DNA of 64,000 nucleotides. It comes from Eledone cirrhosa. Its lineage: Eukaryota. Made by a program: the position numbers and the translations under genes. Below the pieces are notes generated by a model. That model was not told the DNA's origin, did not search any database, and saw only the letters and a program-made list of their open reading frames with translations. How positions within the stretch are numbered: the stretch's first letter is position 1; each line of letters opens with the position of its first letter. Positions 1 to 64,000 of this stretch are shown piece by piece. Location of the stretch: contig OZ024747.1 of NCBI GenBank assembly GCA_964016885.1, positions 42,346,001 through 42,410,000 of the forward strand, read 5' to 3'.

Positions 1-663
1 ATGTGTGTGTGAGCGTGTATATATAACTTCTCTATTAGAAATTGTCAGAGATTGCTGTGACGTATCAACATAGGAACTATTTATCCATTAAAACTCCGTA
101 TTGAAGTTTAATACTATTTTATAGAGGGCTTCTGTGGGTTGGTGTGCAGCAAACGGTAGGATTTCAAGCCACTGCTATCATCACTGAAATCATGTTTCAG
201 TTATTTGATAAAATTGACCTGCCATTTTAGGTAATGTAAATATTGACTTTTCTCAACTGAATGCCCCACCGTTGAGCTTAACTTCTCGGTGATTCGACGT
301 AGAAACTGTATCATTCCGCATAAACCAGTTAAGTCGTTGATGAAATTATGATGGCATTGACTTCCATCGGTTTCGACGACGAGCGTTCAAGTTGTTCAAA
401 CAGACTGCTCGTGAAATTAACGTGTATGTGGTTAAGCATTCCACGCGTAGTCTTCACGTAATTCTCGTTACAACATGAATTACAAGTACAGTTCATTCGA
501 TGGGTTTCCAAGCAATTTCCGTTTACCCAGTTTCACTCACGAGGCATCGGTCGACCCGAAGCCAAGATAGTGGAGTTTGGAGTGTGTTGAAATGCAGTAA
601 GATAGCTGTGAACACAGCTTAGAAAATTGGTTAAAATACCCTTACAGGCGGGAAAAGTAGTCA

Positions 664-740
664 GTAGCCGCTACGGAGAATCGAACTCTGTAACTCTGAA
701 ATCCCGGCTGAGCGCTCTGTACCATTGAGCTAACAGTTAC
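664..740 (-). mobile_element. tRNA-like sequence (SINE head or tRNA pseudogene)
   Basis: Minus strand has A-box TAGCTCAATGG and B-box GTTCGATTC. Acceptor stem GTAACTG/CGGCTAC is imperfect and the anticodon arm pairs poorly. Confidence 0.6.
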
Positions 741-1109
741 TTAAATAAAGCTAAATATCAGCTATATATATAAATATCAGCTATATAATAAACAAATTTT
801 GAATGTAATGAAGCTATAAATGGAGTTGTTTAGTGGATCAAGATATTATTTAAACATAGCCAGCTGGATGTTGTTATCTAAAGTTGATGTAATCGTGCTG
901 AAGGATCACAACTGCATCCCTTATCAGATAATCGGGAGAGGTTTCGGTGTGTTTATAAGCTCACTCTACGTACTTCCTATCTTTCAACATGCGTGACACA
1001 ACGCTGCTCTCTAAAGAACCTCGAACGCTTACCACCTTCTCACAGCGTTTGTGCTTGCCAAGTTTCTACATCCTTATTGCCTGCGTAACTTTCGTGTCAT
1101 AGCGTGTCC

Positions 1110-1450
1110 GTGTGTGTGTGTGTGTGTGAGTGGGCATATGTGTGCGTGTGTGTTTGTGTTCCTCTCTGTGCGTGTGTGTATGTGAGTGCGTGTGTGCTTG
1201 TGTGTGCGTGTGTGCTTGTGTTCCTCTGTGTGTGTGTGAGTGGGCATGTGTGTGCGTGTGTGCTTGTGTTCCTCTGTGTGTGTGTGAGTGGGCATGTGTG
1301 TGCGTGTGTGCTTGTGTTCCTCTCTGTGCGTGTGTGTGAGTGGGCATGTGTGTGCGTGTGTGCTTGTGTTCCTCTCTGTGCGTGCGTGTGTGTGTGTGGG
1401 CATGTGTGTGCGTGTGTGCTTGTGTTCCTCTCTGTATGTGTGTGTGTCTG
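1110..1450. repeat. TG-rich minisatellite, ~38-40 bp unit
   Basis: Repeated GAGTGGGCATGTGTGTGCGTGTGTGCTTGTGTTCCTCT; it explains the spurious Thr/His and Cys/Val ORFs. Confidence 0.9.
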
Positions 1451-1949
1451 TGTGTGTACGTCTTCATGCGTTTATGAGTAGATGTACGTTTGTGTACGTG
1501 CGTGTATATGTTTGTGCACGTGTGTGTATATGTTTGTGTGCGTGTGTGTATATATGTTTGTGTGCGTGTGTGGTCGTATGTGTCCGCATATTTTTATATA
1601 TGGGTTTTATTGTTTTTTAAACGTGCTTTCCTGCCCGCGTATGTTTCGTATCAGTGTGTGTGTGTGTGTGTGTGTGTGTCTTTGTTGCTGTGTATATGTT
1701 TTGGCGCGTGATCATTTGTACGTGCGTGTATTAATATGCATATGTATGTTTTGATGTGTATATTTCTTCATGAGTGTGTATGTGGGTGCGCATATATATG
1801 TATGTATGTATAATTTGGGTCTAAAAGAGAGGGTGGGGGGAGGAGAGAAATGGCGAGGGGGTGGAAATGAATAGACAATTATGTGTTCCTTCAAGTAAGT
1901 TTTCTTAACTATTCGGCTATACTGCGTACACGGTTAATAGAGACATTTC

Positions 1950-2310
1950 AAATGCGAGTACTGTCTCCCGTAATGCGAAGTAGAAGGAGATAGCTAAATA
2001 CTGGGGCTTGGTCGATCACTCCCTTTTCGTGCCAGTCGCCGTCGAGGCATCGGGTGTTCTCCTTGGTCCTCAAATTGCCATTTACCTTCGCAAAATTGGG
2101 AGGCGTGCATCTCAGCCGAGGAAGGTTCCCGTGGAATGGAGTGAAGTGTCTGATGCCTTCTCCAATTTGTCCGCGGAGTACAGCTACGATACACCGCCTA
2201 AACTAGGTGGTAAAGTCTGTCGCTACCTCCTCACTTTCTCGTACTTTCGCTATTCAATTTTTTCCCTTTCTTTTTCTTTGATTGCAAACATTATATAAGC
2301 CAATAAAAAT
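1950..2310 (+). mobile_element. 3' fragment of a CRE-like non-LTR retrotransposon
   Basis: Translates to ...LFVPVAVEASGVLLGP..., matching the C-terminal part of the fragment at 24900-25900. Followed by a pyrimidine tract and AATAAA. Confidence 0.55.
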
Positions 2311-2493
2311 TTATTGAATGAAGGTTTTTTTCCTCTAAATATTTTATACGTATCTACAAAGGTATGTCCATGCTGAGCATGGACATACGATAGAGATAAA
2401 TTTGTTAAAAACTTACATTTATTTTCAAGTGATAAACTAATTTACGAAGAAGACTTATGCTTAAGAAACACATAATTAAAAAGTACATTTATG

Positions 2494-2709
2494 GTTTCTA
2501 ATTTAGGCACAAGGCCAACAATTTGGGAGGGAGAGGAAAAGTCGTTCACATCGACCAGAATATTTGACCGGAATTTTATTTTATGGATTCCGGAAGGATG
2601 TAAAGTTAAGATAACTTCAGCAAGATTTGAACTCAGAACATAAAGAGCCATAACTGAATGGTGCAAAGCACTTTGTCCGATGCTCTGCTGATTCGGCCAA
2701 TCCACCGTC
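2494..2709 (-). mobile_element. tRNA-derived SINE, family A
   Basis: Reverse complement of the copy at 11431-11619, including the GTTCAAATC B-box and GGCCTTGTGCCTAAA tail. Confidence 0.8.
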
Positions 2710-3470
2710 CAAAGAAGTAGACATATGATTAAGAGGTAACGCATGGTCAATAGGTACATTAATAGGTAGGAGAGATATTTGTGGTTAAGAGATATATTTA
2801 TGTTCTTATTCATGGAAGAGTATGGGGGGGGGGGTCTTCAGAAACGGCTTCCAGGGGGTCCTATCAGAAACAGACGTCTGCTAATTATCCGATTGGATCC
2901 CCAAGCGAGACAAACCTAACTCATGGATGTTATCCAACCATTTTGCTCGTGGTCTACCTCTGATCTCCTCTATACTATTTATGTTTAAGCGGGATATTTA
3001 TGGTTAACCGGTACATTTTTGGCTGAGTTTAAGAAGTACATTTGTTTGGGCGGACTTAGATCAAAGTCGTTCAGCCGTGGAGTAGCCGCCATTTTGTATA
3101 TGTATCAAGTTATTATATTACTCGTTTCCCGTGGTTCTTCCATCCGAAAACTCCATAATTTCCGACTGTTTGTATGTTAGATTCGTACAAAACATCAAAA
3201 GCCATAGAAAAAACAAATTTCATCTGTAACGGGAGACAGGTGTAATAATAAGAAAATGTAAAAAATGTATTCATAAGGATTAAGTTTATCTGAAGTTAAG
3301 GAAAAAGACAGTTGCTTAATATATCATGAAGCCAGATAGAACTCACAACTACGTGATTGCAAAGCAAATATATCATATTTTAAATTGTAGAAGGATGGGG
3401 CGAGAACATAGATAAATAAGGAATACATTAGATACAGGTGGTACATGATCTTTTACAAATGGAAATGACT

Positions 3471-3565
3471 CATACAGGACTAGAACTGTTTCATTCGGTT
3501 GAAATCTTCAGGAAAGTTTTTCCTGGTGATTTCAACCGAATGAAACAGTTCTAGTACCGTATATG
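3471..3565. mobile_element. Fold-back element with a truncated hammerhead core (Penelope-like)
   Basis: Inverted repeat centred near 3518. Minus strand reads CTGAAGA-TTTCAACCGAAT-GAAA-CAGTTCTAG-TC. Confidence 0.55.
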
Positions 3566-3594
3566 CCATTACTATCTGAAATAAATTGAGTGTG

Positions 3595-3626
<32 letters not shown>

Positions 3627-3777
3627 AGTGAATGTATGTGTGTATACATACACATATATTTATGTATATGTATATATGTATGTGTTAGTATATGCGTATG
3701 TATGTGTGTGTGTGTGTATATATATGTGTGTGTGTGTATATATATATATGTGTATGTATGTATGTATGTATATATAT

Positions 3778-4202
3778 AGGGCAAAGGGAAAAGGAGCTGT
3801 TAAGAGTCAATAGCCATCCAAAATCACCGGGAGAGATGACCCCTTAGCCTTTGTCAAGGCAGAATTCTAGGAGAAGGAAAACTCTGATATAACACCTGCA
3901 ACTCTGATGGTATCCAATGATGTTGACTTATTCTTCTTTTTGGTAAATATCATCTTGGTTAAGAGAGTGGGACTGGTTTTGTGCAGTGCCTGTGCTCACT
4001 ATAAAAGCTTCACGGCACAGGCATTGCTGGTACCATGGGCCCAGCACTATGTGTCAATAATTGTCACAAGTGTAGTGTTTGTACCAGAGTTTTCAAGTCG
4101 CAGGCTGGACTAAAAAGTCACACTCGTTCAGCGCATCGGTTGGGGTTCTCCTACATAGATATAAAGTAGTGGCCGTACTCGAAAACGAGTTGGCAGCCAC
4201 CA

Positions 4203-4205
<3 letters not shown>
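3778..4205 (+). mobile_element. Non-coding retroposon family B (probably RTE-derived), 5'-truncated
   Basis: Near-identical to 48015-48475, 51858-52457 and the reverse complement of 53192-53800; flanked by (TA)n. Confidence 0.8.
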
Positions 4206-4276
<71 letters not shown>

Positions 4277-4283
4277 ATCTATG

Positions 4284-4315
<32 letters not shown>

Positions 4316-4428
4316 TGTATGTATGTATGTATGTATGTATGTATGTATGTATGTATATATGTATGTATGTATGTATGTATGCATGTATGCATGTATGTAT
4401 GTATATATATATGTATGTATATATATAT

Positions 4429-4459
<31 letters not shown>

Positions 4460-4496
4460 AATATAAGTAAATATAAATATATGTAAATATAAATAT

Positions 4497-4527
<31 letters not shown>

Positions 4528-4577
4528 AATACAAATATAAATTCAGCGAGAATCGTATTTCGGCGGGTAGAAATAAG

Positions 4578-4635
<58 letters not shown>

Positions 4636-4637
<2 letters not shown>

Positions 4638-6207
4638 TTGATAACTTTGATAGGTTTCGGCCAGTATTGTCCCAGGCCATGTCTAACTTAATAGCACCTC
4701 CTGGCTAAGACTTTCAAATCAAGATTTGGGCACCATCATGGCCCACTCAAGTAGAGAGTTATTGTTTACGGAGTGTAGGAGGTTTATCTGGGATTTCTTG
4801 AAGGAATTTGTCCAAAGACTTCTTGAACTTGATGGGGTCTGTTTCTGTTTTAATGTGTCTTGGTGTAATGTTAAAAAGAGCGGGGGCCAATTGAGGTGAA
4901 ATAATTGTGCCGTATTGTTGTTATGAGATGCGAGTGAGATTTTTGTCGCGGGCGGATAGCACGGGGCCCCAGCCTTGGGCGGACTTTAAGGTGATGCCAA
5001 CATCATTTGGGCAAAGCTAATGGAATATTTTCCACAATAGGCAGATAACGTAGCGCTCACAGCGACGTTAGAAAGAATAAAGGTTGAGTTTTTCTAATCG
5101 ACTCCAATAGTCAAGGCCTGTCATGCCATCTATCTTTTTTGTAATTGATCTTTGGGGTGCTTCAACTTTCATGATACTTTGTTTCGTGTGGGGAGACCAC
5201 AGTGGATAACAGTATTCAAGGTAGGGTCGGTCAAAAGTGGAGAAGAGAAGGATAACAGTGTGGATATCTCTCGACTGGAAGGTTCTGAGAATGCAGGAAC
5301 ACATTCTGCGGGCCATGTCAGCTTTGCTGTTTATATGAGTGGCCCAGCTTATGTTGTTGTCAACAATTACTCCCAGGTCTCTGATGTTGTTGGATGCCAC
5401 GAGAGTTTCACCTGAAGGAAGAGAATATGGGAGTTTCAGGGCATCCTTTTTTCCAAAGTGGTTTAACTCGAACTTATCCTCATTCAACAGCATATTATTC
5501 TTTTCTGCCCATTGGATGACAGCCAGTAGGTCTGACTGAAGGCAAGTTCGGTCACCCACCTCATAGATGACCCTTTGGAGCTTGAAGTCACCTGCGAAGA
5601 TTCTTATGTTGCTGTGCTTGATGATATCAGTAATGTCATTAATGTAGATAATGAAAAGAAGTGGGCCCACACACAGTGCCTTGTGGGACGCCACTGCTGA
5701 CTTTGGCTGGGCTTGATTTTACTCCTTCGACTACAACATATTGGGTTCTGTTTGTCAGGAAACATTTGATCTACTGTAGTAACTTTCCAGAGACACCAAT
5801 ATTGGATAGTTTTTTTCAACTCTGTCAAAGGCCTTGCTGAAATCAAGGTAGATGACATCAGTGTTGGAGCCCTCTCCCAAAGCTCTCAAACATCATCAAA
5901 GTGATGCAGGAGCTGCATTAGGCAGTCCCTTCCATTACGCAACCCATGTTGGCTGGAGTTCAGTAGGCCATTGCTGTCGAGAAAGTGGGTTATTCGTGAT
6001 ATCACCACCCTCTCAACTACATTGATGATATATGAGAGGTGAGTGAGATCGGACGACAATTCACTGCAAGGGACTTGTTTCCCTTTTTGAAAACTGGGAC
6101 AACGGACTGGGACAGAAAGCTTTCAGGAATATAGCCAGTATCCAGTGAGTTCCTCCACAGATTAGCAAGAGGAGATGCAAGTTGGTGTCGACACACCTTC
6201 AGGACAC
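4636..6207 (-). mobile_element. CR1/L2-type LINE, 5'-truncated, degenerate reverse transcriptase
   Basis: ORFs carry KKGNKSLAVNCRPISLTS, GPLLFIIYINDI, FAGD (degenerate YADD), IRDLGVIVD and LEYCYPLWSP, with frameshifts. Flanked by (TA)n. Confidence 0.85.
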
Positions 6208-6227
6208 ATTTATATATATTTATATAC

Positions 6228-6293
<66 letters not shown>

Positions 6294-6440
6294 TAATAAA
6301 AACGAAAAAGCAGTGATGCATCTGGACTCAGTTTATTGCGTGTTACAATTGTTGAAGTATTCCTTGACTATCCAAGGAATACTTCAACTGATAAGGTATG
6401 TTTCCTTGGCTATGTCAAAATTTATAAAACACACTTTCTA

Positions 6441-6500
6441 TTTTATCTGATGAAAGCGTACCAAAGTTTTTGGTACCCTTGAAATATATATATAGAATAA
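6441..6500 (+). ncRNA. Minimal type-I hammerhead ribozyme motif, slightly degenerate
   Basis: CTGATGA (6447), stem II AAGCGTACCAA/TTGGTACCCTT, GAAA (6481), palindromic TATATA, then TA. Stem I is one nucleotide out of register. Confidence 0.6.
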
Positions 6501-6633
6501 ATATGGTTTTATAAATATAGTTTCCATTTATTTAATATCATTGAATATTTACTACTGAAAAACTGCCGAGTAATAAACATTTATATTTGTTGAATTACCA
6601 ACAAATTGAATATCCCTTCTGATTATATATATG

Positions 6634-6689
<56 letters not shown>

Positions 6690-7025
6690 TATAAGCAGAA
6701 GGGATATATATACATATATATAAGCAGAAGGGATATATATATATATGTATATAGTAATAATAATAATTATAGTAATAATAATAAATTTGAAGACTAAAAT
6801 CCAAAAAGGGCTCGATAAGGATAAATATATATCAAATATATAAGAACGGTAGAGCAAATATTTATTAAAATAACAGATTAAAGTTTAAGCAAAGAATCGC
6901 TGCTTTCACCTTTAACGGGATCTTCTGAAACTTAAAAAAACCAATCTGTGAACGCAGAAGTAAATATTTCAAAAAACGTTGCAATCGAAGGAAGACAAGA
7001 AAACGATACTTTGGTTCGTGGAAAC

Positions 7026-7283
7026 GTTCCCTGGCAAAGAACGGAAAAAAACGAAGATAATACGTCATTATTTGGAGCGGTGAAAAACAATTACACGCAA
7101 AGACAAAACCACGTTTATGGTATGAAAGAGGTCGTAGACTAATGTTCTCTTAGGTGGTGCATAGTGACGTTCTCTGGCAATGAACGAAAAAAACGAAGAT
7201 AATACGTCAATATGTGGAGCGGTGAGAACAATTACACGCAAAGACAAAACCACGTACATGGTATAACTGAAGTCGTAGACTAA
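7026..7283. repeat. Direct tandem duplication, ~143 bp period
   Basis: Two copies of ...AACGAAGATAATACGTCA...CAATTACACGCAAAGACAAAACCACGT...GTCGTAGACTAA. Confidence 0.85.
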
Positions 7284-7359
7284 AATTCTATTTAGGAAAC
7301 CGAATGATTCTCGGCTTCAGAGTTAAATAAATTACAGAGGTAATAGAAATTAATATTAT

Positions 7360-7391
<32 letters not shown>

Positions 7392-7438
7392 TGAGTACCT
7401 TACTTACTGTGGTTACCTCCGATTCAACCCGGAATAAC

Positions 7439-7502
<64 letters not shown>

Positions 7503-7503
7503 G

Positions 7504-7568
<65 letters not shown>

Positions 7569-8201
7569 AATAAACGGGTTGTGTAGTGGCTGGATAAGGT
7601 GTACTTATAAAAAGAGGAAAGCAAGAGCGGGAGAACATTTTCTTTCTTAAATTTGTATCAAGTTTCGTTGTGACCCATCCTTTTTTTTCTCCCTATCTAT
7701 TTCGTTGCTATCAACCCCTCTTCCCCTTCTTTCTTCCTCTCCCTTTCTCCCTCTCACTTTCACTCTCCCTCTCTCTGCTAGCCACCTCACTGTTTCCCTC
7801 GCCTGCTCCTCCATCTGTCTCTTTCTCTCTTACCCTTGCGGAGGTGAGGCATGTTATTTTCTCGTCCACACCAATCTCCAACTTGTTTTCAGTAATTGAT
7901 GTTGACTTTAATTTTTCTCTCTCTCTCTCTTCCAGTTGCTCACACAGAAGTGCTTCGGGTTTCCCGCTTCGGTTTGTTGCTTCTCTTTTTCTTTCGCTGT
8001 TTTTTACTTTTTCTTCCCTCTTCCCTTCTGTTACTATTTTTTATCTCTCTCTTTCCCCCTTTTTTCCCCAATAACTTCCTTGAGTTATTGACGCCCTGGG
8101 GTGAGACATATTGTCTTTAATTTGTTGAAGTGTCCAAGACCCCCACCAGACAACCGATGAAGGAAAAGTTTCTCCCGTTCTTGCTTTCCTCTTTTTATAA
8201 G

Positions 8202-8247
<46 letters not shown>

Positions 8248-8462
8248 TATATAATAAAGAGTTAGGCCCCCGACGGCTGAGCTCTTGCTGTTTCAACAGC
8301 TATCAGCTATATGTATTTATACATATATATATGCTTGGTGGTCACCGACCTGTTTGGCTCGTTTGTCTACCAGCATATCATGAAAATATTATATATCTCC
8401 TACGTATTTTGTCTAAAGAGAATATTTTTTGCTTTATGTTATACATAAAACTTTACGAAATA

Positions 8463-8736
8463 TCTATATATATAAAATAGACCATGTGTGTATGTCTGTT
8501 TCTGTGTAACTTCTACAGCTTACAACCAATTCTCTTCAAATTTGGCACAAACATGCGTTATGCTCCTGACCTTCGTACGAACTCCTTACATTTTCAAATT
8601 TGTGTCTATTGCGCCCTCTATAAGAGAAAACCCGACTTTAAAAAATCATTTTTGAGACACAGAGCGAGAGCCAGAAAGAGAGAGATAGGCCGTTATACAG
8701 AGAGAGATACAATTAAAGTGTTAGATATTCAAAGAG

Positions 8737-8807
<71 letters not shown>

Positions 8808-8814
8808 AAGAGAA

Positions 8815-8901
<87 letters not shown>

Positions 8902-11363
8902 GTGAGAGTGACGTCCCACACCGGCTTAAACTATAGATCAAAGTATATCAGTTGAAGGTTTAACAATAAGTCGTTTTACAGTCTTTGATTTTAGAGAACA
9001 AAGAAAAATTGATACTATTTGAAATTATTGTTGCAAACATGTGAATTGTTAATCCTTCGTATTTGTGGTTCAAGTACAGAGATGATCTTTCTGAGAATTT
9101 TAAACGTCTGGCACAACTGCAGTACCCTGACATGGAAGGTACCAGCGATGAGGTCTACAACAGAGCACTGATTGACATTGAAGACAGGATGGTTTCACTT
9201 GGTGGAAATGATTTGCCCACATATGGCCTGCCCCAAACATTCCGAACAGGGTCAAATGTACTTCCCACAGCCATCCTACGACATTGATGCTCTTTCCCAA
9301 TATGTTATCGACACTGAACCACAACTGCTTCCAGACCAACAACCGACTTACAGCACTATTATCGACCATGTGCGCCACCAAAAAGGAGGTATCTTCTTTC
9401 TGGAGGGACAGGAAAACATTTGTAACGAAGCTCCTCCTTGCAAAAGTTAGGCAACATGGGGATATCGCGGTAGCTGTTGCCTCCTCTGGGGTTGTTGCTA
9501 CTTTGCTGCCCGGTGGCAGCACAGCGCACTCGACTTTTAAACTCCCCCTGAATTTAGCAACATCTGAAACGCCTACCCTGCAACATCAGTAAAAACTCAG
9601 ACCAGGGTCAGGTCCTCAAACAGTGTCATCTCATTGTGTGGGATGAGTGCACCATGGCCCACAAAGGAGCCCTGGAAGCAGTAGATAGAACCCTTAAAGA
9701 TATCAGAGATTGTCATGCTCCAATGGGAGGTGTAATACTTCTGTTGTCTGGTGATTTCAGACAGACTCTTCCTGTCATTCCCAAAGGTACCAGGGCAGAT
9801 GAAATCCAGATGTGCCTTAAATCCTCTCCATTGTGGCGACACGTTACGACCCTGACTCTTACCACTAACATGAGAGCTCAACTACACGGTGACCACATGT
9901 CCGCCAGGATTACACAGGACATTTTGACACTTGGCGATGGCAAGGTACCTCTCGACGCTGCCGGAGAAATGGACGTCTGGCCATTTTGTACCATTGTTAA
10001 TTCTGTGGAGGAGCTGAAAGAGCAAGTGTTGACAGAAAATTACCAAAATCACAATTGGCTGTGCGAAAGAGCAATAATGGCTTCAAAAGACATTGCTGTT
10101 AATAAACTCAACGAACAGTTAATGCTGTCTCTTCCAGGAAATCTTCACACTTACAAGTCTGTCGACACAATCCTGGATCACAATGAAGTGGTGAACTATC
10201 CTCTTGAATTTCTCAATTCATTGGAGCCCCCGGACTACCTCCCACATATTAGGACTTAAAGCTGGGACTCCTGTAATACTGCATAGGAATCTAGATCAGC
10301 CAAGGTTGTGCAATGGGACACGACTGGTGGTAAAGAAAATGATGTCACATGTTATCGAGGCAACACTTCTTTCTGGATGTGGAAAAGATGATGACGTCTT
10401 TATTCCAAGAATCCCTCTCATTCCATCTGGAGCAGAAATTCCCTTTTCATTCAGACGTCTGCAATTTCCAATTTGTGTCAACTTTGCAATGTTCATTAAC
10501 AAATCCCAAGGCCAGACCCTGTCTGTGACCGGACTTCTCTTGGAAGAGACATGTTTCTTACATGGACAATTGTACGTTGGGTGTTCCCGAGTGGGAAGCA
10601 GAGGAAACGTTTTCGCATTTGCACGACGCGGAAAAACAAAGAACATTGTTTACAACGAGGTGTTATAATAACAAATACGAGGAGGAACACACTCATACAT
10701 ATAGCGTTAGTAAGTTACACACTATCTTCACACACAGACAAACACACACATCTACACATACATATACATATGTGGTGACTGACAGGTAATAGGTTTGCGT
10801 GAATGTATGTATGTATGTGTGTGTCTGTCTTAGTATATGTATGTGAGAGTGTATGTGTGAGTGTATGTATGTCTCTGTGTGTCTCTCTTACTATATGTAT
10901 GTGAGTGTGTGTGAGTGTATGTGTGATAATTTTTATTTTCATTTGCATTAAAACGAATAGAAAACGACACACCTTGGGTTCGTGATTAAATACACTCACA
11001 CACCTACACATGTAGAAACTGACCAAAAATGAGGTGAAAAGTTATGTGTGTGTCTGCGTAAATGTATGTCTATGTGTCTGTCTCAGTATATGTATGTGAG
11101 AGTGTATGTGTGTGAGTGTGTAGCAACAATTTATTCATTTGGACACCAACAAAAAATTACACAATGAATATTGTTTACCCTAAGGTGCTTCAAAATTGAC
11201 AGATTTTCATTTCTAAATTCTATTATTATAATTTTGATATTTTTTGGATAATTATAAATATTTTGAAATAATTATGAGAAAAAAATCACATATCTTCATA
11301 TTATTGTTTACTAATCTGAATAAGAACAGAAGTAACCCGGGCAACACCGAGTAATTCAGCTAA
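8463..11363 (+). mobile_element. Helitron, internally deleted, carrying a helicase remnant
   Basis: 5' A|TCTATATATATAAAA; 3' hairpin ACCCGGGCAACACCGAGT followed by CTAA|T. The same terminal design appears at 26153-26743. Confidence 0.75.
9020..10668 (+). pseudogene. Helitron Pif1-family (SF1B) helicase pseudogene
   Basis: Motifs VASSGVVATLLPGGSTAHSTFKLP, WDECTM, LLSGDFRQTLPV, RNLDQPRLCNGTRL, QFPICVNFAMFINKSQGQTL and HGQLYVGCSRV, spread over several frames. Confidence 0.93.
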
Positions 11364-11430
11364 TATATAATAAAATAAATAGATATGATATAAAGAATAT
11401 AACTTCCGTTTATTACTATTATATATATAA

Positions 11431-11619
11431 AGGCGGTGGATTGGCAGTATCGGTAGAGGGTCGGACGCCATGCTTTCCAACATAGTTACGTCCCTTTACG
11501 ATCTGAGTTCAAATCCCGCCGAGGTTAACTTTGTCTTTCCTCCTTACGGGGTCGATAAAATAAAGTACCAGTAATGCACTGGGTAATTGCTGGCCTTGTG
11601 CCTAAAGTAGAAACAATTA
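11431..11619 (+). mobile_element. tRNA-derived SINE, family A (likely an octopus OK/OR-type SINE)
   Basis: A-box-like TGGCAGTATCGG and B-box GTTCAAATCCC; more than 12 copies in the window. Confidence 0.85.
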
Positions 11620-11635
11620 CTATTATATATATATG

Positions 11636-11675
<40 letters not shown>

Positions 11676-12518
11676 CGTGTGTGTGTGTGGAGAGAGAGAG
11701 AGAGAGGGGGGGACTTGAGAGTGGTGGCCATAAATGGACCCCGAAACCTATGCTCGCACATACATATTAAGGGTATAAAATATTAATTATACTAAACAAG
11801 CTCTCTTGCAATGCATACACATACATAGATGCCGGTTAAAGTCATTGATAAAATTTCATATGGTAGTCTGTGAAAAAAAAAAATAATAAAATGCTACTTC
11901 ATCGCCATTCATTGGACGATTGTGGCAGGAACTGTGTGTGGGGCGTGAAAATGAGGGTGGTAGGGACACACCATTCCTCCGAACTTCTTAGCAGTATTTT
12001 CTTGGGAACATCATTAGCGAGCCGCTCTCAGAAAGTTCTGGCTGCTGTTAAAAGCAGCAAATACATAAAATGTAAACAAAAACGGGGAGAGAGAAAATAA
12101 GAACAGGAAAAAAAGAAATGAATAGGCAGAGAATACGAAGCAATGTTTCGAAAATCTAACAATATTTATGAGTGCTATGGGGAAATGATTTCGAATACAA
12201 GTTCGCGTCACGGTTTCAATCTCCGGCGGAAATTTATATAGTTTCACTGTCCTCTATCAATACTAATGCGTAAGGAACGAATATCACAACAGAAGCCAAT
12301 TCTTTATCTACGTTCTTGTATCAGTATAGGAAATTAATACTTATAATTCTTCCTCTATTTCACATTTGACTAAACAATTCGATCTTTGGGATTGTTTTCT
12401 GAAACGTTTTGAACATTTTAAAACCTGTATTGACTTTCCATATTTAACAAAATGGACATGCATCACATTCTTGGGCAATGACACATTCTTGAGTATATGA
12501 TAAACTCTTGAAAATATA

Positions 12519-12705
12519 ACCAAATTCTTGGACATATTACCAATTTCTTGGACATATTACCAAATTCTTTAACATATTACCAATTTCTTGGACATTACCA
12601 AATTCTTGAACAAATTATCAAATTCTTGAAGATATAATCAAATTCTTGGCCATATTACCAAATTTTTGAATATATTACCAAATTCGTTGATATTTAACAA
12701 ATTTT
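12519..12705. repeat. ~20 bp minisatellite
   Basis: Repeated ACCAAATTCTTGGACATATT variants. Confidence 0.85.
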
Positions 12706-13747
12706 GATTTTACATATAGAAATTACAATACCAAATTTGGTATGTCAGTGTTGTTATTGAAATAAGAAGAATGCTGGTGATGGCAAAATATTAATCTAAC
12801 ACCTTGAAGGTAGTATGAGTGTTATAACTGGAAATTTACTTTTACGTTTTTTCTGTGTCAAGAGATACAGTTGAACAATATTTTGATCCACAGTTACTGT
12901 TTACTCAATACAATTTATGACTGGCTGTGAACAAATAAAGCTCTGAAGCATGTCCATATATAACAGAAGGAAGAAAGGAAGAAAAAGCACAAAGAATATA
13001 GCTAAAGAAAAAACAGTAGTGTGTTGCAAGCTATTAACAATGGTTTCGATTAAGGCTATGGGCAATGTTTCTGTTCGTTGACAGTAGATCTCACCAAGAT
13101 CTTTATTCAATAAGTCACTGCCCGATAGGAGTAGCCCAGCATATTTATTCAATAAGTTAAGTCACTGACCAATAGAAGTAATCGAAATAAAAATTACTGG
13201 CTGTCAGATTGACTTGTTTACATATTCCGTCATAACATCGATCTCTGTGTTCCGGGAGTTGTGAAGAAGATTGATTTAAAAAAAATAATCACTCAACCAA
13301 CCACTTACCCAATCAATCAATTAAGATCTCGACCAGCTCTCTTAAAACAAAAGTATCAGTTATCTTTTCGACTAGACGTCCAGTTCACAACAAATGTTCC
13401 CATTTAGACTTCCAGGTGTGTATTTTTTACCTTTGAAATCTCAAGTAACCATATTAATTCCATTATTGATTATCGATTTAAAAATTTAATTTGACGATTA
13501 ATTTGTTCGGAAAACCAATTTGTGACGTTTTCCAATTGTTCATGTTTTCTATTATCTTTGATATATTTATTACATTTCGAGTGGTTTTAAGCTCCAACCA
13601 TCTTCAAGTGACACTTCTTGATCTTGTTTCCTCTTTCTGACTCACGCATACATACAGAGGCACACACAGACACAGACACACACACGCCCCCCCCCCCCAA
13701 CACACACAGATATACTCATACAAACTATATTCAAGGAATTTAGACAC

Positions 13748-13795
<48 letters not shown>

Positions 13796-13985
13796 ACATA
13801 TAGTCTTTATAATATAGGCATACTCTACTACCCCAAGTATCGATTACTCTGTTGAGTAATGGTTTTACTAGTTTTAAACTCGTTGTATCCTGATTTACAT
13901 ATATACATATACATATACATACATACATACATACATACATACATACATACATACATACATACATACATACATACATACATACATA

Positions 13986-14630
13986 GTGGAAGACATCCAT
14001 GTACATAATATGAAAGAGTACTGGTGGAATATTCCAGTAAAAACCCCAATAAAATGCAGGCATAACTGACCAGATATTATGATATGGGACAGGGAAAAGA
14101 AAACATGCACAGTAGTGGAAATTAGCTGCTCAGCAGATGTCAATATAATATCAAAGATTGGTGAAAAGGAGAATATTTATGCAGAACTGATGAGAAATCT
14201 GCAGATACTCCACCCTGATTACACCTTCAGATTTATGCCTGTGATTATTGGGGCACTGGGATATGTTAGTAACTGCCTCAATACAAATCTTGAGAAGCTA
14301 GGCTTCACAGGAACAGAAAGAACACAACTAGTTAGGAAATACAAGTACAATCCATTAATGGAACAGTAAAAATATGTAAAACATTCCAAAAAATTTGCAT
14401 CTAATAACTGCATATACACATGTACAGATACAAAGCATATACACATGCACACATACAACTCAAAATATACACATCCACACATACAATAACATCCATATCT
14501 ATACATGTAGGCATACATACATACATATCTACCTAGTTGATGTTGTATAAATTCCAATGAGAGAGTCTTGTGTCTATGTTAGAAACCGACTCTCTCTCTA
14601 TTGGTAAAACTTTGAAATTATAAAACCAGA
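13986..14630 (+). mobile_element. R4/Dong-like non-LTR retrotransposon 3' fragment (restriction-like endonuclease)
   Basis: YWWNIPVKTPIKCRHN*PDIMIWDREKKTCTVVEISC...KIGEKENIYAEL...FMPVIIGALG is a PD-(D/E)xK REL domain; embedded in (TACA)n. Confidence 0.75.
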
Positions 14631-14717
14631 ACATACATATATATACAAATATATACATATATATATATATATACATATATACATACATACATACATACAT
14701 ACATACATACAAACATA

Positions 14718-14763
<46 letters not shown>

Positions 14764-14860
14764 CAAATATATACATATATATATATATATATACATATAT
14801 ACATACATACATACATACATACATACATACATACATACATACATACAAACATATACATAT

Positions 14861-14925
<65 letters not shown>

Positions 14926-15140
14926 CATATATATACATATATATATATACATATTCACGATTTCACCGAATTTAAATTCATAGAAATTTGGGACTTGACT
15001 CCTTCTTCCTCACCTTTCGTTGCTTCACCATTTTTGTTTGTTTACACTCGTGTCCCCTTTATTTACGTGTCCCAACGACTTTTTTTTTGTCTGGTTTAAC
15101 GACCTATCCTATATACACACTCAGGCAGCCTGGGTGTGTA

Positions 15141-16330
15141 TATCTTCTTCGCCCACCTATTCCCGGGAGGGTCGTGGAAGCAAAGTCCTCAAACACTCCT
15201 TCCAGCGGGTCCTGTCAGAACCAACCATCTTCAATTGATCCGGCTGGATCCCCAAGCGAGACAAGCCGAGCTCATGGATGTTATACAACCATCTTGCTCG
15301 GGGTCTGCCCCTCGGTCTGCTGCCAGTTGGTTTTGCCCGTAAAATCTGTCCAGCAATTGTTTCCTCAGACATTCTAACCACATGCCGGAGCACCGGAGCT
15401 GTGGTCTCTCAATTCAGAGAAGTAGCTGATTTCTGAGCTACGCACTCTATCGGGTAACCTTACTCAAGAGTCACTTCGGAGGAACCCTATTTCGGCTGCT
15501 ATTCTTTTGATCACTACCCAAGATTCATGATCATAAGTAAGGGTTCGCATGAATACCGAATTGAAGATAGTTTGGCTTTTATTCTTATCTCCCTTATTCT
15601 CATTACCGAATTCTGAAGCTGGTGCACCTGCTTCTGCATTTCTTGCCCTTAATTCCGCAGCCGGCCTTCCCCCACTCGAGAACATGGCACCGAGTTGCTT
15701 GGACTTCTCCACCTGCTTCAGTGGAACTCCACTAACATGTTGAGTGCACTACGCAGGCTTCCTTGAGAGGACGAGTGTTTCAGTCTTCGCAGCATTGATT
15801 TTCATTCCAGCCGTGCAGCACTCAGCATCAAACCTGTTAAGTGCATGTCAGAAATTACCTTCTGACGAGTTAAGTAATACCATGTTGTCTGCAAATTCCA
15901 ACCGTCTGATCCTACACCCGCTAGTCATGATACTATTTCCAGCCCGGCTGTGCATGTCAATCCTGTTCATGAAGATTATGAACAGGAAAGGTGACATTAT
16001 GCACCCTTGGCAGAGCTCGACTCCACATTGAATGGCACCATTTAGCACCATTTATCCGAACACAAATAGTCGGACATCCATATAGAAACATCAGGGCAAC
16101 AAGAAGCTGTCCATCGATCCCATACTCCTGCAGAAGCTTCCACAGCAGGTCCTGTGGAACGCGGTCTACGAAGCCGGAACGCACCTCTTGGCAGTACTCC
16201 TACGCAAAATACATATATGTATACGATAAAGGCCATTGTGTCCTTTGCTTCAGCGATGTTTCCTGTATCGCTTGTGTCGTCAGGTTTAACGACCTGACCT
16301 GCTTTTAACGACTTGACATGCAGGCTAGCC
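15141..16330 (-). mobile_element. RTE-clade LINE, degenerate 3' part
   Basis: QGCIMSPFLFIIFMNRI, FADNMVLL and SRPRGRPRARW; ends in a GAAGAAG tail. Confidence 0.85.
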
Positions 16331-16554
16331 GCTCTCACTGCATTGTGTGCTGGGGGGGGGGGGGGTAACCTGGTCCCAAAGGAATCACCACATTGTTAAT
16401 ATATTTCAACATATCAAGCAGAGCGTTTATGGTTTACAGAATCGGTAGAGTAACGAACAAAATGATTTGTGGTATTTAGTTAGGTCCCTTTTCGTTCTAA
16501 CTTCAAATCTCACCGAGATCAACTTTGTATTTTTCATTCTTATAGGACTTGAAT

Positions 16555-16800
16555 GACCACTTCTTTTTCTGTGCCAGTCGCTGACAAGACCTTCGTTTTC
16601 CTCGGCCCTTGCACTGTCGGGGTGGGATTGCATCCCGCCAGAGTAAGGATTGGCCGATTCAGCGGATGTTGCTGGCTGTTCTACGCGGCAATCCTTTCAC
16701 CATCTTGTCCGTGGAGCACAGCTGAGATATACTACCTAGCCAGGAGTATAGAGTTTGCTCCTCCCTTCATCCTTCCACTTTCTCTATACTTAATTTTTCT
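16555..16800 (+). mobile_element. CRE-like LINE 3' remnant
   Basis: ...VPVADKTFVFLGP... and ...QRMLLAVLRGNPFTIL, resembling the C-terminus at 25720-25880. Confidence 0.45.
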
Positions 16801-17339
16801 CTCTTTTATTATTATTGTTATTATTATTTTTTATATATAGACTCATAACTCCTTAGGTTGTCATAGGGGCATTGCATTTCTAGGACATTTTTTCAAAACC
16901 TGGTGGAGCCCATTTTCTCTCCAGGTCTGAATACAACAGATTTCTTCCAGGGACGGATAGAGAGAGTGAGAGAATAGAAATGAAAAAGAGATATAGAAGA
17001 GGAATTGACCCCAGTACTAGCAGGTCATTAAAGTAAGCCATCAAGTTCCCTCTAAGCTGTGATCCCACAATCAAAATATTGCATCTTCCTTAAAAAAATG
17101 TCATTCCCTCTTATCGCAAACAGAAGTCAATTTAAAATATTTTCTTTCCCACATTTACCCTCACCCCACCGCACTCCCACCAACGCCGCCTCCACATAGC
17201 CCAACCCCAGCCCCCCGACACCCCAACGAAACGATCCCTTCACCCACACCCGTTCACGCAAACCATGATGGCAGCATTCTTTCGCTTAACACGTGGGTGA
17301 CATAATTTCTGACAGCCAGCGTAACAGAACCGTGTCAAG

Positions 17340-17670
17340 GGTGGTAAGGGTGGTGATGGCCGTGTTGTTGTTGTTGGTGGTGGTGATGGTGGTGATGGTG
17401 GTGATGGTGGTGGCCGTGTTGTTGTTGCTGGTGGTGTTGATGGTGGTGATGGTCGTGGTGGTGGTGGTGATGGTGGTGGTGATGGTGGTGATGGTGGTGA
17501 TGGTGGTGGTAATGGTTGTGGTGATGGTGAGAGTGGTGTCCGTGTTGTTGTTGTTGTTGTTAGTGGTGGTGATAGTAGTGATTAGAATTGAAGATGATGG
17601 TAATGGTGACAGTGATGGTGGTGGTGGTGGTGGTCATAGTGGTGATTGTGTTGTTGCTGTTGTTGTAGGT
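17340..17670. repeat. (GTG/ATG/TTG)n trinucleotide tract
   Basis: Directly visible; the Val/Met ORF is an artefact. Confidence 0.85.
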
Positions 17671-18588
17671 GGCAGGTCAGCCCCAATCTTGTAGATCTAT
17701 GATCAAAGACATTCCAGTTGTGATAATTCAAATTCAATCATTGGAAGTGGGGAGGACGAGGCATTGTGTCTCTAGAACTATATTATTCAATGTACCTTCC
17801 CTTTTCTGTGACTTCAGAGTGACGTGGCTGCTATTTCTAGTTGATTGAATGACCACGTAGAGGCACCTTTGTTGATTGTGAAGACGTCACTCAGTGGACT
17901 TGAACCGGAGACTTGAACCCGGGACTTAGCTTGAGCGAGACCAAATGATTCTGAAGCAGACTTCTAAACCAGTCGGTCATGTAGAGGCCATACATACAGC
18001 CGATTCTTTATATGTGTGTGTGTGTGTGTGAAGCGGTGTGTGTATGTATGTGTGTGAGGCGGGGTGGATGTGTGTGAGGCGGGGTGGATGTGCGTGTGTG
18101 TGAGTGGCAGGGTGCAAATATTTCAAAGTTATGAAAACTGAAAATCAAACAGGCGCCTGAAGATAGGAATCCCGGGAGAGAGGAAGAGGAGTGGAGAGGG
18201 GGGTGAATAGGGGGGGGGGATAGCGAGAGGAAGTGAGGAAGAGGGAGGGGGTGAAGAAGGGAGAATGCAAAAAAAAGGTATTAGTGATAACGAGAGACAA
18301 GTTGAGGTAGTGGTGGTGGTGATGTTGGTGGTGGAGGTAGTGATGTGGTGGTGGTGGTGGCGGTGGTGGTGAGAAAGAGAGGTGACACTTTGTGGCGGTG
18401 ATGGTTGTTGGTTTCTACAGAAGTGGTTATTATTATTATTAACAGTATTACTATTATTTGTTGTTGTTCTTATTTTTGTTCTTGTTTACATTTACTGCTG
18501 CTGCTGCTGCTGCTGTCACTTCTGATTGCGTGGGAATTTAGGAAATCTTGTAGTACACCACTACACCGCTCTAAATATATATATATAC

Positions 18589-18711
<123 letters not shown>

Positions 18712-18828
18712 AATATGTGATATATATATATATATATATAACCCCCCCCCCCCCTCACTCTCAAGCGTGAAACTAAAAACCTACTATTTCTACTGCCTCG
18801 CTGTTTTTTGTTCTCTCTTCATTTATTC

Positions 18829-18877
<49 letters not shown>

Positions 18878-18991
18878 TAAGAGGAATTCCAACTTTGTCT
18901 GATTTACTCGTTTTATTTACAATCCTTTAAAATATATATAATGGTATTATAATGAAATAGTATGATAGAATATTAAATTCTAAGTGTTAAT

Positions 18992-19030
18992 TGAACAAGT
19001 ACTTTCATGCTTTCGCAATCTTCAGGTTCA
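18992..19030 (-). ncRNA. Minimal type-I hammerhead ribozyme (antisense arm of the palindrome)
   Basis: Exact reverse complement of 19103-19141. Confidence 0.75.
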
Positions 19031-19102
19031 TGATATGTGGTGACAGTCGAGTTTGCAATTTTCAACTGTGAAAATTGCAAACTCGACTGTCACCACATAT
19101 CA

Positions 19103-19141
19103 TGAACCTGAAGATTGCGAAAGCATGAAAGTACTTGTTCA
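19103..19141 (+). ncRNA. Minimal type-I hammerhead ribozyme
   Basis: TGAAC-CTGAAGA-T-TGC(GAAA)GCA-T-GAAA-GTAC-TT-GTTCA: 5-bp stem I, GNRA-capped stem II, palindromic stem III. Confidence 0.75.
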
Positions 19142-19311
19142 ATTAACACTTAGAATTTAATATTCTATCATACTATTTCATTATAATACCATTATATATA
19201 TTTTAAAGGATTGTAAATAAAACGAGTAAATCAGACAAAGTTGGAATTCCTCTTATTAATATAATCTTCTATACACAATCATACACACCCGTGTATATTT
19301 ACCTATCTATA

Positions 19312-19538
<227 letters not shown>

Positions 19539-19766
19539 TAATAATACTATTTATAGTTATGTATATAGTATAAACAACTATAAACAGGAAGGTCAGTAAT
19601 TTCTTATTACCTTATTACCAGTAAGAGAAATAGCTCAATGTATGAACATCAGTTGTTTTACAGAGCAGTTATTTATTTATTTATATATATATAGATAGAT
19701 ATTTTTGTTTTTTAAATATATATAAGAGAGAATGAGTGAGAGAGAGAGGAGAGAGGAGAGAGAGAG

Positions 19767-19801
<35 letters not shown>

Positions 19802-19999
19802 CATACACGTACAAGAAGAGGAGATAATGATAAATGTTTTGGTGTTATACTTTAAAGGAGTCCACCTTTAAAGTCTTTCATATATAAACAGCGTTAATTG
19901 GATATTATGAACAAAGGATAAAATATATTAGGTAAGCTTCGCCTTAATAACGATAACCTTTTTGTTCTTTATGTGTGTGTATATATATATATATCTATT

Positions 20000-20674
20000 T
20001 ATCTATCTAAGGCGGGTAAAATTCCTGAGATCCATGGACGAGTTCTCTCCAGCGGTCTCTGTCCCTCATTATCGCTGCCATATCCTGCATCTCCAACAGA
20101 CCAGTGTCTGTCCTTAGGGCATCAACATATGTTAACCTTGGTCTTCCTCTTCTAGTGTGTCCATGTAGGGGATCCCAAAGGAGCACTGAGTGCAATGTCA
20201 ACTCTGGATGTCGGTGAGCATGTCCAGCCAACCTCAGTCTCCTCTGTGTCACTTTTGAGCTGACTTTTGGGATGCTCCCATACAGCTCTGAGTTTTTCAT
20301 CCTCAGTGTATACTGAAAATATCTGGTAGAGAATGTTGAGAAGCCAGAGGGAATGTTGAGAAGCCAGAGGGGATCACTAATGTAGGCGGGAAGCCGCTGG
20401 AATTGGTTGAGGACTTCCTGTATTTGGGAGCAAAGATTGGGAATACGGAAGATGATGTGTTGAGAGGAAGAGCAAGGCCTGGGCGGCGTGTCACAGCTTG
20501 AGATCGGTGTGGAAGTCGGACCGTCGTAGAGACCTGAAAATCCGCCTCTTCATTGCTGTAGTGGAGTCTGTGCTGCTGTATGGGTCTGAGACTTGGACAC
20601 TGACCAAGAGACTCACTCAGATGGTGGATGGGTGCTACACGAGAATGCTGAGGATGGCTCTGAACATTAATCAG

Positions 20675-20678
<4 letters not shown>
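20000..20678 (-). mobile_element. RTE-like LINE 3' end with an inverted 5' segment
   Basis: 20007-20315 (-) encodes QYTLRMKNSELYG...GRPRLTYVD...*. 20316-20678 (+) encodes the immediately upstream ...VESVLLYGSETWTLTK...LRMALNINQY. Confidence 0.85.
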
Positions 20679-20708
<30 letters not shown>

Positions 20709-20764
20709 TAAATCTACCAAAATATACGGTAGTGTCCAATCCGTATGAAGAACTCAATGTAATC

Positions 20765-20861
<97 letters not shown>

Positions 20862-21026
20862 ATGATATTAATAAATGGAAACTATCTTTATAAAACCATA
20901 TTTATTCTATTATAAAGATAGTTTCCATTTATTAATATCATTGATATTATACTCCAAAATCTGTCGAGTGCTTCGAATCTGTTATAAATATTTTTGTTGA
21001 ATTACCAACAAAGTAAATATCCCTTT

Positions 21027-21075
<49 letters not shown>

Positions 21076-21476
21076 AAAGAATAGAGGTGTAACACACGAG
21101 TTGTGATATATTGGTATAAGGAAAAGAAAATGCTGACAAACTGTTCCCAGTGAAAAATAGTTTAATTAGGAATAAGTAAAAAATAGTAATAAGTATTGGT
21201 TAGTATTCAGTTTTAGTTGGCGCGAAACTTATTTTAATACCTCTGGAGCCACTTTTTTCACATAAAACAGGTAGAATTTCCAAAACTAATCAGATTAGAG
21301 CAAACATCACGGGCGCTCTATCTCAAAATTATTTTTGAAAAGCATTAAAAATGCGCAACCGGTAAAAACTTAAAACTAAACTGAATACTAACCAATACTT
21401 ATTACTAATTTTTACTTATTCCTAATTAAACTATTTTTCACTGGGAACAATTTGTCAGCATTTTCTTTTCCTTTTA

Positions 21477-21532
<56 letters not shown>

Positions 21533-21573
21533 AGAAAAAAGAGAATCAGTGTTGCGACGAAAGGAATTTATTG

Positions 21574-21668
21574 GACATATTACAATTGTTTCTCGGGCGA
21601 CTAGCTCGAGGCACGATCGATGTGGTGATCAAACCTGACTCCGAAATCGCGCGGTCCTCGGATACGTC
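21574..21668 (-). ncRNA. Hammerhead motif with a core variant (CCGAGGA)
   Basis: GACGTAT-CCGAGGA-long stem II-GAAA-CAATTG-TA-ATATGTC; 7-bp stem I. Confidence 0.55.
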
Positions 21669-21702
21669 TCGATTCTACGAAGCATATTTTCCTATTCCAA
21701 TC

Positions 21703-21815
<113 letters not shown>

Positions 21816-22179
21816 GCTATATATTAATACAGGCGGTTATTCGCAATACAAGTTTCGCCAGCTGGCTGTTCGCAACATGTTCTGAATATCCAGTTAGTGA
21901 AACTTGTATTGCAAGTTACTGGCTCAATTAATATAATTTAAAATAAATTATCCCTCTACTCTAAGGTTTTCCGATGATGTGTATAATCTGTAAAACATAT
22001 GCCAGTGTATGTCTTACGACAAAACAACACATTATAAATACATATGTGGGGGACAGAGTGTAAATCAAGCCAAAAACGGAGCGTAAGGGCAAAGCGTTGT
22101 CACCTGACCAGTCTAACCTCTTAGAGTGTGACACCCCTCTATCCAATACAAATATAAAAAGTGGGCATTAAATGGTGAT

Positions 22180-22211
<32 letters not shown>

Positions 22212-22429
22212 AGGGCGGTGGATTGGCATAGTCGGTAGAGCGTCGAACAACATGCTTTGCGGTATATTGTTACTGCGCTTTACGTTCTGAGTTCAAATCC
22301 CACCGAGGTTAGCTTTGCTTTTCATCCTTACGGAGTCGATAAAATAAAGTACCAATCATGCACTGGGGTCGATTTAGTCAACTTTCCCCTTCTCCCCAAC
22401 TTACTGGCCTTTTACCTAAAAGTAGAAAT
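22212..22429 (+). mobile_element. SINE family A
   Basis: Matches 11431-11619. Confidence 0.85.
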
Positions 22430-22431
22430 CA

Positions 22432-22467
<36 letters not shown>

Positions 22468-22609
22468 TGGTTTCTCACCCCCCCAACATTGAAATATAGG
22501 TAAACGAATACAACGAACCCAAATCAAACAAAACCCACAATACAAAATACAATTAGTCAGCTATAAAAACACGCTTAACACAATATTTTAAAAGTAAACA
22601 AATTCATTC

Positions 22610-22823
22610 TTTCTAACATTAGCACAACAAAGCCTGCAATTTTGGGGGGCGGGGAGTCGATTATATCGACCTCAGTATTTAACTGGTACTTCATTTTATC
22701 GACCCCGGAAGGATGAAAGGTAAAATTGACCTCGGTGGGATTTGAACTCAGGACGTAAAGAGCCAAATCAAATACTGCTAAACATTTGTCCGACGCTCTA
22801 ACAGTTCTGCCAATCCACCGCCC
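22610..22823 (-). mobile_element. SINE family A
   Basis: Reverse-complement copy facing 22212-22429. Confidence 0.85.
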
Positions 22824-22907
22824 TCAAATTAACAAAAACTTAATGTTAACGATATATCATAACCCCAAAGCAAAACATATTACATCTTTAGTGATTTTAT
22901 AACGATA

Positions 22908-23152
22908 CTAGCAAAAGAGCCCGTCGTTGCCGGACACACCTTTCGCCACTGTAGATAAAGACTCCCTTAACATAGTCGTTTTTAAAAAGCCCCAGAACTC
23001 TGCTATTTTAGGAGAAAGCAAGATTCAATCTATATGTTGACATGCTCCGGGAGCTAAATAACCTATGTATGAAATTTGAAGATCGGATGGAAACTGGAAA
23101 TGCATAGACTGCATACAGACAGACATTTTCGTTTTTATTTATTATATATAGA
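22908..23152 (-). mobile_element. Non-autonomous Helitron
   Basis: Minus strand begins TCTATATATAAT... with a (GTCT)n tract and ends with a GC hairpin and CTAG. Confidence 0.6.
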
Positions 23153-23342
23153 TTATACATTTGGTTTTGTTAGCAATAGTTTCAGTGTTGATCACTGTCT
23201 GTGTTCTATGTTCAGAATCGTTAGAGCGTCGGACAAAATGCTTTGTGGCATTTAGTTACAGCTCTTTAAGTTCTGAGTTTTAATCCCACCGAGGTCAACT
23301 TTGCCTTGAGTAGAAAGATCCAATAAGATGGAGATATGCCTG

Positions 23343-23506
23343 CAGGGCCTATGAGCAGGGGTTCAGTTGGTATTTTGTTCCGGGGCCCAAGAGCTAAGAA
23401 GGCCCCCACAGCAACCATGCAACATTCATTTTGAGAAAAATTTTTGCCTGTTTCGGGCCCCAAAGAGGTCTTGTACTGCCATGCAAAATCTTTCTTTGGG
23501 GCCCTA
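23343..23506. mobile_element. Short TIR element (hAT-like MITE)
   Basis: CAGGGCC...GGCCCTA with flanks TATGCCTG/CATGCCTG; a second copy lies at 29523-29687. Confidence 0.65.
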
Positions 23507-23794
23507 CATGCCTGTTGCTTTTGCCACTTGGCTTTAAAGACCAGATCGACTATGAACTGCATGGTCTGTATTATCAAAAAACTCCTATTGGCTTACCTTA
23601 TTATAGATATCTTATTTGCTTGTTGTTGATAAAAGACCTATTTATAGGCATCGACCTAAAACTAAAATATTGATTTGGAAGTAATTAACACTCCAATAAC
23701 AGAATTATTAATGAAATTTATATTTCGAAATTCCGAGTTAAAAATGTTTGAAACCACAAGTTTAGGGTACATTTGTATGTACATGTGTGTAGAT

Positions 23795-24341
23795 CAGTGA
23801 TTCCCAACGTGGGGTGACCAGCCCAGGGGGGGGGGAGGGGGTGCACTCCCAACGTGGAGTGCACTCCCAACGTGGGGTGCACATCCCAACGTGGGGTGTA
23901 CATCCCAACGTGGGGTGCACATCCCAACGTGGGGTGCACTCCCAACGTGGGGTGCACATCCCAACGTGGGGCGCACATCCCAACGTGGGGTGCACATCCC
24001 AACGTTGGGTGCACATTCCACAGGGGGGTGCACACATCCCAACGTGGGGTGCACATCCGACAGGGGGGCAATTTGAATCTTTAAGAAAATGATGTTAATG
24101 AGAACAAACCTCAGGTTTTAGTTTATTACTTTTACACCTTTGTAAAGGCAACTTTGGTGCACATTACTGTTAGAAAATCCTGTCTCACCTCTTCCATATG
24201 ATATTATATATTTGGCACCACTTCTCCATCAATTTATTTACACTTTGCAGTTAATCATAGCTGTTTTCATGTCAAAGGGGAACATAACAATGTTTTAGAT
24301 GTTGAGGTGGGGCATGGTGCACAAAAGGTTGGGAACTACTG
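23795..24341. mobile_element. hAT (Charlie-type) MITE with an internal 19-bp tandem array
   Basis: TIRs CAGTGATTCCCAAC/GTTGGGAACTACTG, TSD GTGTAGAT/ATGTAGAT, and (CCCAACGTGGGGTGCACAT)n at ~23848-24060. Confidence 0.8.
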
Positions 24342-24899
24342 ATGTAGATGCATATGTGTATGTTTGTGTAGGTACGTATGCGTGTTTTCATGTGTGTATG
24401 TATGTGTTTGCATGTGTGCATTATGTGTTTGCCTGAAAGTTGTGGGATATTGTCTCCTTACAATTAGTATTACGTAAGAGAAATTCCCTCCGAAAATATT
24501 CGTCTGTTTCAATTACAATCACAGAGGAGTTCCCAGGTTTATTTTTAAAACAAAATAATACAATCCTCTAGGTGGCAGGGCAGGGGCGGGATATTTAGTG
24601 TAATCGGATAAACACGTGTGAAGGAGGGAAGGAATGCTGCGATAGTGTGAGAACTGTTGAGAGTCCTAGGAAATAGTGACAGATTACTGACTCACTGACA
24701 CGTGTGTCAAATAATCACTTCCACGATTTATAACAACGATGGAAGGCTGATGAAAGTTTAGGAAAACGTCACTAGATTTGGTAGAAATAACAGTGAGAAT
24801 ATAAGGTGTAATTTGGCTGCTATTTCATGCATATCAAGCAACTATGTAGAGGCTTCCACAAGGATAAAGTGTTTAGGTTGCAACCATAGTGAAAAACAT

Positions 24900-25900
24900 T
24901 CCAGCCTCGACCTCCGATCCGCTTCGGATCTGGCATTACCGGCCTACCTTTCCTCAATCTCCAGTCGCATTCTCGTCAGCGAGGCCCTCAGCAAGATGGC
25001 CAAACCTGACGTAGCCCCAGAGCTCGAGCAGGCTCTGGCCGACTGGGCAGGCGTATAGCGAAGGTTTGTTGGTCGTGTTGGTAGCTGATTGCGTTGTGGT
25101 GTTGATTCGTTTGTTGCGTGCGTGCTCACTTGTAGCTTGGCTACAGGCGTTGGTCTCTCTGTACTCCAGTATACAAATGTCCAATGTAACTGGGACGACA
25201 TCAAATGCAGGTCTTCTTTTAGGCGGATGGCTTGGACCAACACCACCTTGCCTGCCTCGTATTCGCTTCACAGCGAAACAGCGGTGCGTGGCTCAATCCA
25301 GTGCCCTCCTCATCAACCGGTACCCTTCTTGATGACGAGTGCACTCGCATCGGAGTGACCCAACACCTCGGCCTCCACGAGTGTGAGCCATATAAATGCC
25401 GTTGTTGGACAGACGTTAACAAGTTTGGCCTGCATCCACTATCATGCCGCCAGAACGCAGGTCGGTTCTCCCGACATACCGCTCTCAACGACATGTTGAG
25501 AAGGAGCTTGAACGCAGCTGGCTTCCCATCACAAGCGGCCTGACGGAATTACTCTCTTCCCATACGAAGGAGGTAGATCCTTCATCTGGGACGCCACATG
25601 TTGTGACACATTCTCCGCCTCCAACTTAGTCACTTCGGCCATAAACTCCGGTACTGCGGCCCGCAATGCAGAGGGCAGGAAAACAAACAAATGCTGGGGA
25701 TTGTTCTGCCGCTTCCTCTTCGCACCCGTCACCGTCTAGACTTCATGCGTCCTCGGACCTCGTACTGCCAAGCTCCTCTGTAAGATCGGAACGTCAGCCA
25801 CCCGTCTGAGGAAGGAGCCCGCGAAGTGGGGTGGCTATTGCAGCAGGTATCGCTAGCCATTGTCCGCGGAAATGCTTTTGCAGACTTGTCCGTGGGGCGC
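24900..25900 (+). mobile_element. CRE-clade non-LTR retrotransposon fragment (C-terminal Zn knuckle and REL endonuclease)
   Basis: ASDLALPAYLSS, SGAWLNPVPSSSTGTLLD, CRC..GLHPLSC...RHTALND, RPDGITLFPY..G...IWDATCCDT and IVRGNA, with frameshifts. Confidence 0.8.
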
Positions 25901-26152
25901 AGCCCCAACACTTCCGTACCCTAAGACCAGAGCCCTTGACCCTCTCCCCTTTCTCCTCTTTTTCGTCTGTGGCCCTAGAGTTCTTGCTTCCCTCCCTCAT
26001 TTTCCTCTCATTTATGGCTTTCCCAGACAACCAGATCTGCCCTTCTTCACCCCTTCCCCAATCAGAGGTTAATTGATTCGTAATAAATTTAGCCTCAACT
26101 TTAAATAGTTAAAGCTACACTCAACTTTCTTTTCACGGTTTATACTTACTCA

Positions 26153-26173
26153 TCTATATATATAAAACTGAGG

Positions 26174-26205
<32 letters not shown>

Positions 26206-26743
26206 CTGTGAGTTCGAATCCCTAAAACTCGAGAAGTACCCAACCGATTTTTTCAAACTTAACATGTGTATTACTTATGTTTCAGGGAGTGTTATGCACA
26301 GCTTTTTATGTTTTTTTTGAGTCGTCACGTCACACCGATTTCCTTGAAATTGTAACTATGTATTAGTCAGTCTCTTCTTCATACTGTGAGCAAAGAAAAT
26401 CAAACTTTTTTTATGGCCTAGGGCCCGCATTAGGTGAAAAACTTCATTTTTTCAGCTTTTTAGCGCTTTTTTTTAGGCGTTACATCTAGCCGATTTTCCC
26501 GAAATTTTAATATTATGTACATAAAAAAAAATCATTTTCTTGATCCCCTAGGGCCCGCATTAGGTGAAAACCTGCATTTTTCCTGCTTCATCGAGGGAAA
26601 TCTTAAAGATTATCCAGCCATCGGAGTATTCGGTTTATTTTCTTTACATATTGTCCAGGCATGCAGTTTTTCCACGATTAGGTCTGTTGGCGGCCCGCGT
26701 TCCAAAATACCTTATCCCGTGCAACGCCGGGTACCACTGCTAG
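26153..26743 (+). mobile_element. Non-autonomous Helitron
   Basis: A|TCTATATATATAAAA start; 3' hairpin CCCGTGCAACGCCGGG then CTAG|T. Confidence 0.85.
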
Positions 26744-26782
26744 TTTATTTATATAAGCAAAATAGTCCAAATGAGGTTTATT

Positions 26783-26914
26783 TTTCAACATAGATCCTGG
26801 AAAGAAACAATGCAGTTATTAATAAGAAGAGTTGAATTTAATATATGCAAGATTTCACATCTGTAGCCTAAATCCTTCATAGTCAGCATATGAATTTTTC
26901 AGCCGACTCTCGTA
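26783..26914 (-). mobile_element. Mariner-like terminal remnant
   Basis: Minus strand starts TACGAGAGTCGGCTGAAAAA; a related piece lies at ~53080-53170. Confidence 0.45.
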
Positions 26915-26935
26915 TTTAAAGAAATCTATCTATCG

Positions 26936-26996
<61 letters not shown>

Positions 26997-27388
26997 CCTA
27001 TCTATCTTTAAATTGTATTTGTGATAATATTTTACACGTTTGTATTGTATGTAAACTTCCCCCTTTGTATTTGTGCCCCTGTGGCTAATAAAGAAACATA
27101 TCTATCTATCTATCTATCTATCTATATATATATATATCAGCCTGTAGATTGAGGAAAAGGAGGAGGAGAGGAAAGGAGTACAAGCTCTTCGTACTCCTGG
27201 AGATGAGGGTTGCACATTTTTTTCGGGGGTATGTGTTACCCATATAAACTGTCTCCCTCTATTGGGGAAAATCGACTAACTTTTAAATTCCATCTGTGAT
27301 AACATTTTACACGTTTTTATTGTATGTAAACTTCCCCCTTTGTATTTGTCCCCTTCTTTTGTGCCCCTGTGGCTAATAAAGAAATATA

Positions 27389-27435
<47 letters not shown>

Positions 27436-27437
<2 letters not shown>

Positions 27438-27546
27438 TTCTTCTGATGATCTGGTTAAGCTAACAACGTATTTAAAATTGAGTGGCACAGCTTCAAGTGT
27501 TCAGCAATTTTTAGACAACTTAATCAGTGAAACAATTGTTAAGACT
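27436..27546 (+). ncRNA. Type-I hammerhead motif with a long stem II
   Basis: AGTTCTT-CTGATGA-T-CTGGTTAAG...CTTAATCAG-T-GAAA-CAATTG-TT-AAGACT. Confidence 0.65.
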
Positions 27547-27970
27547 GTAAATAAAACCCCTTTTTGTACTGTTGACCATGTTATTCTTCACTCTTTCAAT
27601 ATGATTACTCCAAGATAAACTTACATAGGAATGCAAGAGAACTCATAAACTCGCCACCTACGGAAACCTCTTGTTGGGTCAAACAACGGCGTACGCTAAA
27701 ACTATCCACAATACGAAGTATTCATAACTTCTAACTGGATTACCTATAACGATATTTTGTTATCCCATATATATATATATATATATAGGCTATGTGTGTG
27801 AAGACATACACACAAAAGTTCATCTGTTGAGAGGGTGAGAATGGTATAAAAGAGCCATTCACATAAAATTTCATTTCATGTTTCTCTTCTATTCTTTCCC
27901 ATCTCCCATCTCCCATTCTTTCTTTCTTTCTTTCCTTTTCGCTTTCCTCACCCTCCTGTGTGTGCGCGCT

Positions 27971-28064
<94 letters not shown>

Positions 28065-28600
28065 TATGTGTATGTGTATGTGTGTGCGTGCGTGTGTCAA
28101 CAAAAACGATATTTTAAAAGAATATTTAAAAAACTCATTTTTAAAACTATTATGAAGAGTGACCGACTATCACTATGGTCATTTCCGTTGGGACGCACGC
28201 ATTTCAATTTTTGTTAATGTTTCTTAAGTCATCCGCTTTGTTTTTTTTTGTGTTTTTTTTTGTTGTTATTTGACCATCAAATTTTCAATGTGTTTTTTTT
28301 TTGTTTCTCTTTCATGCCGTCCACGTACACTTTACAAGAACTGATTCCAAATGATATCCCAAACTATGGATGTTGAGCTGTGTATTGGTCTCGCGTCTTA
28401 TACGAACCTTCCTTGCCATGGTCTACTACAAGAATTTCTAAGGGGGGGCATATATGAATGAATGAATATGCAATATAAATAATTGTTTCTACTTTAGGCA
28501 CAAGGCCAGCAATCACACCAGTGCATTACTGGTACTTTATTTTATCGACCCCGTAAGGATGAAAGGCAAAGTTAACCTCGGCGGGTATAAATAATATACA

Positions 28601-28653
<53 letters not shown>

Positions 28654-28670
28654 ATACTTTGGGAGGGTCA

Positions 28671-28702
<32 letters not shown>

Positions 28703-28723
28703 GGAGGGAGAGAAAGAGAGAGA

Positions 28724-28825
<102 letters not shown>

Positions 28826-28941
28826 TGTGCATGTGCATGTGTATGTAAACATACGGGTCTATGTATGTAGATACATATATACCTTATTTATTTAAACAAA
28901 CTTAAATTATTACTCACACAACGGCGACGAAAAAGCTAAAG

Positions 28942-29421
28942 ATGTGGTTTGTTGTTTCGTGTTATCGTAACTCTGAAGCTGCTCAGCCCAGACTTAACAT
29001 AAAGATGGAACCGAACCATTGGGTTGTGGTCAGGTGCTGTAATCGAACACACGACACGTTCACCCCTGAAGACAACAGACGGCCCCACAGGGATATTTCT
29101 TCCTCATTTTTCTCCTCCCCGTCTTCCAGCTTCTGTTGTCACAGTGCCTCACCGCCTCCGCCACCCAGGCCACCTCCCCCCCAACTACAAGATCTCTATG
29201 GCTTGGATTTTCGATTCAAAGCCCTACCTCCAAGGAACTTCTACTCCCCGCCAAATAATGTTAATGATGATGATGATGATGATGGTAATACATACGAATG
29301 TGGTGATGACAACGAGGACGACAGTTGGCATGGTGATGTTATTGCAGTTGATGATGATAATGATGATGATCACGATGATACAGTATGTCATCATTCACGC
29401 CAGCAGGATTACCATGCAAAG
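28942..29421 (+). CDS. Probable first coding exon of the DYRK4-like gene (low-complexity Ser/Pro/Asp N-terminus)
   Basis: Open for 160 codons from ATG 28942 (alternative ATG 29005 in AAAGATGG). Ends at AAG|GTAAAT, a phase-0 donor compatible with the phase-0 acceptor at 45335. No homology evidence. Confidence 0.5.
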
Positions 29422-29458
29422 GTAAATATTGCCGAGCATGCTATTCAAAATACTATAT

Positions 29459-29499
<41 letters not shown>

Positions 29500-29522
29500 A
29501 TGTGTGTGTATGTGTGTGTATG

Positions 29523-29687
29523 CAGGGCCTATGGGAGGGGGTGTCCAGCTGGTACATTGTTTCGGGATCCAAGAACGAAGAAGGCCCCACAGCAACCATG
29601 TAACATCCATTTTCAGAAAAATCTTTGCTTGCTTCGGGCCCCAAAGGTGTCTTGTACCGCCTTGTAAAATTTCTCTTGGATGCCCTA
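29523..29687. mobile_element. hAT-like MITE, same family as 23343-23506
   Basis: Shared internal sequence; flanks TGTGTATG/CGTGTATG. Confidence 0.65.
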
Positions 29688-29726
29688 CGTGTATGTGTGT
29701 TTTCCACTGTGAGTGCATGTGTGTGC

Positions 29727-29796
<70 letters not shown>

Positions 29797-30257
29797 CTCT
29801 GTGGGTGTGCGAGTATGCGCGTATCTGTGTGTATATGTGTTTGCATTTGCGCGTGTGTGTATGTCACTCTGTGTGTGTGTGTGTGAGTGCGTGTATGTGT
29901 GTGTCTGTATATGCCTGTATGTGCGTGTGTGTGTGCCTCGGTGTGTGTTTGTGTGTGCGTGCATGTCTATGTGTGTGCCTATGTGTGTGTTTGCCTCTGT
30001 GTGTGTGTGTATGTCTGTCTGGCTGTTTGTGTGTATGTGTGTAGATGTGGATGCAGCATGACCGAATGGTTAAGAAGTTTGCTTCGCACTCATTAGATCC
30101 TATGTTCCACTGCATGACATGCTAAATAAATTGTCATTTGCCATCACCTCGAGTCAACCCAAGTCTTGTGTGTGTAATTTGAAGGGGGGGGGGGGGGGGG
30201 GTCCAGCCGGTACTTTGTTTCGGGGGCCCAAGAGCAACCATGCAAAATCCATTTTGT

Positions 30258-30408
30258 GACTGGTACTTTATTTTATCGACCCCGTAAAGGTGAAAGGCAA
30301 AGTTAACCTCGGAACCTCGGCGGGATTTGAACTCAGATCATAAAGGGCCATAACTCTATGCTGCAAAACATGGCGTCCGACCCTCTACCGATACTGCCAA
30401 TCCACCGC
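30258..30408 (-). mobile_element. SINE family A
   Basis: Reverse-complement match to 11431. Confidence 0.8.
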
Positions 30409-32059
30409 ATGATAATGCTTTCTTTATTTCCACCGCATGATAATAAAAGATGTATGGGAGTATGATATTAGTTATGTCATTAACGAGGTTCTTGACTATT
30501 TCTAAAAATATGTCTATGTAAAACTGTCAGATAAGACTGCTGCTGCAGATAAGGTTTGTCATATATCTCATTGGTAGTGTTGTTATCTTGACATCTGTGG
30601 AGTTACTCACCCCAGTCGACCTGACGATGCCCTTCGGCGTCAGCTTATATTTATTTTATTATACACTATTAGTATATGTTGTAGACAAGGCAGTTAAAGG
30701 CGCACTGTGATTTCAATTCCCTGTTGATATCACATCGCTTCCTCACTTCGTTGCACTTGTATTCCTTACACCGATCAAAAATCCTTAATCCCTATCGTTT
30801 CTGTGCGCTGATAAGGTCAAAATGAATATTAATATGCCATAGTGTCTCGAAATATTTAGATGGATAGATACATGTATACACTCGCTACACACTCACACTC
30901 ACACCACACGTCTAACCAATCAAATCACCGCACACAGAGATATCACATATACACATACCACTACATACACAAACACCACACATCCATATATACACGCATC
31001 CCCACATCCGCATACGACACATATATGAAGAACTATAAGGGGAATGAATAATGGATTCCAGCAATAAGGAATACATTTTAAAGGATGACGGAAATCAGTC
31101 CTCCGGGGAAAAATATTAATTATACATCCAGAAACACACGCACGTATGCACATACACACAAACAATACACACACGTTTCGGGCGCATGTCTTTCAACCGA
31201 AGATATATACAGGGAGACCGACAAAAGAAAAAGGAAAGCTAGGCTGGGTGGGAGAGAGAGAAGAAAATATGTGTGCTCTCAGGTCTTGAATAATCGTCCC
31301 AACCCCACCCGCTTATTAATTTTTCAGATCCCTCTGCCCCCACGCTTTTATTCCAAATCCCGCGCATATTAAATTTTGCTAATCTATCTCCTGTGAAATT
31401 TTATTCTAAGTGATTCATATCGATACATCAGCTGGAGAATCTCATGATTATTTTATTTTACATTTAACAAATATATAACATAAAAGAACATTACAAGAAA
31501 TCCCATATTTACGAACGTACACTATACAATTACCGACCCCCGACTCCACCGTTTTTTCCACCCTTGCCCCGCTTATAAGAATACCCCACCCCGCTTATTC
31601 CAACCTCCCTCCTATTATTTGGGACCCAGGAATAGTTGTTAGCCATCTTTGGACAAAGGAAAATATTATATAAGAAAATTGAGAAAGGGAGTCGCGCTTT
31701 GAAGAATTAATGAAAGGGGAGATACGCGAGAGAGAAGTGAGAGATGCAAATTAAATATGTATATGTATGTGCATGAACGTGCGTGCGTGTCGCTATGCGA
31801 GTGTTTGTGCCTGCTTGTCAGCGTATGAAGGTAGTTGATGTGCGTTGGAGCGTGGTGTAATTTGGGGAGCTTGTGTATGTTGAGAGGGTGACTATCAATG
31901 TATGAAGTCATTAGTTGTGCGATGAGGCGTGATAAATATATCTTATTTATTCATATATTTAATCAATTTGAACGTCCATATAGTGCTGGTAAGCCATGAC
32001 AGATTCAGAGAGGTAGCTAATATCTCTTATAATTTAGAAAGAAATGCGAGAGGAACATT

Positions 32060-32290
32060 GATACAACCGATTTCCCGTCGCAATTGGAGCATACCGGCCT
32101 CGACCATGATGATGGTAAGCACCTAGACGGGATAACCTTCTTTCCGTTCGAGAGAGGTAAATCTCTAATTTGGGATGCCATGCACTGCGTCACGTTCTTC
32201 GCTTCCAAACATTTTATCATTTCGGCCACAAACTCGGGCACTGCCACCCGTAACGTGCATGCGATGAAGATGAGTAAATACCCCCATGGT
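32060..32290 (+). mobile_element. CRE-like REL endonuclease fragment
   Basis: EHTGLDHDDGKHLDGITFFPFERGKSLIWDA...SATNSGTA, homologous to 25530-25690. Confidence 0.75.
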
Positions 32291-32479
32291 AACATTCCAA
32301 CGAATTTATAACATTGTCCTATCTGGAATGCTGTAGCCCTCTAAAAAAAACAGTATTCTATACTCAAAGAAGCTGCAAAACTCTACCACAATAGGAGATC
32401 CAATGAAAACTGAAGGTCGTACAAGGCTGTGCTGTGACAATAACATAGATAACCGAAACAGTCTCCTTTGGACCAACAT

Positions 32480-33185
32480 CCAGTATATTAGTCCTCACCT
32501 CGAAGGTATGGTTTTACAATCCAGGAACAAGAAATAACATCATGAAACACAATGGTGCACAAAAGGAATAATGATGTAGATAAAACACCAATATATAACA
32601 ACCAATACAGACTGCGTCATAAAAACATAGGATGTCACCCACATCATAAGCAACTGTCCAAAAATGTCATCTCGATACTATCTACTTATGAGGCGTGATG
32701 TGATCAAAATATTATACCATGCAATCTGTAAAAAGGATAGTCATGTAGAGAGATATATGAATGGCTACAGTGATGTAGGAGGCATATTCATCCATAATAT
32801 GAAAAAATACTGGTGGAATGTTTTTGACAAAACTTTTGTAAAATGTAGACATAACAGACAAGACATGATGTACGACTGAGAAAAGAAAGTGTGCGCAGTA
32901 ATAGAAATATATTGTCAAGCAGACGTTGATATAATGTTAGGGACGTGAAATTAAGAAAATATATGTGCCGTTGTCTAGCAAACGATAATATAATTTTAAA
33001 GACGTGAAATTAAGAAGACACTTGTACTGAACAAGTCTAGAAGGTTATATAATGTTAGAGATGTGAGATAAAGAAAATATCCATGCCGAACCAAAACTCT
33101 CTAAATTCTAATGAAAAGTCTTGTTTCTAGGCTAGAAATTGGCCCTTTCTCTATTGGCGAGACATTTTAAAAATAAAACCAGAAG
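32480..33185 (+). mobile_element. Degenerate R4/Dong-like fragment
   Basis: KYWWNVFDKTFVKCRHNRQDMMYD*EKKVCAVIEI; the 3' UTR at ~33115-33185 resembles 14560-14630. Confidence 0.65.
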
Positions 33186-33536
33186 AACACACATTCAATT
33201 GAAACGTATTTCAGTTGTAGGTTAATATCTTATTTGCAGTTTTAAGATCTTTAATATTGAATAATCAATATCAGTGAGTGTTTTAATCCATTGGTTGTCA
33301 AGGAAAACAGCTGCGCTGTTTGACCGTCTGAACACTGCTTATTAAAGTTGGTTGTTATATTAACTTCGTACACTATATTCAATGCTACGTTGTTTCTGGC
33401 CAACAAAGAAAGGCAAACAGATATTGGAATAATAAATTATATTTAGTATATGCCATGTAGGAGACTTTTAATTGTCAATTAATCTCGTCACTTAGTAAGT
33501 TTGAGATTACAAGGCATAAAAGAAAGGTTGTTGCTG

Positions 33537-33600
<64 letters not shown>

Positions 33601-35610
33601 CATATAAGGGAATCGCATCCAGAAGATTCTTGCTTACCATCTTACAGGCCTTTGGTTCGTATCTCGTTTCCGGCTTGATACGAGTTGTCTTAATGGTAAC
33701 TCAATAGTCTAATGTCCTTGCGTAGACGTTTAATGAGTAATCTACCCACGACTTCTTAATTAGCAACGTCACTAACACAGCGTGATTCACAACAGAGGGT
33801 ATATGAAGGTATATACGATATGTCTATGTATAATAAATATCAATAAGTCTCGCTGTGACTGTTTTAAGCTGTAATCATGTCACAGCTAATCTACTGTCGA
33901 CTATTCAACCAAGGTAGCTCACCAAGCAGTATTTTAGCAGCAGAGAAAGCTACCAGATTTACTGCCGTCCAGAATGTCCCTTTTCCATAACGCCACCCTC
34001 AATATCACATACACACCAGCTGTAGAAACACCTCCACCCAACGGTCAATAAGTGAATCTCTACGAGGCCGCTCTATATGGTAAAAAATAGCGACCAAACC
34101 CCACTCTGTAAAGTCATTCTTAGTGGGATTTGAACGTATGATGTTAAAAGGACGAGACTAAACTGGGCAAAATATTTTGTTTGGCGTCTTACTTTTCTAA
34201 TCAGACTTCTCATTAGTTAGATTGCAAGAATGTAAACAGTTCGCGATTAATTTTATTGTAAGCATGTTTGACAAGTACATTTCACTTTTTCCAACATTTT
34301 AGCACCTTATTCAATGAAAACGAGGCTTATAATTTATAGCAAGTAGTAAATTATCAAGGCACAAACACTTTATTATCGTTTTAAATCAAATGTCTACAAG
34401 GGTAGGCGTTTTAAAGAAAGTTTTACCCCCATTTTTACTTGAATCACCCCATTGATATATATCCTAAAATGACGAAAACAAAAAAGATTTCGTCTGTTAT
34501 TTCTCAAAATGAAGTCTCAATAAAAAAGAAAAAGTAATTTAATGACTTGACAAAGACCAAAACAGTCTGGTGTACTCACACACCAAGTTTTTATTGCTTT
34601 TAGTGTAAATTGTGTTGGCGGCTTTCAGTAAAATATAACATTTTATTTAAAAACAGCTGAAATAGTTGTAACAACTAACATATAACTAAACATTGACCAG
34701 TATTAATAAGTACAATATCAAAGTTGAGAGTACGTCATACAGGAAATAGACGCTGAAAAAGCAACGCAGCTTTTTGTTTTTCTTAAATAGCTTGGGTTCC
34801 GTAACATAGGGTAGGGTCCCTTTCCAGGCAATGTCAATGGAGGCTAACTAAGCCTGGGACTCATGTTAGGCAGGGTGTTCTCTGAGACAGTTCTGTATGA
34901 GCAGGATTCGGTCACCTGACTCCACTTGCTTCAAATGGGACAACACGTCTAACCCAGGCTAGCGTGGAAGGTGGACGCTAAACGACGATGATGATAATAA
35001 AATGATGTATATATATTAAAATTTAGCTTCAACATAGCTTTATATATATATATGTGTATGTGTATTTCGTATATCTAAAGATATACGGTATGTTTAATGA
35101 ATAAACATTTTGAAAACCCAGTTATGAACATTGAAAGGCTGAAGGACAGCGCCCTCTAACGGATTCTAGCAGAAACCTCAGCCTTTCAACATTCATAGCT
35201 GGGCTTTCAAAATGTTTATTTATTAAACATACCGTATATCTTTATATATACGAAGTTAACATGCATATTTGTATATAGCTATGTTGAAGCTAAATTTTAA
35301 CTCTACTTTTAAGTTGAGTCACAGCTTCATATGCAAATGAGGCTAATCAACCCACCTACACAGGCAAAAATACTGAATATTCTCGCTTGTTCTGAAGTTC
35401 CAACAAAAATCAGTAGGGAGGCACTGTCTCGATGAGAACCATCTGCTCGAAATACGTGTAAGTAGTTATCACTCGTTGCTTCTGCTGGAATCCGCTAGAC
35501 AACCCTGACCGTCAGCCTTTCAATATTCATAAGTGGCCTTTCCAAATGTTTATTTTATAAACATACCGTATATCTTTAGAAATATGAAATTCACGTGAGT
35601 GTGTGTGTGC

Positions 35611-35698
<88 letters not shown>

Positions 35699-35702
35699 AC
35701 AC

Positions 35703-35736
<34 letters not shown>

Positions 35737-35738
35737 AT

Positions 35739-35769
<31 letters not shown>

Positions 35770-35778
35770 GATATATAT

Positions 35779-35826
<48 letters not shown>

Positions 35827-36265
35827 TATAAAATTAATACAAATAACCATCAACTTTTAAAACCTAAAATTTTGATTCTTCACCCTAAAATAACATAAAT
35901 TAAATATTTTGAAATTTAACCGCTAAGTCTATGTGTCCGATGAACATTTCTGCATTAATTACCCCCTTTATCTCTCCCTCTCTTTAATTATCTATCAGTT
36001 GCTTTCTCAAGCCAAAAACTTAAAAAATTATAACTCCAGAGACGTCTTCCTCTATAATCCTAATTGTAGTATCCCAGATTTTAAAAACTCTATAACTGTT
36101 ACATGAAAGCAATGTTTTTCTTACTCACACCTTCTCTATTGATTCTATTACGTTTTCCCATGTTCTCATTATTAGGGTATAAATGTTGAGTTTTCTCATA
36201 CGTTAATCACTACCTTGATTAAATCTTAACCATCTAACATCTCAGGGTATGTCATGTATCATTTT

Positions 36266-36331
36266 ATTTTATCTGATGAGGACGTACTGTTGAACCTGAT
36301 TCACGTACCTCTGAAATATGTATAATAAAAT
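36266..36331 (+). ncRNA. Minimal type-I hammerhead ribozyme
   Basis: ATTTTAT-CTGATGA-GGACGTAC...GTACCTCT-GAAA-TATGTA-TA-ATAAAAT; perfect 7-bp stem I. Confidence 0.75.
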
Positions 36332-36372
36332 TTAATTGATCACAAGAACATCTATTTTATTAATATTTGAAT

Positions 36373-36444
<72 letters not shown>

Positions 36445-36837
36445 AATGGAGAAGACAATTGAAAAAAGAAAACAACGCAAAAACGGACAGTCCCATCTCC
36501 TCAGTCAACCTCTAGAAATCACTACGGTTTCGATTTATTAAGGTCGATACCATTAATTACAATGCACATTGGGACATAGCAGAACAGGTAGAGACAAGTT
36601 ATGCCTTTAGGGAAATTACACAAATATAAAGTGTGTATGTATATATATATATGTGTGTGTGTATATGTATATATTTATATATGTGTATGTGTGTGTATGT
36701 ATGTGTGTGTGTGTGTGTGTCTAAAAGCATATAACCGACAACGCTATTGTTCACCATAAATCAAAACAAACAAATGAGCTGATCAATCTTATACGCTACC
36801 CAGTTAGAGTTCGGAAGAATCAGCTGGTGAGTAACTC

Positions 36838-37948
36838 GCTAATAGATTGAACATAGTGGCGGTAACAAGATGTGAACTGCCAACGTCTTGTCTGGTAGCC
36901 AATAGATTGGTGTGGCGGTAACAAGATGTGAACTGCCAACGTCTTGGTTGGTAGCCGATAGATTGGTGTGGCGGTAACAAGATGTGAACTGCCAACGTCT
37001 TGGTTGGTAGCCGATAGATTGGTGTGGCGGTAACAAGATGTGAACTGCCAACGTCTTGTCTGATAGCCAATAGATTGGTGTGGCGGTAACAAGATGTGAA
37101 CTGCCTACGTCTTGGTTGGTAGCCGATAGATTGGTGTGGCGGTAACAAGATGTGAACTGCCAACGTCTTGTCTGATAGCCAATAGATTGGTGTGGCGGTA
37201 ACAAGATGTGAACTGCCTACGTCTTGGTTGGTAGCCGATAGATTGGTGTGGCGGTAACAAGATGTGAACTGCCAACGTCTTGTCTGATAGCCAATAGATT
37301 GGTGTGGCGGTAACAAGATGTGAACTGCCTACGTCTTGGTTGGTAGCCAATAGATTGGTGTGGCGGTAACAAGATGTGAACTGCCTACGTCTTGGTTGGT
37401 AGCCAATAGATTGGTGTGGTGGTAACAAGATGTGAACTGCCTACGTCTTGTCTGGTAGCCAATAGATTGGTGTGGCGGTAACAAGATGTGAACTGCCTAC
37501 GTCTTGGTTGGTAGCCAATAGATTGGTGTGGCGGTAACAAGATGTGAACTGCCAACGTCTTGGTTGGTAGCCAATAGATTGGTGTGGCGGTAACAAGATG
37601 TGAACTGCCAACGTCTTGTCTGATAGCCAATAGATTGGTGTGGCGGTAACAAGATGTGAACTGCCTACGTCTTGGTTGGTAGCCGATAGATTGGTGTGGC
37701 GGTAACAAGATGTGAACTGCCAACGTCTTGTCTGATAGCCAATAGATTGGTGTGGCGGTAACAAGATGTGAACTGCCAACGTCTTGTCTGATAGCCAATA
37801 GATTGGTGTGGCGGTAACAAGATGTGAACTGCCAACGTCTTGTCTGATAGCCAATAGATTGGTGTGGCGGTAACAAGATGTGAACTGCCTACGTCTTGGT
37901 TGGTAGCCAATAGATTTTTGTGGCGGTAACAAGATGTGAACTGCCTAT
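36838..37948. repeat. 56-bp tandem array, ~20 units
   Basis: Unit AATAGATTGGTGTGGCGGTAACAAGATGTGAACTGCC(A/T)ACGTCTTG(TC/GT)TG(A/G)TAGCC. Confidence 0.95.
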
Positions 37949-39687
37949 CTCTCATTTGTCTGTCTGCTACCCTATCAACTAGATTAGCCACCACCTGAAT
38001 AGAAAGTTCAATCAAAGATCTTTGCTTTGTTATTTAATATATTGACCACGCTAAACATCGGATACAAAATGGCCGAATGGTTTAGAAGTTCGCTTTGCAA
38101 TCATTAGGCTCCGGATTTGATCCCACCGCCTGGCGCTTTGGGCAAGTGTCATTTAGGATTGACCAATACCTTGTAAGTAACATTTGGTAGATGGTAACTG
38201 TTTGGAAGCCCATCAGATGGACTGTTCCTATAATTCAAAGAGCCAGTTTTGTCACACAATCTGTCAAGTTGAATCGCTTAGCCACTTAGATGTTAACTTC
38301 ATGAGCATGCTCTTCCGTTGATCGAACAAATGGAATATACATCGTCAAAATCGAGGGATTTTCATTCCACTGTAAAAATTTTATATTGTTGCTGATTGAT
38401 TTTTAGCCAAAAATCTACTCTAATCCAGAAGATTTATGATCAAGGAGGTTCCAGCTGTAACCTACTTTTATCTTTTCAGACATAATATGTTTAGGGTTCC
38501 ATTATCCAATGTGTTCTTCCTTCCATTTTTATGATAGTGAGTGTGATTTGGGCTGCTATTCCTAGCAGGCCGAGCAACAGCGGTTTGGGGAGGATTTGGC
38601 TACTACTTAAAAAAAGACGAGAGACTTCGTTGGCGTATCTTTGTATACTCATGTTGTAGATGTGTGCGACGAGGCTGGCATATATTTTAACTATTTTAAT
38701 TTTTTTAATCTTGCTCTAACTTCTGTTCGGTAAGTCCCCAACCTCAATACGTGATCAACTTAACCAATTTCAGAACCCTGGAAGCTGGGAATGTTCCAGT
38801 AATGTCACATCAGTTTCTAAGTAACTAGAGTAGCTTCTGTTGCTAGCAATACCACCATCTCCATTTTTAAATTTATAATGAAGTTTGGCAAGCTTCTTTC
38901 ATCAACCTTCTTTTATAATTAACTAGTATATAACCCGTGGTTTTCCGGACCGAATCAGTAGTAAAGCGTGTTTCGTTATCTAACTTTATCAAATCTATGT
39001 TTGGGGATTACATGTATGTATGTATGTATGTATGTATGTATGTATGTATGTATTATGTATGTATGTATGTATGTATGTATGTATGTATATATGTATGTAT
39101 GTATGTGCGTAAGTATGTATGAATGTATGAATATATGTGCATAAGTATGTATATGTGTATGTATATATGAATATATGTATGTATGCATATATGCATTTAT
39201 GTATGTATGTATGTATGTATGTATGTATGTATGTGTGTATGTGTATTTACGCTTACAATACACACTTAACAACCGGTTCTGTTTGTTTATGTTCCGTAAC
39301 TGGCATCAGTCCTATATATATATATATGTCTGTGTGTATGTGTGTGTGTCTGGATGTGTGTGTGTGTATGTGTGTGGATGTTGATGTATGTATATATGCG
39401 CGCGCGTGTCTACCAGCAAAATATGTGAACATCGGTGAGAAAACCAATAAACCAAAGCTTTCAAATGAAAATCACTTTTGATATTTGTTCTGCCCTGATT
39501 GCCAAAACAGTCCCTTACCAGAGTTGACATCATAAATGTAGTGAATAGGTCATTTATCCCTTGGAAACTTGTAGCCAACGATGTTATTGTTCACGAGATG
39601 CGATTATATACAGACAATTGGGTCTGTTGGCGATTTAATTCATTGCAGAGTAAGCCCATCGCCAGGAGAGAGAGGGGCGGGCACAGA

Positions 39688-40126
39688 ATGACACTGGATG
39701 ACACTGGGTGACACCGAATGAAACTGGGTGACACTGCGTGACACTGGATGACACTGGGTGACACTGGATGATACTGGATGGCACTGGGTAACACAGGGTG
39801 GAACTGGATGGCACTGGGTGACACTGGATGGTACTGGATGACACTGGATGGCACTGGGTGACACTGTATGACACTGGATGGCACTGGATGAAACTGGATG
39901 ACACTGGATGGCACTGGGTGACACTGGATAACACTGGATGGTACTGGATGACACTGAATGGCACTGGATGACACTGGATGAAACTGGATGGCACTAGGTG
40001 ACACTGGATGACACTGGATGACACTGGATGGCACTGGATGACACTGGATGACACTGGATGGTACTGGATGGCGCACTGGGTGGCACTGGATGACACTGGA
40101 TGACACTGGATGACACTGGATGCACT
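39688..40126. repeat. 10-bp minisatellite
   Basis: (GACACTGGAT)n with variants. Confidence 0.95.
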
Positions 40127-40824
40127 GTCCCCAGATCACCTCAATTTTCAATGATGTATCTTCAGATTTGGAAAATAGAGCTTATCAAAAAAATAACTAA
40201 AAAAACAAAAACGTCCTGAAATTACGTTTGTTGCGAACAAGTCCACACCTAGAATGTTCTGAAGACCAGCCAACAAAACACCAAAACCTGGCGACGGACC
40301 TGTTACAGGATAGATGCTTGGGGAGGTGGTGGGGTGTAGTAGTGGGAGCAAAGTTACTTTTTGTTGATGTTGTTTTAAGAAGATCGGAATTTCTCCTAAA
40401 TCCCCAAAACCCACAGTGCTGTCACTTGGCAGTTTTGTTGTCTGTACAGCCTAGAAAGAGCTTAATGAAATGATAATGAATAAATAAATATATAAATACG
40501 CAACACAATGAATTCCTAATAAGTGTTTGTGACCTGATTGCAAGACGGGCTTCGTAGCAACTGAGCAGAACGTTTGTTTGCTATCCTCTCTCTCGTGCAG
40601 AATATTTTATCTGACTAATCGACTGACTCGTCCGCGTGGTATGGACAGACGTTCGTTATCTTAAATGTGGAAGGTAGGTGAAGAAACTAACAGTATTATA
40701 TTACCTAATATACATACATACTCACACACACACACACGCGCGCGCGCGCACACGCACACACGCGCACACACACACACACACACGCACACACACAAATACA
40801 CACACACACAAATACACACACATA

Positions 40825-40856
<32 letters not shown>

Positions 40857-40900
40857 CATAGATACATACATATACATACATATATACATAGGTACATACG

Positions 40901-40967
<67 letters not shown>

Positions 40968-41153
40968 ATATCAGATAGGGTAAAAACCAGCTAGATCATA
41001 ACCCACCAGAGTACTCCATACTTGGGGTATTAGAGTGGGTAATATGAACAGATTCAGGACCCCGACGGTTGAGTTCCGGCCGTACGGCAGCTAGATCCGA
41101 ACTCTAGCTGTCGAAACGGCTGGAACTCAATCGTCGGGGTCCTAAATCTTTTC

Positions 41154-41228
<75 letters not shown>

Positions 41229-42095
41229 TACACACTCACACACATACATATACATACAAAGATACATGTGTTTTTCGCATTTTTCCATAACACAGTTTTA
41301 CTGTTAGTTTTGACTGTTCTATTTCGTTCACATGTATTATTGTATTGAGTTTCTATATAGATTACTATAAATAAATATTTTTATTAACGTAATTAAACGA
41401 TCTTCTTTTGGGGATGTCCTTTATTTTACTGGTATTCAAACGCAACATGTCTGAATGATTAAAATATCTGAATGATAAGACTTTCAGAATCAGAAAGTCC
41501 GGGGTTCGAACCCATTGTGTATTGGTATCTTGGGCATGTATCATTTACCATATACTCAGGTCAGAGGCATAACTAGGGGAAATAGCGCCTATGGCAAGTA
41601 GAACCTGTTCCTACTCCATGTGGAACCAATGGCACGTACCATGCTCGCCGTACCCTAATTACGCTTCTGTCTCGGGTTGACGCAAGCCTTGTGAGTGAAA
41701 TTGGGGAGACGGAAACTGTTTGAAAGCTGGTCGTGCTGACTGTACCTGTAATTCTATGGACCAGCCTTGATTTATCGTCATGCTGAATCTCCCTGAGAAA
41801 TACGTTAAGGATACACGTGTCTGTGGAATGCACACCGACTTACACGTTGATTTCATAATCAGATTGTTCCGCTGTTCGAAAAATTTGAAATCGATCAACG
41901 TCCATCGATTAATTAACCGATGAAAAAAAGAACCCATTTCATTCTATGTTAAACGCTAAAAATGAAAAACTGTTAAGATAATTAAAACCAAGCTGTTTCT
42001 ATAACTTTGTATGTTGAAGGTTTCATTGTTTATTCTAATCCGGACCAACTCCAAAATGGTTGGCTGATTCTTCACCTAGGCATTATTTCTTTTTG

Positions 42096-42310
42096 TGGTG
42101 GTTTGGCAGAATAATTAGAGAGTCGAACAAAATATTTTATAGCTCTCAGTTACGACCCATTTCGTTCTGGTTTCAAATCCCGCCGAGATCGACTTTACCT
42201 TTCATCTTTCCGGGATCGATAAAATAAAGTACCAGTTTCGTACTGGGATTAATGTTGTCAACTTTCTCCTTCCTACAAATTGTTGGCCTTTTAACTAAAT
42301 TAAAAACCGT
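42096..42310 (+). mobile_element. SINE family A, diverged
   Basis: TTTCAAATCCCGCCGAG...GATAAAATAAAGTACCAG. Confidence 0.75.
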
Positions 42311-42825
42311 TATTTCTTTTTGTTGTTACTGTTCTTGTTTCGTGTGAAATAAAATGGCCACATTGATATATAGATATATCTAGCTACTGTCAGATAAAAA
42401 AGGCCAAGTGGATATATAAATATAATATATCTAGCTGAGGTGATGAATTAACAGAGCTATTAAAACGTCGGATATGACCCCTATCGCTATATAATGGATC
42501 ACGTCGGTGTCACCATTATGTAGCAATAGGGGGTCACCATTATGTAGCAAATAGATTTTTGTAGGATGAATGATAAAAAAAATGATGCAAAAATTGTGAT
42601 GTTGTTGACAACGTTTATTTTATAATAATAAAATTCTCTTGGTCATCGAATATTGAGTAATAAAATCATGACAGTAATTATCACTACATTAATTGTCTTA
42701 CTAGCTACTTTGAGCTAGCGTGAATGCATGTATCAAATAAAATGATATAGTAGAAGTTGTGTTGTATTTTACAGTAGTAGAAAAATGACAGGAAGGCAAA
42801 AGGATAGATAATGTAGGAGGGAACC

Positions 42826-42861
<36 letters not shown>

Positions 42862-43845
42862 GTTTCCTTATATTGTTCCCTTCTACATTATCTATCCTTT
42901 TGCCTTCCTGTCATTTTTCTACTACTGTAAAATACAACACAACTTCTACTGTATCATTTTATCATACGTGGTTTCTGTAGTAGCGGTCAATCTGTCGAGC
43001 TAGTAAGAGAATAGTAGGTAGAAGACTGTTTTCGTGAAGAGAATCTATAGCGTTAATAGAACTGTTCTTCTGACGTCTGAAGTAATAACTATCTCTGGTT
43101 CGGTTCTCGAAGCGATTGTATTTATAAAAATGCTATAGCTAGAAGGATGTGTATATGGTTTTTGAAACAATAGTGGCCATGTGTCTATCGTCTGTCAAGT
43201 GTCTGGGGTCACAGGTCAAGTGGTATAAACGTTTATCATAGTTGTCTTTCGACAGGACAATGGTGAGAATTCCTAACAATAAGTGGTTTTAGAGGCAAGA
43301 AATTTTGGATTCGATTTCGAATCTTCGCCAGGTAAAACATTGAGGAATTCCGTTACACATCCTTTCGAGGTCGATAAAAAAAGAACAGGTCTAGTACTGG
43401 GGTCGATTCTTCCTCTATATTTCTTTCTCATTTTCATTCTTTCACCCTCTATCATTCACTGGAAGAAATCTGCTGCGCTCAGACCTGGAGAGGAGATGGG
43501 CTCCGCCAGAGTTTTTTTTTAACGCCCTAGATACGCCGTATGTCAACACAACGCCCCAACGACTCCCTTGGGAGTTATGAGACCATGCGTGTATGCATAT
43601 CTAGCTACCTGAACACTCGTTCCGATACATACTCAGGTTTTTTGTTATCTGCGAATTAACAAGGTAAATTCTACGTAGTCCTTTTGTTTGATTTATTAAG
43701 CGAAATCCTCCTCAAACAACCCTACAGCTAAAAACAATAAGGTTAAGACGCGTTAGATAATATAGCACTAGATACCGAGAGACGGGATGGTCACAACTGG
43801 AACGTACTCGATCATATGTCTGCTCGATCAGAGTTAAACTGTATG

Positions 43846-43916
<71 letters not shown>

Positions 43917-44454
43917 ACCACCACCACCACCATCACCAACAACACGACATTTCTCTGATTAGTCTAAATAGTTGGGTGCAAGCGTGGTAGTGTAGTTAAG
44001 GAGTTAGCACCTACATGGGGTCGAGACTAAGATTGATATTTTTTATATCCGAGTGGAAGAATGTTCGGTTTTCCTTCTGCAAGCTTCACCTACAATTAGG
44101 GAAATTCCGAAGATAATATAAGCGAAGAATATGACACAAGCAGCATATAAAAAAAACTCAGTCGCCAATGATGGGACAGATCTAAAAGCAAATCCACTAC
44201 TTTTATTTGAAGTGAACAAAACGTGTAGCAAAGAATGGTTTCTGTGAGCAGGTTCTATTCCTGGAGTTAGTTATATCACACATAAACGCATAAACGTTTA
44301 TTCCCCGCGTAAGTTATAACATTTACTTCGCTAAGGGTGAGAAATGGCAGGTACGGGTGTGAGGCCAGATAAAATTGGTAAGATAATAACAATAACAGTG
44401 TTTTTTGTGTATGTGTGTTCATGTGTGACGTCCGAACGAGTATCCTCCATCTTC

Positions 44455-44720
44455 AATTTACCCTCCGGCTCTTGGTCTCAGCCGACAGGATGGAGAATAC
44501 ATTGCTCCGGTGGACGGTGAGGGACACATACTGGAACAGTCACTCCACCTCGTGGGGCTCGCACCTACGAGCGGCCAATTCCGCTCCGATAACAGTGAAC
44601 AGGGATGTGGTCCGAGAGCCAAGAACGCCGGAAGTCCCCACTACTACAGGCTCTACCTCAAACCTATCAGAAAATGACTGGTACCTAGACAGTTTAGGCC
44701 TGGCGGGCAGTCGAGACTGG
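44455..44720 (-). mobile_element. CRE-like LINE C-terminal fragment
   Basis: Minus frame reads ...RFEVEPVVVGTSGVLGSRT...IGAELAARRCEPHEVE*LFQYVSLTVHRSNVFSIL. Confidence 0.55.
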
Positions 44721-45334
44721 GCTGGTCGCCACTAGAGAAGGTGTCACAGCAATGTCTTCGCTAATGTCTTTCTAAAACGCATAAACTTCTATTCCCGGCG
44801 TTGGTTGTAACACTCACTCCGATGACGTTTATTCTCCACAAACTTAATTCAACTTTCACAAATAGTCGGGTGCTAGATTTAATCCATCGTCCGATACAAG
44901 ACCGTTTGGTACTTGGATCATTTTAGCGGATTTCATTGTTGCAATCGTTCGAAATTGGTTTCCGATCTCGGAGCGTCTGACAAAAATAGAGCCACGATCG
45001 CTGCCCTTCCCTCCTCGAATAGCCCCCCCCCCCCCCGACCAAATATTCGAGCAATTGAAAAAAAGAAATATGTTTTATACCCGCACATTTTAGTTGACTT
45101 ATTCAACACCCATATATGACTACTACCTACGTTATCGACTCTCATAGCTGAAACGTAAAATGGGATCTTGGCATGATTAAAATTCAAAACATAAAAGAAC
45201 TAATACCGAAAGACATTTATTGTGATACCTTACTAATTCCATCAATCGACTACAGCATCCCTTACGTAATAGTTTTATGTGGCAATTCCATAATTTATAC
45301 CTGTTTCCCTTTTTTTACTTTTCTTCTATCTCAG

Positions 45335-45629
45335 AAAAAACCAGTAGCAACTGTAGCCCCGACTACAAACCTACCGCAACTAAATGGAATCGACCCTGTG
45401 CAACTAGTTAACACCCGGTGTCATAATCATAGCTATGCAAAAGATGAGAGCTTTTTACTGAACAAGAAACCTGTTTCCCAACTGCCAGAATTACAGATAA
45501 ATGGCCGACTGGAACAATCTCCTATGTCTCCAGATACAACAAACAATAGTTACAGTACTAATAACATCAACGAAAGAAGCAATTGTCATTTGAATCCCTA
45601 CCGTAACCATCTGCCACTGACACCATCAG
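45335..45629 (+). CDS. DYRK4: DYRK4-like kinase, N-terminal exon (phase 0 to 1)
   Basis: Strong pyrimidine tract then CAG|; KKPVATVAP...HLPLTPS; CAG|GTAATC donor. LPLTP joins in frame to the next exon. Confidence 0.8.
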
Positions 45630-45654
45630 GTAATCTCTTTCTTTTTCTTCGCTC

Positions 45655-46050
45655 ACATTCCTCAAAGGGTCATGGGGACAGAGTTCTCAGAGACGCTTTC
45701 CAGCGGTTCCTATAGAAAGCAACCGTCTTCAAAAAATCCGGTTGGATCCCCATGCGAGACCAACCGAGCTTATGGATGATTTACAAATATGTTGCTCGTG
45801 GTCTACTTCTTGGTTTTCTATCGGTTGGTCTTTTCTGTAAAATCTGTCCGGCGGTGCTTTCTAAAGACATTCTAACCCCATGTCCGTAGTACCGGAACTA
45901 TGATCTCGACGCGGAGAAATAGCAGCTCTATTTGGGATGATTCTCTTATATCTGAGCTACGCACCCTATCGAGTAACGTTACTTCAGATCTCAGAGACTC
46001 TTCGAGAGAACCCCATTTTGGACATTTGTATTGGTGATTGTATTCTTTCA
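45655..46050 (-). mobile_element. RTE LINE 3' fragment
   Basis: Homologous to 15170-15500. Confidence 0.75.
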
Positions 46051-46428
46051 AGTAACCTGGTTTTTTTATATTAGATTATAATGTCCTTCTGAAACCAGTA
46101 ATAGAACAGTACGGATTATGATTTTATTCTTTCGCCTCTATGTTCTTGTCGAGACTATCCAAAAACTTTATGTCGCTAGTTAATCCAATATAAAAACTAC
46201 CAGCCTGAAATTAAAAAACTGAAATTGAAACTGAAATTAAAAAACCCACCAAGATTGGAAATGCAATATATTGTCAAAAATCTATCAATCATAAAAAAGA
46301 TCTTCCAGTAGATGGAGGCTACGAAAAGATCCAGCACCAGAAACTTTTAACTTCTTTATATCTGGCTGTTCTAAGTATTGAGTACTCTGGTCCGTTATGG
46401 TCCACCTGGTATCTTACCACATCCTCTT

Positions 46429-46507
<79 letters not shown>

Positions 46508-46509
46508 TA

Positions 46510-46975
46510 TACGTATATATATATATATGAATGTATGTATAGTATATTTGGCAATATACCGTATGTTTAATTAAAAACATTTTTAAGACCTTGCGATATC
46601 GCTTTTAAAGTAGTGACTATGTCACTTACTTCTTTTTTTCGGCAAAAGAAGGGAGAGAAGCTAACAGAGTCTGTTTCACACTGTTGGTGATCATCAGAGC
46701 AACGTACTCCCTTTGCTGAAAATCATACAAGCTGGATTCTTATAGAATTCCAGTAATAATCAAGAGCTGATTATACAGAGCCATTGCCGGTCCAGCAAAA
46801 ATTAGGTATTACGATTGGTGCTCTTTGCCGAAAAAAAAAAGAAGTAAGTGACATAGTCACTACTTTAAAAATGATATCGCAAGGTCTTAAAAATGTTTTT
46901 AATTAAACATACGGTATATTGCCAAATATACTATACATACATTCATATATACATCGTTATTTCAGAGCACCAATC

Positions 46976-46980
<5 letters not shown>
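46510..46980. mobile_element. Fold-back Penelope-like element in (TA)n
   Basis: ~46520-46646 is inverted at ~46824-46950, followed by a ~28-nt tail; a hammerhead sits in the spacer. Confidence 0.75.
46642..46716 (-). ncRNA. Type-I hammerhead ribozyme with an extended stem I
   Basis: GGGAG-TACGTT-GCT-CTGATGA-T-CAC(CAACA)GTG-T-GAAA-CAG(ACT)CTG-TT-AGC-TTCT-CTCCC. Confidence 0.75.
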
Positions 46981-47021
<41 letters not shown>

Positions 47022-47198
47022 AACCAGTAAGACCCCGACAGCTGAGCTCAAGCCGTTTCGACGTCCAGAATTAGCCGTCGAAACGGCTTGAGCTCAGCTG
47101 TCGGGGTCTTACTGGTTCCTATTACCCACTCTACTACCTCAAGTATTGAGTACTTTGGTGCGTTATGGTCCACCTGGTTCCTTACCACATTTCCTTCG

Positions 47199-47269
<71 letters not shown>

Positions 47270-47646
47270 CATTATATATATAATAGTTTTCCGGCATATG
47301 TATAAATATATATAAATGTGAAAAGTTTGTATATCGAATAATATACGATATGTTTACCACTAAATATTTGAAAGCCTTTAACTACGGATTTTAAAAGTGC
47401 TGGCTGGCGCCACCTACCGAATCCCAGCAGAAGCAATAGGGAAGTTACCGACAGCTACCGATTATCCACATTTTTCCCTTCAACAGATTATATGCCCCGA
47501 TTAATCCACAAGTATTTTTATAGTGATAATCTATACGTCATGGGCCTTTGATCCATAGCAAATACAAACTTCGAGATTATACATCTCTCTCTCTCTCTCA
47601 AGCAAAGAAAAGCGGACGTAAAATGATGATGATGATGATATATATA

Positions 47647-47726
<80 letters not shown>

Positions 47727-47751
47727 TTATATATATATATTATATATATAT

Positions 47752-47836
<85 letters not shown>

Positions 47837-48014
47837 TTATATATATATGTATATATATGTATATATATATGTATGTATATATGTATGTATATATGTATGT
47901 ATATATATGTATATATATGTATGTATATATATGTATATATATATATGTATGTATATATGTATGTATATATATGTATATATATATGTATGTATATATGTAT
48001 GTATATATATATAT

Positions 48015-48472
48015 TTGTTAAAGGGCAAAGGAGCTCTTAAGAGTCAATGGCCATCCAAAATCACCGGGAGAGATGACCCCTTAGCCTTTGTCAAGGCAGA
48101 ATTCTAGGAGAAGGAAAACTCTGATATAACACCTGCAACCTTGATGGTATCCAATGATGTTGACTTGTTCTTCTTTTTGGTAAATATCATCTTGGTTAAG
48201 AGAGTGGGACTGGCTTTGTGCAGAGCCTTTGCTCACTATAAAAGCTTCACGGCACAGGCATTGCTTTATATCTGGAGATCTCTCTGTACTTGTCGTCACA
48301 TGGTACCATGGGCCCAGCACTATGTGTCAATAATTGTCACAAGTGTAGTGTTTGTACCAGAGTTTTCAAGTCGCTGGCTGGACTAAAACGTCACACTCGT
48401 TCAGCGCATCGGTAGGGGTTCTCCTACATGGATATAAAGTAGTGGCCGTACTCGAAAACGAGTTGGCAGCCA

Positions 48473-48475
<3 letters not shown>
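48015..48475 (+). mobile_element. Retroposon family B
   Basis: Near-identical to 51996-52457; in (TA)n. Confidence 0.85.
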
Positions 48476-48523
<48 letters not shown>

Positions 48524-48606
48524 GGAAAATTTGAACAGGAACAAAACAGAGAGGCAGTACAACGAATGTTTATTAATTTCACGCTCTGGAGAGTGGTGTG
48601 GTGGTG

Positions 48607-48648
48607 GAGAACGACGTTTCGGGCATAAGCCCTTCCTCAGGTGAGAAG
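48607..48648 (-). ncRNA. Penelope-type hammerhead core lacking a clear stem I
   Basis: CTGAGGA-A-GGGC(TTAT)GCCC-GAAA-CGTCG-TT. Confidence 0.55.
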
Positions 48649-48817
48649 TGTGTGGGAAGAGAGTTCAAAGGGTGTGTAGGGGAGTGGTGGAGATACATAT
48701 AGCGAAAAGGGGGTGGGAGGAAACGGTGCGAATGAAATTAAAAATAAAAATAAAAATAAAGCATGATCAAAATAAAATGAAATGAAATAAAAATAAAAGC
48801 ATAATCAAAATAAACTG

Positions 48818-48911
<94 letters not shown>

Positions 48912-48965
48912 TATATATATGTATGTATATATATATGTATATATATATATATGTATATATATATG

Positions 48966-49017
<52 letters not shown>

Positions 49018-49228
49018 TATGTATATATATATGTATGTATATATATGTATATATATATGTATGTATATATATATATATGTATATATATATATGATTATAT
49101 TTAGAAGGTGAGTAATGTTGTAGAACAATAAAACTATGCATATATCAGATAAGTAGTACTCAACAGTTGGTAGAACTGTTTATGATTATTTCTATATATG
49201 ATTATAAATATTTCTGGTTATTTTGCAG

Positions 49229-49392
49229 ACTCTGTTAATCATTACAAAGATAGGCTGACAAATTATGAACAAACAGAGATCTTTGACTATACAGAGGTCT
49301 GGTTTCTAGGGATTGATGCCAAGAAGATTGAGGGTTGCCCTGGGAAAGCTGGAAACTGTGGGTACGACGACGAAAATGGATCCTACCTGAAG
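49229..49392 (+). CDS. DYRK4: DYRK4-like kinase exon, NAPA/DH-box region (phase 1 to 0)
   Basis: DSVNHYKDRLTNYEQTEIFDYTEVWFLGIDAKKIEG...GYDDENGSYLK; TTTTGCAG| acceptor and AAG|GTAATT donor. Confidence 0.95.
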
Positions 49393-50605
49393 GTAATTTC
49401 ATTCTTTTTTTCTGTATTTTATTGATAAGAGAGGGACATATAAACAGAACTGTCGACAAACGGACAGACATACAGATGGGTATATGAAAGGATTTTCCGA
49501 CAATCGAACAGGCATACAGGTGGATGTATGTACGAACTTTACGACAATTGCACAGATATACAGATGAATATATGAACCAACTTTCCAACAGGCAAACAGA
49601 TTGATATCTGATGTACAGACAAACAGATTGATATTTGTACAGACTTTCCGACAGACCGACAAACATACACATGGATTTATGAAGGGACTTTCCAACAAAA
49701 GGACAGACATACAAATAGATATATGAACGAACTTTCCGACAGGCGGACAAATTCAGAAACCAACAGATAGACAGACTGCCTTTAGTGGTAATAGATTTTA
49801 TGCGTTTATAATGATAGAAAAGCATCCACAACGTTACAATATTGTAAATCTTTACTTTGTAGCTAGTCTTGTATCAACCATAATAATATTTCATGTGTGT
49901 TTGTATATTAATATATAAATCTCCATCTGTAACTTTATAATTTACACACACCACACAATGCATTTCTTATCTCAGTTATAATGCAATAATAAGTTCGCTT
50001 TCAAATCCCAAAGTCCTATAAGTCGCTATAAATAGTTATTTCTCCAAAGTTACTCATACATTCAATCCTGTATGTCATTTGTACATATATACTGAGATAT
50101 ATTATTTAAAAAACATTTTTATCTTTAATCACGTCCACGTGTCAGTAATCAATATAATTTATAGGGTTTCTCTTATGCAAACCATTAATTTATCAAAACA
50201 CAAATTCCCCAGCTTGTATGATTATTCATATATCCAGTAATCCTGGTATATATGTCCAAAATATTACTCAATAGATCAAAGTACCTTAAATTAAATGAAA
50301 ACTTCTGTAAAATACATTTATTCTGGATAAAACATTATTTATTTCTGTAATATATCATGTAAATAGTTTAATAGAAAAAGAAAAAAAAGGAAAATTTAGA
50401 TTGAGAAGAATGGAATGTCAAATAGGAAAATATAAAGAAAAAACCCCGGACAAGAGCTCGAGTGTCACAGAAGAACGGGGAGGGGTGAGGGTGAAGGTGA
50501 TTGGTCTATGGGCCAAGGACGCGGTGGTAATTGCGTTGCGCCCCGCGGACAAGACCGCCAAAAGCCTTCCCGCGGATCTTATGATTGATTATTGATCAGT
50601 TAATA

Positions 50606-50917
<312 letters not shown>

Positions 50918-50934
50918 TAATTTAGCGATCAATT

Positions 50935-51190
50935 AGGTCATTACCTCGCGGAGCAAGGTGGTTGGTCACGCTTGGAGATCCAGCCGGCGGATCAGTTGGA
51001 GACGGTTGCTTCTGACTGGACCTGCTGGAAGGAGTGTTTGAGGACTCTGGCCCCACTGACCCTCACGGGAATAAGTGGGAGAAGAAGAAGAAGAAGAAGA
51101 AGAAGAAGAAGAAGAAGAAGAAGAAGAAGAAGAAGAAGAAGAAACAGAAGAAGAAACAGAAGAAGAAGAAGAAGAAACAGAAGAAGAAAC

Positions 51191-51221
<31 letters not shown>

Positions 51222-51284
51222 GAAGAAACAGAAGAAGAAGAAGAAGAAGAAGAAGAAGAAGAAGAAGACGACGACGAAAAAGAA

Positions 51285-51316
<32 letters not shown>

Positions 51317-51460
51317 AGAAGAAGACGACGAAGAAGAAGAAAAAGAAGAAAAAGAAGTAGAAGAAACAGAAGAAGAAGAAGAAGAAGAAGAAGAAGAAGA
51401 AGAAGAAGAAGAAACAGAAGAAGAAGAAGAAGAAGAAGAAGAAGAAGAAGAAGAAGACGA
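50935..51460 (+). mobile_element. RTE 3' end with a ~380-nt (GAA)n tail
   Basis: 50935-51080 matches the reverse complement of 15145-15310, then runs into an interrupted GAA repeat. Confidence 0.8.
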
Positions 51461-51746
51461 ATCACGTCATTTCCTCATTATAAAATGTATTTCTGAATCC
51501 ATCGTTGAGAGAATTTCTTGATTTCAGTTGTATTTTGGTGTTTCCTAGTAACCAGTGGATTTTAGTTAATCTCTCAACAAGTATTCTTTCCAAGTTGATT
51601 GAGACATTCAGTTGGAAAGTGAAATGTTGACTCAAGAATATCACCTCCTAATCTATGTCTCCTGTTAATCTCAATTTAATCACACCTTCTTTTGATTAAT
51701 CTCTCTACTGTCCCAACTACACTTACATATGTGATTACATACGTAA

Positions 51747-51835
<89 letters not shown>

Positions 51836-51857
51836 ATATATATATATATACACATAT

Positions 51858-52570
<713 letters not shown>

Positions 52571-52571
52571 G

Positions 52572-52604
<33 letters not shown>

Positions 52605-52661
52605 GTATATATATGTATATATATATATATATGTATATATATGTATATATATATATATATG

Positions 52662-52733
<72 letters not shown>

Positions 52734-52743
52734 TATATATATA

Positions 52744-52816
<73 letters not shown>

Positions 52817-53191
52817 ATGTGTATATGTATCTCTGTGTGTATAAGTGTGTATTTATATATATATGTGTGTGTGTGTCTATATAAGTGTGTGTATATATAT
52901 ATATATTACATACATGCTTGTGGAATGGACCTTCCTCGGTTTCTACAATGAATGAAGTTAACGAGCAAGTGGCTGAGCATTCTACTGACATGTGTACCCC
53001 TAACGTAGCTATCAGAGAGATAGTAACGTTAAGGGTACACGTGTCAGTGTAAAAGAGGAATGACCAAATGAGGGTTATTCTTCAACATAGTCCCTGGAAA
53101 GAAACAAAGCATGAATTTCACAGCTCTAGCATCACTCCTTCATAGTCAGCCTATGAACTTTTCAGCCCACATACATACATGATGATGATGA

Positions 53192-53800
53192 TGGCTGCCC
53201 CCTACTCATTTTCGAGTACGGCCACTACTTTATATCCATGTAGGAGAACCCCTAGCGATGTGCTGAACGAGTGTGACTTTTTAGTCCAGCCAGCGACTTG
53301 AAAACTCTGGTACAAACACTACACTTGTGACAATTATTGACACATAGTGCTGGGCCCATGGTACCATGTGATGACAAGTGTAGAGAGATCTCCAGATATA
53401 AAGCAATGCCTGTGCCGTGAAGCTTTTATAGTGAGCAAAGGCACTGCACAAAGTCAGTCCCACTCTCTTAACCAAGATGATATTTACCAAAAAGAAGAAC
53501 AAGTCAACATCATTGGATACCATCAGGGTTGCAGGTGTTATATCAGAGTTTTCCTTCTCCTAGAATTCTGCCTTGACAAAGGCTAAGGAGTCATCTCTCC
53601 CGGTGATTTTGGATGGCCATTGACTCTTAAGAGCTCTTTTGCCCTTTGACAGGTTTTGTTTTTAGTCCTGCAGCATGTCCAAAGTCACCCTCCTCACCAA
53701 GAAACCTTGGTGGGGATGCCAGTTTAGTCGCCAACGACCCGACCATGAGACAGGTTGTACTGGGATACATTTTACTAGCAGCACCAACTGGTGACCTGAC
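53192..53800 (-). mobile_element. Retroposon family B, near full-length, inverted
   Basis: Reverse complement of 51858-52457 with a (CAT)n tail; a diverged relative lies at ~54080-54575. Confidence 0.85.
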
Positions 53801-53899
53801 ATACATACATACATGCATATATACATACACACATACATATATATACATACACACATACATACATACATACATACATACATACATACATACATACATACA

Positions 53900-53933
<34 letters not shown>

Positions 53934-54754
53934 CATATATACATACACACATACATATATATACATACATACATGATGGCTACGCTATCGTTATCGAGTA
54001 TGGCCATTGCACGATATACCATTATTAATAATTATTAAATAATTCTATCGTGCAATGTGCGTGAACATATTTTTTAAAGTTAGGAAAGACTGTGCACTGA
54101 GCCAATCCCACTCTCTGAGCTACAGTAGCTATAACGCGAAAAGAAGAAAAGATCAACATCATCGGTAACTACTGAGCCGCAGGTTTTATATTGGAGTTAT
54201 CCCAGTTTCCTGAGTTGCCTTCTCCCAGAAGAATGCCCTGACAGAGGCTAGGGGTCCTTCACCCCCAGAGGTTTAACCACGCGATCGGGTGTCCAGCCCG
54301 ACTATTTCTATGTCCCCGCGCATATACACACACATGCACCCGTGTATATACACATACATATGTACATGTGTATATACATATTTACACAGTTTTGGATGAC
54401 CGTTGACTCTTATGAGTTCTTCTGCCCTTTGTCAGGTTTTGTTTTTTGTCCTGCAGGGTGTCCAAAATCAGCCTCCTCACCAAGTAAACTTGGCGGGGTT
54501 GCCGGTTTAGTCGCCGACGACCCGACCATGTGACAGGTTGTACTGGGTTACATGTTACCAGTACCAGTGACCCGATACATATATATATATGTACACACAT
54601 ATATATATATACATATATATATACATATATACACATATACATATATATATACATATATATATACATATATATATACATATATACACATATACATATACAT
54701 ATATACACATATACATATATATATACACATACACATATACATATATATATATAC

Positions 54755-54804
<50 letters not shown>

Positions 54805-54891
54805 CACATATACACACATATATATATACATACACATATACACACACACACATATATACATACACACACACACATATATATACATACACAT

Positions 54892-54978
<87 letters not shown>

Positions 54979-56246
54979 TATATATATACATACATATTTA
55001 TATACATACATCTTTCAAGTGCCAACATAATAGATCGGTGGACAGGAACCAAAAATCACGTACTGCTGTAGGAATTAGAAACCTATTGAATGTTAATATA
55101 TCACCTAAACTCGGAAGAAGAAGAAGAAGAAGAAGAAGAAGAAGAAGAGCATACATACATATGTATAGTCCTTGTAGAATCCGTTTTTTACTCTATTTAT
55201 ATGAAAAGTGCCTATTTGTACCTTTTAATCGTGTGTGAACATGCTTAGATTTGTAAATAATTCAGTTGTAATCTTACTAAACGGGGATTCGGGAGAAAGG
55301 GTTTACACACACATTTTCTACTAAATCATTACAGGATGTTAAGTGTTAAATAAATATAGTTACATGAATTCACTACATTTTCGATAAACTGCTTTTAAAA
55401 AGAAGCTATCAATCTTTAGTTAGTCCGAGAATATTGATTCAATGAAAAAAATATTGCATCCAAGCAATTTAGAAGAGGGCTCAAGTTGAGCAAAACAAAT
55501 ATATATCGAACCTAAAATGATGTTTCATTCTTACATTTTTTGTTGGAAAAGACGCAGCATGGCCTAATGGTTACAAAGCTCGTTTTGCAATCATTAGATC
55601 CCGAGTTCCATTCAACTACGTGACATTTCAAGCAAGTATTATTTACCGTGGGTTATTTAGTTAGATTCTCTACGTTCTGATCTCAAATCCTATCAATGTC
55701 AGTTTTACTTTTTAACCTAGATCGATAAACTAAAGTATCTGTCTAGTACTGGAGTGGACATTAATCGATTATACTCTCCAACCAAAATTGTAGGTCTTAT
55801 CACCTATACTATATGCATGCATGGTCCTGTAACTCCTGGCGAAATCGTAGGTGCGCAGTAGGGATATACAGCGTTTCTTGGGTATTTTAAAACCAGGTGG
55901 AGCCTATCTCCTCTCCAGATCTGAATACAGCAGATTTCTTCCAGGGGAGGATAGTGAATGAATGGAAGTGAGAAAGAGATATATAGAGAGAATCGACCCC
56001 AGTCCGGTTCTGGAGTCGATTCTACCTCTAAATATCTTTCCAACTTCCTCTCTCTCACTTTCTCCCGAAGAAATCTGTTGTATCCTGGAAACGGATGGGC
56101 TACACAAAGTTTAAAATGCCCGAAACGACACCCTTACTACTCCACTCGGAGTTAGAGTTCATACTTACCTAACTAACAAAATTTAATGACACCAACAACG
56201 ATAAAACAAATTTCTACAGTGAAGAATTTAACATTGAAACATTATT

Positions 56247-56432
56247 TGTGGATTGGCAGTATCGCTAGAGGGTCGGACGCCATGCTTTCCAGCATAGTTA
56301 CATCCATTTACGATCTGAGTTCAAATCCCGCCGAGGTTGACTTTGCCTTTCATCCTTACGGGGTCGATAAAATAAAGTACCAGTAATGCACTGGGTAATT
56401 GCTGGCCTTGTGCCTAAAGTAGAAACAATTAT
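56247..56432 (+). mobile_element. SINE family A
   Basis: Matches 11431-11619; ends ~56 nt upstream of the exon. Confidence 0.85.
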
Positions 56433-56488
56433 TTAACATCCGTTTTTCCTGCTGTTGTTATTATGTTTTTCTTTCATTTTAACGAAAG

Positions 56489-56629
56489 GTTTCATCACCA
56501 AGCTCACGTGGAAGTGAAAATACTCGAACACCTATTGAAAAAAGACAAAGATAATCGCTACAATGTGATACACATGGGAAGATACTTTTATTTTCGCAAC
56601 CATCTTTGCATTACGTTTGAATTAATGGG
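56489..56629 (+). CDS. DYRK4: DYRK4-like kinase exon, subdomains III-V (phase 2 to 2; absent from the ORF track)
   Basis: (R)[46 protein letters not shown](G); AAG| acceptor and GG|GTAAGG donor. Confidence 0.95.
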
Positions 56630-57646
56630 GTAAGGTATTCATTTAGATATTTTCTTCTTTTTTTTTTTACGATTTCATTGATTGAAAAAGCTGACTCAGC
56701 TCAGAATCAGCTATCGGGTAAATATTTATTATTACATCCGTTTATTTTTGGAAGTGAATTTTGTTTTTCCTAAGGTTTTCTGACTTACAAATCTAACCTT
56801 CAAAATAGTCGGAAACTATACGTTTTTTCAGTAAAACCTCCCCTAAGCCGTCAGTCATGGAGGCCCTGGTGGGAACAGTGAGTTTTTGGTAGAAAGAACC
56901 ACAGAAACGAGTAAATTGCAATCATTTTGAAGGCCTTATTAGTTCAAAACACCGCAAATGGTAGGGGGAAAAATAAATTTCAGGAAATTATTCATTTTAT
57001 TAGTTAAACCACCCTCCATTCATTTCCATCACTTTTCTTCCCCAATCACTTTCACCCTTCATCAGCGCATGACCCAAAATTTACATGACGATGATTAAAC
57101 AAAACTACATACCAGTAATATATTGTGCTATCTCTTTCGATGCGAAACAAAACATTTGGAAATCAAAATATACATGTATGGTAATATGGTTGCAATGGTC
57201 AAAGCTCGAGAATAGTTGGAGTGGGACACTGTCTTCCCTGGCTTTGTGGCTTCTCCGAGAAATGGTTCCCCCTGAAGACATTAATAAATATCATGTGTTG
57301 AAATGCTTCCACGTCATAAACACCGGAAACATGGAAGAATTTACTACTGTTTCGTTCCATTAGTGTGTGAGTAGTGAAAGAAATTTAGAAAGCTTCATTT
57401 CCCCTTAATACACTACATAAACAAAACCTCAAGTGATTTACCAACCACCCAGTAGGGTATGGAATTCAGAATCACAAAATTATACAAACTAACGGAAGTT
57501 ATTCTGAGAATGATTCATAAGAAAACTATAATTTAAGGTGGACATTTTTATATATTCTTTATTTTCTATATGAAAAATGTCAAAGTTTTTACAATTTAGT
57601 TCATTATTTTGATATAAATCTAACCTGGAAACACTACTGAATATTA

Positions 57647-57866
57647 TAATTGTTTCTACATTAGGCCTAAGACCAGCAATTTGAAGGGGAGGGAAAAGTC
57701 GATTAAATCGACCCCAGTACTTACTGGTGCTTTATTTTATTGACCCCGTAAGGATGAAAGACAAAGCTAACCGCGGCGGGATTTGAATTTAGAATGTAAA
57801 GGGCTGTAACTCTATGCCGCGAAGCATATTGTCCGGCACGCTACCGATACTGCACATCCACCGCCC
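57647..57866 (-). mobile_element. SINE family A
   Basis: Reverse-complement copy. Confidence 0.85.
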
Positions 57867-57894
57867 TACTACTGAATATTATAATAACTATCTA

Positions 57895-58083
57895 AGGGCG
57901 GTGAATTGGCAGTATCGGTAGAGGGTTGGACGCCATGCTTTCTAGCATAGTTACGTCCCTTTACAGTCTGAGTTCAAATCCCGCCGAGGTTAACTTTGCC
58001 TTTCATCCTTACGGGGTTGATAACATAAAGTACCAGTAATGTACTGGTAATTGCTGGCCTTGTGCCTAAAGTAGAAACAATTA
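57895..58083 (+). mobile_element. SINE family A
   Basis: Head-to-head with 57647-57866. Confidence 0.85.
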
Positions 58084-58893
58084 TAATAATTATCTATAAC
58101 AACTACTATGATCTGTGTCATTTGCTCATCCATAACACTAGAATGCCAAGAACAGCAATATTCTTGCCGCTGAAATGTCACCATTAATGCCAAAAATATT
58201 TTTGTTTTTGATTTAAAAAAAAAAAACGAGCATATATAGGATATACTTAAATATTTGTTAATTGTATTTCCTGTTTCCGTTTAAAACTATGGCACCATTT
58301 ACTTCATATTTTTTACAACCAGCGTTGAAATAATTGTTTCTACTTTTGGCATATGGCCAACAATTTGAGGGAAAGGGGAAAGTAGATTCTGTAAGGTAAA
58401 GCTAACCTCGGCTGTATTTTAACTCATTTGTCCGATGTTCTAACAACTCTGCCAATTCGCCGCCATTTATAATAATTATGTCATATAGAAGAGTTGCAAT
58501 ATCATATGGGTATGCACATATACAAAAACTGGGTGACAGGGCAAAATGTAAAATAATTCTTAAATAGAATTTCGGTTTGTTTGATTTTTTTTAAGGCTAC
58601 CACCACCGATGATGCCATGTTTGGAAAACAAATTCTTTTTATAGAAATATTATTTTTTAATTAAACACACACAAAATTATTGTCACTCCAAGCAAACAAA
58701 AAATTAAACAGTCATAGATCCTGGAGCTATAAAAACGAAACAAAAAACCTTCCGTTGATAATTATCAACGGAAGGGTTTTTGTTTCGTTTTTATAGCTCC
58801 AGGATTATAATCAAAGTCACAATAAGCCCTACAGTTGACATTTTTTACTTCTTCCGGTCAATAATTTTGTTTTTAATCGTTAAATATTTGCAG

Positions 58894-59032
58894 AATGAAT
58901 CTATACCAGTTAATCAAGAGAAACAACTTCCAAGGCTTCAGTGTGAGCTTGATACGAAAGTTTGCCATCGCTTTACTTAATTGCTTGAAACTATTACACA
59001 AGGAAAAGATTATTCACTGCGACCTGAAACCA
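58894..59032 (+). CDS. DYRK4: DYRK4-like kinase exon, subdomain VI (phase 2 to 0)
   Basis: [46 protein letters not shown]; TGCAG| acceptor and |GTAAGT donor. Confidence 0.96.
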
Positions 59033-59097
59033 GTAAGTTTTATTTCAATAAAATACATACAAATAAACAATTTATATTATATATACACACACACATA

Positions 59098-59459
59098 GAG
59101 TTATCCCCCCCGGTATTCGCGGGGTTACGTTCCTAGAGCGTCCGCGAAGAGTGAAAAGCCACGAATATTGGACGTGGTCGATAAAGATGCCTATAAACGT
59201 CAAAATATAACGTAAAATGTAACAAAAAAAAAGAGAGTCTTATGCGAAGGAGCGTTCAATAGGTCGGCAAATACGGTATGTTATTATTAATAATTTAACG
59301 TTAAATATATATATATAGTTACGAAAAGGCCCCCCCAAAAAAATCGCGAAAGATTTTTACGATTCTTCGAATATGCGGTGATTTCCACGAATAATTATTA
59401 GTTAGGTTCTAAGGAAAATTCCGCGATTAACCTGGACCGCGAATGCCGGGGGTACACTG
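59098..59459. mobile_element. Tc1/mariner (pogo/Tigger-like) MITE
   Basis: Imperfect TIRs ...CCCCCGGTATTCGCGG / CCGCGAATGCCGGGGG..CACTG|TA. Confidence 0.6.
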
Positions 59460-59932
59460 TATATATATATTAGAAAGAGTCAGGGCCCGACGGCTGAGCT
59501 CTTACCATTTCAACAACTATCCCAAGTATCGACTACTCTGTTGAATAATGGTCTAACTATTTTAATACTGGTTTAATCCTAATAATATATATATATATCC
59601 TGCTCATGAAATTAACATGTAAGTGGCTGAGCATTCCATAAATGTTCATAATGTAGTTCCCGGTAAAATTCGCCGTGGCGTGACACAGTGAGTAACAAGG
59701 TTGGCCTTTTGAACTACAGGCACATTCCATCCGACGTGTTTGCAGTTTCTGCCTACCCACTTCAACTCGCAAGGCATCGGTAGACTCGTGGCTATGGTAT
59801 ATAACATTTGCCCAAGATGTCAAGCAATGGGATCGAACCTGGGACCTAATGATTAAGTAGACTTCTTAACTATGTAATTCTATGACGTCCACTTAATTTA
59901 AGCAATGTAATGTGTTTTGTCTATTTTTACAG

Positions 59933-60014
59933 GAAAACATTTTACTAAAACCACGAGGTCAAAGTTCCATAAAGGTTATAGACTTTGGTTCCAGTTGTTA
60001 TGAATATCAACGAG
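59933..60014 (+). CDS. DYRK4: DYRK4-like kinase exon, subdomain VII (phase 0 to 1)
   Basis: [27 protein letters not shown]; TTACAG| acceptor and G|GTACGT donor. The YxY exon was not found in the window. Confidence 0.96.
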
Positions 60015-60072
60015 GTACGTTTCAATATTTATACATTGCTTCTTTGACGAGCAAACATTATGTATATCTGTA

Positions 60073-60262
60073 TAGGCGGTGGATTGGTAGTATCAGTAGA
60101 GAGTCGGACGCCATGCTTTCCAGCATAGTTACGTCCCTTTACGGTCTGAGTTGAAACCCCGCCGAGGTTAACTTTGCCTTTCATCCTTACGGGGTCGATA
60201 AAATAAAGTACCAGTAATGTACTGGGTAATTGCTGGCCTTGTGCCAAAAGTAGAAACAATTA
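60073..60262 (+). mobile_element. SINE family A
   Basis: Matches 11431-11619. Confidence 0.85.
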
Positions 60263-60927
60263 TGTATATCTGTACGCGTGCGCGAGCGCACGCATACACA
60301 CACACAGATGTATTTATGTATAAACTCTGGACTTAATGTCTGTTTTTAACTTTCGATCCATCGAGTGCTTTGTGATTACCTTAAACAAATCGAATAGTAC
60401 CGCTGTACTGCAGCTAAACTTCGATTTACAAATATTATATATATATATAATATATATATATATCGAGTTGTCTGCCGGCGAAACAATTGTAACACACAAT
60501 AAATTGAGTTCAGATGCATCACTGATTTTTCGTTTTATATTATATCACACTCTGCTCTGTAAGAACATAGAGTGCTCAACCGGCATACCACCTATGGAAG
60601 CATCATAGCTACCATCAGACACACATATATATACATATATATATATATATATCGCTCTCTCATTCTCGAAGAAATTAGCTATGTTCAGATCTGCAGAGGG
60701 GAGGGTTTCCGCCAAATTTAAAATTGCCAAGGCACACTGCCTATCCCTACGGCACCCCTACGACTCCATTGGGATTACTGGTCCATGCATACATGCAAAA
60801 TAACCTTAATTGAGTTTAAATTCTTCTTTACCTGAAATCATAGGTAAAAACTTCAATAATATCTTGATATCGGGAATCCACAGAACATTTATCTAAACAC
60901 TATTCTAATTGGTTGTCTTAATTTCAG

Positions 60928-60954
60928 GCTCTAACTTACAAGATGGTGGGTCAG
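60928..60954 (+). CDS. Candidate 27-nt microexon of the DYRK4-like gene (phase 1 to 1)
   Basis: TTCTAAT branch-like site, TCTTAATTTCAG| acceptor, CAG|GTAAGA donor; open in the required frame (GSNLQDGGS). Confidence 0.45.
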
Positions 60955-61246
60955 GTAAGACGTACTGGCCATTATTAGAATGACTTCGTTGTTTAGTTAT
61001 TTATTTATAATACTAAATTAACATTCAGATTAATGTGAACTAGACAAGATATTTAGCTGATTAAATAGTTCAATAGCCTCAATGGCTGTATTCCAGACAA
61101 CTTCTGTTCGATAAGCACATGCACCCCCCCCCCATATATATATATATATGTTAAGTATTTCCGTGGAAAAAGGGTAAAGGAAAGAAGAGTGCTCTATGTA
61201 TAGTAAAGAGCTATTTGTTTATGTAATAAACAACACAATATAATTA

Positions 61247-61317
61247 TTCCATTACCCAAGGTTTCGCGAAGTTAGACTATTCTCTCAGAAACGTCTGATA
61301 TCGCTCATCAGATAGAA
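61247..61317 (-). ncRNA. Type-I hammerhead ribozyme, canonical core
   Basis: TTCTAT-CTGATGA-GCGA...TCGC-GAAA-CC(TTG)GG-TA-ATGGAA. Confidence 0.75.
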
Positions 61318-61761
61318 ATCTTTATTTTGGATATAAGATATAAAAATGCACATAAATTTTACCGAAAATTTGTGCATTTTTTTCTTCTAACTTCAATTTT
61401 GTACCTAATTACGTGTAGTTAACTATTTGTCTAGTCAATTTCTACAGGCTAGGAGAAATACTAGTTAAGTGTCATATGGTTGTACATCGCGGAAAAGAAT
61501 CTGTATCATTTGTCTATTATTTCTTCATAAGTACATTTTAAACTTATAGCCTCGTTTAAATGATTTTTTGTGTGGTTAATTTATACTGATTGGGAGAGGA
61601 AATACTGTATATATTTTATCTAATGATTCTTTGGACTTACATTTTTATATATAGTTCTGATTAATAATTACTTAATTAATTCTTCATCGAGCCACACCGT
61701 GAATGGTTGCCAAACGCATGTATGTATCTGTGACTTTGTCTAATATATATATATATATATA

Positions 61762-61895
61762 TGGCTTAGTGGTTAGAGCATTGGGCTTGCAATCGAAAGG
61801 TTGTGAGTTCAATTCTCAGACCGAGTGATGTGTTGTTTCCTTGAGCAAGACACTTTATTTCACATTGCTCCAGTTTACTCAGCTGTAGAAATGAG
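61762..61895 (+). mobile_element. tRNA-derived SINE, separate family
   Basis: TGGCTTAGTGGTTAGAGC A-box, GAGTTCAATTC B-box and TCCTTGAGCAAGACACT core. Confidence 0.75.
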
Positions 61896-62341
61896 ATTAT
61901 ATATATATATATAAAATCAATTTGATGACGATGGAATATAATATTAAAAACAAATACGTGTTGATATACGGCAAACAATTGTATATGGATATGACTAAAT
62001 ACTCAACTAGTTGCAATGGACGAGATAGTTATTTGATTAAGGATAATGCATGTTAGTTGATGGCCGGTCTTAATATGTTTCGGGTCTCGAGCTGATGAGA
62101 CACTTTCTTGCATGTTCTGTGCTCGGTTGACAGTGTAACAAAACGTAACTCCATTAACTTAATATTTGCTTCTGTTATGGATTTGTTCAACTCGGTGTTC
62201 ATCGCATGTGAACATATTTGCATGGAGAAAGGTGTGGGATTGGGAGCTGATGCTACTTTCAATGACTTATTGTTTAACTCTAGGTCATCGTATTTAGTTA
62301 CTTGTACATTTTCCAATGAATCATCCTGTGACCACGTAGAG

Positions 62342-62623
62342 CAGAGATTCTCAAAGTGGGCGCTACCGCCCCTCAGGGTGTTGAGAAGATCCAGAGGGGT
62401 TTAAGGGGGAGGTAGAGATGATATAACAGTATATTAAATATCAAATAATACATATTATATATATGGTAAAATAAAAAAAATATATAATCTTTATTTATAC
62501 ATAGTACATATTATATTATTTACAATTTGCGTGTAGTCAGGTCTCTCTGGAAATAAGGGTGAGGTGCTGAGGGTATTACGTGACCATGAGGTGGGGTGGC
62601 CCAAAAAAGTTTGAGAACCTCTG
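62342..62623. mobile_element. hAT (Charlie-type) MITE
   Basis: TIRs CAGAGATTCTCAAA/TTTGAGAACCTCTG; TSD ACGTAGAG/AGGTAGAG. Confidence 0.8.
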
Positions 62624-64000
62624 AGGTAGAGCAACGGTCAGGAACCTTTTCAATCTCAAGAGCCATTTTTAGCTTAACATAATAATTTGAAGCGGCGAAT
62701 TTGCAGAGTCGTTAGAACGTCTGATAGAATGTTTTGCGGTATTCGTTCCGGTTTTCAGAGCCTTGAGTTCAAATTCTGCCGAAGTCAACTTTGCCTTTCA
62801 TCCAGTATTGAGGTCGTTTTATCCCCATGCCTCTTCTTCACATTCTCGCCTTGTCTGGAAGAAATCGGCAATGTATTCAGACCTGGAGAGGAGATGTGTG
62901 TTGGCCCCTCCAACAGTTTCGACGACGAATGTTCCAGTTGTTTCGATTAACGAAACAAGCTATTCGTGAAATTAACTAAAAAAAAAAAGGGAGAAGTAGG
63001 GGTGGAAAAAGAAAGAAGTATAGGGTAATTAGTTATCGTCTATTTCACACACACACACAATTGCATAAAAAAGTACAACATATCCATGCTGGTTTCTCCG
63101 GCATTCTCCACTTGCCCTTTCAGTGAGACAAAGGCATTCGATGGGTCAAGAGTCAAGATCACTATAAATGCCTCTGGTATGACCTTTGTATTCTGCTAGC
63201 CCAGTTTTGCATCGATTCCGCTTTACCTCGCCATACACTCTTCTATGCTTTGTTCCACTCGATAGAACTTACATCGTTCCCTACATCGGTCAGGGCTTCC
63301 TTCAAATATTATTTTGAAGGCAATTGAAAACCAGCACCCTTGTTAGTCAGACAGAGATAAATTACCATCTTCTAAGGTAAAAAAAATAATCTCAGGCATG
63401 GAAGTATTTGTCTTAATCCCATACTTCGGTAGCCGACTGATGTTTAAATTTCTTTATTTTTTATAACGTACGCAAAAGAATTATTTTTTCTCCGTTTAAA
63501 TTAAAATTTTAGCTAACATTGCTTGTATGAGGCATGACACTAAAATTTGTTAAGAAATGTATTTTGCATGTGAAAATGTAATTGATTTTTGTATACATTT
63601 TTTTCCAAATACAAATGTTTTTATTTATTTGTTTTCGTTTTTGTGTGTGTGTGGGGGGGGGGGGGGGGGGGGAATTGAGAATTTTAGAGGCGTATCCTAC
63701 TTTGGTCGCTGTGATAAAATGCTTGGCTGGACAAATAGTGTTTCTGACAAAGACCATTTGTAGCCGATTTCTCAGACTTTAAGCGCTAAGAATATAAAGT
63801 TAATATAAAGAATGATGTGTTCATGCGCGGAGATGCTATAACATAGCTTATAAGATAGGGTGAAGACTCTTAAAAGACGGAAAAGGAAGTCGCCATCCGT
63901 CTTTTAAGGGTTTCACACTATTTTATGAGCTATTTTATCAGACTCTTTCACTAGAATCTAGACAATACCAACGAAATAAATACGTATGTCTGTATGCGTG

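Follow-up and report, generated by a model that had tools for sequence, protein, structure and literature searches.

We describe here a 27-nt microexon in the DYRK4 kinase's activation loop in Eledone cirrhosa which is real, apparently coleoid-specific and likely alternatively spliced, and for which a function can only be proposed. Its peptide, GSNLQDGGS, falls between ...YQR and VYTY of the loop, and its inclusion would put 20 residues, where there are otherwise 11, between the DFG motif and the autophosphorylated tyrosine. The window analysed is a stretch of 64,000 nucleotides (G000:C7:42346001-42410000) of a 3.0-Gb genome, and the 100 kb downstream of it were examined as well. We hold it almost certain that the exon is real in the E. 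cirrhosa genome, we infer its splicing in E. cirrhosa itself, and we consider alternative splicing in this species probable.

A sequence-only reading of this DNA had proposed a 27-nt exon with a branch-like site, an acceptor, a donor, no stop and phase 1 at both ends, and our coordinates and signals agree with it (Table 1). Positions 60928-60954 have the make-up of a cassette microexon, i.e. 27 nt, AG/GT borders, phase 1-1 and an open frame, flanked by TTTCAG upstream and GTAAGA downstream. The CTAAT at 60905-60909 stands at -23 from the microexon, and there is no other AG from -44 to -3, the previous one being at -46. TGC is absent from the 100 nt upstream of the microexon, just as the earlier reading had noted no UGC near the acceptor. 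That reading had also set the insert just before the YxY motif on the strength of a next exon that it could only infer: the upstream exon (59933-60014) ends ...CAACGAG/GT, and beyond a downstream intron of 8,248 nt (from 60955 to L001:5202) we located this next exon outside the window, at G000:C7:42415203 (L001:5203), where it starts TT TAC ACT TAT and encodes VYTYIQSR in the expected phase. Because the phase of the next exon fits, skipping and inclusion both keep the frame.

Within the microexon, a weaker internal donor at 60946-60951 (ATG/GTGGGT), which scores lower, could yield an 18-nt in-frame form; a matching 6-residue insert occurs in none of the 639 proteins fetched. Very high-copy short interspersed repeats occupy 60064-60268 and 60474-60637 of the upstream intron. 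Over 59900-61100, two sequencing runs of unrecorded kind showed repeat signal for the most part, with no joint between exons among the rows listed, and are uninformative either way.

Searching the window and the 100 kb downstream with cephalopod proteins (tblastn) recovered twelve further coding exons of the gene, from 28942 to a point ~15 kb beyond the window; the microexon itself escaped detection, as is usual for such searches. When the genome was searched with the next exon, the DYRK4 locus matched at 100% and five other kinase loci matched less well, so that a single DYRK4 locus is seen. The closest paralogue (64%, G000:C2:357129830-357130057, minus strand) is an intronless DYRK2/3-like gene with a 1,452-aa open frame, and being intronless could not hold such an exon. 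In the next exon, identity reaches 99% with O. vulgaris DYRK4, 97% with Argonauta and 91% with Sepia. The best matches of the O. sinensis ortholog P0121 (XP_036361871.1) are DYRK2/3 chains (E 1.5e-144); from residue 115 it aligns without gaps to the N-terminal region of DYRK2 chains, and the exon at 49229-49392 matches it at 79%. Judged by sequence, with a kinase domain nearest DYRK2/3/4 and a YTY activation motif, the gene thus reads as a class 2 DYRK and an ortholog of DYRK4; the 11-residue spacing from DFG to tyrosine of this class is found in the skipped form and becomes 20 in the inclusion form, which is the very variant described here and no ground for excluding the gene from class 2. 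The gene shows further variation at both ends. O. sinensis and Argonauta DYRK4 share a C-terminal exon of ~27 codons (L002:2181-2258; G000:C7, about 42,422,180) which both O. vulgaris models lack, and which is a possible second cassette exon. Cephalopod DYRK4 models join several different N-termini to the exon at 45335 (from 28942-29337 of the window and from upstream of 45335), which suggests alternative first exons.

Table 1. Microexon, splice signals and coding exons of DYRK4 along the window, and proteins of other organisms with probable intron read-through
Feature	Position	Strand	Details
Probable first coding exon, long DYRK4 form	28942..29337 (end approximate)	+	matched in tblastn by P0005 (O. 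vulgaris) and P0006 (Argonauta)
DYRK4 N-terminal exon	45335..45629	+	tblastn
DYRK4 exon, N-terminal NAPA / DH-box region	49229..49392	+	region aligns to DYRK2 chains
DYRK4 exon, glycine-rich loop and catalytic lysine	50759..50895	+	
DYRK4 exon, helix C to hinge	56489..56629	+	
DYRK4 exon, catalytic loop (HCDLKP)	58894..59032	+	
DYRK4 exon carrying DFG (ENILLK...)	59933..60014	+	82 nt, phase 0 to 1
Upstream intron, DFG exon to microexon	60015..60927	+	913 nt, holds high-copy repeats
Microexon 3' splice region	60905..60927	+	CTAAT branch-like site, T-rich tract, CAG acceptor
Microexon	60928..60954	+	27 nt, symmetric phase 1-1; splice signals and insert of O. sinensis RefSeq ortholog (P0121)
Microexon 5' splice site GTAAGA	60955..60960	+	CAG/GTAAGA, 6/7 consensus positions
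Probable read-through proteins, other organisms			P0011, P0296, P0297, P0306, P0308, P0311, P0327, P0333, P0343

How readily could such an exon arise by chance? The 9,188-nt intron holds 81 YAG..GT candidates, 3-51 nt long, that keep the frame and have no stop, and a donor of 6/7 is found in this microexon only; on the reverse strand, 0 of 75 candidates have an equally good donor. Under order-1 Markov resampling (200 runs), a candidate as good appeared in 11.5% of the introns, so that the splice signals alone are suggestive and no proof. What is decisive, at the level of sequence, is the match to the O. sinensis insert GSNYQDGES (XP_036361871.1): GSNLQDGGS agrees with it at 7/9 positions, the best among 9,159 9-mers of the intron, the runner-up reaching 5/9.

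The insert is already contained in public gene models, all of them automatic annotations: the RefSeq DYRK4 of O. sinensis, which turned up among cluster members, Argonauta hians GAB1610898.1 (GQTSPSQES) and Sepia (Acanthosepion) pharaonis CAE1301254.1 (GSDSSDDNS). Conservation in other cephalopods, to which the sequence-only reading had looked, is therefore borne out by 9-residue inserts in all three, behind which the same cassette presumably lies. A search with the next exon listed 120 matches, 104 of which span DFG to YIQSR, with a spacing of 11 in 100, 20 in three (Argonauta, S. pharaonis and a cuttlefish-type protein) and 60 in one. The insert of the cuttlefish-type protein, P0009, is DSDSSDDNS; its first residue is D, not G, and with 17 other alignment differences from P0123 it is probably from another species. 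Both O. vulgaris models are without the insert, which may reflect skipping or missed annotation, and the gene models of some octopus species may indeed miss the microexon.

Alternative use can be followed in the cuttlefish-type cluster, where nine of the 15 members listed (of 18) include the insert, four skip it and two are without the span. Among these listed members, contigs with the insert number 66 and those without it 9, counts that are not expression levels and come from records with unlabelled tissues. In three pairs the 9 residues of the insert are the sole difference; the skipped forms are long proteins (544-688 aa, 9 contigs). Considering that contigs of 2-4 kb encode 544-697 aa, and that the gene spans 50 kb here, they would represent spliced RNA. 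From these records, alternative splicing with inclusion as the main form appears likely, and the choice between inclusion and skipping may be regulated. Alternative use, as put forward earlier, is thus supported in the cuttlefish-type records, but inclusion looks like the usual form and not the rare one. Two genomic-type ORFs that match the cuttlefish exon at 78/78 positions carry intron-like residues in place of the insert ahead of VYTY, which is indirect ground for setting aside an alternative acceptor as the origin of the cuttlefish insert; an alternative donor may account for it.

It is interesting to consider what has been kept in the insert, and what has not. Across species it has stayed 9 residues long, polar-acidic and free of basic residues; identity to GSNLQDGGS falls from 7/9 in O. 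sinensis to 4/9 in Sepia and 2/9 in Argonauta, against 91-97% for the next exon. The flexible Gly/Ser segment of the sequence-only reading thus holds up in length and polar character, but not in its Gly/Ser sequence (2-4/9 to argonaut and cuttlefish). The sole near-invariant residues are the first G and the last S, which we take to be favoured by the AG/G and CAG/GT splice consensus, and since they can be explained in this way, none of the residues shows clear selection at the protein level. We reject the idea that the insert holds a conserved phospho-motif, as serines and prolines fail to align across species. Three residues before the insert, octopods have a tyrosine and cuttlefish an asparagine in place of the histidine found in human DYRK2 and in the other molluscs listed, hinting at local remodelling.

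Beyond the cephalopods, a spacing of 11 was found in all 81 scored members of nine mollusc clusters (91 of 200 members listed, 10 without the span) and in all 76 scored new members of ten further animal clusters (22 without the span). An insert-bearing profile, run against 50%-identity representatives with a cut-off of E<=1e-30 (best 150 of 6,032), found this segment, which reaches into the active site, at the same length of 11 in 146 of 147 scored representatives; the exception, at 20, is a cuttlefish protein (Sepia), and three were unscored. The 639 proteins fetched in all, including many redundant isoforms, divide into 565 at 11 (of 586 scored), 12 at 20, 9 at 28-60 and 53 without the span, and all 12 with a spacing of 20 are coleoid-type DYRK4. 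When the region holding the O. sinensis insert served as query, the three insert clusters came out on top, and the 63 new proteins (120 matches listed of 283) all have a spacing of 11. No further 9-residue insert was seen among shorter proteins in the 120 matches listed of 3,056, nor any activation-loop insert among the vertebrate DYRK4 proteins fetched; the records surveyed included neither Nautilus nor squid. The nine non-coleoid proteins with a spacing of 28-60 (Table 1) were rejected as inserts: they are probable cases of in-frame intron read-through, their ends fitting GT.. and ..AG as far as can be told from protein. These gene calls suggest that the host intron at the microexon position is old and widespread.

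A quick tree of 47 kinase regions, from which the insert was removed, unites all insert carriers in one clade (SH-aLRT 99), with a long coleoid DYRK4 stem (0.25). As the carriers comprise both octopods and decapods, whose split is put at ~240-245 Ma (PMC13076209), it is most economical to suppose that the insert was gained once, before the two diverged. We therefore consider it likely, from the sequences compared, that the insert is coleoid-specific and at least ~240 My old, and that the microexon was gained in the coleoid cephalopod ancestor.

In alignments with DYRK2 chains, the insert shows up as a clear-cut gap of 9 residues that ends one residue before YTY. In AlphaFold models built from 60-sequence alignments, pLDDT is 57 for the insert block and 73 for the next (YTY) block of P0121, and 71 for the equivalent block of a protein without the insert (P0004), with TM-scores to DYRK2 7ejv_A of 0.93 and 0.92, respectively. 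A flexible bulge on an intact fold, with the YTY segment unchanged, is thus predicted; such models lean on known DYRK structures and mostly insert-free homologues, and are weak evidence on activity. TxY/YxY positions are described as being kept between ERK2 and DYRK despite differing loop lengths (Soundararajan et al., PMC3677093). The activating tyrosine is reported to be phosphorylated in cis by a transient intermediate, with the NAPA region needed in class 2 DYRKs (PMC3250476, PMC12738607), and the structural basis of this one-time self-activation via a folding intermediate is described as still unclear (PMC12738607). We posit that the most likely mechanism would be a spacer effect, in which a longer loop and added negative charge beside YTY alter the ease with which the folding intermediate places the tyrosine in its own active site, or else alter the substrates or regulators that dock there; the outcome would be a pair of isoforms, both active but unequal in strength.

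The reading we prefer, and to which we give an even chance, is that of a spacer, included most of the time, which tunes activation or docking and does not block self-activation. We could go further and speculate that coleoids rebuilt one of the most length-invariant kinase activation loops of eukaryotes, with tissue-specific splicing acting as a dial on DYRK4 cis-autophosphorylation; this is a tentative proposal, and a rather unlikely one. Counting against the preferred reading are the two insert-free O. vulgaris models, the fast drift of the insert and the long coleoid DYRK4 stem, the last being compatible with relaxed constraint. Perhaps, then, the insert is simply tolerated at an exposed loop tip, the exon being near-constitutive in coleoids and skipping a leak with no regulatory role. 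The drift and the long branch would suit this explanation, as would end residues that fit the splice consensus, a strong donor, inclusion in 66 of 75 contigs and a fold predicted to be intact; we take it seriously and yet judge it somewhat improbable, for the exact length of 9 residues has been kept from octopods to cuttlefish against a short loop in 146 of 147 scored representatives, and the long skipped proteins on 9 contigs hint that skipping prevails in some samples, or else that coverage is thin.

Quite improbable, in our estimation, is an on/off switch in which inclusion blocks tyrosine autophosphorylation or substrate access, leaving the long form inactive or a scaffold in the manner of TrkC. 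The closeness of the insert to YTY lends itself to this idea, and so do the short-lived intermediate that phosphorylates the activating tyrosine in cis (PMC3250476, PMC12738607) and TrkC inserts, which are described as changing specificity and impairing signalling (PMC6859819); however, the models retrieved for O. sinensis, Argonauta and S. pharaonis are all of the long form, which is also the commoner one among cuttlefish-type records, the catalytic core is highly conserved, and the predicted fold is unchanged. That the signals in the E. cirrhosa genome are disused, or the match a product of chance, is barely credible: whilst resampling yields splice signals as good in a fraction of introns and the O. 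vulgaris models skip the microexon, the best splice candidate is also the best 9-mer match to the O. sinensis insert, with frame, acceptor and donor intact.

Tiny exons beside an autophosphorylated tyrosine are a feature shared with FAK, whose neural microexons flank the Tyr397 autophosphorylation site and tune autophosphorylation; those of FAK differ in that they belong to a vertebrate tyrosine kinase and lie elsewhere than in the activation loop. We take the kinase insert of TrkC (NTRK3) to adjoin the activation-loop tyrosines. Its isoforms, like those of DYRK4, arise by a spliced insertion in the kinase domain, which is described as changing substrate specificity and signalling (PMC6859819). 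TrkC differs in being a receptor tyrosine kinase activated in trans whose insert-free form is the canonical active one, whereas coleoid DYRK4 is a CMGC kinase, of a family that autophosphorylates in cis, and in what is apparently its major form has the insert ahead of YxY. Splice variants of mammalian DYRK4 reportedly differ in localisation and catalytic activity, and are said to affect the N-terminal NLS/NAPA region, unlike the coleoid loop insert. Regulation of mammalian DYRK4 by splicing is also described in a review (PMC7465136).

The DYRK4 microexon resembles the neural microexons of the eMIC and SRRM3-4 in being short and frame-keeping, with a CUAAY branch-like site and a long AG-free zone (PMC8797185), and is unlike their targets in having no UGC, no UCUC within 100 nt and a strong donor. 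As UGC is reported to be absent in 21-26% of SRRM3/4 targets (10.1101/2024.09.17.613571), its absence here lowers the chance of eMIC membership and does not exclude it; going by sequence features, we regard neural eMIC control as unlikely. We found no published description of the coleoid DYRK4 insert in a search outside which lay most subscription journals and the octopus microexon supplements, which could list it.

To conclude, we offer this microexon as a candidate for a change of splicing that is specific to cephalopods and affects a signalling enzyme. The long and standard forms that coleoids hold side by side are a natural pair for testing the DYRK activation mechanism, and were tissue-specific splicing indeed a dial on cis-autophosphorylation, this isoform pair would directly test how loop length governs the folding-intermediate mechanism of the DYRKs.
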